From Snowella sp. SOY_38_metabat_116 (GTDB lineage: Bacteria; Cyanobacteriota; Cyanobacteriia; Cyanobacteriales; Microcystaceae): a DNA stretch of 63,590 bases. The DNA lies in the NCBI GenBank assembly GCA_031396835.1, contig JANNLO010000100.1, forward strand, positions 1 to 63,590, read 5' to 3'. Below are positions 1 to 63,590 of the stretch, piece by piece. Under the pieces are notes generated by a model. The model worked only from the letters and a program-made list of their open reading frames with translations. It was not told the DNA's origin and did not search any database. Position 1 is the first letter of the stretch. The number at the start of each line of letters is the position of its first letter. A program made the translations under genes and the position numbers.

Positions 1-61
1 CTGCATAGCTGGGAAACACAAACGCGATCGCCATAATTCCCATTAAAAAAATACTTTTCAT
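1..61 (-). CDS. partial CDS (first 20 codons only; continues off the left edge), signal-peptide-like N-terminus
   Basis: Reverse strand ATG at 61..59 reads MKSIFLMGIMAIAFVFPSYA and remains open to position 1. Hydrophobic leader pattern only; too short for a product call. Confidence 0.3.
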   Translation of the reverse strand, partial: MKSIFLMGIMAIAFVFPSYA

Positions 62-243
62 AGATTGCCTTTGGTTTTTAGATTTTTGATTAAAAGATCT
101 CTTTGACTATAACATTTGCAGCTTTGAGCGAGAAACTAATGAATGACACTTGGGATTTTGGAATAATTTAAACTCTAAAGTATGGTTAGATTAAAGTTTA
201 TCAGAATTACTATTTATTTTCTAACTGAAAGTGACCGATTAAA

Positions 244-732
244 ATGACAAAACGATGGTTAGGAATTGATCCAGGATTAGCGATTATTGGTTGGGCGATC
301 TTAGAAGATCATGAACCCAAGGAACCGTCTTTAATGGATTATGGAACCATTGAAACACATAAAGGAATTCCGACACCCGCTCGATTATTAGAAATTGCCA
401 AGGATATGACGGCGATCGCCCAAGAATTTAGACCCGATCAAGTTGCCATTGAAATGCCATATTTTAGTCGGCAAATTAAAGCAGCAGGCGGAGTTATGCA
501 AGCATTAGGTGTCATCAATTTAGTCATTTATCAAGAGTTAAATTGTTTACCAATTATGCTTCATCAAGCTAGTTGGAAATGTCATTTGGGCCATGGGCGA
601 GCAACAAAAGATGAAGTTGCAGAGATTTTACAAAGTTTTTTTGGTTTAAAAGATTTGCCAATTGATGACAGTGTGGACGCGATCGGAATTGCCTTAGCTG
701 GACTCCAAGGTGTGCGTAATCAGATTAGTTAA
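244..732 (+). CDS. ruvC: crossover junction endodeoxyribonuclease RuvC
   Basis: 162 aa. N-terminal LGIDPGLAIIGWAIL catalytic-Asp motif. Length and C-terminal DSVDAIGIAL pattern are typical of RuvC. Confidence 0.85.
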   Translation: MTKRWLGIDPGLAIIGWAILEDHEPKEPSLMDYGTIETHKGIPTPARLLEIAKDMTAIAQEFRPDQVAIEMPYFSRQIKAAGGVMQALGVINLVIYQELNCLPIMLHQASWKCHLGHGRATKDEVAEILQSFFGLKDLPIDDSVDAIGIALAGLQGVRNQIS

Positions 733-846
733 ATTTCTGGGTTTAATATTAATAAAAAGGAGATCGCTGCTCGTTTAAATAATTGTGAATTTAGTCAATT
801 TACGAATTGCCATTTCATCAAATTCTAGGAACTGTTCTAGATATTT

Positions 847-1779
847 TTAGACATTGGAATATAAACTATTGCGTAAAATCGTGTAGCCCTTAATTAATTC
901 CCGAATTCCTCTTCCTAAAGGCCATTCTGGCTCAAAACCCGTACTTAAAATGCGCTGATTAGAAACAATATAATCTCGTTTATCTGGATCTTCTCCAATA
1001 GGAGCTTCTAAATAAACAAAATTAGGTAAATACTTTTGGATTTCATGACAAAGTTCTAGCTTAGACAAATTTGCATCTTCTAATCCCACATTATAGGGTT
1101 TGCCTTTCATTTGCTCAAAATTTTCAATACCATGTAAAAAAACTTTGACAGCATCTCGAATATGAATATAGTTGCGCTTAAAATGACCTTCAAAAATTAC
1201 AACAGCGCGGTCATGAACGGCTCGATAAACAAAATCATTCACCAATAAATCCATCCGCATCCGAGGAGACATCCCAAAAACAGTTGCCAGCCTGAAAGTC
1301 ATTCCGTTTTCCCGTTCTAGAATTGCTTTTTCTGCTTCAACTTTAGTCACACCATAAAGAGAAATTGGACGCAAGGGACTTTCTTCGGTGCAAAATTTAC
1401 CTGCTTCGCCAATGCCATAGCCGCTATTAGTAACGGGCATCAAAATCCGTTGACTTTTGCTAGCTAATCGACATAACAATTGGATTGCTTCTAAATTAAT
1501 AGTTTGAGTTCCAATCTTATCTCGGCTACAAAGGGGTGCGCCCACTAAAGCTGCTAAGGGAATAATAGCATCAGCGTCTTTTAATAATGTTTGCATTAGG
1601 GATTCATCTCGACAGTCTCCCCGAACGACATTAAATGTATCGTATTGACAACATTCTGCTAGGCTATTTTGACGAAACATGAAGCTATCTAGCACTGTGA
1701 CTTCGTAGCCTTGAGCCAGTAAAGTTGGGGCTAAAACTGAGCCAATATATCCCGCACCACCAGTAATCAAAATCTTCAT
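847..1779 (-). CDS. NAD-dependent epimerase/dehydratase (extended SDR)
   Basis: N-terminal GGAGYIGS Rossmann motif and YGVTK (YxxxK) catalytic motif. Last gene of the wzm-wzt operon. Confidence 0.85.
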   Translation of the reverse strand: MKILITGGAGYIGSVLAPTLLAQGYEVTVLDSFMFRQNSLAECCQYDTFNVVRGDCRDESLMQTLLKDADAIIPLAALVGAPLCSRDKIGTQTINLEAIQLLCRLASKSQRILMPVTNSGYGIGEAGKFCTEESPLRPISLYGVTKVEAEKAILERENGMTFRLATVFGMSPRMRMDLLVNDFVYRAVHDRAVVIFEGHFKRNYIHIRDAVKVFLHGIENFEQMKGKPYNVGLEDANLSKLELCHEIQKYLPNFVYLEAPIGEDPDKRDYIVSNQRILSTGFEPEWPLGRGIRELIKGYTILRNSLYSNV

Positions 1780-1782
1780 AAT

Positions 1783-2547
1783 TTAACCTTGGTTTCTTTC
1801 TGCATCAATCTGTTGAACGGATTCTAAATAATGACTAATAGTTTCTTCAGTGTTACCTGCAAAGCGAATTTTGCCTCGGTCTAGCCAGATAGTACGCTGA
1901 CAAGATTGCTGAATAAATTCTAGTCCATGTGATACTACCAGAATAGTGGTGTGGTGATCCCACAATTTATCGATTCGTTCTTGACATTTATGTTTAAAAC
2001 TTTCGTCTCCCACTGATAAAACTTCATCCAAAATTAAAATGTCAGGTTGCACATCTGTTGCGATCGCAAATCCTAACCTAGCACTCATTCCAGAAGACAA
2101 AGATTTAACGGGAGCAAACGTATAATCTTGAAGTTCAGCAAAATCTAGAATCGACAAAACCCGTTCTTTCATTTCTTGTCGAGAAAATCCTAACATAACG
2201 CCATAAAGCACAATATTATCTCGCACCGAAAGTTCAGGGTCAAAACCAGCCCCTAATTCAATTAAAGGCGCAATTTCACCTTTTACCCAAAGATTTCCGC
2301 TTGTTGGTTTTAAAATTCCGCAAATTAATTTTAAGATCGTCGATTTTCCTGAGCCATTGGAACCAATAATGCCGACTTTTTCACCAGCCGTGACAACCAG
2401 ATCAACCTTATCAAGAATCAGTTTTTTTGATGGTTCACGATATTTTCCCTCCAAAAAAGATAAAAGGGTTTTCTTGAGATCGTAGGAAAACTCTTCTTGG
2501 GTTCTCCGATACAGAGAAACTTGGTCTAAGCGAATAACTTCTGTCAT
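1783..2547 (-). CDS. polysaccharide/O-antigen ABC exporter ATP-binding protein (Wzt/TagH-like)
   Basis: Walker A GSNGSGKST, signature LSSGMSARL, Walker B ILILDE. Sits directly downstream of an ABC-2 permease. Confidence 0.85.
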   Translation of the reverse strand: MTEVIRLDQVSLYRRTQEEFSYDLKKTLLSFLEGKYREPSKKLILDKVDLVVTAGEKVGIIGSNGSGKSTILKLICGILKPTSGNLWVKGEIAPLIELGAGFDPELSVRDNIVLYGVMLGFSRQEMKERVLSILDFAELQDYTFAPVKSLSSGMSARLGFAIATDVQPDILILDEVLSVGDESFKHKCQERIDKLWDHHTTILVVSHGLEFIQQSCQRTIWLDRGKIRFAGNTEETISHYLESVQQIDAERNQG

Positions 2548-2565
2548 TTAAAAATCGGTTAAAAT

Positions 2566-3369
2566 CTACAATAAATCCATAAATTGATCTTGAAAGGCTC
2601 TAAAAACAAACCAGCCAACTGCCAAAAGAATAATACCATTGAGTAAGGAATGAATGAGTAAATCCCAAGGTAAATTTCCTGATAAAGAAACTTCACGAAT
2701 ACTTTGAATGATTGGAAATAAAGGATTAAGGTATAAAAAAGGTCGGACTTGAGGCGGAACAATTTCGACGGGATAAAAAATAGGTGAACCCATCCAGAGG
2801 GTAAAAGTAACTAATTCATAAAAATAAGGTAAATCTCTAAAGAAAACATATAAAGCACTGACCAAAAAACCTACGCCTGTACAAACCAACGCCAGACCGA
2901 TTAAGGGACAAAGCAAAGCCAAAATATAGAGGGGATTTTTACTATGAATAAGCGTAACAATCACCAACAAAGGAAGTGGGCCAACGACAAATTGAAAAAC
3001 GTTAGCTAAAATCATCGACAAAGGAAAAACACTAATGGGAAGACGAATTTTATTCATCAAACCCCCACTACCAACGACGCTTGCCAATGCCTGACTAGTC
3101 GATGACGAAAAAAAGTTAATGACAATTAAGCCTGTAAAAGCAGCTAAAACGTAATTAATAATGGAATTATCAAAATATGTCTTAAAAGCTGTCCCAAAAA
3201 TAGCAGTATAAAGCCCTGTCATGATCAAGGGATTAAGCAATGACCAATAAACTCCTAAGATCGAACCCCGATAGCGTCCTTTTAAATTCCGCTCAACTAA
3301 TATGTGTAGTAGCTCCACGTATCGCTGTAATGGCGACCATTTGGAGTGCTTTGTTAAGGACAAGGACAT
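2566..3369 (-). CDS. ABC-2 type polysaccharide exporter permease (Wzm-like)
   Basis: 267 aa with about six hydrophobic spans. N-terminal RNLKGRYRGSILGVYWSLLNP motif is typical of ABC-2 Wzm/TagG permeases. Confidence 0.8.
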   Translation of the reverse strand: MSLSLTKHSKWSPLQRYVELLHILVERNLKGRYRGSILGVYWSLLNPLIMTGLYTAIFGTAFKTYFDNSIINYVLAAFTGLIVINFFSSSTSQALASVVGSGGLMNKIRLPISVFPLSMILANVFQFVVGPLPLLVIVTLIHSKNPLYILALLCPLIGLALVCTGVGFLVSALYVFFRDLPYFYELVTFTLWMGSPIFYPVEIVPPQVRPFLYLNPLFPIIQSIREVSLSGNLPWDLLIHSLLNGIILLAVGWFVFRAFQDQFMDLL

Positions 3370-3544
3370 AAAGTTTAGGTTGGCTCTTTTATATATTTAT
3401 TCTGCTAGATTGCCATTTTATCATAGTCGTTCCTTTTATCGAGTGTTCTAAGTGCAGTAAAACTTTAAAATGAAAACGTATGCAAAGGGATCAATTCCGC
3501 TAAACTGAGGATTGGTTTATTTGCATTTATCACAAAAATTCGGT

Positions 3545-3739
3545 ATGGAAATTGGTCAAAAAGTTAAGGTTTATCGTTTAAGAGACCGTGTTTCCCAAAA
3601 TATTGTGGGAAAGCTTGGCAAAGTGGGAATTATTCAAGATTTCAAAATGACAGATGGCAGTGGTGTTGGTGCGGTGGTTGTTTTTGAAGATAAAACCGCG
3701 ACTTGGTTCTTTGAGGATGAACTAAAATTACTTGAATAA
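3545..3739 (+). CDS. petP: cytochrome b6f-associated small protein PetP (DUF2862-like)
   Basis: MEIGQKVKVYRLRDRVSQ...FKMTDGSGVG...TWFFEDE closely resembles my memory of Synechocystis Ssr2998. The ATG at 3545 is preferred over the TTG at 3512 used by the ORF track. Confidence 0.6.
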   Translation: MEIGQKVKVYRLRDRVSQNIVGKLGKVGIIQDFKMTDGSGVGAVVVFEDKTATWFFEDELKLLE

Positions 3740-3785
3740 AAAATTGTTTAAATTTTAAAATAGAGTTTTTTGTTAGCAAATTTTT

Positions 3786-4880
3786 ATGACGCTAATTACT
3801 ACGTTTTTGGGGAAAGGTGGAACGGGTCGAACAACAACTGCGATCGCGGTGGCTAAAAAGTTAGCTCGTTTGGGTTCTCGTGTTCTGATAGTAGGCCAAG
3901 ATCCAGCTTTGGGTTTTATTTTAAAAACGTCCCTGACGACAAATGTTACTGAAATTGAACCTCATTTAGCGGCGGCGCAACTGGCTTCTACAATGCTTTT
4001 AGAGCAAGGTTGGGAACAAATTAAGGATCTAGAGTCTAAATATTTGCGATCGCCTACCCTAAAGCAAATCTATGGGCAAGAACTCGGTGTTTTTCCTGGC
4101 ATGGATGAAATTCTTACCCTAAATGCGCTGCGTGAATATAGTCAGAGCGGGAATTATGATGTCATTATTTATGACGGGCCAGGAAATCTAAATACGCTAC
4201 GAATGCTCGGTATTCCAGAAATTGGGAGTTGGTATTGGCGACGCTTTCGACAAGTTTTACAAGATTCTGATGTGGTTAAAACCGTTGCTCCTTTTTTTCA
4301 GGCGATCGCGGGGGCCGTGTTCAATTTCTCTGGAAATTTTGAGCAATTATCCCAAGAGTCCCAAAACCCTGAAACTTTATTAAAAGAAGGAATCAAGGCA
4401 CTCAATGATCCCAACCGTTTTGCCGCTTATCTTGTCACCACACCCGATCCTTTGTCGATTTTAACTGCGAAATCTCTCTGGGGAGGTGCGCAACAAATTG
4501 GATTAACGGTGAAGGGAGTTTTTGTTAATAGAAAAGGTTTAACGGAGAATCAGAATCTTGTCACAGAATTTAATCCTCTTTCAATAACAACAATTCCTAA
4601 CTCTTTAGAAAACGATTGGGATAGTTTAATAAACGCTGTTCCAGATATTCGCCAAATTCAGAATGTTCCCCAACCTTTAAAAATTGATGTGGCCGCTCGA
4701 CAAGTTCAAGTTTTTTTACCAGGGTTTGCAAAAAATCAAGTTAAATTAACCCAATATGGCCCCGAAATTACGATTGAAGCGGGCGATCAACGGCGAAATA
4801 TTGCACTTCCTCCCGCCTTAATTGGTCAGCCAGTAACAGGAGCAAAATTTCAAAATGGATATTTGATTATCTCGTTTTAA
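3786..4880 (+). CDS. ArsA/GET3-family ATPase
   Basis: Deviant Walker A GKGGTGRTTTAIAVA, P-loop NTPase layout, and a C-terminal beta-rich (HSP20/CS-like) tail. Confidence 0.75.
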   Translation: MTLITTFLGKGGTGRTTTAIAVAKKLARLGSRVLIVGQDPALGFILKTSLTTNVTEIEPHLAAAQLASTMLLEQGWEQIKDLESKYLRSPTLKQIYGQELGVFPGMDEILTLNALREYSQSGNYDVIIYDGPGNLNTLRMLGIPEIGSWYWRRFRQVLQDSDVVKTVAPFFQAIAGAVFNFSGNFEQLSQESQNPETLLKEGIKALNDPNRFAAYLVTTPDPLSILTAKSLWGGAQQIGLTVKGVFVNRKGLTENQNLVTEFNPLSITTIPNSLENDWDSLINAVPDIRQIQNVPQPLKIDVAARQVQVFLPGFAKNQVKLTQYGPEITIEAGDQRRNIALPPALIGQPVTGAKFQNGYLIISF

Positions 4881-4939
4881 ATTTTCTTCTAAGTTTTAAT
4901 ATTTAAAATTAAAGCTGAATAAAAACCAAATATTTCAGC

Positions 4940-5632
4940 TTATTTTTCGGTAACAATTGCCAAAATCAAATCTAGAGCTTCACCGAGATTATTAACAATA
5001 AAATTCGGTTGATATTGTTCTAATTGTTGGCGATCGCGTATTCCTGAAAGAACACCAACAAAGGGAATATTATAAGCTTTAGCGGCTGCAATATCAGCTT
5101 CGGTATCTCCAACCATCCAAACATTTTCAATAGCAGGTAATTCCTTTAATGCTCGTTCCATTAATCGGGGTTTATCTTGCACATCGGTAGTTTTCAGATA
5201 ATCATTACTCAAACAATAACGTTGCGATGGCGAAAAAAAACGTCCTAAATTATGAGATTTAAGAGCATAATCTAATTCTCGAACTCGTCGCATTGTCATC
5301 ACAACTAAATCCAGATTCAAAGATTGAATTTTTTCTAAAATAGCGATCGCATTAGGAACAGGTTGATCATAAATTAAATAGGGTAAAGTATGGACTGTTT
5401 GACGGCGTAATGCAGAAAATCGCTGAGCTTGTTCTTTATTTAATCCTGAGATCAAACCAATTTCTTTTTCGGGAATTTGAGCGCGTTTTAGTTGCCAAAA
5501 TTGGGATTTAGAAAGCAAATTTACCAGTTGATTTTGTTGCTTAATTTTTGTTAAACAATATTGATAAACTTGATAATATCTTTCAGAAACATCCATAATT
5601 GGGCCATCAAAATCGGTAATTAATCTCAGCAT
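4940..5632 (-). CDS. HAD-superfamily hydrolase
   Basis: Motif I DFDGPIMD near the N-terminus and motif IV GDTEADI. Confidence 0.75.
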   Translation of the reverse strand: MLRLITDFDGPIMDVSERYYQVYQYCLTKIKQQNQLVNLLSKSQFWQLKRAQIPEKEIGLISGLNKEQAQRFSALRRQTVHTLPYLIYDQPVPNAIAILEKIQSLNLDLVVMTMRRVRELDYALKSHNLGRFFSPSQRYCLSNDYLKTTDVQDKPRLMERALKELPAIENVWMVGDTEADIAAAKAYNIPFVGVLSGIRDRQQLEQYQPNFIVNNLGEALDLILAIVTEK

Positions 5633-5884
5633 TTAGCTTCATCTTCAAAATAGTTAAGTTCGACTTCTAAAGTAGCTTAAGAAATAATTAAAAGCAATCT
5701 TCTCCAAATTTTCATTTCTACTTTCTATATTGATTTTTCAGAATAAACAAAATTATTTTTTTCGCATGATCACCGAGTTAAAATGAGATTAGTTGAAATT
5801 TAACTATTTAGGGTTTACGAATTACGGTAATATTTGTAGTTGGCTCTTAAATGCGTGCCGACAGCCTAATGGTGCATCAGGATA

Positions 5885-6742
5885 TTGAGTGTAGTGGACT
5901 TAAATCAGATTTTTCAGACTAAAAGCCCGATTATTGGGGTAGTTCATCTGTTGCCCTTGCCCACTTCAGCCCGTTGGGGAGGGAGTCTTAAGGCCGTTAT
6001 TGAACGAGCAGAACAAGAAGCAACCGCATTGGCCGCAGGGGGCATTGATGGCATTATTGTCGAGAATTTTTTTGATGCGCCTTTTACAAAGGATCAAGTT
6101 AATCCGGCGGCGATTAGTGCGATGACGTTGATTGTGGACAGAATTATGAATTTAGTTGTCGTTCCTGTAGGACTCAATCTTTTACGCAATGATGCAAAAG
6201 GGGCTTTGGCGATCGCGTCTTGTGTGAATGCCCAATTTATTCGAGTTAATGTGCTTAATGGCATCATGGCTACAGATCAGGGATTGATTGAAGGAAATGC
6301 CCATGAAATATTGCGATTTAGACGAGAATTGGGGTCTGATATTGCTATTTTTGCTGATGTTTTAGTTAAACACGCTCGACCCTTGGGAACACCCAATTTA
6401 ACAACGGCGGTTCAAGACACGATTGAACGTAGTTTGGCCGATGCAGTAATTCTTTCTGGTTGGGCAACAGGCAGTCCTCCTAGTCTAGAAGATTTGGAAT
6501 TGGCAACGGCCGCCGCGAAAGGAACACCAGTTTTAATCGGAAGTGGAGCTAATTGGGACAATATTGGGCAATTAATGCAAGCGGCTGATGGGGTAATTGT
6601 GGCCAGTTCTCTTAAACGTCAGGGCGTTATTTCAGAACCGATTGATCCGATTCGGGTTGCTCAATTTGTAGAAGCCGCTCGGGAAGTCAGTGCAAATAAA
6701 TTGATAGAAAAAAAAACTGCTCCTCTGCTTAATTCTGTCTAA
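5885..6742 (+). CDS. btpA: BtpA/SgcQ family protein (photosystem I biogenesis BtpA)
   Basis: 285 aa TIM-barrel-like pattern IIGVVHLLPLP...GIIVENF...RVNV, typical of BtpA. The start is TTG as given by the track. Confidence 0.75.
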   Translation: MSVVDLNQIFQTKSPIIGVVHLLPLPTSARWGGSLKAVIERAEQEATALAAGGIDGIIVENFFDAPFTKDQVNPAAISAMTLIVDRIMNLVVVPVGLNLLRNDAKGALAIASCVNAQFIRVNVLNGIMATDQGLIEGNAHEILRFRRELGSDIAIFADVLVKHARPLGTPNLTTAVQDTIERSLADAVILSGWATGSPPSLEDLELATAAAKGTPVLIGSGANWDNIGQLMQAADGVIVASSLKRQGVISEPIDPIRVAQFVEAAREVSANKLIEKKTAPLLNSV

Positions 6743-6878
6743 TTGTCTAATTTAAAACAAACGAGATTTTGTGCTATTTAGTTTCTACAAACAGAGAATT
6801 TAAACTGCTGTCGCGGCTCAATATTTATTACTAAACCAACATATTGCATCTTATTTGAGAATCATTTTTAAGTTAATT

Positions 6879-7829
6879 TTATTGACGATTATGAGGCAGA
6901 TTAAAGTCAAGAATTGGCCCTGTTGGAATAATAGCAGAAGGATTTAGCCAAGGATGACTTAAATAATAATGTTGCTTAATATGATTCAAATTGCACGTTG
7001 ATTTTACGTCGTCATATTGATATAAATCTCGCAGGTAATTCCAAAGATTAGGATATTCATAAATGTGGCGTAAATTACATTTGAAATGGACATAATAAAC
7101 GGCATCAAACCGCAATAAAGTGGTAAAGAAACACCAATCGGCTTCGGTAATGCGATCGCCACACAGATAACGTTGCTGCTCTAAAACTGATTCCCAATGA
7201 TCTAGGTTTTGAAAAAGTTCAGTCACGGCTTCTTCATAGGCAATTTGAGAAGTGGCAAATCCAGCCCGATAAACTCCATTATTAATTGGTTGATAAATAG
7301 CATCAATCGTTTGATCAATTTTTTCCTGTAATTCGGGTGGACAAAAATCCGTCGGGTTAACCGCGATCGCCTGAAATTCATGATCCAGCATTCGGATAAT
7401 TTCACGAGATTCATTATTAACAATTGCATGGGTTTGTTTATCCCAAAGAATCGGCACTGTCACCCGTCCTGTGTAGTCAGCTTTGGCGAGAACATAAATT
7501 TCACTCAAATACTGCTTTTGGTTCACGTTATCGGGAATTGCTCCCGCAGCATCGCTAAACCACCAACCTTCATCACCCATATAAGGATCAACAATTGAGA
7601 CAGTAATCGCTGTTTCTAATCCCTTAATTTTTCTCATAATTAGGGTGCGGTGAGCCCAAGGACAAGCCAAGGAAACATAAAGATGATAACGACCTGCTTC
7701 GGGTTTAAATTCACTGTCGCAGTTTATCTGAGAACGAAAAGTTGTTGGCTGACGTTGGAAACGCCCTTGATTATCTTGTACATATTCTTTGCGATACCAT
7801 TGACCGTCAATCAGCATTCCTGTTGCCAT
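6879..7829 (-). CDS. glutathionyl-hydroquinone reductase (Xi/omega-like GST, YqjG/ECM4 family)
   Basis: CPWAHR active-site motif after RYHLYVSLA. 316 aa. Confidence 0.8.
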   Translation of the reverse strand: MATGMLIDGQWYRKEYVQDNQGRFQRQPTTFRSQINCDSEFKPEAGRYHLYVSLACPWAHRTLIMRKIKGLETAITVSIVDPYMGDEGWWFSDAAGAIPDNVNQKQYLSEIYVLAKADYTGRVTVPILWDKQTHAIVNNESREIIRMLDHEFQAIAVNPTDFCPPELQEKIDQTIDAIYQPINNGVYRAGFATSQIAYEEAVTELFQNLDHWESVLEQQRYLCGDRITEADWCFFTTLLRFDAVYYVHFKCNLRHIYEYPNLWNYLRDLYQYDDVKSTCNLNHIKQHYYLSHPWLNPSAIIPTGPILDFNLPHNRQ

Positions 7830-7884
7830 GATTTTTTCTCCTGTTGAATTTTTAAACTTTAATAAATGAGTTGAATTAGCTTTT

Positions 7885-8517
7885 TTAAACTTGATAATGA
7901 TTAACCTTTTTCACAAAATTGGCCAGAATTTTTAAGCCTAAATCAGCCGATTTTTCGGGGTGAAATTGAACTGCCATAAGATTATTTTTGGCGATCGCGG
8001 CGGTAATAGTTTGTTTTCCATGGGTAACAGTAGCGGCTCTCACTTGTGGATCAACGGGATCAACATAGTAGGAATGGACAAAATAAACATAAGGATTTTC
8101 GGGTAAATCTTGCCAAAGAAAATGGTTCTCTTGGGTAAATTTTAAGCCATTCCAACCCATGTGAGGAATCGTGAGTTCAGGTTCTGACTGAAAACGCCGT
8201 ACTTTACCTGGAATAATTCCTAAACCTGTTTCTGTGCCTTCTTCTGATTCATCAAATAAAATTTGTAATCCTAGACAAATTCCTAAAAAAGGTTTGCCTG
8301 ATGCGATCGCGTCCCGAATTGGCCCCACTAAATGGCGATCGCGTAATTGTCTAACTGCTGGATCAAAAGAACCAACACCTGGCAAAACGACACCATCGGC
8401 AGCAGCGAGATCGGCGGGAGAATGGGTCACTTTCGGGTTAGCTCCGACTTTTTCTAGCCCTTTACAAGCCGAGTGGAGATTGCCCATGTCGTAGTCAATA
8501 ACGGCGATAAATCCCAT
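7885..8517 (-). CDS. hisH: imidazole glycerol phosphate synthase, glutamine amidotransferase subunit HisH
   Basis: IAVIDYDMGNLHS, the nucleophile elbow GICLGLQ, and FVHSYY / QFHPEKS motifs. Confidence 0.9.
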   Translation of the reverse strand: MGFIAVIDYDMGNLHSACKGLEKVGANPKVTHSPADLAAADGVVLPGVGSFDPAVRQLRDRHLVGPIRDAIASGKPFLGICLGLQILFDESEEGTETGLGIIPGKVRRFQSEPELTIPHMGWNGLKFTQENHFLWQDLPENPYVYFVHSYYVDPVDPQVRAATVTHGKQTITAAIAKNNLMAVQFHPEKSADLGLKILANFVKKVNHYQV

Positions 8518-8571
8518 TTTTTTAAATTAAAGACAAGTCAACTTTATTTTAATTGAATGTTGAATTTAGAC

Positions 8572-9525
8572 TTAACGGAATTTTACAAAACCAAAGAATA
8601 AAATTAAAATTCCAAACCCTAAACGATACCAAATAAAAATCCAAGTATTATTTTTCTGTAAATATTTTAATAACCACGCGATCGCCAAATAAGAAAAAAC
8701 TGCTGCCGAAATAATGCCAATAAGCAAAGGAAACACCGTATCCCCAGAAATTCCTGCCTTAAAAACATCTTTTAATTCCACTAAACCCGCTAAAGTGATC
8801 GCTGGAATCCCTAATAAAAAAGAATATCTTGCTGCCGTTGCCCGTTCCAAATTAATAAATAATCCCGCCGTCAAAGTCGAACCCGATCGCGAAACACCTG
8901 GAATAAGAGCCATCGCCTGAGCTAAACCCAAAATAATCCCGTCTTGCCAACGCAACTTTTCATAGGGACGACGATGAGTTCCTACTTTTTCAGCGAATGC
9001 CAATAATAACGCCATAAAAATAGAAGCGATCGCGATCGTTGTTAAACTTCGTAGCGGAGAATTATCTAAATCAGGAACCAGAATTTTTAACAACAAACCA
9101 AAAATAACAATCGGTATCGTTCCCAGCCCAATTCCCAAAGCCAATTTAAATTCAAGGGAATCATACTCTTTCGTTTTGATTGCCTTAATCATTCCCAAAG
9201 TAATTTGTGATAAATCATCCCAAAAATACCAAATAACCGCCGCAATACTTCCTAATTGAATAACCGCAGTATAAGCAACGCCTGGATCGCCCCAACCCAA
9301 AGCCAAAGGAATAACTTTTAAGTGAGCCGTGCTACTGATGGGCAAAAACTCCGTCAAGCCTTGAATAAGTCCCAAAACCAATGCCTGAAACCAGCTAATC
9401 TGAGACGATTTTTCTGTTGCAGTTTCTAGCACTGGCTGGGCATTAACCAGAGCATTATTCAGGGTAAAAGTTGTCATCCCGATTAACCCGCAGAAACCAA
9501 AAAAGCCAAATTTACGTAAAAGCAT
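8572..9525 (-). CDS. uppP: undecaprenyl-diphosphate phosphatase
   Basis: EFLPISSTAH and PGVSRSGSTL motifs in a polytopic protein. About 40 aa of N-terminal extension relative to typical UppP. Confidence 0.85.
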   Translation of the reverse strand: MLLRKFGFFGFCGLIGMTTFTLNNALVNAQPVLETATEKSSQISWFQALVLGLIQGLTEFLPISSTAHLKVIPLALGWGDPGVAYTAVIQLGSIAAVIWYFWDDLSQITLGMIKAIKTKEYDSLEFKLALGIGLGTIPIVIFGLLLKILVPDLDNSPLRSLTTIAIASIFMALLLAFAEKVGTHRRPYEKLRWQDGIILGLAQAMALIPGVSRSGSTLTAGLFINLERATAARYSFLLGIPAITLAGLVELKDVFKAGISGDTVFPLLIGIISAAVFSYLAIAWLLKYLQKNNTWIFIWYRLGFGILILFFGFVKFR

Positions 9526-9908
9526 TATCTTGAGTTATCCAAAAGGGCTAAAAGATTTTAACTTGAAAATGCAGCAAAATTTTCCCATTTTTCTCCCCAC
9601 TCTTTTTACAGTACACAAATACTATCAAAAACTGTTTTCATAAAAAATCATTCTCGCCACACTCAATCTTAAAAAGGCTGATAATTTACGCGTTTTTCAG
9701 TGATTTTGCGCAATAATCATGGGGAAGTGCGGAATAAAATTTGCTTTTAGGATTAATTTTTTTAATGAAAGCTCAGGTTTCTCAAGAAGAATTACGATGA
9801 TTTAGTACAAAATACTTGACAGCAATAAAAATTTGTAGTTCCATTAAAGGTTAGGGGTGTAAGGACTCTTGTTCACTTACATCATTTATTTTCCAAGAGA
9901 TTAAAAAA

Positions 9909-10115
9909 ATGGCTGACACTACGATTACGGGTAAAGTTAAGTTTTTCAACGAGACAAAAGGTTTTGGTTTCATTACACCAGACAATGGCTCGTCGGATGT
10001 TTTCGTCCATGTCTCAGCTATTGCTGGAGATAGTTTAACTGAAGGGCAAGCGGTGCAATTTACTGTTGTTAATGGTAAGAAAGGCCCTCAAGCTGACAAG
10101 GTGTCATTACTCTAG
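9909..10115 (+). CDS. cold-shock domain protein (CspA family)
   Basis: 68 aa. RNP1 KGFGFI and RNP2 VFVH motifs. Long 5' leader region upstream. Confidence 0.9.
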
Positions 10116-10649
10116 ATTTAGATTTCTAGGCATTAATTACTGTCTCTCACTACTTTCTCTATCTAATGATTAGTGAAAAATAGCTGAGAGTTTGTATTAA
10201 ATAGACATTACCTAAAATAGCTAATTAAAAAATTCTTGGAATAGAATCATAATAAAAAATCACAATAAAATTTTAGAATTTTACGATTTTACCTAATTAG
10301 CTTTGTCACTCCAGCAACAAGCTTTAGTGGCAGAGTAAGATTCATTACCCGATTTTCAAAAATAGCGATCGCCAACGAACCCAAAATACCTATACCTTTA
10401 GTTAAGAGAAAAATTACCCAATTATCTTTTTAGCTAATGGCATTATTTACGGGAAGTTAAGTTGATGTTAAAGCTGATAAATTCTCTACTTTACTGAAGT
10501 GGGGAGTTTTTTTATGATTTCCATCAACAATTGAATTTTAGATCTCAAAATTTAACCCCTAAATTGTTAACCCTGAACAGAACAAGAGGGCTAAAACTCA
10601 CGTACACTAAGATTTTCTCGTCTTATAACCCAAACTCATTAATAAATTT

Positions 10650-11543
10650 ATGAATAACACCAGTGATTTTATCAATGAAGAAGCCGCAACCAGAGTTCGC
10701 ATTCTGAGTGAAGCTCTTCCCTATATTCAGCATTTTGCTGGGCGCACTATTGTCGTGAAATATGGTGGGGCGGCCATGAAGGATAGTTCCTTAAAAGATA
10801 AGGTGATCCGAGATATTGTTTTTATGGCTTCAGTCGGAGTGCGTCCAGTTATTGTCCATGGCGGTGGCCCAGAAATTAATAGCTGGCTAGACAAATTGGG
10901 AATTGAAGCCAAGTTTCAAGATGGTTTGCGTGTCACTGATGGCCCCACAATGGATGTGGTAGAGATGGTTTTAGTTGGTCGTGTTAATAAGGAATTAGTT
11001 TCTTTAATTAATAATGCGGGAGGATTGGCCGTTGGACTCTGTGGCAAAGATGGTAATTTGGTCACGGCTCGCCCTATTGAAACCAAGGGTATCGGTTATG
11101 TGGGAGAAGTCAGCAGCGTTAATCCCAGATTGGTCGATTCTTTGGCAAAAAGTGGTTATATTCCTGTTATTTCTAGTGTTGCGGCCGATGAATTTGGACA
11201 AGCCTACAATATCAACGCAGACACATTTGCTGGAGAAATTGCAGCCGCTTTGGGGGCAGAAAAATTAATTCTCTTGACCGATACACGAGGAATTCTCCAA
11301 GATTATCAAGATCCATCTACCCTTATTACGAAGTTAGACATCCAACAAGCACGAGAATTAATCAAAGAAGGAGTTGTGGCGGGAGGAATGATTCCTAAAG
11401 TTACTTGTTGTGTGCGATCGCTGGCTCAAGGAGTGAGAGCGGCTCATATTATTGATGGTCGTTTACCCCATGCCCTCTTACTAGAGGTGTTTAGCGATAT
11501 GGGGATTGGCTCTATGATTGTGGGATCAATTTCAATGTCATAA
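10650..11543 (+). CDS. argB: acetylglutamate kinase
   Basis: [15 protein letters not shown] and NINADT motifs. 297 aa. Confidence 0.9.
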
Positions 11544-11576
11544 ATCCTACTTGATTAGTGGATTGAAAAGGCAAAG

Positions 11577-12110
11577 TTAACTCAACCAACTTATTCTTGC
11601 CAATATCAACAGCAAAATCCCTAAAGCCACCAAAATGAAACCATTATCCTTGGTGTTAATTCTACTAGTATCTTCAAAACGAATAGCAGAGGAAACTGGA
11701 GTTGCTCTTGCGGAACTTTTCGTTGATTGTATAAGAGGCGATGAAGTATTAGCAGCAACTTGATTCAGGTCAGGAATTTCAGTCATCCATTCCTTAGGAC
11801 GGGCTAGTTGGGGAGCTTCGAGAATATAAAGTACCTGTTTACTCTGTTTACGCAGTTCTACATCAGGATGGCGTGTCAACCTCCGACAAAGACTAATGGC
11901 TTGCGGTAATTTGCTAGCAGCTTGATAGGCCATGACGAGCCATAAATTAGCTTCTCCGCCTTCACGCGAACCAAGGGGGATGAGCTTAATCGCTTCTTCT
12001 AAATTTTCTACACTCAAACGATATTGCCCCCGCTCTAGGGCAAGTTTACCTTGTTGAAACTTTTCTGAAAACTGACTGGATGACTTAGAAACCACAATAC
12101 GCGATCGCAA
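11577..12110 (-). CDS. hypothetical protein, TPR-like N-terminal region and C-terminal transmembrane helix
   Basis: Helical repeat-like N-terminal half and hydrophobic C-terminus GFILVALGILLLILARI. The start is non-ATG (TTG or GTG), so the 5' end is uncertain. Confidence 0.5.
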   Translation of the reverse strand: MRSRIVVSKSSSQFSEKFQQGKLALERGQYRLSVENLEEAIKLIPLGSREGGEANLWLVMAYQAASKLPQAISLCRRLTRHPDVELRKQSKQVLYILEAPQLARPKEWMTEIPDLNQVAANTSSPLIQSTKSSARATPVSSAIRFEDTSRINTKDNGFILVALGILLLILARISWLS

Positions 12111-12307
12111 AAGAGATTTTCTTGGGCTAGTTTAACATTAATGCCCAGATTTTTAAACCCAAAATATAGTAACTTTTAAGCAAAATAAACTTGCAAATTT
12201 GAAAATTTTTAGTCAATCTTAAAGACTTGTAACAAGAGGTTTCCCAAAGTGACCTTGATATTGCAAAGTATTGTTAAACTGTGTTTATTTAAAGGAGTTA
12301 AGCAATT

Positions 12308-12403
12308 ATGGCTTTATCTGATACTCAAGTCTTGGTGGCATTAGTGATTGCATTATTACCAGCCGTTCTAGCTTTCAGACTTTCGACGGAACTTTATAAA
12401 TAG
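12308..12403 (+). CDS. psaM: photosystem I reaction centre subunit XII (PsaM)
   Basis: The 31-aa ORF MALSDTQVLVALVIALLPAVLAFRLSTELYK is nearly identical to known cyanobacterial PsaM sequences. It is below the size cutoff of the ORF track. Confidence 0.8.
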   Translation: MALSDTQVLVALVIALLPAVLAFRLSTELYK

Positions 12404-12502
12404 GTTATCGTCACAAATGGATAGTTTTTCGTGGGGCGTGTTTCTTGCGCCCTATGAATTTAAAAAATCCATCTAAAAAACTCTCTAGCTATTCAAATCC
12501 CT

Positions 12503-12886
12503 ATGACTGCTCGTTCTTTTAGTTCTACCGACTCTGCTGTTTCTACTTCCCCTGGCAAATCTAAACGTCGTCGCAGTCGGCCTAAACAAGCTATTCAACC
12601 TGAGCATCAATGGCTATTGTCGGAGATTCTTTTAAAATTAGGTCTCAATAGTATTCTTGCTATCAGCGCGATCACCGCTTTAGTTCGCCTCCTACCTTAC
12701 CAACAAGTTCAACAAGTCAAATTACACGAAGTCCAAATGCAAGTTCAAGAAACAACCAGACGAGTTAGTGAATTACGGAATAACTTCAATCGGAGTTTTG
12801 ATCCGCAGCAAACTCGAAAAATTATGGCAGAACAAAGTCCCCGTCTCGACCCGAATCAACGCAATATTTTTTTGACAAAACCTTAA
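12503..12886 (+). CDS. hypothetical membrane protein with coiled-coil segment
   Basis: Basic N-terminus, one TM helix (LGLNSILAISAITALV), then a Q-rich helical segment. This is an FtsB/DivIC-like topology only; no family is recognised with certainty. Confidence 0.5.
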   Translation: MTARSFSSTDSAVSTSPGKSKRRRSRPKQAIQPEHQWLLSEILLKLGLNSILAISAITALVRLLPYQQVQQVKLHEVQMQVQETTRRVSELRNNFNRSFDPQQTRKIMAEQSPRLDPNQRNIFLTKP

Positions 12887-13097
12887 AAAATTGTAATTCT
12901 TAAATCTCTGTAGCATTGGGTCGTATCGCGTACGTTCCTAGAGAAGACTACCAAATCAATTATTGCAATTGAAGACTTGACAGTGATTCGGGAGGTAATC
13001 TGAAAGAAAAAAGAATTACCTGTTGCAAATTTTGAGCTGGCAGGTGAGGGTCAAGTGAGCAAATTTGTTTCTAAATTAAATTACTGAAGATTTTAAG

Positions 13098-13997
13098 ATG
13101 CTGGGATTTGTGAATTTAAATAAACCGAAAGCTTGGACATCCCATGATTGTGTGGCTAAAGTGCGACGATTGCTACAAATTCGTAAAGTTGGTCACGCTG
13201 GAACCCTTGATCCTTTGGCGACAGGAGTATTGCCGATCGCAGTGGGAAGAGCAACTCGTTTAATTTCCTATTTGCCCCATCAAAAAGCCTATCAAGCCAA
13301 GATTCGTTTAGGAATAAAAACGGCAACCGATGATTTGGAAGGAGAAATTTTACAAACGCGCTCAGCTTCTAATTTAACGTTAGAACAAGTAAAGCCTTAT
13401 TTATCGCAATTTTTAGGACAAATAAAACAGATACCGCCCATTTATAGTGCTATTCAACAGGACGGAAAACGGCTCTACGATTTGGCTCGTCAAGGAAAAG
13501 TGGTGGAAGTTCCCAGTCGTCGGGTAGAAATTTTTGAGATTCAGGTTTTGGCATGGAATCACGGTGAATTTCCTGAATTGGATTTATTAATTCGTTGCGG
13601 GGAAGGGACTTATATTCGGGCGATCGCTAGGGATTTGGGGAATTTACTGGGAGTTGGCGGAACTTTGGCGGGCTTAATTCGGACGGAAAGCGGAGGAATG
13701 AATTTAGAAAAAAGTATTACTTTGGAAGAACTGGCTTCTCAAGTTGAAAACCAAACTTTTAATTTGATTTCTCCCCAAACGGCGATCGCGGCTTTGCCTA
13801 AAATTTTGCTAGATTTTGAAACGAGCCAACGTTGGTGTCAGGGACAAAAAATTGCCTTAACTGATACAAATAATACAAACTTCAATCTGGGACAAATTTT
13901 GAGAGTGGAACAAGAAAATGAAAATTTATTGGGCATTGGAGAAATTGTGGAGATCGAAACAATTTTACGTTTAATTCCCAAGGTCGTTCTTGTTTGA
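13098..13997 (+). CDS. truB: tRNA pseudouridine(55) synthase
   Basis: GHAGTLDPLATGVLPI catalytic motif. 299 aa. Confidence 0.9.
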   Translation: MLGFVNLNKPKAWTSHDCVAKVRRLLQIRKVGHAGTLDPLATGVLPIAVGRATRLISYLPHQKAYQAKIRLGIKTATDDLEGEILQTRSASNLTLEQVKPYLSQFLGQIKQIPPIYSAIQQDGKRLYDLARQGKVVEVPSRRVEIFEIQVLAWNHGEFPELDLLIRCGEGTYIRAIARDLGNLLGVGGTLAGLIRTESGGMNLEKSITLEELASQVENQTFNLISPQTAIAALPKILLDFETSQRWCQGQKIALTDTNNTNFNLGQILRVEQENENLLGIGEIVEIETILRLIPKVVLV

Positions 13998-14034
13998 TAA
14001 ACTGGACGATAATAACAATAGCAATAAATTTTTT

Positions 14035-14475
14035 ATGATTATGATAATACGATTCTTTCTTAGTATTTGTTTAGCTTGTCTCTTGGTTCTTGGTGGTTTA
14101 TTAATATCTCCCAACGCGATCGCTTTAACTGAAATTCCCTTATTAGATATTGATTATAAAGACTGTCCGCCCGAATTAGCAGAAGGAAGTGTTGGCAGTG
14201 GTTCTAATGAGCCAGCAAGTTGTTTTCTAGTAATCGGAAAAACTAAAAATACATCAGGTAAAACAGTTTATGATGCCGATGTTTTTGGAAGAATTTATGA
14301 TGCAAATAATGAACCAACTATGCAAAATCGAAATCGTATTGGTTCTATTACGGAGATTAAGCCTGGTGTTCATGATTTTGAAATGCGTATTAGTGTGCCA
14401 ACGAGTCAACCAACTCCTTTAAAATTAGAGCAATTTAAAGCTTCTGGATTTACTGGAAAAGTTCGTAAATATTAG
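14035..14475 (+). CDS. hypothetical exported protein
   Basis: Open frame with a signal-like N-terminus MIMIIRFFLSICLACLLVLGGLL. The ATG at 14035 is preferred over the TTG at 13990, which overlaps truB. Confidence 0.5.
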   Translation: MIMIIRFFLSICLACLLVLGGLLISPNAIALTEIPLLDIDYKDCPPELAEGSVGSGSNEPASCFLVIGKTKNTSGKTVYDADVFGRIYDANNEPTMQNRNRIGSITEIKPGVHDFEMRISVPTSQPTPLKLEQFKASGFTGKVRKY

Positions 14476-14517
14476 TCAATGTTTAGAGTTTTTGTTGTTA
14501 GCTACACACTCATTTAA

Positions 14518-15579
14518 ATGGAAATTCGTTCCAGGTTTATGTTAGATTTTTTTCTGAGAATTCCTTTAATTGGATGCTTTCTTTTGAGTTTAAATGCCTG
14601 CGAATGGATTAGTCAAAGAATTTTTCTGCCGACTCAATTTACAGCCCAAAATTTAGGAGTAATTGTCAATGAAGCTGATCCTTTAAGTGTACAAATTGCC
14701 GAGTATTATCAGCTTCAACGTCAAATTCCTCCGCAAAATATTATTAAAATTTCTTTTCCGCCCAATCGTTCTGAAATTTCATCTCAAGAATTTTTAGCGT
14801 TGCAAGCTAAGGTTAAGGCCAAAACACCAAGCCAAGTTGAAGGTTATGCGTTGACTTGGGCAGCACCTTATCGAGTTGAATGTATGTCGATTACCAGTGC
14901 TTTTGCTTTTGGTTTTGACAAAACCCATTGCGCGAATGGTTGTACTCCAACGGCTGTCAATCCTTATTTCAATCAACCGACGATTCACCCCTATCAAGAT
15001 TTTAAAATGCGCCCGACGATGATGATCGCTGCCACGAATTTTGCCCAAGCGAAAAGTCTGATTGATCGAGGTGTGGCTTCAGATGCAACCAATCCATCGG
15101 GAACTGCCTATTTAATGAATACCAGTGATCAGGCGCGAAATGTGCGATCGCAGTTTTATCCAATGATTCAAAAATATTTGGCTTCCCGTTTTAATTTGGT
15201 AATAATTAAAGGAGATGCGTTGACAAATAGAACCGATGTTATGTTTTATATTACTGGACGAGAACGGGTTGAAAAAATAAAAACAAATCGCTTTCAGGCA
15301 GGTGCGATCGCCGATCATCTAACTTCTGTTGGGGGACAACTAACTGATAGTTCCCAAATGAGTAGTTTGCGTTGGTTAGAAGCAGGAGCAACAGGTAGTT
15401 ATGGCGCAGTCGTTGAACCCTGTAACTTTTTACAAAAATTTCCTCATCCAGGCTTACTTATTCAATCTTATTTAGACGGAGCAACGCTTTTGGAAAGTTA
15501 TTGGAGAAGTGTCGCCTGGCCTGGCCAAGGAGTTTTTATTGGGGAACCGTTGGCTCGTCCTTTTGGAAAAAAGCCTTAA
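14518..15579 (+). CDS. hypothetical lipoprotein/exported protein (possibly TIGR03790-like)
   Basis: Leader ending LSLNAC (lipobox-like). The VIVNEADPLSVQIAEYYQLQRQIP segment resembles my recollection of the TIGR03790 family; unverified. Confidence 0.5.
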   Translation: MEIRSRFMLDFFLRIPLIGCFLLSLNACEWISQRIFLPTQFTAQNLGVIVNEADPLSVQIAEYYQLQRQIPPQNIIKISFPPNRSEISSQEFLALQAKVKAKTPSQVEGYALTWAAPYRVECMSITSAFAFGFDKTHCANGCTPTAVNPYFNQPTIHPYQDFKMRPTMMIAATNFAQAKSLIDRGVASDATNPSGTAYLMNTSDQARNVRSQFYPMIQKYLASRFNLVIIKGDALTNRTDVMFYITGRERVEKIKTNRFQAGAIADHLTSVGGQLTDSSQMSSLRWLEAGATGSYGAVVEPCNFLQKFPHPGLLIQSYLDGATLLESYWRSVAWPGQGVFIGEPLARPFGKKP

Positions 15580-15613
15580 AATTCAAACCTGTTTCAAATT
15601 AATTAATTATTTA

Positions 15614-16012
15614 TTAATAATATTTACCAATTCCCTTAATACTTAAACGATAATCACTATTGACTTGATTTAAAATCCATTGAACATAGGTATTACTATT
15701 TGGGCCAGGAAAGTAACGATAACAGTCTTTATAAGGATAATTTTTGGGACTATTTTCAATAATTTCTGTAAATTGAACGGCTGATTTTCCTGTCCAAGAA
15801 ATTTCTAACCAACTTGTTCCATTGCCAACACCTGCATCAAAAGGCATTAAATTTTTATGTAAATATCCCCAACTTTCTGGAGACAAATCAGGTTTTTGCC
15901 ACACTTCCCAGCGAGTTGCTCGATTTTCCTGAACAACAACATACCAATAATGAATGGCAATTTGTCCGATAATAGGAATTTTAGCGGCTCTTAATTGGAC
16001 AATAGTTTCCAT
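15614..16012 (-). CDS. hypothetical protein (possibly DUF3750-like)
   Basis: W/Y-rich conserved-looking frame (IAIHYWYVVVQENRATRWEVWQ). The start at METIVQL (16012) avoids overlap with the divergent permease gene. Confidence 0.45.
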   Translation of the reverse strand: METIVQLRAAKIPIIGQIAIHYWYVVVQENRATRWEVWQKPDLSPESWGYLHKNLMPFDAGVGNGTSWLEISWTGKSAVQFTEIIENSPKNYPYKDCYRYFPGPNSNTYVQWILNQVNSDYRLSIKGIGKYY

Positions 16013-16033
16013 GCTTATGATGATTTTAATATT

Positions 16034-16954
16034 ATGAACTTTTTGATCGATGAATCGAGTCGTTATTATTTTTGGCAAGAAGCCCTGCGAAGGTTTTGTC
16101 GCGATCGCCTAGCTTTATTGGGAACGGGAATTTTACTAATTATTATTTTAGGCATTTTATTCGGCCCAGTGATCTATCAGGTTCCTATTGATAAAATTGA
16201 TTTTAGTCAAACTGCCGCCCTACCGAGTTGGCAACATCCTTTAGGAACAAATGATTTAGGACAAGACCAATTAGCGCGTCTTTTAGTAGGTGGTAGAATT
16301 TCTCTAAGCGTTGGCATTAGTGCGATGTTAGTTGCCATAATTTTAGGAACAATTATTGGTCTGATCGCGGGTTTTTATGGAGGTATTATTGATATAATCT
16401 TAATGCGTTTTACCGATTTATTTTTATCTTTACCCCAGCTACCTTTATTATTATTAGTTGTTTATTTATTTCGTGATTCTATTAAAGCAATAATTGCCCA
16501 AATTCCCTTTATTAAAGCACCCGCAGAAGTTGGAATTTTTCTATTAGTAGTATTAATGATTGGAGGATTGAATTGGATGTCCTTAGCGCGATTAGTGAGA
16601 GCCGATATTTTAAAACTCAGAGAAATGGAATTTATCAGTGCTGCAACTGCCCTTGGAGCTAGACCAAGACGTATTATTTGGACACATCTTTTTCCCAATG
16701 TTTTAAATGTTATTATTGTCTCTGCAACCTTGGCAATTGGAAATGCGATTATTACCGAATCAACTTTAAGTTTTTTAGGATTAGGATTTCCGCCTGATGT
16801 GCCGACTTGGGGACAAATGCTTTATAGTGCCAAGGATTATCTAACATCTGCCCCTCAAATGGTTTTATTTCCTGGATTAGCAATTTTTTTGACAGTTTTA
16901 AGCATTAATTATATTGGTGATGGACTCAGAGATGCCTTTGATCCTAAACAGTAA
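16034..16954 (+). CDS. ABC transporter permease, DppC/OppC type
   Basis: N-terminal FWQEALRRFCRDRLALLG and EAA-type loop FISAATALGARPRRIIWTHLFPN. No partner oppA/B/D/F genes are adjacent. The ATG at 16034 is preferred over 15995. Confidence 0.8.
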   Translation: MNFLIDESSRYYFWQEALRRFCRDRLALLGTGILLIIILGILFGPVIYQVPIDKIDFSQTAALPSWQHPLGTNDLGQDQLARLLVGGRISLSVGISAMLVAIILGTIIGLIAGFYGGIIDIILMRFTDLFLSLPQLPLLLLVVYLFRDSIKAIIAQIPFIKAPAEVGIFLLVVLMIGGLNWMSLARLVRADILKLREMEFISAATALGARPRRIIWTHLFPNVLNVIIVSATLAIGNAIITESTLSFLGLGFPPDVPTWGQMLYSAKDYLTSAPQMVLFPGLAIFLTVLSINYIGDGLRDAFDPKQ

Positions 16955-17035
16955 GCTAAAATAAAAAGACACTATCTTCATAAATTTAAGCTAACTGCAA
17001 ATATTATAAAAAGTAAAGAGAATTATTATTATTTT

Positions 17036-18373
17036 ATGAGTGAATTATCCATTCTTCCTGCTAAAATTAACGCTGTTTTACCTGACTCTATTGCCGAAGA
17101 ATTAGGCTTTGAACCTGGAGATGCGATCGCAACAGTAAATGGCATGAAACTCAGAGATCTAATTGATTATCAATTTCTTTGTGCTGATGAATATTTAACC
17201 TTAGAAGTCATTGATAGTCAAGGAAAAACCCATCACATTGAACTTGAAAAAGATTATGATGACGATTTAGGATTAAGTTTTGAAACAGCCTTATTCGATG
17301 GTTTAATTCAGTGTAATAATCATTGTCCTTTTTGTTTTATCGATCAACAGCCTCCAGGAAAACGAGAAAGTTTATACCTAAAAGATGATGATTATCGCCT
17401 AAGTTTTCTTTACGGAAGTTATTTAACCTTAACTAATTTAAACCAAAAAGAATGGCAACGTATCGAACAAATGCGCCTGTCTCCTCTTTATGTTTCCGTT
17501 CACGCAACAGAACCTGATATTAGAATTAAATTACTCAAAAATAATCGTGCAGGACAACTATTAGAACAACTAAAATGGTTCCAAGAAAGACGTTTACAAA
17601 TTCATGCCCAAGTCGTTGTTTGTCCGGATATTAATGATAGTATTCATCTAGAAAAAACTCTTTTAGATTTAGCAAAATTTCATAAAGGAGATATTCCCAC
17701 CGTTATTTCCGCAGCAGTCGTCCCCGTCGGTTTAACTCGTTTTCGTCCCGCCGAAGATGAATTAATTCCCGTTAGTCAAGAAAAAGCTTTAGAAGTTATT
17801 CAACAAGTACAAAGATTACAAGTTAAATTTCAGAAAAAATTTCAGAGCCATTTTGCTTGGTTAGCTGATGAATGGTTTTTAATCGCTCAAATTGAATTAC
17901 CGCCCGAATCCCACTATGAAGATTATCCTCAAATTGGCAATGGAGTGGGATCAATTCGCCAATTTATTAAATATTTTTTAAATTTAACTAAAACATTATT
18001 ACCCCAAAAAATAGCAGTACCAAAACGTTTAACTTGGGTTGTTGGTAACGCCGTAGAAAAAGCCTTTGAACCCTTAGTAAATGAATTAAATCAAGTTAAA
18101 AATTTAACGATCAATTTAGCACCTCTGCGCAGTTATTATTGGGGGCAAGAAATTACAGTAACAGGTTTATTAACAGGACAAGATTTAATTGATGGTTTAC
18201 AAAATAAAGATTTAGGAGATGGAATTTTATTACCTTCATTAATGTTGAAACATGACGATACAAAATTTTTGGATGATCTAACTGTTGAAGATGTTTCCCT
18301 TGCTCTTAAGGTTCCTATTTTTCTTGTTAAAGATGTAGAAGAACTCATGAATTATTGTATTAAATCAATTTGA
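17036..18373 (+). CDS. PDZ + radical-SAM-like DUF512 protein
   Basis: N-terminal PDZ-like segment, then CNNHCPFCF (CxxxCxxC) cluster motif. 445 aa, typical of cyanobacterial DUF512 proteins. Confidence 0.75.
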   Translation: MSELSILPAKINAVLPDSIAEELGFEPGDAIATVNGMKLRDLIDYQFLCADEYLTLEVIDSQGKTHHIELEKDYDDDLGLSFETALFDGLIQCNNHCPFCFIDQQPPGKRESLYLKDDDYRLSFLYGSYLTLTNLNQKEWQRIEQMRLSPLYVSVHATEPDIRIKLLKNNRAGQLLEQLKWFQERRLQIHAQVVVCPDINDSIHLEKTLLDLAKFHKGDIPTVISAAVVPVGLTRFRPAEDELIPVSQEKALEVIQQVQRLQVKFQKKFQSHFAWLADEWFLIAQIELPPESHYEDYPQIGNGVGSIRQFIKYFLNLTKTLLPQKIAVPKRLTWVVGNAVEKAFEPLVNELNQVKNLTINLAPLRSYYWGQEITVTGLLTGQDLIDGLQNKDLGDGILLPSLMLKHDDTKFLDDLTVEDVSLALKVPIFLVKDVEELMNYCIKSI

Positions 18374-18420
18374 TTTTCTTAGCAGATATGTTATATTAAC
18401 TACTAAAATTGGATAGAAAA

Positions 18421-19074
18421 ATGCGAGACTTAAACAATTCTAAACAAGATTGGGAAACATCCCTACTAAAAAGTTTTTGGGAAATGGTCAATGCACCCGA
18501 TGGTGATTTTGGGGTTTTAGCTCAACTTTCTCAATCCAGTAGTGATCCCGTCAGCTTAAATTTAATCATAGATTTTCTTTGTCGCGATCGCCAATGTCAA
18601 AAAGCCTTTGAACAGCGTATTAGTATCGGGCCAATTGACTTAGACAAACTATTTCAGTTACCAAAAAAAACTTTGGGATATGCCTATGCCCAACATATGC
18701 TAATAAATAATCTTAAACCCTTATTAGCAGAAAAAATTCAGAATGATCATCAATTTTTAATGGCTCATATTACTGAAACCCATGATATTTGGCACGTTAT
18801 TACAGGAAGTGATACGAGTATTTATGGAGAAATTAAACTAGAAGCTTTTTCCTTCGCTCAATTCTCTGCTTCACGTTTTTGGTTAGCTTTATTAGCGAAA
18901 AATTTACTCAAATCTGCTGTTTTTAATATCGAATCTGGCACAAATTATTTGGACGCTCTAACGGAAGGATGGTTAATAGCAAAACAAGCGAAACCCCTTT
19001 TTGGAATTGAATGGAATACTTTATGGGATAAATCTTTAATCGATGTTCGAGCTTCTTTGAATATTATTATTTAG
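18421..19074 (+). CDS. Coq4-family protein
   Basis: HDIWHVITGSDTSIYGE matches HDxxH-x11-E, the Coq4 metal-binding signature (nt 18781..18831). The ATG at 18421 is preferred over the TTG at 18409. Confidence 0.7.
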   Translation: MRDLNNSKQDWETSLLKSFWEMVNAPDGDFGVLAQLSQSSSDPVSLNLIIDFLCRDRQCQKAFEQRISIGPIDLDKLFQLPKKTLGYAYAQHMLINNLKPLLAEKIQNDHQFLMAHITETHDIWHVITGSDTSIYGEIKLEAFSFAQFSASRFWLALLAKNLLKSAVFNIESGTNYLDALTEGWLIAKQAKPLFGIEWNTLWDKSLIDVRASLNIII

Positions 19075-19198
19075 TTTTAATCATGCTTAAAGAACAATAG
19101 ATTTAGTTTAAATTTAATAACTTTAATAACTTTATTGTTTGCGATTATTATCATTGTCAATTTACGATATATTTAAATTTTATCTGCCCTAAAATCGA

Positions 19199-20128
19199 AT
19201 GGTTACTATTATTTATTCTGATCAATTTTTAAGCCATGAAACAGGTGCATTTCATCCTGAATCTCCCGCCCGTTTAACTGCTATTATAAACGCCTTAAAA
19301 AGAGCAAATTGGCACGATCAACTTCATTGGCAAGTTCCAACTCCTCTTACTAAGCGCGATGTCTTACCTTTTATCCAAAAACTCCATACCCAAACCTATA
19401 TTAATCGGGTCAAAACAATCGCAGATCAAGGTGGTGGCTTCTTAGATATGGACACTCCAGTTTCTGCTCAGAGTTATAATATTGCCTTATTAGCGGTTAA
19501 TGGCTGGTTAGATGGAATTGACCAAGTTTTAGTTACTGATAATCCTGTTTTTGTCTTGGCACGTCCTCCTGGACACCATGCTGTTAGTAATACGGGAATG
19601 GGATTTTGTCTTTTTTCTAATGCAGCGATCGCGGCTTATTATGCCTTACAAAAACCAGAAATTAAGCGGGTTGCAATTGTCGATTGGGATGTTCATCATG
19701 GCAACGGAACAGAAGCTTTGGTCGAAAATAATCCTCATATTGCCTATTGTTCTTTGCATCAATTTCCTTGTTATCCAGGAACAGGCCGAGAAAGCGATCG
19801 CGGACAACATAATAATGTCTTAAATATTCCCATGAAAGCAGGCAGTTCACTACAAGATTATCAACTAGCTTTTATGACAAAAGTAATACCTTTTTTAAAG
19901 CATTTTCAACCCGATTTATTAATAGTAAGTGCAGGCTATGATGCTAATAAAAATGATCCTTTAGCAGAAGTTAATTTACAACCTTCAGATTATGGTATTT
20001 TTACCAACTATTTGTTAGGTATAACTCGTCGAATTATGTTTGGTTTAGAAGGAGGTTATGATTTAGAAAGTTTAGCAAATTCTGTTGTGGCAACGGTAGA
20101 TGCTTGCTTAACTTTAAGAAAGTCTTAA
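19199..20128 (+). CDS. histone deacetylase-family amidohydrolase
   Basis: RPPGHHA and DWDVHHGNGT motifs; GYD near the C-terminus. Confidence 0.85.
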   Translation: MVTIIYSDQFLSHETGAFHPESPARLTAIINALKRANWHDQLHWQVPTPLTKRDVLPFIQKLHTQTYINRVKTIADQGGGFLDMDTPVSAQSYNIALLAVNGWLDGIDQVLVTDNPVFVLARPPGHHAVSNTGMGFCLFSNAAIAAYYALQKPEIKRVAIVDWDVHHGNGTEALVENNPHIAYCSLHQFPCYPGTGRESDRGQHNNVLNIPMKAGSSLQDYQLAFMTKVIPFLKHFQPDLLIVSAGYDANKNDPLAEVNLQPSDYGIFTNYLLGITRRIMFGLEGGYDLESLANSVVATVDACLTLRKS

Positions 20129-20225
20129 AGAAGTGATTAATTGCTATCAAAAAAAGATTTGGAATAGAAAAAATGTTGATCAATTTAAAGTTTAGTGACA
20201 ATAATTTAGATGACTTTTATATTAT

Positions 20226-21473
20226 TCAAAAAGCAGAATGAGCCAGCACCGAATGACTAGTTAAAACTTGAACTGCCGCTTGATACTGCAAATCTACTTC
20301 CGTACCAATTTGTTGATAACTAATCGGCCCTTGGGCAACAACTTTATCAGGAGCAATCCCCAATTTATGAATATCTTTATGATTTGGCGTTTCGTATTTT
20401 GCCACTGTAACCGCCAAACCTGAACCATCAGACAGTTCAAAAAGAGATTGAATTAAACCCTTGCCAAAGGTTTTTTCTCCTACCAAAAGCGCACGTCCAT
20501 TATCTTGCAAAGCTCCTGCTAAAATTTCACTGGCACTGGCCGTTCCTGGATTGACTAAAACCGCTAAAGGTGCATCAGTCAAAGCCGCCCCCATCGCCGC
20601 AAAACTGTCTTGGATTCCCTGACGATTAACCGTATAAACAACAGTTCCCTTGGGCAACCAAAGCCGCGCAATTTCAATTCCTGCTTGGAGTAAACCGCCA
20701 GGATTATTACGAAGATCGAGAATATAGGAGTTCGCGCCTTCTTTTTGCAGCTTTTTAATCGCTTGAGCCACTTCTTGGGTTGCATTAGCACTAAATTGAC
20801 TTAAACGAATATAACCGATCGCAGATTTACTATTTTCTTGATCCAAATTGGCAAAAACAGGACTCAAGGAAATGCGATCGCGGATTAAGTTAACTTGACG
20901 AATATTCAACTCATTTTGGTCGTTTGCTTGAATAGTTAGCGAAACTGTTGTTCCTTTAGGGCCACGCATTCTGGCCGCCGCTTCATCTAAACTCAAACTT
21001 TTTGTATCAATTGCATCAATCTCTAAAATGCGATCGCGAGTTTTAATTCCCGCCGCCTCAGCAGGAGAACCCGCCAACGGTGCAATCACTTCTAAATTAC
21101 CAGTCTCTGGATTCAGATTAATTTGTAAACCAACGCCTGAAAGTGCGCCAGAGGTACTCACTTGTAAATTTCGATACTGTTCAGGACGCAAAAAACGAGT
21201 GAAAGGTTCATCAAGAGTTGCTAACATTCCTTCAATGGCAGTATAGGCTTCTTCTCGATTATGAAACGGTTTTTCGAGCGATCGCTGACGAATTAACCAC
21301 CAATTTTGATCATTAAAAGTATCGTCTAAATAGGACTGATTGACCAACCGCCAAGATTGCAAAACTAATTTTTGATCTTCCGTAAAAGCATTGGCATCGG
21401 GCATCCCGCCAAAATAGGCGATAAATAATAACAAACTCGTCAGCAATGTCACCCAAAATTTGCGTTGTTTCAT
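20226..21473 (-). CDS. carboxyl-terminal processing protease (peptidase S41A)
   Basis: Signal peptide, PDZ segment, and LRNNPGG, TASASEI, GEKTFGKG motifs. Confidence 0.85.
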   Translation of the reverse strand: MKQRKFWVTLLTSLLLFIAYFGGMPDANAFTEDQKLVLQSWRLVNQSYLDDTFNDQNWWLIRQRSLEKPFHNREEAYTAIEGMLATLDEPFTRFLRPEQYRNLQVSTSGALSGVGLQINLNPETGNLEVIAPLAGSPAEAAGIKTRDRILEIDAIDTKSLSLDEAAARMRGPKGTTVSLTIQANDQNELNIRQVNLIRDRISLSPVFANLDQENSKSAIGYIRLSQFSANATQEVAQAIKKLQKEGANSYILDLRNNPGGLLQAGIEIARLWLPKGTVVYTVNRQGIQDSFAAMGAALTDAPLAVLVNPGTASASEILAGALQDNGRALLVGEKTFGKGLIQSLFELSDGSGLAVTVAKYETPNHKDIHKLGIAPDKVVAQGPISYQQIGTEVDLQYQAAVQVLTSHSVLAHSAF

Positions 21474-21546
21474 ATCGGTAACTAATTAATCAATAATTTT
21501 AAGATTCTTAAACATTCTTAACAGTATAACCAAGCTTGATCCCAGG

Positions 21547-21741
21547 CATTGGTGTCAACTTAAGGCAAAAGCCTTATTAAATAAGGATCGTAGGATGAGT
21601 TACGCGGTGCTAACCCATCACAAATTAACGGTGAATCAAGGTTTCTGGCTCTGAGTATTCACAAATAAGTCCCAGTGAGATACCTCAAAGTAGTTTCAAA
21701 GCCTTAATTGGCAAGAGTTTCGCGTTAAGTTGACACCAATG
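21547..21741. mobile_element. MITE-like element with 17-bp perfect terminal inverted repeats
   Basis: CATTGGTGTCAACTTAA at 21547..21563 and its exact reverse complement TTAAGTTGACACCAATG at 21725..21741. 195 bp, non-coding, with internal short hairpins. Confidence 0.5.
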
Positions 21742-21909
21742 AGCTGCAATTCGCCCCTACAGAAGGTTTTTAGAGAATCGTAGGGGAGCAACGCTTGCGC
21801 CCAAAAGTAGCAAATTTAACAACCGACACCCTTGAGCCAAGAGAGCTACCTTATCGTGGACAATGATGATAATATGAAAGAATAATGAAAAAATTATGAA
21901 AAGCTTTTT

Positions 21910-23229
21910 ATGCTTCATACTTCATCCGTCCAACCAAGTTTGCCAGAAGTTCATCGCAGTATCCCCATTCCCGAAGGAAAAAGTTTTTGGCGTAAACTCT
22001 TAGCCTATGCGGGGCCTGGTTATTTAGTCTCAGTTGGATATATTGATCCAGGCAATTGGGCAACAGGAATTGCGGCAGGCTCTAAGTTTGGCTACACATT
22101 ACTTAGTATTGTTTTGCTGTCGAATTTGATGGCTGTGCTATTACAATCTCTTTGTGTGCGTTTGGGCGTTGCAACTGGTCGAGATTTGGCCCAAGCTTGC
22201 CGAGATTATTTTCCCCGTCGCGTTACTTTTATTCTGTGGATTCTCTGCGAAATTGCGATTATTGCCTGTGATTTAGCCGAACTTTTGGGAAGCGCGATCG
22301 CTCTACAACTTTTATTTGGATTACCCTTAGCAATTGGAGTAATTTTGACTGCGTTGGATGTGATGTTGTTATTATTTTTACAAGGCAAAGGATTTCGTTA
22401 TATAGAGGCATTAATAATTACTTTAGTCAGTACCGTTGGAATTTGCTTTGCCGCCCAAATTTTCTTTGCTAAGCCTGATATATCGGCAATTTTGACAGGC
22501 TATCTACCCAATCGAGAAATTTTGGCAAACGGAGAAATGCTTTATTTGGCGATCGGAATTTTAGGGGCGACAGTAATGCCTCATAATCTATATTTACATT
22601 CTTCTATTGTGCAGACTCGCGCTTGGCAACCCAATCTCAAACAACGTTGGGAGGCGATTAAATTTGGCACAATTGATTCTACGATCGCTCTATCTTTTGC
22701 ACTGTTTATTAATTCTGCGATTCTAATTATTGCGGCTTCGGTTTTTTATGGCAATGGTTATCATGAGATCGCTGAACTTCAGGATGCTTATCAATTGCTT
22801 TCTCCCGTTGTTGGTGTAAAAGTTGCATCTCTTCTCTTTGCGATCGCGCTTTTAGCTGCTGGACAAAGTTCAACTTTAACGGCCACTTTGGCAGGTCAAG
22901 TGGTGATGGAAGGCTTTTTAGAAATTCGTATTCCTTCTTGGTTACGCCGTTTAATAACCCGTTTATTGGCGATTATTCCTGCTTTAATTGTCATTCTGAT
23001 TTTTGGCGAAGGCAGTACCAGCAGAATGCTAGTTTTCAGTCAAGTCGTCTTGAGTTTACAGTTGCCTTTTGCCGTAATTCCGTTGATTATTTTTACCAGC
23101 GATCGCAAATTAATGAGCAGTTTTGTGAATCCTTATTGGTTAAAAATTATTGCTTGGGCGATCGCGTTTACTATTGTTAGCTTAAATCTTTGGTTACTCT
23201 GTCAAATGGGGATCAGTTTTTGGCTTTGA
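21910..23229 (+). CDS. mntH: Nramp-family divalent metal (Mn2+/Fe2+) transporter
   Basis: GPGYLVSVGYIDPGNWATGI and ATVMPHNLYLHS signature motifs. 439 aa, polytopic. Confidence 0.85.
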   Translation: MLHTSSVQPSLPEVHRSIPIPEGKSFWRKLLAYAGPGYLVSVGYIDPGNWATGIAAGSKFGYTLLSIVLLSNLMAVLLQSLCVRLGVATGRDLAQACRDYFPRRVTFILWILCEIAIIACDLAELLGSAIALQLLFGLPLAIGVILTALDVMLLLFLQGKGFRYIEALIITLVSTVGICFAAQIFFAKPDISAILTGYLPNREILANGEMLYLAIGILGATVMPHNLYLHSSIVQTRAWQPNLKQRWEAIKFGTIDSTIALSFALFINSAILIIAASVFYGNGYHEIAELQDAYQLLSPVVGVKVASLLFAIALLAAGQSSTLTATLAGQVVMEGFLEIRIPSWLRRLITRLLAIIPALIVILIFGEGSTSRMLVFSQVVLSLQLPFAVIPLIIFTSDRKLMSSFVNPYWLKIIAWAIAFTIVSLNLWLLCQMGISFWL

Positions 23230-23386
23230 GTTTAGAGTATTATTTTAAAGGCTAGAAATATTGTCAACACACTTTCTTAAAAGGAATTCTTAACACGAAA
23301 ATAACTGTAGTTGTCGTTGTTTAATAATCAAGTTTATAATTATCTTGGTAAAAAGAAAGCTCTTGCTGTTCATTTACTTTTTGCAA

Positions 23387-23458
23387 GGGGGGTTAACTCA
23401 GTGGTAGAGTGGTACCTTCACACGGTATAAGTCATGGGTTCGAGTCCCATATCCCCCA
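23387..23458 (+). tRNA. tRNA-Val (anticodon CAC)
   Basis: Hand-folded cloverleaf. Acceptor GGGGGGT/ATCCCCC, D arm ACTC-AGTGGTA-GAGT, anticodon arm GTACC-TTCACAC-GGTAT, T arm ATGGG-TTCGAGT-CCCAT, discriminator A. CCA is not encoded. Confidence 0.85.
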
Positions 23459-23546
23459 TCAATCACACAAATAATTAATCACCGATTACGCTCTTGAGTC
23501 CCGCTTCAATTTCTGAATTTTTTTTTAGAGTAAGGTTTTAAAATTA

Positions 23547-23945
23547 TTAAGATAAAGCAAAATATCGTTCAATTAAAAGAATGGCAACAATATCATCTAT
23601 CGGACGGGGAGGCACTCGTAATCCTTGAGGCAATAAACGAGTTAATCCTTGGGCGGGATACATTTGCCAATAGCGATCGCGTGCTTCAACAGAACTATTG
23701 CGTTCGTCAATCATTGTAATTGTAATTGTTTTGGGTAGAGCTTTTTCGAATTCAGTTTTCCATTGTTTGGCAGTAGTTTGATTACCCATTATTAACTGTT
23801 CAATGGGAAATTTTTGACACAATAATTCTAGTTTTTTCATAACTTCATCTGCTCTAATAACTTGATGATAATGTAAGTGTTGATTATTTTCCATAATGGC
23901 CACACCACATTTATCACGACCTGGATCAAATCCTAAAAAAAACAT
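23547..23945 (-). CDS. YqgF/RuvX-like RNase H-fold nuclease (putative Holliday junction resolvase / pre-16S processing)
   Basis: N-terminal FLGFDPGRDKCGVAI and DERNSSVEAR motifs parallel the YqgF family motifs. 132 aa. Confidence 0.6.
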   Translation of the reverse strand: MFFLGFDPGRDKCGVAIMENNQHLHYHQVIRADEVMKKLELLCQKFPIEQLIMGNQTTAKQWKTEFEKALPKTITITMIDERNSSVEARDRYWQMYPAQGLTRLLPQGLRVPPRPIDDIVAILLIERYFALS

Positions 23946-23983
23946 TTATTTTTTCCTAATTTTACTAAAGTTTTATTGAGATT

Positions 23984-25477
23984 TTAAGTACCAGAAATAA
24001 CTTGACCATTTTTAAGAGCAATTAAGCGTAATTTTAACGGGCCAACTGTATAGGTATCTGTCGTTGCAACAGCTCGTATTTCATCAGGACGACTTTCGGT
24101 ATTACTAACATTTTCAATAAATTTAATTAACGTTTTAATTCGTCCATCTTCTACTTGAATTCCTCCTAAAATTCCTTCTCGACGAGCGCGAAATTGGGCG
24201 GCTGATAAAATCAGATCTAATCTTTTTTGAAGATCTTCTTCACTAGAATTGGAAACATCCATTGAAATAGTAGCAATGGTTTCATCGGCGGCAAAAATGA
24301 GTTTATTCGGAGCAACATCAGCGAATACCCGAATATCAGTTTCTCCTTGCACATAATTTCCTGCTGAAATAATTCTCACCACATAATCTTCTCCACTTTG
24401 TAATTGATTGCTGAGTTGTTCAACTTGTGCTTTGGTAATTTTAACTAAAGGTGTAGCAGGAATGGGTGAATTAGGCGGTAAAATTGCTTGAATAGCTACT
24501 TTATTTGCCTGTCTTAATAATTCATCAACCGCATCATTAACCGCTTCGGGATTGACTATTCTTAAGGCCGCAAATGCGATAACTTGTCCGCGTAGAAGGG
24601 CAATTTTACGTTCTCTTAAATCTTGATAATTTTGATAATATTGCTCTAAAATTTGAACTTCTCGATTCAAATATCCCAATTGATTTTCTAGATCTTTAAG
24701 TTTACTTTCTCTAACTTTGAGATTTTGATCTTTAAGCGCGATCGCCTGATCCAAATCACCAATTTTACTATCTCTTAAATTAATTTCAGCTTGTAATTTT
24801 TGTCGTTGAGATTCAAGAGATTGAAAGCGTTTCTCTAAAAGTTGTAAACGTTCTTGACGTTGAGCCAAAATTGTATCTTGAGCAGCAATCTTTTCCTGGC
24901 GTTTATTGAGTTCTTCATCTCTAAGTTTAACTTGAGTTTGAAGTGTGGCTGTTTCCTTTGTCAAAATTAATCTTTGTTGGGTTAAATGTTCCCGTTCTTT
25001 AATGAGAATAGTGACATCAGCTTGGAGATTTTTAGACTCTTTAGAAGCTTGCTTTAATTTTGCTAAAGTTTGGTTATAGTTGGCATTAACTTGTTTACTT
25101 CTTTTTTGAATAATCTCCTGTTGCATTTTGGCAACTTTTTCTTGAGTTTTAGCCACCTTAAGTTTTTTTTCAATCTCTATTTTTTCATTAGCAACTTTTT
25201 CTAAATCAGCCTGAGCCACTCTCAATTGTTTAAGAATATCATCTAGTTTAAAAATACCTTCCCGTAAAGATTTACTAAAAGTAAATAAAACCGTTAAAGT
25301 TGAAGCCGCAATCAAAGTTCCTGTAAGTACGGTTAAAACTACTGCGGTTTGTCGGGGGCGCAAGTTGAAAATTCGGAGTTTGGCTTTTCCGACCTTACTT
25401 CCCAAGCGATCGCCTAAAGCCGCGATTAACCCGCCAAAGATTAACACGACTAGAATCAGGATATAGGCACTAGTCAT
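23984..25477 (-). CDS. membrane-anchored coiled-coil protein (DUF3084-like)
   Basis: N-terminal TM helices, about 230 aa of heptad-rich K/E/Q/L sequence, and a C-terminal globular part. This is the arrangement conserved next to ntcA in cyanobacteria, as I recall. Confidence 0.6.
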   Translation of the reverse strand: MTSAYILILVVLIFGGLIAALGDRLGSKVGKAKLRIFNLRPRQTAVVLTVLTGTLIAASTLTVLFTFSKSLREGIFKLDDILKQLRVAQADLEKVANEKIEIEKKLKVAKTQEKVAKMQQEIIQKRSKQVNANYNQTLAKLKQASKESKNLQADVTILIKEREHLTQQRLILTKETATLQTQVKLRDEELNKRQEKIAAQDTILAQRQERLQLLEKRFQSLESQRQKLQAEINLRDSKIGDLDQAIALKDQNLKVRESKLKDLENQLGYLNREVQILEQYYQNYQDLRERKIALLRGQVIAFAALRIVNPEAVNDAVDELLRQANKVAIQAILPPNSPIPATPLVKITKAQVEQLSNQLQSGEDYVVRIISAGNYVQGETDIRVFADVAPNKLIFAADETIATISMDVSNSSEEDLQKRLDLILSAAQFRARREGILGGIQVEDGRIKTLIKFIENVSNTESRPDEIRAVATTDTYTVGPLKLRLIALKNGQVISGT

Positions 25478-25486
25478 ATTTCAGGT

Positions 25487-26176
25487 TTAGTTAAATTGTT
25501 GACTAAGGGCGATGGGATTGTGAACGGTAATTTTTTTCTTATAAATAGAAATCATACCGCCTTCTCTCAAGTCTCCTAATAGCCGCGTTACCGTTACTCT
25601 AGTCGATCCAATTGCTTCGGCGATCGCTTGATGAGAAAGTTTTAAATCAACCCGAATTCCTTCTGGCGTGGGAACTCCAAAATCTCGGCAGAGAATCAAC
25701 AAAAAACTGACTAAACGCGATCCCATATCTCGATGAGCTAGGGTTTCAATCATCATTTCCGTTTGCAAAATCCGCGAAGAAAGACCCTGCAACATCAACA
25801 TTGCCAAATCAGGATGTTCCTTGAGAGCCTGTTCAACTTGTTCAATCGGAGCCGACAATAATTCAACAGGAGTGAAAGCCACCGCATGATAAAAACGATC
25901 AGAACGTTGTCCTGTAATCAGTGATAAGACACCAAAAACACTATTTTCTCGCAATAAAGCTACCGTTATTTCTTCACCCGCTTCATAAACACGAGAAAGT
26001 TTTACAGCTCCTTTAAGCAAAAAATAAACTCTTTCGGCTGGATCACCAGGAAAAAAAATAGTCTTACTCCGATCAAAATTTTCGACAACAGGAGGAAAAG
26101 CACTGTTTCCTAGACGGCGGAACACAGCAGTTAAGGGCTGATCTTGAGTGAGCGACTGATCCATTAAATTGTTCAA
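25487..26176 (-). CDS. ntcA: global nitrogen regulator NtcA (CRP/FNR family)
   Basis: [49 protein letters not shown] and the HTH segment [25 protein letters not shown] are near-identical to known NtcA. Confidence 0.9.
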
Positions 26177-26300
26177 TAGGAAAGAAGATTTTTTATTTCT
26201 GTATCACAATTATACACAAAGTCGATTTTGTATCCAATGTTTCTTAATCTTCTGTATTTTTATAAAACTGATTTTGGCGTTACTGAATTTCTGAGAAGTT

Positions 26301-27488
26301 ATGAGAAAAAAGACTAGACACCAGCGCGAAAATAACGTCATTATTAAGTCTAAGTGCAAATTTAAAATAAATTTTTTCCCCAGTTATGAAGTTATGAGTG
26401 TTATTCAGCTATTAGAGATGCAAAACTCCTATTCTGATTGGGTTTCCTTTAATCTCAATGGAGTTGCTGATCCTTCAGAAAAGAGCTTTTCCCTATCGTT
26501 GATTTTGAACTGCCAAGAACAGTGGCGATCGCATTTTGGGGGTCGGGTTAAGTTGGGATTGAAAACAGGAATGTTTAAACTGAAGCTTAATTCAGGTGAA
26601 TTTTTGGCCCAAGCCGCTCCAGAAAATTGCTTAACTTGTTTGAATACTCAAGAATTTTGTTGGCAAATTTTTCCCGCTCAAGGGCAAAGTCTGCTGGATT
26701 ATAATAATCAAGAAATTTTTCTCGGTAAACTCACTCTCAAAAAGCAAACCTGTAATCTAAAAACCACTTTTGAAATCATTCCCGCCGATCTTTCTATTAC
26801 AGATGCAGAAGGCTTGTGGCGATATGATCTCAGCCCCAATAAACACGGGATTTTAGAGCGCGTCTTGGCTCGGTTTTTTGTTCAACATTATTTTACACCT
26901 CAAGTTATGGCTGCACAATTTGCGATCGCCGATTCTATTATTGCGCCTGAACCAATTCTGGTAAAATCGCCCGAACCCAGTCTCGATCTTTTAACAAATC
27001 TTCAGAATTTAATTGAGCAAATCTATCAAGCAGATCTTCAAGACTTAACTGAGTTAGCCAAAATCGCCGACTTAAATCTCAAAATTGATTTGGCAGGCGG
27101 AAATTTTCTGGGAGCCATTTTAAATGGTGTTGAATTAAGTGGCGCGAATCTATCTCGTTCAAATTTTCGGGGCGCGATTTTGACCGATGCCGATCTTAGT
27201 GAAGCAAATCTGAGTGATGTCAATTTTCGGGGTGCCGATCTCAGTGGAGCCTATTTAGAAAGTGCCAATTTACGCAACGCAGATTTTCAGAAAAGTAGTT
27301 TAGCCTTAGCGACGCTGATTAGCACCGATTTAAGTCACGCAAACTTACAAGATACAACTGTAACTAACGCTAATTTTAGTGGTGCCAATGTTTCTCAAGC
27401 TCTATTTGGCAATAATCCTGGCATGACCAACGCGATGAAAGAAAGTTTACAAGCACGAGGTGCAAACTTTATCCGCGATCGCGACTAA
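26301..27488 (+). CDS. pentapeptide-repeat protein with unknown N-terminal domain
   Basis: The C-terminal ~130 aa are A(D/N)LSx repeats (ANLSRSNFRGAILTDADLSEANLSDVNFRGADLSGA...). The true start may be an internal Met (for example 26394). Confidence 0.8.
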   Translation: MRKKTRHQRENNVIIKSKCKFKINFFPSYEVMSVIQLLEMQNSYSDWVSFNLNGVADPSEKSFSLSLILNCQEQWRSHFGGRVKLGLKTGMFKLKLNSGEFLAQAAPENCLTCLNTQEFCWQIFPAQGQSLLDYNNQEIFLGKLTLKKQTCNLKTTFEIIPADLSITDAEGLWRYDLSPNKHGILERVLARFFVQHYFTPQVMAAQFAIADSIIAPEPILVKSPEPSLDLLTNLQNLIEQIYQADLQDLTELAKIADLNLKIDLAGGNFLGAILNGVELSGANLSRSNFRGAILTDADLSEANLSDVNFRGADLSGAYLESANLRNADFQKSSLALATLISTDLSHANLQDTTVTNANFSGANVSQALFGNNPGMTNAMKESLQARGANFIRDRD

Positions 27489-27514
27489 AAAGTGTTATCC
27501 TAATTATTGTTTGT

Positions 27515-27587
27515 GGACACGTAGCTCAGTGGATAGAGCATCAGGTTCCGGTCCTGAGGGTCGGGGGTTCGAATCCCTCCGTGTTCG
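27515..27587 (+). tRNA. tRNA-Arg (anticodon CCG)
   Basis: Hand-folded cloverleaf. Acceptor GGACACG/CGTGTTC (one G-U), D arm GCTC-AGTGGATA-GAGC, anticodon arm TCAGG-TTCCGGT-CCTGA, T arm GGGGG-TTCGAAT-CCCTC, discriminator G. Confidence 0.85.
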
Positions 27588-27607
27588 TTGAAATTTAGGG
27601 GTTAGTT

Positions 27608-28426
27608 TTGGATATTCGATTATTAGTCCTGGATGTTGATGGTACGATTGCTGGAAGTTCTAATACCGTGCGTGAACCGATCAAAATAGCAATTCAAGCG
27701 GCTCAATCCCAGGGAATTCAAATTGCCCTAGCGACAGGAAGAATGTATCATTCCGCTTTGCCTTATTATCACAGCATCGGTTCGGATCTCCCTCTTATTG
27801 CCTACAATGGAGCATTCACAAAAGATCCCCAAACCCAAAAAACCTATCAAGAATTATCAGTTTCTCCGCCCATTGCCCTGAGTCTTCTAGATTATTTTGA
27901 AACTCCCGATTTAAGAACCAGATTGGATGTTCATTGTTATCATAATGATCAACTTTATGTTAGAGAAATTACTCCAGAAACCGAGCAATATATGGCCCGT
28001 TCGGGAGCCAAACCTGTTATTGCACAAGACCTACGTTCAATTGCTCGACTTTCTAGTCATAAACTTTTAGTTATTACCCAAGAAGCTGAATTAATTGAAG
28101 AATTAAAATCTTATCTCGGCGATCACTACACAAAAGATGAAATTTATATTACCCAATCTACCGAAATTTATCTGGAATTAACTCATCCCCAAGCCAATAA
28201 AGGCTTAGCTGTTCGTTATCTAGCAGAAGAAATTTTAGGCTTAAGTTCTCATCAAGTGATGGCCATTGGTGATAATTTTAATGATCTGGAAATGTTGCGT
28301 TATGCTCAAATTGGTGTGGCAATGGGAAACGCACCTCAAGCTGTTCAAGAAATAGCAGATTGGGTAACCGTTGATGTGGAAGAAGATGGAGTTGCGATCG
28401 CGATTCAAAAGTTTTTGTTACCTTAA
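27608..28426 (+). CDS. Cof-type HAD-IIB hydrolase
   Basis: LLVLDVDGT motif I, LATGR, and GDNFNDLEM motif IV. TTG start. Confidence 0.8.
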   Translation: MDIRLLVLDVDGTIAGSSNTVREPIKIAIQAAQSQGIQIALATGRMYHSALPYYHSIGSDLPLIAYNGAFTKDPQTQKTYQELSVSPPIALSLLDYFETPDLRTRLDVHCYHNDQLYVREITPETEQYMARSGAKPVIAQDLRSIARLSSHKLLVITQEAELIEELKSYLGDHYTKDEIYITQSTEIYLELTHPQANKGLAVRYLAEEILGLSSHQVMAIGDNFNDLEMLRYAQIGVAMGNAPQAVQEIADWVTVDVEEDGVAIAIQKFLLP

Positions 28427-28536
28427 AAAAATATTAATAATTTCTTCAATCTCAAAAAGCTACATTATTGCCCCTTTCAGTCTTCAGACCATGATATTAT
28501 CCTGTTATCTCCGCCAATTGAGCCAACTCATTCCCT

Positions 28537-30657
28537 ATGCCAGATTCAACTAAAACGCTTTGTCCTTATTGTGGTGTGGGGTGTGGGTTAGAGGTTTCCC
28601 CAACGGTTAATCAATCTTGGAAGGTGACGGGCGATCGCGTTCATCCGTCTAGTTTGGGCATGGTGTGCGTCAAGGGTGCGACGGTGGTTGAATCTTTAGA
28701 AAAAGATCGTTTGCGCTATCCCTTATTTCGGAAAAAATTATCAGATCCCTTTGAACAAATTAGTTGGGAAGAAGCTCTTACAAAAATTGTAGAACGTATT
28801 CAAACAGTTCAACAAAACCAAGGAGTTGATGCTATTTGTATGTATGGGTCAGGGCAACTGCAAACAGAAGATTATTATATTGCTCAAAAATTACTTAAAG
28901 GTTGTTTAGGAACTAATAATTTTGATACTAATTCCCGATTATGTATGTCTTCGGCTGTTGCAGCTTATTTTCGGAATTTTGGTTCCGATGGCCCGCCTTG
29001 TTGTTATGAAGATTTAGATCTAACTGACTGCGCTTTTTTGATTGGAACCAATACAGCCGAATGTCATCCTATTGTTTTCAATCGTTTACAAAAACATCTT
29101 AAAAGTGACCCAAATAGTAAATTAATTGTCGTTGATCCCCGTCGAACTAAGACAGCAGAAGTTGCAGATTTACATCTCGCGATCGCGCCAGGAACTGATA
29201 TTGATTTGCTTAATGGTTTAGCTCATTTATTATTAAGTTGGGGAAAATTAGATCAGGATTTTATTGAAAAACATACCCAAAATTTTACTAAATACAAAGA
29301 AGTTATTGCCTATTATTCTCCCGAAGTTGTCACCTCAAAATGTGGCATTTCTCTGGAAGATTTGGAAACCGCTGCGAGATATTGGGCAGAATCGAACCGA
29401 ACTCTTTCGCTCTGGTCGATGGGCTTAAATCAGTCTTCGGAAGGAACTGCCAAAATTTGTTCTTTAATTAATTTGCATCTGATGACAGGACAAATTGGTA
29501 AACCAGGCATGGGCCCATTTTCCCTGACAGGTCAACCGAATGCGATGGGCGGGCGAGAAGCAGGAGGACTTTGTAATTTATTACCAGGTTATCGGCAAAT
29601 CAATAATCCTCAACATCGCGCTGAAATAGAACAAGCTTGGGGCGTGCCATCGGGTCGTATTAATCCTGTTGCGGGAAAAGATGCCTGGAGTATGATTATC
29701 GGTTTGGAACAAGAAGAGGTGGGCTTATTTTGGATTGCTGCCACCAATCCCGCCGTTAGTCTACCTGATTTGGAACGGGTGAAAAAAGCTTTAGCAAAAT
29801 CGCCCTTCACAATTTATCAAGATGCCTATTATCCCACGGAAACTAGCGCATTTGCCCATTTACTCTTGCCCGCAGCCCAGTGGAGTGAAAAAACGGGAAC
29901 AATGACTAATTCAGAAAGACGAGTCACTCTTTGTTCTCAGTTTCGCGATCGCCCAGGAGAAGCTAGAGCCGATTGGGAAATTTTTGCAGAAGTCGGTCGT
30001 CGTTTAGGTTTTAGTGATCAATTTCTGTTTAAGAATGCCGCCGAAGTTCATCAAGAATTTGTTAAGTTAACCCGCGATCGCGTTTGTGAAATGACAGGAA
30101 TTAGTCATGCTCGTTTATTAAAAGAAGGCCCGTTGCAATGGCCGAGTCCTGAAAATTTACCCGATGCAAAATCAGCAGATAATTCATCAAAACGACTTTA
30201 TACTGACCTAAAATTTCCAAATCCCGACGGACGCGCCAAATTTGTTCCTTTTCACACAAAAGGACTTGCCGAACCACCCGATGCTGATTATCCTTTTATT
30301 TTGACAACAGGAAGACTTTACGGACACTGGCACACCCAAACTCGCACGGGACGTATTGAAAAAATTGTCAAAATGCACCCCCAACCTTTTATTGAAATTC
30401 ATCCTAAAGATGCGGATTTTCTGCAAGTTATGGATGGGGAAAGTTTAGAAGTGCGATCGCGGAGAGGAACAGCCCGTTTTCCTGTGAAAATAACCACAGC
30501 CATTAAACACGGAACCGTTTTTGTACCCATGCATTGGGGATCGCTCTGGGCCGATAATGCCGAAGCCAATGCTCTTACCCATTCCCATGCTTGTCCTATT
30601 TCCCTTGAACCTGAATTAAAAGCTTGTGCGGTTCAATTAATCCGTGATCGCGCTTAA
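28537..30657 (+). CDS. narB: assimilatory (ferredoxin-dependent) nitrate reductase, molybdopterin oxidoreductase
   Basis: N-terminal [10 protein letters not shown] 4Fe-4S motif. MopB-type catalytic and C-terminal beta-barrel regions. 706 aa, the length and pattern of cyanobacterial NarB. Confidence 0.85.
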
Positions 30658-30683
30658 CCCTAATCGGTTCTATTTTGTATGTA

Positions 30684-31136
30684 TTAACCAGCAGCGAAAG
30701 CCGAACCTTCTAATGCAAAACCAGCATTATTCAAAACGGAACTGGTTTCAGAAGGGCCAGTAAATAAATATGTTCCTGGCGTACTCTTATTTTGGAATCG
30801 AGCAAAGTCAGTGGTTCCCACTCCGACTCCTGCTGAATAGGCATAAAAAGCTAATCCTTCTTCCTTAAAGTTTTTAAAGTTTGCACGAATAGAGGTCGCT
30901 TCTTGTTCTCCAGCAAACAAATACGTTCCTTCTCGGCCTTTAGCCGTATTCTTAAAACGATAGAACGGTTGCATTAATGGATCATCTTTGCTAACTGCAA
31001 CTTGAAAAGCAATTCCCTCCTCTTTGAAGCCTTTGTAACTTTTGCGAATAGAGGCGGCTTCTTGTTCTCCTACAAATAAATAGGTTCCAGATTTATCCAT
31101 ATTTTGGAAGCGAATAATAGGAGTCGTTAATTTATC
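30684..31136 (-). repeat. copy 1 of duplicated 3' gene module (about 450 nt, encodes the 150-aa triple repeat)
   Basis: Aligns by eye with 32017..32472 at roughly 85 percent nt identity. A 68-nt stretch at 30826..30893 is identical to 32162..32229. Confidence 0.85.
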
Positions 31137-31934
31137 TCTTAAGTGTAAATAAGATGTTTTGATGTCGTAGCCTATATCTCCTAAAATAGCAATATCTAAT
31201 GGACTTGGTAACTGACGAGTTCCAGTTAACACTGGATCCATTAAATCTTCAGCTGAACCAGATAAAGTAAATCCTTCTTTGATATGTTTTAGATCAGATT
31301 CCAAAGGAATAGGTTGGCTTTTATTAAGGCTTCGACTAATGGGCCCATTAAATCCTTGGTCTGTTATTTGGCGTTCAAAAACTGGAGCTTTTCCTATTCC
31401 TATTACGTGGCCTATTTCATGAAGAGCGATTGACAAAAAGTCGTATTGATCATTAGGAACATCATAACTCGTCTGCGGGGTTGTATCAAAGAAGAATTTT
31501 TCTCCTGATTGCCATTGACTTAGTTCTCCAGAATTGAACGCGATGGTACCCACCCAAGGTTGAAACTTATCGCCATTGTAACGATTACTTTCATCTGTCG
31601 ATTGCTCGAATGATTCCCCAAATCCTAAAATATTGCTATAAGTCCACCAAGGAATATCAATACTATAAGCAAAAATCAATAGGTCATCAATAGGTTGGCT
31701 CAGGGTAACGGTTTTTAGGGGGCGTCCAAAAGAAGGAAATCCAGTTACCCCTAAGTCACCGTAAGAATCCGCGATTGGAACGCTAACAGTTGTCCCTATA
31801 GGTTTTGGTGCAAAGTCATCATTTAGATAGGATTCCCAGATTTTTGCGGCTTGTTCTAAGATATTTTTTCTGAGCGGATCACTAAAAAATCCTTGAGTAT
31901 CAAAGCGGTAGTCAAATTGAATATTAAAAGTCAT
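30684..31934 (-). CDS. putative zinc metalloprotease-like protein (HExxH) with three C-terminal DUF5648-like repeats
   Basis: LHEIGHVIGIG at nt 31407..31421 region (HExxH, but no third His of the metzincin HExxHxxGxxH). The C-terminal 150 aa hold three RF(Q/K)N..GTYLF.G..E...FKEEG.AF repeats. No Sec-type leader. Confidence 0.6.
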   Translation of the reverse strand: MTFNIQFDYRFDTQGFFSDPLRKNILEQAAKIWESYLNDDFAPKPIGTTVSVPIADSYGDLGVTGFPSFGRPLKTVTLSQPIDDLLIFAYSIDIPWWTYSNILGFGESFEQSTDESNRYNGDKFQPWVGTIAFNSGELSQWQSGEKFFFDTTPQTSYDVPNDQYDFLSIALHEIGHVIGIGKAPVFERQITDQGFNGPISRSLNKSQPIPLESDLKHIKEGFTLSGSAEDLMDPVLTGTRQLPSPLDIAILGDIGYDIKTSYLHLRDKLTTPIIRFQNMDKSGTYLFVGEQEAASIRKSYKGFKEEGIAFQVAVSKDDPLMQPFYRFKNTAKGREGTYLFAGEQEATSIRANFKNFKEEGLAFYAYSAGVGVGTTDFARFQNKSTPGTYLFTGPSETSSVLNNAGFALEGSAFAAG

Positions 31935-32016
31935 CGATTGATTTTTTTAAAACAAAGAGTGGAAATAGTGTCAAACCTAACTCAAAACTTGATCAACACC
32001 ATTTCTATTTTAGCGT

Positions 32017-32472
32017 TTAACCAGCCGCAGCAAAAGCAGAACCTTCTAACGTAAAACCAGGGTTATTCGTTACCGAACTAGTCTCAGAAGGGCCAGTAAA
32101 TAGATAAGTTCCTGGCAAACCCTTATTTTGGAATCGAGCAAAGTTAGTGGTTCCTCCTCCTACTCCTGCTGAATAGGCATAAAAAGCTAATCCTTCTTCC
32201 TTAAAGTTTTTAAAGTTTGCACGAATAGAAGTAGCTTCTCCTTCTCCTGCAAATAAATAAGTTCCTTCTCGACCTTGTGCGGTATTCTGAAAACGATAGA
32301 AGGGAGTCATCAAAGGATCGTTTTTACTGGCCGCAACTTGGAACGCGAGTCCCTCTTCTTTAAAGTTTTTAAAGTTTGCACGAATAGAGGTAGCTTCTCC
32401 TTCTCCTGCAAATAAATAAGTTCCAGGCTTATCCGTATTTTGGAAGCGAATAATAGGAGTTGTTAGCTTATC
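32017..32472 (-). repeat. copy 2 of duplicated 3' gene module
   Basis: See copy 1. Protein segments DKLTTPIIRFQN...LEGSAFAA(A)G are collinear in both genes. Confidence 0.85.
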
Positions 32473-34152
32473 TTTTAGACTTGAACCAGTTGAATCGTCA
32501 TTGGTAATTGTGCCAACTCCTTGGGCATCGCCAATGGTGGCACCGCCTGTGGGATTGGTCAGATTGACGAAGAAGGTTTCATTGGGTTCGACCTTGGTAT
32601 CTCCGATAATAGGAACCGCGATCTGCTTGGTAGTCTCTCCTGGAGCGAAGGTTAGAGTCCCAGTGGTAGCTGTATAATCTGAATCCGCCGTAGTCGCCGT
32701 TTGATCGGCAGTGGCGAAGTTAACGTTAACGGCAGATGCACTAGCAGTCGATAGGGTGACAGTAAAGTTCAAATTAGTCGTACCACTGTTGCCTTCATTG
32801 ATAGCTACGTCGTTTATGCTGAGCGTCGGTAAGACAGTTGCTGCAACTTTAAAAAGCTCAGCCCCATTTGTCCCATCATCGGCATTAAACAGGAGAGTAC
32901 CATTAAGATTGGTCAGATAAAAAGGGTTCGAACCAGTCGCTCCCGGTCTCAAATTGGTAGTGAGAACAGTACCAGAGGTAGTTCCATCACTCTGCCAAAG
33001 CTCAGTCCCATTTGTCCCATCATCGGCACTAAAGTAGAGAGTACCATTGATATTGGTCAGATCAAAAGGAGTCGAACCAGTCGCTCCCGGATTAATATCT
33101 TTGACTAGGACAGTACCTGCAATCGTTCCGTCACTTTTCCAAAGCTCAGTCCCATTCGTTCCATCATTAGCAGTAAAGTAGAGAGTCCCATTGACATTGG
33201 TCAGATTAGAAGGAGCCGAGTTACCCCCTGCTGGATTAATATTTTTGACCATGACAGTACCTGCAACCGTTCCGTCACTCTTCCAAAGTTCCTGACCGTT
33301 GGTTCCATCATCGGCATTAAAATAGAGAGTCCCATTGACATTGGTTAGATAAGCAGGATTTGAATTTCCTGCTGCTGGATTAATATTGCGGACTAAGACA
33401 GTACCCGCACTCGTCCCGTCACTTTTCCAAAGCTCAGTCCCATTTGTCCCATCATTAGCACTAAAATAGAAAGTCCCATTGATATTGGTTAGAAAACTAG
33501 GATTCGAAGATCCTGCTCCGGCATTGATATCTTTAACTTGGAAAGTCCCAGCAGAAGTCCCGTTACTTGTCCAAAGCTCAGTTCCACTAGCACCATCAGT
33601 GGCACTAAAGTAGAGAGTCCCATTGACATTGATTAGCTCGGAAGGAGATGAGCTACCCGCTCCGATATTAATGTCTCGGATCAGGACGGTTCCACTAGCA
33701 GTTCCGTCACTTTTCCAAAGCTCATCCCCATTTGTTCCATCATTAGCCGAGAAGTAGAGAGTGCCATTGACATTGGTCAGATAAAAAGGAGTCGAACTAC
33801 CTCCTGCTGGATTGATATTGCTGACTAGAGAAGTCCCAGCAGCCGTTCCGTCTGTTTTCCAAAGCTCATCCCCATTTGTTCCATCATTAGCTGAGAAGTA
33901 GAGAGTGCCATTGACATTGGTCTCGTTATCAGGAGACGAACTAGCTCCTGCTGGATTGATATTGCTGACTAGAGAAGTCCCAGCAGCCGTTCCGTCCGTT
34001 TTCCAAAGCTCAACCCCATTTGTTCCATCATTAGCCGAGAAGTAGAGAAAATTGCCGACAATGCCTCGCCCTTCAGGAGGGAAATAGGGAAGAGATGGAA
34101 ATGAACCACTCAATCCTGGGAAAATATCTTTAACCAATACAGGAATCGCCAT
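32017..34152 (-). CDS. ELWxxDGT-repeat protein with Calx-beta domain and three C-terminal DUF5648-like repeats
   Basis: Nine 48-aa repeats (NGTLYFSANDGTNG.ELWKSDGT.AGT). Calx-beta-like segment (DSDYTATTGTLTFAPGETTKQIAVPIIGDTKVEPNETFFVNL). Same C-terminal module as the downstream gene. No Sec-type leader. Confidence 0.75.
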   Translation of the reverse strand: MAIPVLVKDIFPGLSGSFPSLPYFPPEGRGIVGNFLYFSANDGTNGVELWKTDGTAAGTSLVSNINPAGASSSPDNETNVNGTLYFSANDGTNGDELWKTDGTAAGTSLVSNINPAGGSSTPFYLTNVNGTLYFSANDGTNGDELWKSDGTASGTVLIRDINIGAGSSSPSELINVNGTLYFSATDGASGTELWTSNGTSAGTFQVKDINAGAGSSNPSFLTNINGTFYFSANDGTNGTELWKSDGTSAGTVLVRNINPAAGNSNPAYLTNVNGTLYFNADDGTNGQELWKSDGTVAGTVMVKNINPAGGNSAPSNLTNVNGTLYFTANDGTNGTELWKSDGTIAGTVLVKDINPGATGSTPFDLTNINGTLYFSADDGTNGTELWQSDGTTSGTVLTTNLRPGATGSNPFYLTNLNGTLLFNADDGTNGAELFKVAATVLPTLSINDVAINEGNSGTTNLNFTVTLSTASASAVNVNFATADQTATTADSDYTATTGTLTFAPGETTKQIAVPIIGDTKVEPNETFFVNLTNPTGGATIGDAQGVGTITNDDSTGSSLKDKLTTPIIRFQNTDKPGTYLFAGEGEATSIRANFKNFKEEGLAFQVAASKNDPLMTPFYRFQNTAQGREGTYLFAGEGEATSIRANFKNFKEEGLAFYAYSAGVGGGTTNFARFQNKGLPGTYLFTGPSETSSVTNNPGFTLEGSAFAAAG
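32845..34056 (-). repeat. intragenic tandem repeat, 9 x 144 bp (ELWxxDGT units)
   Basis: The Trp of ELW recurs every 48 aa (W50, W98, W146 ... F434). The two N-terminal units are near-identical at DNA level (for example CCTGCTGGATTGATATTGCTGACTAGAGAAGTCCCAGCAGCCGTTCCGTC at 33803 and 33947). Confidence 0.85.
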
Positions 34153-34806
34153 CAGATTTTACCTCGCATTTTTTTAATTACACTATTTTTTAACTATTTG
34201 AACAAGCTAACGTAATGCAATGTTTAACTAATCATTTAGCTTTTGATTTATGAAGCTTTCAAAAATCAGTAACTATCCTGAAAGCTCTATTCCATAAGTA
34301 TAGAAAATATCCCATAAAGCAAACATCTCTCTATGGAAAGAAGCCATTTGGGATCTTTTTCGGAACGGTTACGGTGAAGGGATTGTGATAAAATCGATAA
34401 TTTGGTGAAACCCCCGTCTGTTAAGGTTTACAGGATAGATACCAAATAGGCTCTATAGGCATAGACGTAAAATACATGGATACATTAACAACTCAAGAAA
34501 AAAATTACAAAACATCTAAATATTATTTAACATCTAGAATTCTTTAGATATTTTTAATAGCCTAACTTTAGTCAAAGTTTCCGAAATATAAATGCCTTAG
34601 TTACAAGGCTTGCTGTTTTGTCTGCTCAAAGAGTATACTGGGCCAGCAATTCTCATTTTAAAACATTTGTACTATAAAAAGTTGTCAGATTTACCAATAC
34701 AGTTAAACAGGTCAACGATAGAATAAGGGTTTGAGGTATTGCAAGGCGATAGATTTATGAGAATTGCTGATACTAGACCTGTTGGGAAATAAAAGAGAAA
34801 ATCGCC

Positions 34807-34879
34807 GAAACCCTTGCCAGCACTGGATCTCAAGGATCTTGAGCAGGAAACACTGAAATGCTTACTGGATAAGGGTTTC
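34807..34879. other. 73-nt imperfect palindrome / nested hairpin in non-coding spacer
   Basis: GAAACCCTTGCCAG (34807..) pairs with CTGGATAAGGGTTTC (..34879). Inner perfect hairpin CTCAAG-GAT-CTTGAG at 34829..34843. A related AAGGGTTTGAGG lies at about 34724. Confidence 0.4.
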
Positions 34880-35070
34880 AAGGATGTTTTGGCTTATTAC
34901 CCAACAAATCTACTGTCTCAAGTTAGTTCAGTCGCAGCATTGAAAAGTTGATTGTTTTGTAGCTTAAAAGCATAGTCCCTATCGAGCAAGCATCTAAAAA
35001 ATAGAAATGTATTCTTATTTTTCAATAAGTGTGGTATGAAAATTTATTTCATTAGAGAGATTCACTAACG

Positions 35071-37443
35071 ATGTCTAAGAAAATAGCATTTTTCACTATC
35101 TGCTCAAATAATTATTTGCCCTATGCCCAGATTCTTTTCAACTCACTCAAAAAAATTCATCCTGAATCTAGTTTATTTCTTTGTTTAGCCGATATCAAAA
35201 CCCAAGGAAGCGACATCGACGGCGTATCTATCATCGAAGCCAGAGAGTTGAATGTTCCTAATTTTAGTGATTTTGCATTCCGATATGATGTAATGGAATT
35301 TAATACCGCTCTCAAACCCTTCATGATGAGCTGGTTGATTGAAAAATATGATTATGAGCAAGTCGTCTATCTCGATCCCGATATAGAAGTTTTTTCACCC
35401 CTCCAGTCAGTTTTTGATGCTCTAAACTCAGGTAAAAATTTTGTTATTACTCCCCATTTGACAGCTCCCGCCGAAACATCTGCCTATCCCAGTGACGTAG
35501 ATATCATGAAAGCAGGCATCTATAATTTAGGTTTTATTGCGGTCAGTAATCATCCCGATGTCTATTATTTTTTGCATTGGTGGGCGCGTCGGCTGAGATT
35601 TCAGTGTATTAATCAACAAGACCAAGGAATTTTTGTAGATCAAAAATTTGTCGATTTACTTCCTGCTTTTTTCGATAATGTTGCGATCCTCCGAGACACC
35701 ACGTTAAATGTTGCCTATTGGAATTTAGAGCAAAGAGAATTAACCTACGATAAAGACGAAAATATTTGGCTAGTAGATAATAGACCACTCACTTTTTTCC
35801 ATTTTAGCGGTATTAGTCCTAAAAATAGGCATAGATTATCAAAACATACCTCTCGATTTAATGAAAATCTAAACCCAGCTTTACAGGCAATTATTGACCA
35901 TTATATTGATCAATACGAGGCAAATATCGATGCTAACCTTTTAATCAAAGAATATAGTTATAATCACTTCGATAACGGCTTATTTATTTCTGATTTAATG
36001 AGACGTTATTATAGAGAATTGGATAATATTTGGTTAGAAGATCCCTTTAAAACGTTTTATCAGTATTTAAACGAAACTAATCTTACTATTCTAAAACTGT
36101 CTTCATGCAGTATTACTAATTTAATGTATGCTCTTTGGTCTAAAGATGAAGGATTAAGAAATTCATTTAAGCTAAATAGTTATGAAGATGTTCAATCCTA
36201 TTGCCGATGGTTTATTCAATATTCGTTCCATTATAAAATTGATGAATATTTTGTTCAACCAGTCTTAGATCGCGTTACTAAAAATCTTAATCCTGCTTCT
36301 ATTAAGAATCTTTCACACTTAAATAAAAACACTAAAAATCTTATTGGTGTTATCGGTTATTTAAAAACTGAAACAGGCGTTGGTCAAGCGGGTCGGTTGG
36401 TTGCTCAAAGTCTTGAAAGATCAGGGTTTTCTCTTCAAGGATTAGACGTTTCGATTAATGTACATTCGCGACAAAATGATAATAGAATTGAGCATTTATT
36501 AAAACCTAAAATTGACTCTCCGATACATATTTATAAGGTGAATGCTGACCAATTATCTATTGTCAAAAATCATATTGCTTCCCAGATCAATCGTGCAGAT
36601 TATCAAATTAGTATGCCCGCATGGGAACTGAGTATTTTTCCTTCGGATTGGATTAACAACCTTTCTGAAATTAATGAAGTCTGGGTAGAATCTGAATTTG
36701 TTAGGGCATCTTTACAAGCAAAATTGAGTATCCCAATTTATTGTATGCCTCCTGCTATTACGATTGATAACTTTATTGTTCAGGATCGACAATACTTTAA
36801 TTTACCTGAAAATACGTTTCTATTTCATTTTAATTTTGACTTTGCATCTTATTCAAGCCGAAAAAATCCTGAAGCGGTCATTTCTGCTTACAGAAAAGCT
36901 TTTCGGAAAAAATGTTTAAGTATTCCTACCACTTTGGTTATTAAAGTCAGAGGTTACGATCCCGACAATAAACAATTACAAATGTTAATGGATGCTACTG
37001 ATAACGAACAAGATATTATTGTAATTAATAAACAACTTAACCATTCTGATAGCTTGGCATTAATGAATTGTTGCGATTGTTATGTCTCGCTACATCGTTC
37101 AGAGGGTTTTGGTTATACATTGGCAGAGTCAATGCTTTTAGGTAAACCTGTAATTGCCACTAATTTTTCAGGAAGTAAAGATTTTGTTAAGAAATCAACG
37201 GGTTTTCCGATATCCTATCAACTAATCCCTCTTAATGAGGGAAACTATCCATTTTACGAAAATCAATTGTGGGCCGATTCTGATCTTGATCATGCCGCCT
37301 GGACAATGAGAAAAATTGTGTTAGATGATGAAAATACCAAAAAAATTGCCCATAATGGTCAACAGTATATTAAAAGTTTTCATTCTCTTGATGCGGCTGG
37401 AAAGCGTTATCTAAATCGGCTAAATGAACTGGGTATTTTTTGA
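35071..37443 (+). CDS. two-domain glycosyltransferase (N-terminal GT-A/DxD domain + C-terminal GT4-like GT-B domain)
   Basis: N-terminal IAFFTICSNNYLPYA...VVYLDPDIEVF (DxD). C-terminal HRSEGFGYTLAESMLLGKPVIATNFSG (EX7E-type GT4 motif). 790 aa. Confidence 0.75.
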   Translation: MSKKIAFFTICSNNYLPYAQILFNSLKKIHPESSLFLCLADIKTQGSDIDGVSIIEARELNVPNFSDFAFRYDVMEFNTALKPFMMSWLIEKYDYEQVVYLDPDIEVFSPLQSVFDALNSGKNFVITPHLTAPAETSAYPSDVDIMKAGIYNLGFIAVSNHPDVYYFLHWWARRLRFQCINQQDQGIFVDQKFVDLLPAFFDNVAILRDTTLNVAYWNLEQRELTYDKDENIWLVDNRPLTFFHFSGISPKNRHRLSKHTSRFNENLNPALQAIIDHYIDQYEANIDANLLIKEYSYNHFDNGLFISDLMRRYYRELDNIWLEDPFKTFYQYLNETNLTILKLSSCSITNLMYALWSKDEGLRNSFKLNSYEDVQSYCRWFIQYSFHYKIDEYFVQPVLDRVTKNLNPASIKNLSHLNKNTKNLIGVIGYLKTETGVGQAGRLVAQSLERSGFSLQGLDVSINVHSRQNDNRIEHLLKPKIDSPIHIYKVNADQLSIVKNHIASQINRADYQISMPAWELSIFPSDWINNLSEINEVWVESEFVRASLQAKLSIPIYCMPPAITIDNFIVQDRQYFNLPENTFLFHFNFDFASYSSRKNPEAVISAYRKAFRKKCLSIPTTLVIKVRGYDPDNKQLQMLMDATDNEQDIIVINKQLNHSDSLALMNCCDCYVSLHRSEGFGYTLAESMLLGKPVIATNFSGSKDFVKKSTGFPISYQLIPLNEGNYPFYENQLWADSDLDHAAWTMRKIVLDDENTKKIAHNGQQYIKSFHSLDAAGKRYLNRLNELGIF

Positions 37444-37471
37444 TTTTTAATTTCATACGACTTATTTTTTT

Positions 37472-38557
37472 ATGTTTATTTCCTACTCTCAAAACTTTGA
37501 AGATGTTATTCTTAACCGAATTTTTCAGGATAAAAAAAATGGTTTTTACATTGATGTAGGAGCTAATCATCCCATTTATGATTCGGTCACAATGGCGTTT
37601 TATGAAAGAGGTTGGCAAGGAATAAATATTGAACCAATGCCCAGTCAGTTTGAATTATTTGTTAAGGATCGTCCGCGTGATATTAACCTCAATCTTGCGA
37701 TCAGTGATCAAGAAAAAGAGGTAGATTTTTTTGATCTTAAAGGAACAGGATTTTCAACCCTTGATAAAGAAATTGCAATGTCATTAGTTGAAGAAAAAAA
37801 ATTAGAGTTGGATGTTTATAAAGTTGAGACACGTTCATTATTATCGGTCTGTCTGGAGTTTGTTAATATTCAAATTGACTTTTTGAAAATTGATGTTGAA
37901 GGTTGGGAAGAATATGTAATCAATAGTAATAATTGGCAACGTTTTCGCCCTACGATTGTGATTGTTGAAGCAACTTTTCCTGGGAAGCCAAAATATAAAC
38001 AAACAAATATTCCTAAAGTTTTAGAGTCTCATAATTATAGGAAAGTGTATTTTGATGGTTTAAATGACTTTTATTTAGCGGAAGAATCAAATGAATTAAT
38101 TGAGCATTTTGGTATCCCTCCCAATGTTTTTGACAATTTTCAGTCATATAAGTACTGCGACATGAAAAAGCACGCTGATAATTTAGTGCAGGTTGTCCGC
38201 GATCGCGAGATAGAAATAGGTAATCATATTTCCGAAAATCTTACATTAAAACAAAAAAATACAATTTTGGACAATCTTTTATTAGATGAGAAATTTGAAA
38301 CTAATCGATTAATGAAGGAAATTAAAAATATTAGTTTAAAAAGTAAACAAGACCTATTAGAGACTCATATATTTGTAGAAAAAATTACCTCAGAACTCTC
38401 TTCTTCAAAAACACAATTATGCTCAGAATTTTTATCTTCACAGAATAAAATAAATGATTTGCTCGAACAAATAGCTGCCATAAAAACTAGTAAATTTTGG
38501 AAATTAAGAACACTTTGGTTCAAAATTAAAAGATTAATTGGACTTCCCTCTGACTGA
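37472..38557 (+). CDS. FkbM-family methyltransferase with C-terminal coiled coil and amphipathic tail
   Basis: YIDVGANHP and FLKIDVEGWE FkbM motifs. The last ~125 aa are heptad-rich and end in KTSKFWKLRTLWFKIKRLIGL (38483..38545). Confidence 0.75.
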   Translation: MFISYSQNFEDVILNRIFQDKKNGFYIDVGANHPIYDSVTMAFYERGWQGINIEPMPSQFELFVKDRPRDINLNLAISDQEKEVDFFDLKGTGFSTLDKEIAMSLVEEKKLELDVYKVETRSLLSVCLEFVNIQIDFLKIDVEGWEEYVINSNNWQRFRPTIVIVEATFPGKPKYKQTNIPKVLESHNYRKVYFDGLNDFYLAEESNELIEHFGIPPNVFDNFQSYKYCDMKKHADNLVQVVRDREIEIGNHISENLTLKQKNTILDNLLLDEKFETNRLMKEIKNISLKSKQDLLETHIFVEKITSELSSSKTQLCSEFLSSQNKINDLLEQIAAIKTSKFWKLRTLWFKIKRLIGLPSD

Positions 38558-38587
38558 TTATCATGAATTTTGACACGAATTTAAACT

Positions 38588-39925
38588 ATGGAAAAATCTT
38601 TGACTTTAGTTATTGACGGAGTATTTTTTCAGATTAACCAGACAGGTATTGCTCGTGTTTGGTCAATGCTGCTTAAATACTGGCAAAAATCAGGTTTTAT
38701 AACACAGATTATTCTGATTGATCGCGCAGAAACCGCACCAAAATTAGAAGGAATTAACTATTATTCAATGTCCGCTTATGACTATCGTGAAAGAGCCTTA
38801 GACTCAGAGCGATTACAGTTCGTTTGTGATAAGTTTCAAGCAGATTTATTTATTTCAACTTATTATACCACTCCTTTAACAACTCCCTCTATTTTGATGA
38901 TTCATGATATGATTCCAGAAGTTTTTGGATTCGATTTAAGTGAGCTTTGTTGGCAAGAAAAGTATTATTCTATTTTATATGCAACGCGATATATAACTGT
39001 TTCTCAAAATACTAATCGTGATTTATTAAAATTTTATCCTCATATTAATAAATCCCTTGTTAGCCTTGTCTATAATGGCGTTGATAAACTATTTGAACCA
39101 GCTTCTCATCAAGAAATTCTTCAAGTTAAAGAAAAAATAGGCATTGGTTTACCCTACTTTCTGATAGTTGGTTCTCGCATGAGTCTGCAAGGATATAAAA
39201 ATGCAATTGTGTTTTTTAAAGCGTTAAGTCAGTGGCAACAAAAACGAGAATTTGAAATTGTTTGTGTGGGCGGCGAGACTGAATTAGAAATTGATTTATT
39301 TGCTCTTACTAAAGACCTAAAAATTCATCTTCTTCAAGTTAATGATTTAGAATTAAAGGCGATTTATTCGGGTGCGATCGCGCTAGTTTATCCATCTTTG
39401 TATGAGGGATTTGGTTTACCGATTGTTGAAGCGATGGCCTGTGGTTGTCCAGTTATTACTTGTCGCAATTCTTCTCTTTCTGAAGTGGCAGGAGATGCAG
39501 CTATTTATGTTGATGAATATGATGTACTAGAGATGATCCAATCTCTTGAAAAAGTCCAAGTTGCCGAAGTTCGTCAAAAACTTATTCAAGCAGGTTTAAA
39601 GCAAGCTAAGAAATTTTCTTGGGACAAAATGGCGGAAGACATCGCTAATATTTGCTTAAAAACAGTTCAAGAAGTGAAATCTAAACAATTAGAAATATCT
39701 CAATTTTCTTTACTTTGGCAAGATTTTAGACAAGAACAAATTAAATTAGAAAACTCAAGAAAAGTTCAAGCTGATCAACAATCATCTCATTTAGAAGAAA
39801 TTACAAAACTTCAAAGATATTTAGAATTAGCTACAGCAGAAATTGAAGCAATGAAAACTAGCAAGTTTTGGAAAATACGATCATTATGGTTCGCAATTAA
39901 GAAGCAATTGGGATTTTCAAGCTGA
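38588..39925 (+). CDS. GT4-family glycosyltransferase with C-terminal coiled coil and amphipathic tail
   Basis: YPSLYEGFGLPIVEAMACGCPVI motif. C-terminal heptad region ends in KTSKFWKIRSLWFAIKKQLGF (39854..39916). Confidence 0.8.
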   Translation: MEKSLTLVIDGVFFQINQTGIARVWSMLLKYWQKSGFITQIILIDRAETAPKLEGINYYSMSAYDYRERALDSERLQFVCDKFQADLFISTYYTTPLTTPSILMIHDMIPEVFGFDLSELCWQEKYYSILYATRYITVSQNTNRDLLKFYPHINKSLVSLVYNGVDKLFEPASHQEILQVKEKIGIGLPYFLIVGSRMSLQGYKNAIVFFKALSQWQQKREFEIVCVGGETELEIDLFALTKDLKIHLLQVNDLELKAIYSGAIALVYPSLYEGFGLPIVEAMACGCPVITCRNSSLSEVAGDAAIYVDEYDVLEMIQSLEKVQVAEVRQKLIQAGLKQAKKFSWDKMAEDIANICLKTVQEVKSKQLEISQFSLLWQDFRQEQIKLENSRKVQADQQSSHLEEITKLQRYLELATAEIEAMKTSKFWKIRSLWFAIKKQLGFSS

Positions 39926-40119
39926 ATAATTTTATCCAAAATACAATAAAAATTAATCATAAAATGCCAATATTCTTCTGATTATTTAGAAAGCGATCGC
40001 GGCGAGAAACGGCTCATTGAAATCTCAATCTTTGTCTGACTTCTCCCCAATTTCCCTAGACTGCTAGAATAAAAATAATTGTTGCAATTTGTATCATTTT
40101 TTGTCAACCCTAAACTTTT

Positions 40120-41139
40120 ATGCGTCCTGCCGTTCTTGTTGAACATCTGAAAAAGCGTTATGGGGCAGTTGAAGCCGTCAAAGATATTTCTTTCTCGGTG
40201 CAGCCTGGGGAAATTTTTGGACTATTGGGGCCGAATGGAGCGGGTAAAACGACGACTATTCGTTGCCTTTGTACTTTGGCAAAACCTGATGGTGGCAAGT
40301 TAGAAGTCGAAGGTGTTTCCGTGATTGAGCAACCAAAATTAGCTCGTCGTCTATTGGGTTATGTCGCCCAAGAAGTTGCCCTCGATAAAATTTTAACGGG
40401 ACGAGAACTCTTGCAACTCCAAGCTTCCCTTTATCATTTGTCGTCTAGCCAAGCAAAAGAACGTATCCAATTATTGTTACAACTCCTAAAATTAAACGAT
40501 TATGCCGAGCAAAAAACGGGAACTTATTCGGGCGGATTACGAAAACGTCTGGATTTAGCGGCGGGATTATTGCATCAACCTGCTGTTTTAGTTTTGGATG
40601 AACCTTCTGTTGGGCTAGATATTGAAAGTCGTTTTATTCTTTGGGACTTTTTACGTCAATTGCGGGATGCAGGCACGACAGTTTTAATTACCAGTCATTA
40701 TCTAGAAGAAATTGATGCCCTAGCCGATCGCCTGGTAATCATTGATCAGGGAAAAGTTTTGGCCCAAGGAAGTCCATCTGAATTAAAAGATCGAGTGGGC
40801 GGCGATCGCGTTACCTTAAGAACTCAAGAATTTGCGACATTAAAAGAAGCCGAAAAAGCTAAACATTTACTGGAACCTTTGGACTTTGTAGAAAATGTGA
40901 TTATCAATACAGCCCAGGGAAATTCTTTAAATTTAGTAGTAAAAGCTCAAAGTAATCCCTTAAGCACAATTGAACAAACTTTAATCACAGCTAATTTACC
41001 AATTTTTAGCTTATCCCAATCTCGTCCTAGCTTAGATGACGTTTATCTGGCGGCAACAGGCCAAACTTTAATAGATGCCGAAATTTCCGCCGCGAGTAAT
41101 CGTGACCTTAAAGCAGAAAAAAAACAAGCAATGAAATAA
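40120..41139 (+). CDS. ABC transporter ATP-binding protein (DrrA/ABC-2 subfamily)
   Basis: Walker A GPNGAGKTT, signature YSGGLRKRL, Walker B VLVLDEP, and a C-terminal regulatory-type extension. Confidence 0.85.
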   Translation: MRPAVLVEHLKKRYGAVEAVKDISFSVQPGEIFGLLGPNGAGKTTTIRCLCTLAKPDGGKLEVEGVSVIEQPKLARRLLGYVAQEVALDKILTGRELLQLQASLYHLSSSQAKERIQLLLQLLKLNDYAEQKTGTYSGGLRKRLDLAAGLLHQPAVLVLDEPSVGLDIESRFILWDFLRQLRDAGTTVLITSHYLEEIDALADRLVIIDQGKVLAQGSPSELKDRVGGDRVTLRTQEFATLKEAEKAKHLLEPLDFVENVIINTAQGNSLNLVVKAQSNPLSTIEQTLITANLPIFSLSQSRPSLDDVYLAATGQTLIDAEISAASNRDLKAEKKQAMK

Positions 41140-41158
41140 CTTTTTATCAACTAAAATC

Positions 41159-42052
41159 ATGACTCAAACTTTACTCAATACCAATCAAAATCAAGTCTTA
41201 TCTCCCAATACTCTGGTTAGTCGCGCTCTGGCTCAAGAAAATAATCTGGCAGATTTTATCCAAGAAACTTTGGCTTTAACTAAACGCCTATTTATTCAAT
41301 TGCAACGTCGTCCTTCCACTTTAATCGCAGGTATTATTCAGCCGTTTATGTGGTTAGTTCTCTTTGGAGCCTTATTTTTCAACGCGCCTTCTGGATTATT
41401 TGGTAATGATCAAAATTATGCTCAATTTCTCGCTCCTGGAATTATTGTTTTTACCGCTTTTTCGGGAGCTTTAAACGCAGGTTTACCCGTCATGTTTGAT
41501 CGAGAATTTGGATTTCTCAACCGTCTTTTAGTTGCACCTTTAGCTTCTCGTTATTCTATTGTCGCCGCTTCTACGATTTATATAATTGCTCTAAGTATGG
41601 TTCAAACGGCAGTTATTGTCGGAGCCAGTGCGTTATTGGGTGCAGGTTTACCTGATTTTATTGGACTTAGCGCGATCGCGTTTATTGTCTTCTTAATTGT
41701 CCTTGGTGTCACTGCTTTAAGTTTAGGATTAGCCTTTGCTTTGCCTGGACATATTGAACTTATTGCCGTCATTTTTGTCACGAACTTACCGCTTCTATTT
41801 GCTAGTACTGCTTTAGCTCCTCTTTCTTTTATGGCAGATTGGTTAAAAATTATTGCTAGTTTAAATCCTCTCACCTACGCGATCGAACCCATTCGCTATC
41901 TCTATCTGCATCAAGATTGGGCATTCAATAGCCTGGTTCTAAACACTCCTTGGGCTGCCATGAACTTTCTTCAGGTGTTAGGTATATTATTAATATTCGA
42001 TGCGTCAGTATTATCATTAATTCAACCTTTGTTACGTCGTCGTTTTCTCTAA
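41159..42052 (+). CDS. ABC-2 type transporter permease (possibly Ycf38-like)
   Basis: Six hydrophobic spans. N-terminal ETLALTKRLFIQLQRRPSTLIAGIIQP is typical of ABC-2 permeases. The pairing with the preceding ATPase resembles the conserved cyanobacterial/plastid ycf38 pair (from memory). Confidence 0.75.
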   Translation: MTQTLLNTNQNQVLSPNTLVSRALAQENNLADFIQETLALTKRLFIQLQRRPSTLIAGIIQPFMWLVLFGALFFNAPSGLFGNDQNYAQFLAPGIIVFTAFSGALNAGLPVMFDREFGFLNRLLVAPLASRYSIVAASTIYIIALSMVQTAVIVGASALLGAGLPDFIGLSAIAFIVFLIVLGVTALSLGLAFALPGHIELIAVIFVTNLPLLFASTALAPLSFMADWLKIIASLNPLTYAIEPIRYLYLHQDWAFNSLVLNTPWAAMNFLQVLGILLIFDASVLSLIQPLLRRRFL

Positions 42053-42082
42053 TGTATTTTATCGCTATACCCCAATAAAATT

Positions 42083-42436
42083 ATGAATCAAAAATATTTC
42101 ATTAAAGTTTTCTCTCTCTCTCTAGGAATTTGTGGATTATTGATGGGCATGGAAAAAGTAACTATCGCTCAGTCCCAAAACCTTCAAGAACCTTCTACCT
42201 ATCAAAGTAACGAACAAGATCCGAGTAAAGGTTCTTTTAGTGGATTTGATCCAGCATCTCTAATTCATAACGCCAATCTTAGTCGGAGTCGGAGTGGTTC
42301 TGCTTTTGCACAAGATACTCAAAATAATCTCAATAAAGCTGCCGAAGATTTTAAACGTCAACAGCAACAACAATTACAATCTCAACCTGTTAATATTACG
42401 CCCACTAACCCGACAACGCTTCCCGCTCCACAATAA
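42083..42436 (+). CDS. hypothetical secreted Q/N/S-rich protein
   Basis: Signal-like N-terminus FSLSLGICGLLMG, then a low-complexity Q-rich sequence. Confidence 0.5.
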   Translation: MNQKYFIKVFSLSLGICGLLMGMEKVTIAQSQNLQEPSTYQSNEQDPSKGSFSGFDPASLIHNANLSRSRSGSAFAQDTQNNLNKAAEDFKRQQQQQLQSQPVNITPTNPTTLPAPQ

Positions 42437-42578
42437 ATAATTGAAAAACTGTTTGTTCATCTTGTTCATCGGCGATCGCCTTAGTAATGCTAGTGACTTA
42501 TTCAATAATTCCAAAATCAGCTTCCGCGATCGCTTCTTTCTCAGACTAAAATGAACAATATTCTTGTTTTAAATTAGT

Positions 42579-44174
42579 ATGAATTGGACAAATTGGACAC
42601 TCAAAGAAAAAATTGGTCAACTGATTGTCGTGAGAGCATCTGGCTTTTTGTTTGATCATCAAATTCGTTATCCCGTCTGGGAAGCGTCCAATAATCACTT
42701 AAAAAATTGGTTAGAGAAATTAAATTTAGGCGGCATTATTTTATTGGGCGGCAGTGCGGTGGAGTTGGCCGCTAGATCCCAACAACTGCAAACTTGGGCA
42801 ATGAATCCCTTACTCATTTGTGCTGATATTGAAGAAGGAGTTGGGCAAAGGTTTGCGGGTGCAACTTGGTTTCCGCCACCGATGGCTTTAGGCGCGATCG
42901 CCCAAGAAAATTTGGAACTGGCCCAAAACTACGCCACAAAAATGGGAGAAATTACAGCCAAAGAAGCTCTAGCGATTGGAATTAACTGGATTCTGGCTCC
43001 GATCGCCGATGTGAATAATAATCCCGATAATCCTGTGATCAATATTCGTGCTTTTGGAGAAACGCCAGAAATCGTTAGTGCGTTGGTCAGCAGTTTTATC
43101 GAAGGAGCTAAAAAATATTCCGTCTTGACAACCGCCAAACATTTTCCTGGTCACGGCGACACTGCCACTGATTCTCATTTAAATTTACCGATTATTCCCC
43201 ATAATCTACAAAGATTAGAGCAAATTGAACTTCCTCCTTTTCAATCGGCGATCGCGGCAGAAGTTGATACAATAATGACCGCCCATATTCGTATTCCCGC
43301 TTGGGATTCGGTCAATCCAGCGACCCTTTCTGCCCAAATTTTAACCAAACAATTACGCCAAAAAATGGGCTTTGAGGGTTTAATTGTCACAGATGCCCTA
43401 ATTATGGGTGGAATTACCCAAGAAGCAGAGCCAGAAGAAGTTGCAGTTCGTGCCTTGATTGCAGGAGCCGATATTCTATTGATGCCTCCCGATCCTGAAA
43501 AAGCGATCGCCGCCGTTTATGAAGCAGTGCAATCAGGAAGATTAACCGAATCTAGAATTGATGAATCTGTCAAGCGAATTTGGCAAGCAAAGGAAAAATT
43601 GGGTTTATTTGTCCCAGCTTCTTCTACTTTAAAAATCGAAAATTTAAGTTCTAATAATGCTCAGCAATCAGTTGAGTTGATCATCAAAAATTCTCTCAAA
43701 AAACGAGGAAATTTACCGATTAAAGTTGAGAGTCAGCAACCTAAAAAGAATTTAATAATTGTTAATGATTTACTTAATTGTGACTTTTTAGATCGAGCCT
43801 GTCCGAGTGTCATGATTCCCAAACGTTTTAATTATGAATTAGAGTTGCGAGATCAAAGTTTATTAGATTCTAATACTTTTAAAAACCAGTTAATTTTGCT
43901 ACAAATTTTCATTCGAGGAAATCCTTTTCGGGGAACGGCAGGTTTAACTGAAAAGGCAAAAGATTTTTATCAGCAATTATTTCAGAATAATTCAATACAA
44001 GCGGTGATTATCTACGGTAGTCCTTATGTTTTAGACTGTTTTTTTCCTTTATTTTCTGTTGAGCTTCCTTGGATTTTTAGCTACGGACAAATGCCCCAAT
44101 CCCAAGCGATCGCGTGTGAAGAATTATTTGATTTATCAAAACTTTCTGATCAAGATTCAGATATTTTCATCTAA
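42579..44174 (+). CDS. glycoside hydrolase family 3 (NagZ-like beta-N-acetylhexosaminidase) with C-terminal extension
   Basis: KHFPGHGDT motif and VTDALIMGG region. 531 aa. Confidence 0.8.
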   Translation: MNWTNWTLKEKIGQLIVVRASGFLFDHQIRYPVWEASNNHLKNWLEKLNLGGIILLGGSAVELAARSQQLQTWAMNPLLICADIEEGVGQRFAGATWFPPPMALGAIAQENLELAQNYATKMGEITAKEALAIGINWILAPIADVNNNPDNPVINIRAFGETPEIVSALVSSFIEGAKKYSVLTTAKHFPGHGDTATDSHLNLPIIPHNLQRLEQIELPPFQSAIAAEVDTIMTAHIRIPAWDSVNPATLSAQILTKQLRQKMGFEGLIVTDALIMGGITQEAEPEEVAVRALIAGADILLMPPDPEKAIAAVYEAVQSGRLTESRIDESVKRIWQAKEKLGLFVPASSTLKIENLSSNNAQQSVELIIKNSLKKRGNLPIKVESQQPKKNLIIVNDLLNCDFLDRACPSVMIPKRFNYELELRDQSLLDSNTFKNQLILLQIFIRGNPFRGTAGLTEKAKDFYQQLFQNNSIQAVIIYGSPYVLDCFFPLFSVELPWIFSYGQMPQSQAIACEELFDLSKLSDQDSDIFI

Positions 44175-44349
44175 AAAAAAAATGCGGCTAGCTATCTTAA
44201 TAACTAACCTTAGTGCTATGTTTGCACCCGCTTTTTGAATCCTGAATCTATTATTCATCGAACATTTCTTTTCAACAAGCTGATTGATCACAGTTTTCTT
44301 GTGATCTTGGTCACAAATATTAAGTTAACACTTAAGGAAATGATAAATC

Positions 44350-45717
44350 TTACTTATTTTCTGTTAATCTGGGTTTTTCACCTAAAATTGCTTCTGACCA
44401 CCAAACATTATGCTTTTTTTGGGGATTTAATCCATATTGGGGTCTAATGCCATAAATCGTGTCTGGGTGATGTTCCAAGGCGGTGCTGATGTGAGAATAA
44501 ACTTTGGTGAGATTTAGTCCCCTGGGATCACAGTGATCGCCAATAACTTTACCTAATCCTTGATCCAACCAATAATGCGTCACGATTTGGGGAAAGCGGC
44601 CAGCAAACAAAGCAGACTTAAGATATAAATTTTTCAGAGTTTCATATTGGCTGTCAGTATAAGCTTCACCATTATAGTTATCCAAATTAATTGCTCGATT
44701 TTCGGGGATTTTAACCGCCCCCTCTAGATTATTGTAGGTTCTAACTTCAATATCTGCTGTAAAGCAATCTGAACCGCGTTTTTGGATTAATTCAAAATTC
44801 ACTGATGAACCAACTCTCGTCCGATTGGCTTGCAGAATAGGATTAAGTTTTTGACAGGTTTGAAGTAATTGACTGGCGTTTTTGGGAAATTGAACAAAAT
44901 TAAGAGCCGTTTTTTGATCTTTTAAGATATTTTTACAAAGATTGGCGATCGCCCAAATTGCTGTTGTTTTTGCCCCGTCAAGGGATTCAAGATTCTGGGA
45001 TTGCCACGCATTAAAGGCTTGATCCGATGAACTATTCAGCCAAAGAGCCGCTCGATTAGCAAAAATCACAAAATTAGGGTCTAGTTCGGCGATCGCATCA
45101 CGCAGATGAGTTTGTCTTGTGGAGGGATTGAGGGTTTGCCAAATTGTTCGTAGCGATCGATTGCGCCGAGACTCAGACAAAAGATCAAACCCTTTTTCAT
45201 AGGCTGTAGCGGTGGGACGATTTTTGGAAAAAAACCCTTGACGAATGACAATAGCATTTCCTTTTCTTGGCACATAAGCCGCAATTCCATCACCCAATGG
45301 GCCACGGGAAGATTGTTTTTGAGCATGAATGGTCGCATTATCAATTTCTCCTGCCGTATCATGAAGAATCACCAAGGGCAGTTCTCCGATCACCAGAGGA
45401 TAAGGTTTTTTGACAGATTCTCCTAATAGCAAGGAAATTTGTGTGCGTTCTCTTTCAGTGAGCAATCGTCCAACGGGATTTTTATCTTCATCAATCCTAT
45501 TTTCTAGATCCAAAGGTTCAACGAGTGAAAGTGGTCTAGAGTCTTCATCTTTCCCTGAAAACTGAGTAAAAAGCGATCGCTGAAGAAACAAGGCATCCAA
45601 ACCTAAAGCCATAAAAACCGTGCCGCAAGCCACTCCAGCCACTCGACGATTTGAGGGTTTTCTCTGTTGACTGAAATAAGTCTTGATTTTAGATAAAATT
45701 TTTAAATTTAATGTCAT
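44350..45717 (-). CDS. hypothetical membrane-anchored protein
   Basis: One N-terminal TM (VAGVACGTVFMALGL), 455 aa. There are only weak amidase_2-like motifs (LVILHDTAGE; THYWLD...GDHCDPRG). Contains HIP1 copies, so it looks native. Confidence 0.5.
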   Translation of the reverse strand: MTLNLKILSKIKTYFSQQRKPSNRRVAGVACGTVFMALGLDALFLQRSLFTQFSGKDEDSRPLSLVEPLDLENRIDEDKNPVGRLLTERERTQISLLLGESVKKPYPLVIGELPLVILHDTAGEIDNATIHAQKQSSRGPLGDGIAAYVPRKGNAIVIRQGFFSKNRPTATAYEKGFDLLSESRRNRSLRTIWQTLNPSTRQTHLRDAIAELDPNFVIFANRAALWLNSSSDQAFNAWQSQNLESLDGAKTTAIWAIANLCKNILKDQKTALNFVQFPKNASQLLQTCQKLNPILQANRTRVGSSVNFELIQKRGSDCFTADIEVRTYNNLEGAVKIPENRAINLDNYNGEAYTDSQYETLKNLYLKSALFAGRFPQIVTHYWLDQGLGKVIGDHCDPRGLNLTKVYSHISTALEHHPDTIYGIRPQYGLNPQKKHNVWWSEAILGEKPRLTENK

Positions 45718-46353
45718 TTTGTCTTCAACAATAATGAAAAGTCAATTTGTCGCTTCAACTTCAAAAAAAAAGATTCCACACTTCAGTTTATAAATTTGCT
45801 CTGTTTATAACATATATAGTCTTCAAAATCTACCATTTGTGTGCTTTAGCCCTGACAATTCTGTGAGATTTTCTCAAAAAAGATGTAAAACTATTCAGTC
45901 ATTCCTATTGAGGTATATTTTAAACTTCAGTCTATTTACACTTGACAGAAGTAATTTCTTTCCGCGTAAAAAATAACACTGAGAATTTAATTTTTTATCG
46001 ATAATTACCGTTTTTTTAAAGACGGAATTATCAATTGTGAATTTCAATCAAAATTTTAACTTTTTTGTGAATAACAGCTACTTATTTCTTGATCCCCAAT
46101 AAGTTTTAAAAAGAACTTTGTTATAGTGATTACATTTTTTAAAGATAATGAGTGATTTCCTCAATTATTATTTCGCTTTGTAAAATGATTATTAAAAGAA
46201 CCTAAAGGAAAAAAACAGTTGGGGATCGCTAAAACCCATTTAGAACCGAACTTTTAAGCCAAAATCCTAAAATTCAGTGAGTGTATAATAATAAGATAAC
46301 AAAATACTAAATTTACAATCTTAAGATTTTCCTAATTCAATGTTTTAGACTCC

Positions 46354-46635
46354 ATGAAAACCGCAAATTTTTCAACATCATCTTGTCGGCATTGTCGATA
46401 TTATCAAACAGAAGGCAGAAGGGGTGGAATGTGCCATCAGCTAAGCGTTCCTGTGCGTAGTGAATGGGCTGCTTGTACTTTAGCCGCTCGTCCTTTTAAT
46501 ACTGCTTGGGAAAGTTTGGAAGGGGTTGTTCGTTTAGAGCATTTTTTGTCTTTGTCCTATCAAAACGATAATGATAAAACAGAAGTTCCTTTAGAAATAT
46601 TAATCGAGGAAAATCAATCTTTATTATCCGTTTAG
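46354..46635 (+). CDS. hypothetical small Cys-containing protein
   Basis: 93 aa with CRHC...C...C spacing in the N-terminal 41 aa. Preceded by a 636-bp AT-rich non-coding region. Confidence 0.5.
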   Translation: MKTANFSTSSCRHCRYYQTEGRRGGMCHQLSVPVRSEWAACTLAARPFNTAWESLEGVVRLEHFLSLSYQNDNDKTEVPLEILIEENQSLLSV

Positions 46636-46749
46636 TTTAAATATTTTTTGGATAAAATCTGATAAAACTTCTCAATAAATCTTCCGTAAGTTAGATGCAA
46701 ATTGTCTGAAATTTTTGAAACTTTTTTAGAACTTATTTACTTTAAATCT

Positions 46750-47583
46750 TTAAGGGAGCCAAGGATATTGACGAAAGTTGGGAGGACGTTTTTCAAGAAA
46801 AGCTTGTTTTCCTTCTGTTCCTTCTTCCGTCATATAATACAATAATGTGGCATTTCCAGCCAGTTCTTGTAGTCCAGCTTGCCCGTCACAATCGGCATTA
46901 AAAGCTGATTTTAAGCAACGGATTGCTAGGGGACTTTTCTCTAAAATTTCTCTAGCCCATTGCACACCTTCAATTTCTAATCGATCTATTGGTACAACTG
47001 TATTTACTAATCCCATTGCTAAAGCTTGTTCTGCGGAATATTGACGGCAAAGAAACCAAATTTCTCTTGCTTTTTTTTGTCCCACAATCCGCGCTAAATA
47101 ACTAGACCCAAATCCGCCATCAAAACTCCCTACTTTTGGGCCTGTTTGTCCAAAAATCGCATTATCTGCCGCGATCGTTAAATCACAAACTAAATGAAGG
47201 ACATGACCGCCGCCGATCGCATATCCCGCCACGAGTGCAATCACAACTTTCGGAACGGAACGAATTAAGCGTTGTAAATCGAGGACATTTAAACGGGGTA
47301 CGCCATCTTCGTCAATATAACCCGCTTCTCCGCGCACTGATTGATCCCCGCCCGAACAAAAAGCATATTTGCCATCGGTATGAGGCCCCGCCCCAGTTAA
47401 AAGAATCACGCCAATACGGGGATCTTCGCGCGCATTACAAAACGCATCATAAAGTTCAAAAACGGTTTTAGGACGGAAGGCATTTCGTTTATGAGGTCGA
47501 TTAATGGTGATTTTGGCGATCCCATCCCATTTATGATAAAAAATGTCTTCGTAAGCTTTGGCGATTTGCCAGTCTGTTGTCAT
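46750..47583 (-). CDS. menB: 1,4-dihydroxy-2-naphthoyl-CoA synthase
   Basis: Crotonase fold with the MenB-typical [15 protein letters not shown] and [14 protein letters not shown] motifs. 277 aa. Confidence 0.9.
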
Positions 47584-48017
47584 AATCCGAACGACGAAAA
47601 GAATACGCGATTGATCATATCAGTTTAACGGAATAATTGACCTGAATTGGTCAAGGGCGATCGCCTGCTGTAGTTATAACCCTCAAAACAAACGAACTTT
47701 AACTTTTTATTAAGAAAGAAGTGATTTTGTCAAATAGTGATATGGTATTTCAGCTTATCAATAAGATTAGCTCTAATTATTAAGTAAAGCTTTAGTTAAG
47801 GATTGAAAATTGATTCTTAAGTAATAATATATAGGTGGGGATCAAGGGAAACTTAGGTAGAATCTCGTTATCCTCGTCGCCAATAAATTTTTAATATATT
47901 GTTTATCATTTTAGATTAATTAATATATTTAATTAAAATACCATCATTCGTTAAACATTTTGCAGTGTTTTCTGAAATGGTGAGTTCATAAAAAACAAAT
48001 TTAATAAGGACATAAAA

Positions 48018-48212
48018 ATGATTAATTCACAGATAATACGTTGCCCGAATTGTGGCAATCATGCTGAAAGAAAGTTTCTTGTTAAATTAAATGTGACGGA
48101 AATTTCTTGCCCTGTTTGTGATTATTTATTAGTCAGTTGTTCTCGCACGGGGAATGTTTTAGAATCTTACGCACCAGGATTAAAAGACTTGATGCAATTG
48201 TCGCGATCTTAA
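48018..48212 (+). CDS. hypothetical zinc-ribbon protein
   Basis: 64 aa with CPNCG...CPVC spacing. Confidence 0.45.
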   Translation: MINSQIIRCPNCGNHAERKFLVKLNVTEISCPVCDYLLVSCSRTGNVLESYAPGLKDLMQLSRS

Positions 48213-48315
48213 TCTAATATTCCTTTTTAATCAACCCACTGAAAACCGTTTAGAATAACTAACTAGACGTTTTTTAGTTTAATAATAAATTTAAGAAATG
48301 ATTAATAAAGATTAG

Positions 48316-48480
48316 CTGTTTGAAACGGAAAGATTAGGAATTCGTGATTGGCAACCAGAAACAGATAGTGATCAAAACGCAGTACAAAAATACTTATAAG
48401 AAATAGTAGATAAGTTAGGATTAACTCAAAAATATTATGGAGTTGAATTAGCTTTATTTAGTCTAATAAATCCTGATTAA
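48316..48480 (+). pseudogene. degraded GNAT (RimJ/RimL-like) acetyltransferase remnant
   Basis: Two short frames without a start codon: LFETERLGIRDWQPETDSDQNAVQKYL* and EIVDKLGLTQKYYGVELALFSLINPD*. They resemble the N- and C-terminal ends of GNAT proteins. The central about 120 codons are missing. Confidence 0.4.
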
Positions 48481-48508
48481 AATATCTTCATTACTCCCAA
48501 TATTTTGA

Positions 48509-49690
48509 TTAACTTTGAGATAAACGTTTCAACAAACCTCCACCTAAAAGCTCATCTGTTTCCATTAGTAATTGAGGAATAATATCTCGATGAGGACTGT
48601 TTTTTAAGCATTCACTTAAATCTAATTCGCTGACATTTTTCGCTTGTTTTCCTGGGAACCAATGGCCGCCATTTCCTAATAAGTTATAACGCATTTTTCC
48701 GTAGTCAAGTAAATCATAAGCCAAGGCTAAATTACGCAACCAAAGAATAGTATGAATATTAATATTATTAGGTGTATCTTGATGATTAGGTAAGCCTATT
48801 TGCCAGGTTTCTACCCATTCTTTTCCTAAGATATTAATTAATTCTTGTTCAAGGTTTTTAATAATAGAATTTAAAATAGTAATGTCCTGATCTAAATAAT
48901 CTAAAGTATTTAAATGTTCAATAAAATCTGTTGGCTTAGAAGCTCCAATACTGAGAGTATGAATTTGAGAATGGGACAAACAAAATAGATCATTAAAAAC
49001 AATTGGACTCAGGGGTTGACAGAGTTTAATTAACTTTTCAGGAGGATTATATAACTGCCCACCTTTATCAGAAGGACTAATAATAAATACGCCCATATCT
49101 TGTTTTGTTGCTGCTTCAATGGCGGCCCAATTAACTTGATTTATGTAGTACCAATGCAGGTTAACATAATCAAATTCTCCGCTTTCAATCGTTTTAATAA
49201 TAATATCTGTCGGCCCATGAGTCGAGAAACCAATAAAACGAACTTTACCTTCTTTTTGTAATTTTTTAGCTTCGTCTAAACAACCTCCTGAACGCAAACT
49301 ATAATCTAAAATTTCAGGAGTATTGATCCCATGTAATCCTAATAAATCTACATATTCTAGATTGAGATATTGAAAAGATTGATCGAAATTTTCTCGAAAT
49401 TCTTGAGAATTTTCTTTAGGAGAAACTTTGGTTTGCACAATCAATTTTTCTCGTTTAAATTTGGGTAAAATTTTCCCTAATTGCATCTCAGAGGTGCCAT
49501 AACCCCTGGCAGTTTCAATATGATTAATTCCGAGTGCTAAAGCTTGTTCAATTGTTGCTTCTAAATTCTGTTGGTTGTCGAGAGGAATTTTATCTTCAGT
49601 TGTATCTTGCCATTGATGTTGATAGCGCATCCCGCCACAGGAAAAAACGGGCATCGCGAGTTCTGTTCGGCCAAAACGTCGGTATTTCAT
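48509..49690 (-). CDS. aldo/keto reductase family oxidoreductase
   Basis: N-terminal MKYRRFGRTELAMPVFSCGGMR and GINHIETARGYG motifs. 393 aa with a C-terminal extension. Confidence 0.8.
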   Translation of the reverse strand: MKYRRFGRTELAMPVFSCGGMRYQHQWQDTTEDKIPLDNQQNLEATIEQALALGINHIETARGYGTSEMQLGKILPKFKREKLIVQTKVSPKENSQEFRENFDQSFQYLNLEYVDLLGLHGINTPEILDYSLRSGGCLDEAKKLQKEGKVRFIGFSTHGPTDIIIKTIESGEFDYVNLHWYYINQVNWAAIEAATKQDMGVFIISPSDKGGQLYNPPEKLIKLCQPLSPIVFNDLFCLSHSQIHTLSIGASKPTDFIEHLNTLDYLDQDITILNSIIKNLEQELINILGKEWVETWQIGLPNHQDTPNNINIHTILWLRNLALAYDLLDYGKMRYNLLGNGGHWFPGKQAKNVSELDLSECLKNSPHRDIIPQLLMETDELLGGGLLKRLSQS

Positions 49691-49745
49691 AGAGTTAATG
49701 AAACTATTTTTAATCTATTTTTTAATATGGCACTAAAAACTAAAT

Positions 49746-51944
49746 TTAACCTTTAACGATCGCACCAAAATCGGCTAAGACCCGTGAATGATTTCGCAGT
49801 AATCCTAATAAATTAAGACGATTTGCGCGAATTTCTAGGTTTTCATCCATTACCATGACGCTATCTTCTCCATCAAAAAAGCGGGTCACAGCAGGCGTAA
49901 TGTCTGCTAGACATTTTATAAGTTTTGGATAATAGTAGTACCAGGATAATATCCTTTTTATATCCTTAGGTTGGTCGTCAGTGAAGACACGGGAAAAATT
50001 GTGAGTCTCGTAAACGTTAAATAGTACAATGAGTTTTTCATACAAAATCTTTTCAGAGTTTTTAACTAATAATTCATTTTTAATTACTTGTTCAGGATCA
50101 AAAGTTCGAGTATCCAATGTCCCTTTACTTGCCAAGCGTGTAGCACGGTTGACTGTTTCATAAATTTCTTCTAGTTTTCCATTTTTACGAATTTTCCGTA
50201 AATAATCAGCGCGATCGCGGACATCAAGTAAATTTTCTAAGGCACGAATTGTATAGTCTGGATCATTGTCTCCCAAAATAGCATTCACTAAGTCATAATC
50301 AATTTTTAATTCATCTTCTAATAAAGTTTTAATGCGTTGAATAAAGAAGTTTTTCAGAATTTCTAAGGGCGAATTTTTATCGGGATGAGCAGTAATAAAA
50401 TCAGCTGAAACTTGGGTTAATAATTCCTCCAAATTAATATCTAAATTAGCAGACCAGGTAATATTCACAATGGCATTAGCGGCTCGTCTGAGGGCAAAGG
50501 GATCGGAGGAACCAGTGGGCAATAATCCTAGTCCAAAAATACTGATCAAGGTATCTAGGCGATCGCTGATTCCCACAACTTGACCTGTTAAAGATTCAGG
50601 TAAATCATCCTCAACATTACGCGGTAAATAATGTTCAAAAATCCCATTGGAAACTTCCCTCGATTCTCCACTGACTAGGGCATATTTTTGTCCCATAATT
50701 CCCTGCAATTCAGGAAACTCATAGACCATTTGGGTCACTAAGTCTGCCTTACATAATAGAGCCGTACTTTCAATTTCTTGGCAATTTTTTTCGTCTAAAT
50801 TGAGTTGTTCTGCAATTTGTTGAGCAATTTCTATGATGCGATCAACCTTATCTCGCATGGTTCCTAATTCTTCTTGGAAAGTCACTGTTTCGAGTTGGGG
50901 TAAATAACTTTCTAAGGATTGATCACAATCAGCTTGATAGAAGAATTGGGCATCGGCTAAACGGGCGCGAATTACCCTGGCATTTCCCTCTGCAATAAGT
51001 TCTGCTTTTTGGGGATCACTGTTAGCAATAGTAATAAATTTTGCTAATAAAGTTCCATCGGCTTTTTTGACAGGAAAATAACGCTGGTGCGTCACCATGA
51101 CAATAGTAATTACTTCTGTTGGTAATGTGAGAAAATCCGTATCAAATTTACCAATAACCGCAGTCGGATATTCGACTAAATTCACGACTTCTGACAATAA
51201 ATCAGGATAAATTTCAGCCGTTCCTTGCAAAGATTTAGCCGCATTTTTAACTTGTTCGGTAATAATTTGACGACGTTCTTCAGGATCAACAATAACAAAT
51301 GCCGATCGCAAGTTTTCTTGATAATCTTTCGCTTGTTTAATATTAATTATTTCAGGATGTAAAACCCGATGTCCCCAGGAAAAGCGATCGCTGTTTACAG
51401 TTGTGGAACCATTAATTAATTGCAGAGGTAAAATTTCTTTATCCAGTAGAGCGACTAACCAACGAATCGGACGAGGAAAACGTAAATCCCCATCTCCCCA
51501 ACGCATAAAACGCTTACCTTCCAGATTATTTATCCAATTAAGAACTAATTCGGGCAAAATTTCCTGTGCAGGACGACCAGGCGTTTTTTTCTGAACAAAA
51601 ACAAAATCTCCCTTATCCGTCGCCTCAATTTCTAAAGCACTCACTTCCACACCCTGTTTCTTGGCAAATCCGAGCGCGGCGTTTGTGGGTTCACCATTTT
51701 TAAAAGCTGAAGATGCTGGTGGCCCTTTGATCGCTTCTTCTCGGTCTGGTTGTTGACTCGGTAAACCTTGAATCAAAACCGCTAAACGACGGGGCGTGCC
51801 GTAAACCTGAACCGATTCGGGCGTTAGTAAATTGTCGGTCAAACTTTTCGGGATTCGACTCTGCCATTGGGCGATCGCGTTGGCCACAAAATCTGCGGGT
51901 AGTTCTTCTGTACCGATTTCCAATAAAAAAGTCAAGTTAGACAT
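49746..51944 (-). CDS. glyS: glycine--tRNA ligase beta subunit
   Basis: N-terminal [11 protein letters not shown] motif, about 730 aa. The start at MSNL (51944) is preferred over the MCMSNL of the track. Confidence 0.9.
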
Positions 51945-51963
51945 ACACAAGTCCCCAACGGCG

Positions 51964-52070
51964 ATCGCGTCAAATGAAGGTATCTAAGGCATTTTACCAA
52001 ATTTGGGTCTAGCTTTTATTTAGAATTATAATTCGCATTACCAAAGATTAGTTCTACGATATTTATAATC
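51964..52070. repeat. TA-flanking repeat, copy A
   Basis: ATCGCGTCAAATGAAGGTATCTAAGGCATTTTACCAAATTTGGGTCTAGCTTTTAT (part 1), an 11-nt spacer, then ATTCGCATTACCAAAGATTAGTTCTACGATATTTATAATC (part 2). Confidence 0.8.
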
Positions 52071-52168
52071 CGTATGGAATATTTGTGGGGCTTTGGCTTG
52101 CAAAACTATAAATTATTAATTCATTAAGTCATTGAAATTATTGACCATAAACAAAAAATATAAAAATC

Positions 52169-52405
52169 ATGATTACTGTCAATGAAGCTCAACAACAATT
52201 ACCTAATTTAATTGATTCTGTTAATCAATCCCATCAAGCTATTATTATTTCAGGACAAAATAGTAATGCCGTTTTATTATCAGAAATGGATTGGCGATCA
52301 ATACAAGAAAGCTTATATTTACTGTCTATTCAAGGAATGCGAGAATCTATTCAAGAAGGTTTAAACACCTCTGTTGAAGATTGTGACGAGGAATTAGAAT
52401 GGTAA
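52169..52405 (+). CDS. yefM: type II antitoxin, Phd/YefM family
   Basis: 78 aa with a YefM-like N-terminus. Its stop overlaps the start of the YoeB gene by 7 nt. Confidence 0.8.
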   Translation: MITVNEAQQQLPNLIDSVNQSHQAIIISGQNSNAVLLSEMDWRSIQESLYLLSIQGMRESIQEGLNTSVEDCDEELEW

Positions 52406-52665
52406 GATGGCGATTGATTTATACCAAACAAGCTCAAAAAGATGCCAAAAAACTTAATGCGAGTAACCTTAGAGAAAAAGTGCAAAAAATTCTTGATCTA
52501 ATCGAAATAAATCGTTTTCAAAATCCACCTCCCTACGAAAAATTAATCGGTGATTTAGAGGGAGCCTATTCTCGACGAATTAACATTCAACATCGTTTAG
52601 TTTATGAGGTTATCGAGTCTGAACATAAAATCAAAATTTTAGGAATGTGGACACATTATGAATAA
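52399..52665 (+). CDS. yoeB: type II toxin, Txe/YoeB family
   Basis: 88 aa with YSRRINIQHRLVYEV and a C-terminal WTHYE, typical of YoeB. Confidence 0.85.
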   Translation: MVRWRLIYTKQAQKDAKKLNASNLREKVQKILDLIEINRFQNPPPYEKLIGDLEGAYSRRINIQHRLVYEVIESEHKIKILGMWTHYE

Positions 52666-52673
52666 TCAGAAGC

Positions 52674-52738
52674 GATCGCGTCAAATTAAGATGATTAAGG
52701 CATTTTACCAAATTTAGGTCTAGCTTTTATGATTCGCA
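52674..52738. repeat. TA-flanking repeat, copy B (part 1 plus first nucleotides of part 2)
   Basis: ATCGCGTCAAATTAAGATGATTAAGGCATTTTACCAAATTTAGGTCTAGCTTTTAT-G-ATTCGCAA. Confidence 0.75.
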
Positions 52739-52838
52739 ATGCTTGATTTTAGACTTGATGAGGGATTGAGAGATTACGAGTTCCTGTTTTGACTATCATG
52801 ACGAAGATATCGACCAACCCAAAAACTCATCAATCGCC

Positions 52839-53107
52839 CTAAATCCGTTTCAGCAAGTCATCGTACTCATCGTGTGTGCCAATCCAGTACCAGTAAATAT
52901 GATCGGACTCCAACAAACCCAAAACCCTATAGTTCAAGCTGACACGAGCGGAAAAATCGGTTGCTTTTGACTGACTCGTTTGAACTGAAGACTGGGATGA
53001 TAAGGGTCTTTTTGCCAAAGTGCATAGACTTTACTCGCTTGTTCCTGAGCCGATGTAGGAAGCTCATTAAGCCTTTTGCGAAACGTTTGGGTGACACTTG
53101 ATTTCAT
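52839..53107 (-). pseudogene. ParE-like toxin (PF15781-like), disrupted by a -1 frameshift in a T5 run
   Basis: The reverse strand reads MKSSVTQTFRKRLNELPTSAQEQASKVYALWQKDPYHPSLQFKRVSQKQPIF, then stops 5 codons later (TGA at 52934..52936). The +1 frame continues SARVSLNYRVLGLLESDHIYWYWIGTHDEYDDLLKRI*. Total length is 269 nt (not a multiple of 3). The homopolymer is at 52952..52956. Confidence 0.7.
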
Positions 53108-53334
53108 TTTTCTGCTGGAAATATTTCACTAAGTGGAACAGTTTCACCTGTTGCTATTTCCTGGCGAACCATTGCAGCCATCTCATCCCATTGATCATCT
53201 GTTGTGGAAGTGAACCGAGACTTCCATTGCTGTTCATCTTGCAACTCAGCCAAAAATCGGGACGCGATCGCATCTTGTTCTTCGGGTGAAAGTTGGTGGA
53301 TTTGGGAGATCATCTCTTCAAGCAGTTTAGTCAT
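53104..53334 (-). CDS. putative antitoxin of the ParE-like module
   Basis: 76-aa acidic protein whose TGA overlaps the ATG of the downstream toxin frame (ATGA at 53104..53107). Confidence 0.6.
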   Translation of the reverse strand: MTKLLEEMISQIHQLSPEEQDAIASRFLAELQDEQQWKSRFTSTTDDQWDEMAAMVRQEIATGETVPLSEIFPAEK

Positions 53335-53360
53335 GGGCTCATCTCAATACATACTACAAT

Positions 53361-53536
53361 ATCGCGTCAAATTAAGGTATCTAAGGCATTTTACCAAATT
53401 CGGGTCTAGCTTTGATGGAGGATTTTAATCTGGAGTTGTCCTTTTTTATTTTTTTAAAATCCTATAATTACCTTTAGCGCGAAAAATGGAGTCATGATTC
53501 GCATTACAGAAGATTTGTTCTACGATGTTTATGATT
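53361..53536. repeat. TA-flanking repeat, copy C (parts 1 and 2 split by an 80-bp insert)
   Basis: Part 1 is 53361..53416 and part 2 is 53497..53536. The insert carries a 9-bp-stem hairpin AGGATTTTA...TAAAATCCT (53419..53463). Confidence 0.75.
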
Positions 53537-53653
53537 GCTGTGAAATATTCGTTTCATCGTTGATCGCTTTTAAAACTTATTGAATCAAGATCTCCAAAAA
53601 CAACAAGCCCAAGAAAAATTAACCGCTCTATTACAAGAAGGCTTAGACTCTAA

Positions 53654-54496
53654 ATGACAAATACCAAGCCAAAATTTACTCGTTCAAATTTTTTAGGAAC
53701 CTATTTTATTCTGGGAATAATTGCATTAGTAATGCTTTTCCCACTTTTCTGGTTATTGAGTACCAGCTTAAAGTCTCCCACAGAAGATATTTTTGGTGCG
53801 CCGCTTCAACTTCTACCGATTAAACCGACTTTAGATAATTTTCTTACTGTTTGGCAAAATTATCCCTTTGCTCGCTATTTGTTTAATAGTACCTTTGTAG
53901 CAAGTTTAACCGTTGGTTTCAATCTACTTTTTTGCGCTTTAGCTGCCTATCCTTTAGCTCGATTAAATTTTAAAGGACGAGACACTTTTTTAGCTTTGAT
54001 TGTCGCAACTTTGATGATTCCCTTTCAAATTGTGATGATTCCTCTCTATATTTTGACTGTTCAATTTGGGCTGAGAAATACCTATTTAGGCGTTATTTTT
54101 CCTGGTTTAGCCTCGGCTTTTGGTATCTTTCTGCTTCGTCAAGCGTTTCAAAGTGTTCCCAAAGAATTAGAAGAAGCCGCTCGTATTGATGGTTGTACTG
54201 AGTTGGGCATTTGGTGGCACATTATGATTCCTGCTGTGCGTCCTGCTTTAGCTACTCTTACCATTTTTGTGTTTATTGGTGCGTGGAGTGATTTTCTTTG
54301 GCCTTTGATTGTTTTGGATCAACCCGATTATTTTACCCTTCCTCTCGGCGTTGCAAAATTAGCCAGTGCTTTAGATTTTGATTGGCGTTTAATTGCGGCG
54401 GGTTCTATTATTTCTATTACACCGATCATTATCTTATTTGTGTTTTTGCAACGTTATATTATCCCTACCGAAACAGGAAGCGGTGTTAAGGGATGA
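53654..54496 (+). CDS. carbohydrate ABC transporter permease (MalG/CUT1 type)
   Basis: Six TM spans and an EAA loop (ELEEAARIDGCTELGIWWHIMIP). No adjacent partner genes. Confidence 0.85.
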   Translation: MTNTKPKFTRSNFLGTYFILGIIALVMLFPLFWLLSTSLKSPTEDIFGAPLQLLPIKPTLDNFLTVWQNYPFARYLFNSTFVASLTVGFNLLFCALAAYPLARLNFKGRDTFLALIVATLMIPFQIVMIPLYILTVQFGLRNTYLGVIFPGLASAFGIFLLRQAFQSVPKELEEAARIDGCTELGIWWHIMIPAVRPALATLTIFVFIGAWSDFLWPLIVLDQPDYFTLPLGVAKLASALDFDWRLIAAGSIISITPIIILFVFLQRYIIPTETGSGVKG

Positions 54497-54552
54497 TTTA
54501 CCGATTCCTAGTGTTGAAGCTGTTATGCTTTAAGTTCCGATAAAATTAGAAT

Positions 54553-56289
54553 ATGCAAACCGTTGACTTTACGACTCTCGCCGCTATTTGCCAAGATCTG
54601 CGAACTCATTGGTTGCCCGCTCGAATTGAACAGGTTTATCAACGCGATCGCAATACCATTTCTATTGCCCTACGAACTTTACAAAAACGAGGCTGGTTAA
54701 CCATATCTTGGCATCCACAGGCCGCTAGATTAGTTATCGGAGATTCGCCGCCCCGTACTCCTGATACCTTTACTTTTAGCGATCAATTGCGTCATCAATT
54801 AAATGGCTATGCCCTGACTGCGATTGAAATGGTTGCACCCTGGGAACGAGTTGTTGATCTGCAAATTGCCCAACGTCCCGATGAAGAGCCGATCTGGCAT
54901 CTTTATGTGGAAATCATGGGGAAATACAGCAATGTCGTTCTTACCGACGCAAATCAGCAAATTATCACCGTTGCTCACCAAGTTACGTCTAATCAGTCTC
55001 GTGTGCGAACTGTGGAAACTGGTCAACCCTATCAATTACCGCCAAGTTTAACAGGAATTGCTCCCAACTTGACTGAATCCCGCGATCGCTGGCAAGAAAG
55101 AATTAGTTTAATTCCAGGCCCCATTCAAAAGCAATGGATCAAACTTTATCGGGGTTTGAGTCCAATGATCGCCCGTTCTCTTTTGAAAATCGCTAATTTA
55201 CAGCCTGAACAAGAGACAAGCAGTTTGAGTGAAAAAGATTGGCAAAATTTATTTCAAGCTTGGCAAAATTGGTTAAAAAGTTTAGAAAAAGGAGATTTTA
55301 ATCCTAGTCGGACGGAAACGGGTTACACAGTTCTCAATACTAATCTTCAACAACCGATTGTTAATATTCAGGAACTTATTAATAACTATTATCGCGATCG
55401 CCAATCTCAAGAAAGTTTTGGGCAATTGCATCATCAATTATTACAAAAAATTCGTTCTCTCTTAGGTAAACTTAATCAAAAAGCAGAGACTTTTCAAAAA
55501 CGTTTAAACCAGTCTGATCAAGCAGATTTCTATCGACAACAGGCTGATTTATTGATGGCTAATTTGCATCAATGGCAAGCGGGAATGAAAGAGATAATTT
55601 TAGCTGATTTTGAAACAGGTGAACCTATTAAAATTTCTCTGCAACCTGATAAAACTATTATTCAAAATGCCCAATGGCTTTATAAACAACAACAAAAACT
55701 CAAACGGGCGCGTCATGCTATAGAACCACTTTTAGCGGAAGTTATGACAGAAATAGGTTATTTAGAACAAGTAGAAAATAGTTTAAATCTGTTAGAAAAT
55801 TACTATGTTTCTGAAGATTTGTTAGCCTTAGAAGAAATTCGAGATGAACTGATTGAACAAAATTATTTAGAAGTTAAACATTCTCGTAGTCGCCCTTCTT
55901 CAGAAACCTTTCAACCTCATATTCAACGCAGTCCTTCTGGTTTTGAAATTTGGATTGGGCGCAATAATCGGCAAAATGATCAGCTTACTTTTCGCGTTGC
56001 AGGAGATTATGATCTTTGGTTTCATAGTCAGGAAATTGCAGGAAGTCATGTTCTTTTACGATTAACTCCAGGTGCGATCGCCGAAGAAAGTGATTTACAA
56101 TGTGCAGCAAATTGGGCCGCTTATTACAGTCGAGCGAGACAAAGCGAACAAGTTCCCGTCGTTTATACCAAACCCAAAAACGTTTACAAACCCAAGGGAG
56201 CGAAACCTGGCATGGTCGTTTATAAACAAGAAAAAATTATTTGGGGAAAGCCTCCTGGCGTGGCATTATACCGAGAAAATCAAAATTAG
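54553..56289 (+). CDS. rqcH: NFACT-family ribosome quality control protein (RqcH/FbpA-like)
   Basis: NFACT-N region, central coiled coil, and a C-terminal DUF814-type motif (GFEIWIGRNNRQND...WFHSQEIAGSHVLLR). Confidence 0.75.
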   Translation: MQTVDFTTLAAICQDLRTHWLPARIEQVYQRDRNTISIALRTLQKRGWLTISWHPQAARLVIGDSPPRTPDTFTFSDQLRHQLNGYALTAIEMVAPWERVVDLQIAQRPDEEPIWHLYVEIMGKYSNVVLTDANQQIITVAHQVTSNQSRVRTVETGQPYQLPPSLTGIAPNLTESRDRWQERISLIPGPIQKQWIKLYRGLSPMIARSLLKIANLQPEQETSSLSEKDWQNLFQAWQNWLKSLEKGDFNPSRTETGYTVLNTNLQQPIVNIQELINNYYRDRQSQESFGQLHHQLLQKIRSLLGKLNQKAETFQKRLNQSDQADFYRQQADLLMANLHQWQAGMKEIILADFETGEPIKISLQPDKTIIQNAQWLYKQQQKLKRARHAIEPLLAEVMTEIGYLEQVENSLNLLENYYVSEDLLALEEIRDELIEQNYLEVKHSRSRPSSETFQPHIQRSPSGFEIWIGRNNRQNDQLTFRVAGDYDLWFHSQEIAGSHVLLRLTPGAIAEESDLQCAANWAAYYSRARQSEQVPVVYTKPKNVYKPKGAKPGMVVYKQEKIIWGKPPGVALYRENQN

Positions 56290-56428
56290 AAAGAAAAAGT
56301 TATTTTTTGTAATAAAAAATTCGTACTCTATGTTACAATTTTTATTTGAAGGAGTCTGAAAAGCTTAATGTTTTGGGAACTGACAGCCGATATTTCCTCC
56401 ATAATAACAACAACAATTTTTGAACTTG

Positions 56429-56457
56429 CCAGCGCGCGATCGCTGGTGTTTTATTTT
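56429..56457 (+). terminator. candidate intrinsic terminator/attenuator hairpin built on a HIP1 site
   Basis: CCAGCG-CGCGAT-CGCTGG stem-loop followed by TGTTTTATTTT. It lies between rqcH and the likely true start of the response regulator. Confidence 0.4.
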
Positions 56458-56488
56458 ATCTAGCCCTTCTAATCTTTTGCAATATGAC

Positions 56489-57196
56489 ATGAATATTCTG
56501 ATTGTTGAAGACGATCTCGAAATTGCTCACCTCATCCAAGAAACGCTAGAACGGGAAGCTTTTGTCTGCGCGATCGCCCATGATGGACTAGAAGCTCTTA
56601 ATTATTTCCAACAAAACGAACCTGATTTGATTATTCTCGATTTAATGTTGCCCAAATTAGACGGATTAGAAGTTTGTACGCGTATTCGGCAAAAAATTAA
56701 TCAAAAAGATCCTTATATTCTAATGTTGACCGCAAAAGGAGAAGAAATTGACCGTATTATTGGATTATCCACAGGAGCCGATGATTATCTCATTAAACCT
56801 TTTAGTCCGAGGGAATTAGTGGCAAGAGTGAGAGCCTTGCTGAGACGCAGTTTAAGACATGGAGAAAATAATCATCAAACCCACAAAACTCGCCATTTTC
56901 AACTTGATTTAGACCAGCATATCGCTAAACGTCAATTAATCGATCAAAATTTAGAAATTTTAGATTTAACAACTTTAGAATTTAATTTACTTCATACTTT
57001 TATTAGTTATCCAGGACGGGTTTGGAGTCGCAATCAATTAATTGACAAACTTTGGGGAAATGACTTTTTTGGGGATGATCGAGTTGTGGACACTCATATT
57101 CGTCGCCTACGCAAGAAAATTGAACTAGATCCCTCGAATCCTATTTTTATTAAGACTGTGATTGGCATGGGTTACAAATTTGAAGATGATTTTTAA
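56489..57196 (+). CDS. OmpR-family response regulator (orphan, no adjacent kinase)
   Basis: MNILIVEDD...DLIILDLMLP...LTAKG receiver motifs and a winged-helix C-terminus (VDTHIRRLRKKIE). The ATG at 56489 is preferred over 56420. Confidence 0.85.
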   Translation: MNILIVEDDLEIAHLIQETLEREAFVCAIAHDGLEALNYFQQNEPDLIILDLMLPKLDGLEVCTRIRQKINQKDPYILMLTAKGEEIDRIIGLSTGADDYLIKPFSPRELVARVRALLRRSLRHGENNHQTHKTRHFQLDLDQHIAKRQLIDQNLEILDLTTLEFNLLHTFISYPGRVWSRNQLIDKLWGNDFFGDDRVVDTHIRRLRKKIELDPSNPIFIKTVIGMGYKFEDDF

Positions 57197-57381
57197 AATT
57201 GACTTGTTGCAGAGGTTTATTGGAATGTAAAATTTACTCGCACACTCGAGATCGCCTTAATCAACCTAGAAAACAAATCTCAAAAGTCAATAAACCTAGA
57301 TAAATAATAGGGTTACGATCGCGGATAAACCTTATAAAATAAGTGGGATTCAAATTACCTCTTCTCCAAGGGAAACCACTT

Positions 57382-60300
57382 ATGCCACGCCGCACAGACT
57401 TAAAGAAAATTTTAGTATTAGGAGCAGGCCCCATTGTTATCGGCCAAGCTTGTGAATTTGACTACTCTGGAACCCAAGCCTGCAAAGCCTTACGGGAAGA
57501 GGGTTATGAGGTTGTGTTAGTGAACTCTAATCCTGCTTCGATTATGACGGATCCAGAAACCGCTCACCGCACCTATATCGAACCTCTTCTCCCCGACATG
57601 GTAGAAAAAGTTATCGAAAAGGAACGCCCCGATGCTTTGTTACCCACAATGGGCGGACAAACGGCTCTTAATCTGGCAGTGACCTTGGCTAAATCGGGTG
57701 TCCTAGAAAAATACGGCGTTGAGTTGATCGGGGCAAAACTAGAAGCGATCGAAATGGGAGAAGACCGAGAACTTTTCAAAGAAGCGATGGCCCGAATTGG
57801 GGTTCCCGTTTGCCCTTCAGGAGTTGTCAATGATATTGAATCTGCTCGGCGAGTAGCCAAGGAAATCGGCTCCTATCCCCTGATTATTCGTCCAGCTTTT
57901 ACTCTTGCGGGAACGGGCGGAGGGATTGCCTATAACCAGGAAGAATACGAAGAAATGGCTGAATACGGACTAGAACAATCGCCTGTTTCCCAAATTCTAG
58001 TGGAAAAATCTCTCCTGGGCTGGAAAGAATACGAATTAGAGGTGATGCGAGATTTGGCGGATAATGTGGTAATTGTCTGTTCGATTGAAAATTTTGATCC
58101 GATGGGGGTACATACGGGAGATTCGATCACCGTCGCACCCGCCCAAACTTTGACGGATAAGGAATATCAACGGTTGCGCGATTATTCGATCGCAATTATC
58201 CGAGAAATTGGAGTAGAAACGGGCGGATCGAATATTCAGTTTTCGGTCAATCCTGCCAATGGGGATGTGATTGTTATTGAAATGAATCCCCGTGTTTCCC
58301 GTTCTTCGGCCTTGGCTTCTAAGGCAACAGGCTTCCCGATCGCGAAATTTGCGGCGAAATTAGCGGTAGGTTATACGCTCAACGAAATTTCCAACGATAT
58401 TACCAAAAAAACGCCTGCATCCTTTGAGCCGACCATTGATTATGTGGTGACGAAAATTCCCCGTTTTGCCTTTGAAAAGTTTCCTGGCTCGGAACCGATT
58501 TTAACCACTCAAATGAAGTCCGTCGGGGAAGCGATGGCCATTGGTCGTACTTTCCAAGAATCTTTCCAAAAAGCCTTACGTTCCCTAGAAACAGGTCGTT
58601 TTGGTTTTGGTTGCGATCGCGTGGAAACTCTGCCGACCCTTTCCCAGGTGCGTTCCCAGTTGCGAACACCCAATCCTGATCGGGTTTACTCGATTTATCA
58701 CGCCTTCAGTCTGGGCATGACCGTCGAAGAAATCCATGAATTAACCGCGATCGACATCTGGTTTTTGGATAAATTAGCCGATCTAGTCGAAACCGAAAAA
58801 ATTCTCAAAAAAACGCCCCTCAAATCGATTACGGCGGCAAAAATGCGATCGGTTAAACAACAGGGATTCAGCGATCGCCAAATTGCCTTTGCGACCAAAT
58901 CGACTGAAGACGAGGTGCGAACCTACCGTAAAAGTTTAGATATTATTCCTGTTTATAAAATGGTGGATACTTGCGCGGCAGAATTTGAAGCCCTTACGCC
59001 CTATTATTATTCCACCTACGAACCCTCGGATTCAGAGGTTTTACCCTGTGATAAGGAAAAAGTCATGATTTTAGGCGGTGGCCCGAACCGTATTGGTCAG
59101 GGCATCGAATTTGACTATTGTTGTTGTCATGCCGCCTTCTCTCTCAGTGATGCGGGCTATGAAACCATCATGGTCAATTCCAACCCCGAAACCGTTTCTA
59201 CTGACTATGACACCAGCGATCGCCTTTATTTTGAACCGCTTACTAAGGAAGATGTGTTAAATATCATCGAAGCAGAGCAACCTGCGGGGATTATCGTGCA
59301 GTTTGGTGGTCAAACCCCGTTAAAACTAGCAATTCCGTTGCAAAAATACCTGAATAGCCCTGATTGTCCCGTCCAAACTAAAATCTGGGGAACTTCACCC
59401 GATTCCATTGATGCCGCCGAAGATCGGGAAAAGTTCGAGAAAATTCTTCGTGAATTGGATATTAAGCAACCTGCTAACGGGATTGCCCGTAATTACGAAG
59501 AATCTCGCGTGGTCGCTAATCGTATTGGGTATCCCGTTGTGGTGCGTCCTTCCTACGTTTTGGGCGGTCGAGCGATGGAAATCGTCTTTGGAGATGAAGA
59601 ATTAGAACGCTACATGGTTTATGCGGTGCAGATCGAACCCGATCACCCCATTTTGATCGATAAATTTCTCGAAAACGCGATCGAGGTTGACGTGGATTCC
59701 CTGACTGATTCGACGGGTTTTGTCGTCATGGGGGGCATCATGGAACATATCGAAGAAGCAGGGATTCATTCAGGGGATTCTGCCTGTTCACTGCCTTATA
59801 CGAGCTTAACGGATGAAGTAGTGACTACCATTCGCCAATGGACGGAGCAGTTAGCCAAGTCTTTAAAAGTCATTGGTTTGATGAATATTCAGTACGCGGT
59901 GCAAGGCGATCAGGTTTATATCCTAGAAGCCAATCCCCGTGCATCTCGGACGGTTCCCTTTGTTTCTAAGGCAACGGGGCGGCCTTTAGCGAAAATTGCC
60001 TCTTTGGTGATGTCGGGTAAAACCTTGACGGAACTGGGCATTACGGAAGAATTAATTCCCAATCATATTGCGGTTAAAGAAGCGGTTCTACCCTTTGCGA
60101 AATTTCCTGGTACTGATACCTTGCTTGGCCCTGAGATGCGTTCTACGGGTGAGGTAATGGGGATTGATGACAGTTTCGGAAAAGCGTTTGCTAAGGCGGA
60201 ATTAGGAGCCAGCGTTAATCTATCGACGACGGGAACGGTGTTTGTTTCCATGAGCGATCGCACTAAAGAAGCAACTGTCCCTGTGGTTCGGGATTTACTT

Positions 60301-60624
60301 GCTTTAGGCTTTAAAGTGGTGGCGACATCGGGAACTCAACAAGTGTTGAAAGAGAACGGCATCGAAGGGATTGAAGTTGTTCTCAAACTCCATGAAGGTC
60401 GTCCCCATGTGATTGATTGGATTAAGAATAATCAGATCCAATTTATTATTAATACGCCTAGCGGTGAGGAGTCCCAGGTTGACGGGCGATCGATTCGTCG
60501 GGCGGCTTTGGATTATAAGTTACCGATTATCACGACCTTAGCAGGGGCGCGGGCAACTGTCGCGGCGATTCGGAGTTTGCAGGATCATCCTTTGGAGGTT
60601 AAGGCTTTACAGGATTATTTTTAG
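57382..60624 (+). CDS. carB: carbamoyl-phosphate synthase large subunit
   Basis: Two ATP-grasp halves plus an MGS-like C-terminus, about 1080 aa. The canonical N-terminus [30 protein letters not shown] starts at 57382. Confidence 0.92.
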
Positions 60625-60786
60625 TTAGTTCTGTTAACAAATGTGCGAGATGGGTTGAAATATTTGAATTTCGCCTGTCTCGCAAGATGGTTTATAAGGT
60701 AGAGTAAGAATTATGGCCAACAGGAGGTTAATAACGTTTAACTTAAAACTTTGTTATGTTCCAACTAGTGTCTGAATGTAAAGCTT

Positions 60787-61977
60787 ATGAATACGACGTT
60801 TATCTCTGACGAAAATCAAGTCATCGGCATTGAAGAAGATGAGGATGGGATTGAGAAGGAAATTGAAGATGACAATAAGGAAAATGATGAACCTCCTTTT
60901 GAACCTACAAAAATTAGAATTCAGACGAAAATTTTAACGATTAATTCAATTTTATTTAGAATAAAAGAAGGAGCATTAAATTTAGAGTCAGATTTTCAGC
61001 GTCCTCCTTTAATTTGGAGTAAAGTGGCTCAGAGCAGATTGATTGAATCAATTTTAGTTCGTATTCCCTTACCCTCATTTTATGTTGATGCTTCTGATGA
61101 GGAGGAATGGTTGATCGTCGATGGATTACAACGTTTAAGTACGCTAAAGGCTTTTGTATTGGATGAAAGTTTCAAGTTAACAGGTCTGGAATATTTACAG
61201 GAATTTAATAATAAAAATTTTGATGAGCTTCCTCGCAATTACCAACGTAGAATTGGAGAAACAGAAATTATTATTCATTCACTTGAGCAACATACTCCTG
61301 AAAATGTCAAGTTTCATATATTTAAGCGAATTAATACAGGAGGGTTGCCACTTTCTTCACAAGAAATTCGTCATGTTATTTATCAAGGTAAAGCAACTCA
61401 ATTATTAAGAAAACTATCAATTTCCACAGACTTTCAAGAAATAATTGGAATTGGCAAAAATAATAGGCTTGCAACTAGAATGGGTGATAAAGAATTTATT
61501 CTTCGTTTTTTAGCGTTTTATATTACTCCATATACAGAATATAAGAAAAATTCATTGGAGGATTTTTTGAATAACACAATGGATATTCTGAATAAGTCTT
61601 CTGAGGAAATTCTTAAAATCTATGAACAAAATTTTTATTTTTCCATAGAATTAGCCAAAAAAATATTTGGAGAATTTGCTTTTCGTAAACTGATTAAAGA
61701 TCAAAAACGCAAATACCCACCAAACAAAGCTCTCTTTGAGGTTTGGTTAGTTAATTTGGCTAAGTTAGATGATAATAATCGAAGAAAATTAGAATCTAAC
61801 AAGCAAAATGTCTATGATAAATTTCTTGATTTAATTAATTATTCAGGAAGCAATTTAGAAATGCAGGAAAAATGTACAAAATTCAATAAGTCTATCACCT
61901 ATGGAACAAGTCAGGTTCAACAAGTCCGTTTTCGTTTTCAATGTATTGAAGGATTAATACAAGAGATTATTGAATGA
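60787..61977 (+). CDS. DUF262-domain (ParB/Srx-fold) protein
   Basis: DFQRPP...LIESILVRIPLPSFYV...VDGLQRLSTL motifs after an acidic N-terminal tail. The stop overlaps the next start (ATGA). Confidence 0.7.
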   Translation: MNTTFISDENQVIGIEEDEDGIEKEIEDDNKENDEPPFEPTKIRIQTKILTINSILFRIKEGALNLESDFQRPPLIWSKVAQSRLIESILVRIPLPSFYVDASDEEEWLIVDGLQRLSTLKAFVLDESFKLTGLEYLQEFNNKNFDELPRNYQRRIGETEIIIHSLEQHTPENVKFHIFKRINTGGLPLSSQEIRHVIYQGKATQLLRKLSISTDFQEIIGIGKNNRLATRMGDKEFILRFLAFYITPYTEYKKNSLEDFLNNTMDILNKSSEEILKIYEQNFYFSIELAKKIFGEFAFRKLIKDQKRKYPPNKALFEVWLVNLAKLDDNNRRKLESNKQNVYDKFLDLINYSGSNLEMQEKCTKFNKSITYGTSQVQQVRFRFQCIEGLIQEIIE

Positions 61978-63077
61978 TTACTAAGTTATTACTAAAAAAT
62001 TTTAAACCTTTTTCTGAACAATCCCTTGAACTCAGAAATTTAACAGTTTTGTCAGGTTTAAATAGCACGGGGAAATCATCCGTTCTTCAGTCATTGTTGC
62101 TACTTCGACAATCTTTTGAACAAAAATTATTAAATGAAGTAGGATTAGCATTAAATGGCGACTTAGTTTCTATCGGGACAGGAAAAGACGCTTTATATGA
62201 ATCAGCACCAGAAGATATACTAAAACTGAAAATTTCTGATAGTAACAATATAACAGCAGAATGGTGTTTTAATTATAATCGTAATTCCGATGTAATGGAG
62301 TTAGATCGAGAGTTGACTAATGTTGACCCTGCAATTTATCAATCTAGCCTTTTTCTCGACAACTTTCATTATATTCAGGCGGAACGATTAGGGCCAAGAA
62401 GATACTTTGAAATGTCAGATTTTCAAGTAAGACAACATCGACAAATAGGAAGTAAAGGTGAATATGCAGCTTATTTTATAGATATTTATCAACACGAAAA
62501 AATTATCAATCCTGAGCTTGGTCATCCATTTGCTAATTCTTTAACTTTGAAAGATCAGGTAGAAGCGTGGATGAGTGAAATAAGTCCAGGAACAAAGCTA
62601 AATATTACAGCAAATTCAGCTATGGATGTTGTTAGTTTGCAGTACTCTTATGGATTGAGTAATGACTATCGTTCAACTAATGTTGGTTTTGGAATAACCT
62701 ATATATTACCAATATTGGTCGCTATTCTTTCAGCACAACTGGACACCTTGATTTTATTAGAAAATCCCGAAGCTCATCTTCATCCCAAAGGACAATCTAA
62801 GATGGGAAGATTGTTAGCACTTGCTGCGAATTGTGGCATACAAATTATTGTTGAAACTCATAGTGATCACCTTCTTAATGGTATTCGTGTTGCAGTTCGT
62901 GAAAAGTTAGCTAAAGCTGATGATGTTCAACTTTATTATTTTAAGCGATATTTTGAAGATGAAAAAAATATCATTACCGAAGTTGTATCTCCTCGCTTAT
63001 ATCAGGATGGAGGTATTGACCTCTGGCCAGAGGGATTTTTTGATCAATCAGAACACGATTTAATGGATTTATTATAA
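61974..63077 (+). CDS. DUF3696-type ABC/OLD-like ATPase
   Basis: Walker A GLNSTGKSS, LLENPEAHLHP, ETHSDH, and C-terminal WPEGFFDQ. Confidence 0.7.
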   Translation: MITKLLLKNFKPFSEQSLELRNLTVLSGLNSTGKSSVLQSLLLLRQSFEQKLLNEVGLALNGDLVSIGTGKDALYESAPEDILKLKISDSNNITAEWCFNYNRNSDVMELDRELTNVDPAIYQSSLFLDNFHYIQAERLGPRRYFEMSDFQVRQHRQIGSKGEYAAYFIDIYQHEKIINPELGHPFANSLTLKDQVEAWMSEISPGTKLNITANSAMDVVSLQYSYGLSNDYRSTNVGFGITYILPILVAILSAQLDTLILLENPEAHLHPKGQSKMGRLLALAANCGIQIIVETHSDHLLNGIRVAVREKLAKADDVQLYYFKRYFEDEKNIITEVVSPRLYQDGGIDLWPEGFFDQSEHDLMDLL

Positions 63078-63078
63078 A

Positions 63079-63590
63079 ATGTACTTTTTCATTAATGAAC
63101 TCTCATTTATTGGACAGGCTAAAGATGTTTACGAAGCTAAACAATTTATCACCGAATTGTATTCAGTCATTAAAGAAATTGAACCTCTTCAAATTCAAAA
63201 GGATAAGCCAGTTCAAACTCATAGTAATATAGCAAACGAAAAAATTTGCTCTAATTTAACACTTAATCAATGGTTAAATAAAAATTTAAACTCAACAGAT
63301 AGGCATGGTCGGACAGTTGCTAGTTTCTTCTTAAACATCATTAGCAAAGGCCCCTTTATTGATCAGCAAGGAATTCTCAATTCTTGTCAATGCTATTTTG
63401 AAGATCAAGATGTTCACCTCAATTCTTTGTCAGGAGCAGCATATTATCGAGGTATTCTTATTAGCTTACAAAATTCATCATGTTTTTCTGATGATACTGT
63501 TAAAGTTAAATTTGGTTATGAGCAACAAGAACTTCAAAATATAGACATTACTAATCTAACCAAAATCAGTCAAGTCAAAGGAATACGCCG
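63079..63590 (+). CDS. hypothetical protein, third gene of the DUF262/DUF3696 operon (3' end beyond window)
   Basis: The ATG lies 1 nt after the preceding stop. My manual translation stays open for 170 codons to the window edge (MYFFINELSFIGQAKDVYEAKQFITELYSVIKEIEP...). It is not in the supplied ORF track because it has no stop. Confidence 0.6.
   Translation, partial: MYFFINELSFIGQAKDVYEAKQFITELYSVIKEIEPLQIQKDKPVQTHSNIANEKICSNLTLNQWLNKNLNSTDRHGRTVASFFLNIISKGPFIDQQGILNSCQCYFEDQDVHLNSLSGAAYYRGILISLQNSSCFSDDTVKVKFGYEQQELQNIDITNLTKISQVKGIR

Follow-up and report, generated by a model that had tools for sequence, protein, structure and literature searches.

A Menshen nsnA-nsnB-nsnC operon immediately 3′ of carB in a HIP1-rich cyanobacterium

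The first Menshen Type I system to be validated is that of Solibacillus silvestris StLB046; the catalogue of Li et al. 2025 (PMC12065111) lists 1,997 Menshen systems, ∼8% of them cyanobacterial. The third Menshen protein, NsnC, joins an inactive PIN-like N-terminal fold to a C-terminal toxin, mostly a BECR RNase (PMC12065111). The published mechanism is based on structure prediction only, and protection against phage, as cited in the same paper, was shown for the S. silvestris system only.

The three genes that follow carB in the stretch of cyanobacterial DNA analysed here (63,590 nt, hereafter the window) have the same A-B-C order as Menshen Type I. As in that type, NsnA joins a DUF262 domain to a helical C-terminal region and lacks any additional sensor domain at its N-terminus; NsnB, an ABC ATPase, shows EN instead of DE in Walker B and GxG instead of SGG, and ends in a DUF3696 tail; and NsnC, judged here by its full-length relatives, is a two-domain protein encoded directly after nsnB. 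The locus differs from Menshen Type I in that motif I of its NsnA is QRxxxxW rather than QRxxxW, its NsnA has an acidic tail of ∼60 aa, and its NsnC falls in PDLC03898, a subfamily known mainly from cyanobacteria.

Two further groups of systems are similar in part. PARIS (AriA/AriB), Septu (PtuA/PtuB) and Gabija (GajA) likewise use an ABC/OLD-type ATPase oligomer to hold and regulate a toxin or nuclease, and the predicted NsnB4-NsnC2 assembly resembles their complexes; NsnB gives partial HMM matches to AriA, PtuA and GajA, and structure matches to PtuA/OLD. Unlike these systems, the locus has no Toprim or HNH nuclease (Pfam, three products), and has a separate DUF262 sensor protein and a two-domain NsnC effector. 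GmrSD, SspE and DndB share the DUF262 NTPase-like domain with its DGxQR motif and, after it, a DNA-binding region of helices. In contrast to them, the DUF262 protein of the locus is not fused to a DUF1524 nuclease, no phosphorothioation genes lie nearby, and the effector is a separate protein, which would be reached through the ATPase.

Layout and family assignment of the three genes

The features of the locus are as follows.
60625-60786, + strand: spacer from the carB stop to the nsnA start, 162 nt, GC 0.346
60787-61977, + strand: nsnA, 396 aa (ORF list and sequence)
61974-63077, + strand: nsnB, 367 aa (ORF list and sequence)
63079-63590, + strand: nsnC, first 170 codons (N-terminal domain only), cut at the window edge

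By inspection, the ATGA at 61974-61977 is common to the nsnA stop and the nsnB start, while the TAA stop of nsnB ends at 63077 and the ATG of nsnC lies 1 nt further on, at 63079, from which the frame runs without a stop over 170 codons up to the window end. The ORF lister omits ORFs running off the window end, and in the nsnC region gives only an out-of-frame 61-aa ORF at 63359-63544. A preliminary description of this DNA had pointed out both the packing and the missed third gene; the ORF list and the sequence agree with it on each, and all of the motifs it quoted for the first two genes are found in their translations.

All three products are recognised by PADLOC models for Menshen proteins: NsnA at 4.2e-126, NsnB at 1.5e-122 and NsnC (model PDLC03898) at 1e-50. 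The NsnA and NsnB matches span their models end to end, with the next-best families far behind (PD-T4-2_A 1.8e-40, HEC-03B 1.6e-37). Thus the assignment to Menshen (NsnABC), which the preliminary description had suggested, was right, and Pfam places genes 1 and 2 in DUF262 and DUF3696 as it had expected. Its suggestion of a variant or undescribed architecture does not stand, because gene 3 is captured by an NsnC subfamily model already in PADLOC, of which full-length relatives cover positions 1-262 of 263. Our conclusion is that the three genes after carB, which belong to the Menshen families, lie in the Menshen order and are translationally coupled, are an ordinary copy of an already catalogued system and not a new kind of system. 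We are highly confident in the fuller reading of the operon as a Type I Menshen anti-phage system, carried by a small, laterally moving cassette just 3′ of carB in a HIP1-rich cyanobacterium of ∼38% GC. For annotation, genes 1-3 are to be named nsnA, nsnB and nsnC, and the locus counts as one further cyanobacterial Menshen among the 1,997 systems already catalogued.

Residues 66-197 of NsnA match Pfam GmrSD_N/DUF262 (PF03235, 7e-21), and residues 17-395 align to positions 19-383 of 385 of the PADLOC NsnA model, a coverage that at the sequence level indicates the C-terminal helical ParBDB domain after DUF262. The motifs DFQRPP, VDGLQRLSTL, DGLQR (at 112) and FKRIN (at 179) are present; motif I, QRPPLIW, exceeds the published pattern by one residue. 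The first 60 residues contain 16 D/E against 7 K/R, confirming the acidic tail noted earlier. Since NsnA has no extra N-terminal domain, just this acidic loop before DUF262, we assign the system to Type I. NsnA, a ParB-like DUF262 protein whose C-terminal region is helical and whose N-terminal tail is acidic, is the predicted DNA sensor.

The GmrSD_N match, together with a weak PADLOC match to REase_II (2e-11), could instead be taken to mean that cleavage of modified DNA is the work of the DUF262 protein itself, as in GmrSD/SspE-type modification-dependent restriction, and that the ATPase is an unrelated neighbour. We regard this as extremely improbable. The GmrSD_N match is limited to the residues given above, NsnA has neither DUF1524/HNH nor another nuclease domain (Pfam, E <= 0.1 for DUF1524), and the full-length match to the NsnA model reaches 419 bits, compared with 42 bits for REase_II. 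The nsn genes are translationally coupled and travel together in other genomes, and the upstream 6 kb contain neither dnd nor ssp genes.

NsnB residues 1-367 align to positions 1-343 of 345 of the NsnB model. Pfam finds AAA_15 (1.1e-24), AAA_21 (3e-19) and PF12476/DUF3696 (1.2e-13, at residues 315-366). Walker A (GLNSTGKS at 28, in the longer GLNSTGKSS), GFG at 238, Walker B (LILLEN at 259) and ETHS at 294 are all present, as are ENPEAHLHP, ETHSDH and WPEGFFDQ. NsnB has the substitutions described for Menshen NsnB (PMC12065111): Walker B reads EN instead of DE, GxG takes the place of SGG, and the sensor H is present. We describe it as an ATPase of the ABC type (OLD/AAA_15-like) that ends in a DUF3696 tail and is predicted to be a transducer holding NsnC.

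Sequence search finds no solved structure of any Menshen protein (NsnA or NsnB), and the solved structures closest to NsnB are the PtuA and OLD ATPases (E ∼1e-5). This likeness, and secondary PADLOC matches to PD-T4-2_A and HEC-03B (values above), PDC-M55A (2.7e-29) and AriA (8e-28), would fit a different DUF262- or ABC-ATPase defence system (PD-T4-2, HEC-03, PDC-M55, PARIS, Septu or Gabija) in place of Menshen. We give that reading next to no credence, given that the non-Nsn matches trail those to the Nsn models by at least 80 orders of magnitude and are mostly partial, that the locus contains no Toprim or HNH partner, and that gene 3 matches NsnC models only.

The third gene and its relatives

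Residues 1-169 of NsnC align to positions 1-177 of 263 of PDLC03898, and the fragment also matches eight more PADLOC models, making nine in all, every one of them an NsnC model; no family in Pfam or NCBIfam matches it. The subfamily is mainly cyanobacterial, with relatives in Dolichospermum, Aphanizomenon, Anabaena and Sphaerospermopsis. The closest full-length relatives, with identity up to 82%, are 253 aa long, so that ∼83 residues of NsnC are missing here, including the whole C-terminal effector domain; this effector half and anything downstream lie outside the window. Exact look-up of NsnB returned only a 3-kb Logan contig that ends before the window does, that of CarB returned no match, and a metagenome scan with the NsnC fragment likewise gave no match. 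A scan with the NsnC alignment gave 22 loci at only 33-50% identity, and the 3′ end of nsnC was not recovered by any of these searches.

The AF2 model of the NsnC fragment (pLDDT 90.8) has an alpha/beta fold, for which Foldseek against the PDB finds no PIN-like or other significant match. In the AF2 model of the relatives (pLDDT 88), the last ∼60 residues resemble the CdiA-CT toxin 5t87 (prob 0.85-0.91, TM 0.53-0.64) and HigB toxins, though by E-value (0.16-0.47) the likeness is below significance. By this modelling, the C-terminal domain of the relatives looks weakly BECR-RNase-like; it has no Pfam hit, and contains a conserved ...PKH...FHGYP... pattern. K176, H177 and H231 are almost invariant among the relatives, and a fold search of a full-length relative against a viral library gave nothing significant.

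We then consider how often the three genes occur together. Wherever an NsnC relative occurs (26/26 loci), it is immediately preceded by nsnB at a distance of 1-24 nt, and nsnA is also upstream in 14 of the 16 loci that have enough upstream sequence. Two more distant loci (L092 and L105) have nsnB-nsnC without a recognisable nsnA. The third gene is therefore always found behind nsnB and nearly always behind nsnA-nsnB, leaving intact the association proposed in the preliminary description. Between copies, nsnB is 89-97% identical in nucleotide sequence against 65-88% for nsnA. The conservation of nsnB, with nsnA and nsnC variable, is the sensor/effector polymorphism described for Menshen, of which the cassette is a clean example.

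These comparisons also bear on whether the operon still defends its host. A decayed or partial remnant, for example with nsnC truncated or interrupted past the window edge, could be suspected because the window ends within nsnC, because in one relative of the cassette (L002) nsnC is followed at once by a DDE transposase, and because of the two loci without nsnA. Against decay, the 933 visible codons of nsnA-nsnB-nsnC are all open, no catalytic or nucleotide-binding motif is damaged, and the NsnB protein is 92-96% identical to the copies in other hosts, a level that fits purifying selection. We consider a remnant very improbable.

Predicted mechanism

We infer every mechanistic step at the locus by following the published Menshen prediction. 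Invading phage DNA would be sensed by NsnA, the ParB-like DUF262 NTPase with its helical DNA-binding region, and NsnA would signal to NsnB, an ABC ATPase predicted as a tetramer. The N-terminal domain of NsnC would be clamped by the DUF3696 tails of NsnB, and ATP binding or hydrolysis by NsnB may activate or release NsnC, allowing its C-terminal toxin domain (outside the window; BECR-RNase-like in the nearest relatives) to cut RNA. Such cutting would stop phage growth, possibly at the cell's cost.

Composition, mobility and the carB flank

Over 60787-63590 the GC content comes to 0.320, compared with 0.469 in carB and 0.377 across the window; this is ∼2 sd low for windows of equal size. GC3 is 0.21-0.22 in the nsn genes, against a window mean of 0.286 (sd 0.052) and 0.45 in carB, and carB is itself a high GC outlier of the window. 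The compositional evidence from within the window alone is thus modest. The window has 81 HIP1 sites (GCGATCGC), the last at 60254-60261, and the 10 kb before the final gap contain 17, matching the density of ∼1 per 0.6 kb reported earlier. The 3.3-kb gap that runs to the window end is the second largest (the largest, 7.7 kb, is at 30453-38199), and at the window-wide rate the 82 gaps would be expected to include ∼1.2 as large as this. The gap alone is therefore not significant, and we rejected it as stand-alone evidence for acquisition.

Lateral acquisition, as put forward in the preliminary description, is supported mainly by comparison with relatives, the HIP1 gap adding little. All copies of the cassette have a GC of 0.32-0.34 and zero HIP1 sites, while the host flanks have a GC of 0.38-0.50 and 0.9-1.7 HIP1 sites per kb. 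Close relatives of the cassette sit in other contexts, and in 80 other genomes (∼25 of these cyanobacteria) it was not found after carB once, so that the trio is not a universal neighbour of carB; universal adjacency would have spoken for a core location. The cassette thus looks mobile, on both composition and context.

We presume that the 162-nt spacer contains the promoter and the left edge of the cassette. Nucleotide similarity to related cassettes starts only at ∼60823, inside nsnA; a consensus scan of the spacer gave no promoter-like site, and promoter-like and terminator-like sites in the region are no commoner than in shuffled sequence. Near the cassette there is no tRNA, no Rfam match and no meaningful repeat to mark a boundary, and no integrase is visible with nsnABC. 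No species representative has a CarB more than 81% identical, and even in those genomes the genes after carB vary (in locus L006 an ABC substrate-binding protein, Ni-SOD and rpsD; in L008 LemA); no exact 'empty site' could be defined. The genes after nsnC in L003-L005 (for a 180-aa membrane protein, ThiS and DUF1517) are absent from every other locus and from the window.

In a second lineage (L003 and L004, with flanks of ∼48% GC), the cassette also lies directly after the carB stop, the L004 flank being clearly recognisable as carB for ∼100 nt. Between the window and these loci the cassettes have ∼85% DNA identity, and the comparable 3′ stretch of carB (81 nt) ∼79%. The bare nsnABC cassette might conceivably land, or be exchanged, preferentially at the carB 3′ flank, in which case carB would act as its recombination anchor or hotspot. 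We think this unlikely, shared ancestry or chance being the more likely source of the shared position, and the third close relative is located elsewhere, beside the transposase in L002. The cassette is a clean example of one that keeps its low GC, without HIP1, across hosts of very different GC.

A Menshen operon downstream of carB

The locus that follows carB is a canonical Menshen (NsnABC) system, a kind of defence system that is already catalogued, and not a new variant. The preliminary description, which proposed a candidate defence operon and named Menshen, was right in its observation and main interpretation; its hedge that the architecture might be a variant or undescribed is not upheld. 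The operon, whose third gene is cut by the window edge, is arranged as follows:

60787-61977, + strand: gene 1 (nsnA), 396 aa, from the ORF list and raw sequence
61974-63077, + strand: gene 2 (nsnB), 367 aa; an ATGA is common to the end of gene 1 and the start of gene 2
63079-63590, + strand: gene 3 (nsnC), ATG start and 170 stop-free codons up to the window edge

The anatomy first described, namely the ATGA overlap and a third frame open to the edge, is borne out by the raw sequence together with the ORF list, and all the motifs quoted for genes 1 and 2 were found. The TAA stop of gene 2 has its last base at 63077. The sole ORF listed over gene 3 is an out-of-frame ORF of 61 aa, because the ORF lister drops ORFs that run off the end. 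A terminator-like hairpin, CCTCTGGCCAGAGG with a T-run, lies at 63020-63033 within the 3' end of nsnB, just ahead of nsnC; it is the single such site in the region, against a shuffled-sequence average of 1.6, and is probably due to chance.

Pfam matches bear out the DUF262 and DUF3696-ATPase assignments of genes 1 (GmrSD_N/DUF262, 7e-21) and 2 (AAA_15, 1.1e-24; AAA_21, 3e-19; DUF3696, 1.2e-13), while gene 3 has no Pfam match. The Menshen assignment is supported by PADLOC matches of all three genes: NsnA (4.2e-126, residues 17-395 aligned to model positions 19-383 of 385), NsnB (1.5e-122, residues 1-367 aligned to positions 1-343 of 345) and NsnC PDLC03898 (1e-50, residues 1-169 aligned to positions 1-177 of 263), with eight more NsnC models also matching gene 3. 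Runner-up systems were much weaker (PD-T4-2_A, 1.8e-40; HEC-03B, 1.6e-37). This NsnC subfamily has been covered by a PADLOC model from 2023 onwards, and of the 1,997 Menshen systems catalogued by Li et al. 2025 (PMC12065111), 8.16% are cyanobacterial.

The motif pattern fits the Menshen description in the same paper. NsnA carries DGLQR and FKRIN, although its motif I, QRPPLIW, is one residue longer than the published QRxxxW. In NsnB, Walker A reads GLNSTGKS and Walker B reads LILLEN, and GFG and the sensor histidine in ETHS are present; its EN for DE in Walker B and GFG for SGG fit Li et al. 2025 (PMC12065111). Only an acidic tail of ~60 residues precedes DUF262 in NsnA, and thus the system is Type I in the terms of PMC12065111.

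Gene 3 keeps the company of the other two elsewhere, which disposes of one refuting case named in the preliminary description, a gene 3 never found with genes 1 and 2. We examined 26 loci with a gene 3 relative, four of them close and 22 metagenomic at 33-50% identity. An nsnB relative ends 1-24 nt upstream in 26/26, and nsnA directly precedes nsnB in 14 of the 16 loci with enough upstream sequence. The two exceptions, the metagenome loci L092 (3179-5895) and L105 (9242-10447), have nsnB-nsnC relatives with no recognisable nsnA upstream; the nsnB of L105 also looks fragmentary, and both are possibly Menshen loci that have decayed or been rearranged.

The missing part of nsnC and a proposed mechanism

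A homology search with the 170-aa gene 3 fragment returned 37 relatives, of which the five closest (71-82% identity) are 253-260 aa long and cover 1-262 of the 263 positions of the NsnC model. Therefore ~83 codons, the entire C-terminal domain, are absent from the window. For the closest relative, AF2 (pLDDT 88.4) predicts two domains, an alpha/beta N-terminal one (residues 1 to ~167) and a C-terminal one made of a helix and four strands. The whole chain of this model gave no significant Foldseek match in the PDB; the best local matches of its C-terminal ~60 residues were the CdiA-CT toxin 5t87 (prob 0.85-0.91, TM 0.53-0.64) and HigB toxins. Most NsnC effectors are reported to have a BECR RNase fold, K176, H177 and H231 are near-invariant in the family, and the local matches are suggestive of this fold in the C-terminal domain of the relatives. 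The window's own fragment was modelled at pLDDT 90.8, and a structural search with it gave no significant neighbour and no match to the PIN fold, an inactive form of which is the published label for the N-terminal domain of NsnC.

The analysis shows that the three genes belong to the Menshen families and are coupled, that their relatives occur together, and that the nucleotide-binding motifs are intact. A sequence search found no solved structure of any Menshen protein, and published work on Menshen goes no further than a defence phenotype and models based on prediction. The best-supported of these is a sensor-transducer-effector model, every mechanistic step of which we infer. NsnA would use its DUF262 NTPase-like domain and a helical DNA-binding domain to bind phage DNA, and DNA-bound NsnA would stimulate NsnB, whose ABC ATPase subunits are predicted to assemble into a GajA-like tetramer. 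The paired DUF3696 tails of NsnB would grip the N-terminal domain of NsnC, much as a toxin or nuclease is held by an ATPase in Septu and PARIS. ATP turnover by NsnB might then activate or release NsnC, whose C-terminal toxin would degrade RNA, either that of the phage or that of the host (abortive infection).

Composition and lateral mobility

The preliminary description took the tract to be AT-rich, free of HIP1 (GCGATCGC) and laterally acquired. The low GC and the HIP1 gap stand, whereas composition within the window gives only modest evidence of foreign origin. The GC of 60787-63590 is 0.320, against 0.377 for the whole window and 0.469 for carB, and is ~2 sd under that of same-size windows. 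GC3 is 0.21-0.22 in the nsn genes (window mean 0.286, sd 0.052), and is as low in several other window genes. Compositionally, it is carB itself (57382-60624; GC3 0.45) that stands out in the window, so contrasts against it exaggerate the AT-richness of its neighbours. HIP1 occurs 81 times (0.34 expected by chance), lastly at 60254; the HIP1-free 3.3-kb tail is the second-largest gap, and ~1.2 such gaps are expected among 82.

The strongest evidence on whether the tract is island or core is the composition of the nsnABC cassette across hosts. Every copy has a GC of 0.32-0.34 and zero HIP1, whereas the host flanks of the close relatives L002-L005 have a GC of 0.48-0.50 and 0.9-1.7 HIP1 per kb (present window GC, 0.377). 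A CarB scan with one genome per species gave 80 loci (~25 cyanobacterial, best 81% identical); none carries nsnA, nsnB or nsnC, in agreement with the earlier view of a laterally acquired tract, and the genes after carB vary among the closest loci. The L002 cassette has a low-molecular-weight phosphatase gene on one side and a DDE transposase on the other, and those of L003-L005 are followed by genes for a membrane protein, ThiS and a DUF1517 protein. Between copies, identity is 65-88% for nsnA, 89-97% for nsnB and 80-97% for nsnC in DNA, and 69-75%, 92-96% and 75-82% in protein; this is the pattern described for Menshen, of a conserved transducer with variable sensor and effector. Taken together, context, composition and identity across copies make lateral mobility of the cassette well supported. 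Along the cassette (60787-63590 against L002 and L003) identity is mosaic, and its jump at the nsnA/nsnB junction is suggestive of recombination, or of diversifying selection acting on the sensor gene.

In L003/L004, too, the cassette directly follows the carB 3' end (compared with window 60519-60790). Two hosts of quite different GC (flanks ~48% against 38% here) thus carry it right after carB, the third close copy, L002, being elsewhere beside its transposase; candidate explanations of the position are a recombination anchor or hotspot, common descent and chance. The last carB codons are interrupted there by an insertion of 131 nt (L003 23-153 and the matching part of L004) bordered by GGAGGTGA/GAAGGTGA; its removal gives back a perfect CarB C-terminus, and it resembles a small mobile element of the non-autonomous kind. 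In L004, carB similarity is lost ~100 nt further upstream, after which the contig ends.

The longest stretch of the window without HIP1, of 7.7 kb, is at 30453-38199. Two large ORFs within it, both on the minus strand and rich in repeats (30684-31934 and 32017-34152), have repeated 'GTNGxELWKSDGT' units and a C-terminal module in common. Low-GC ORFs at 35071-39925 (GC 0.31-0.34), which by eye resemble glycosyltransferases or methyltransferases, may form a second laterally acquired tract.
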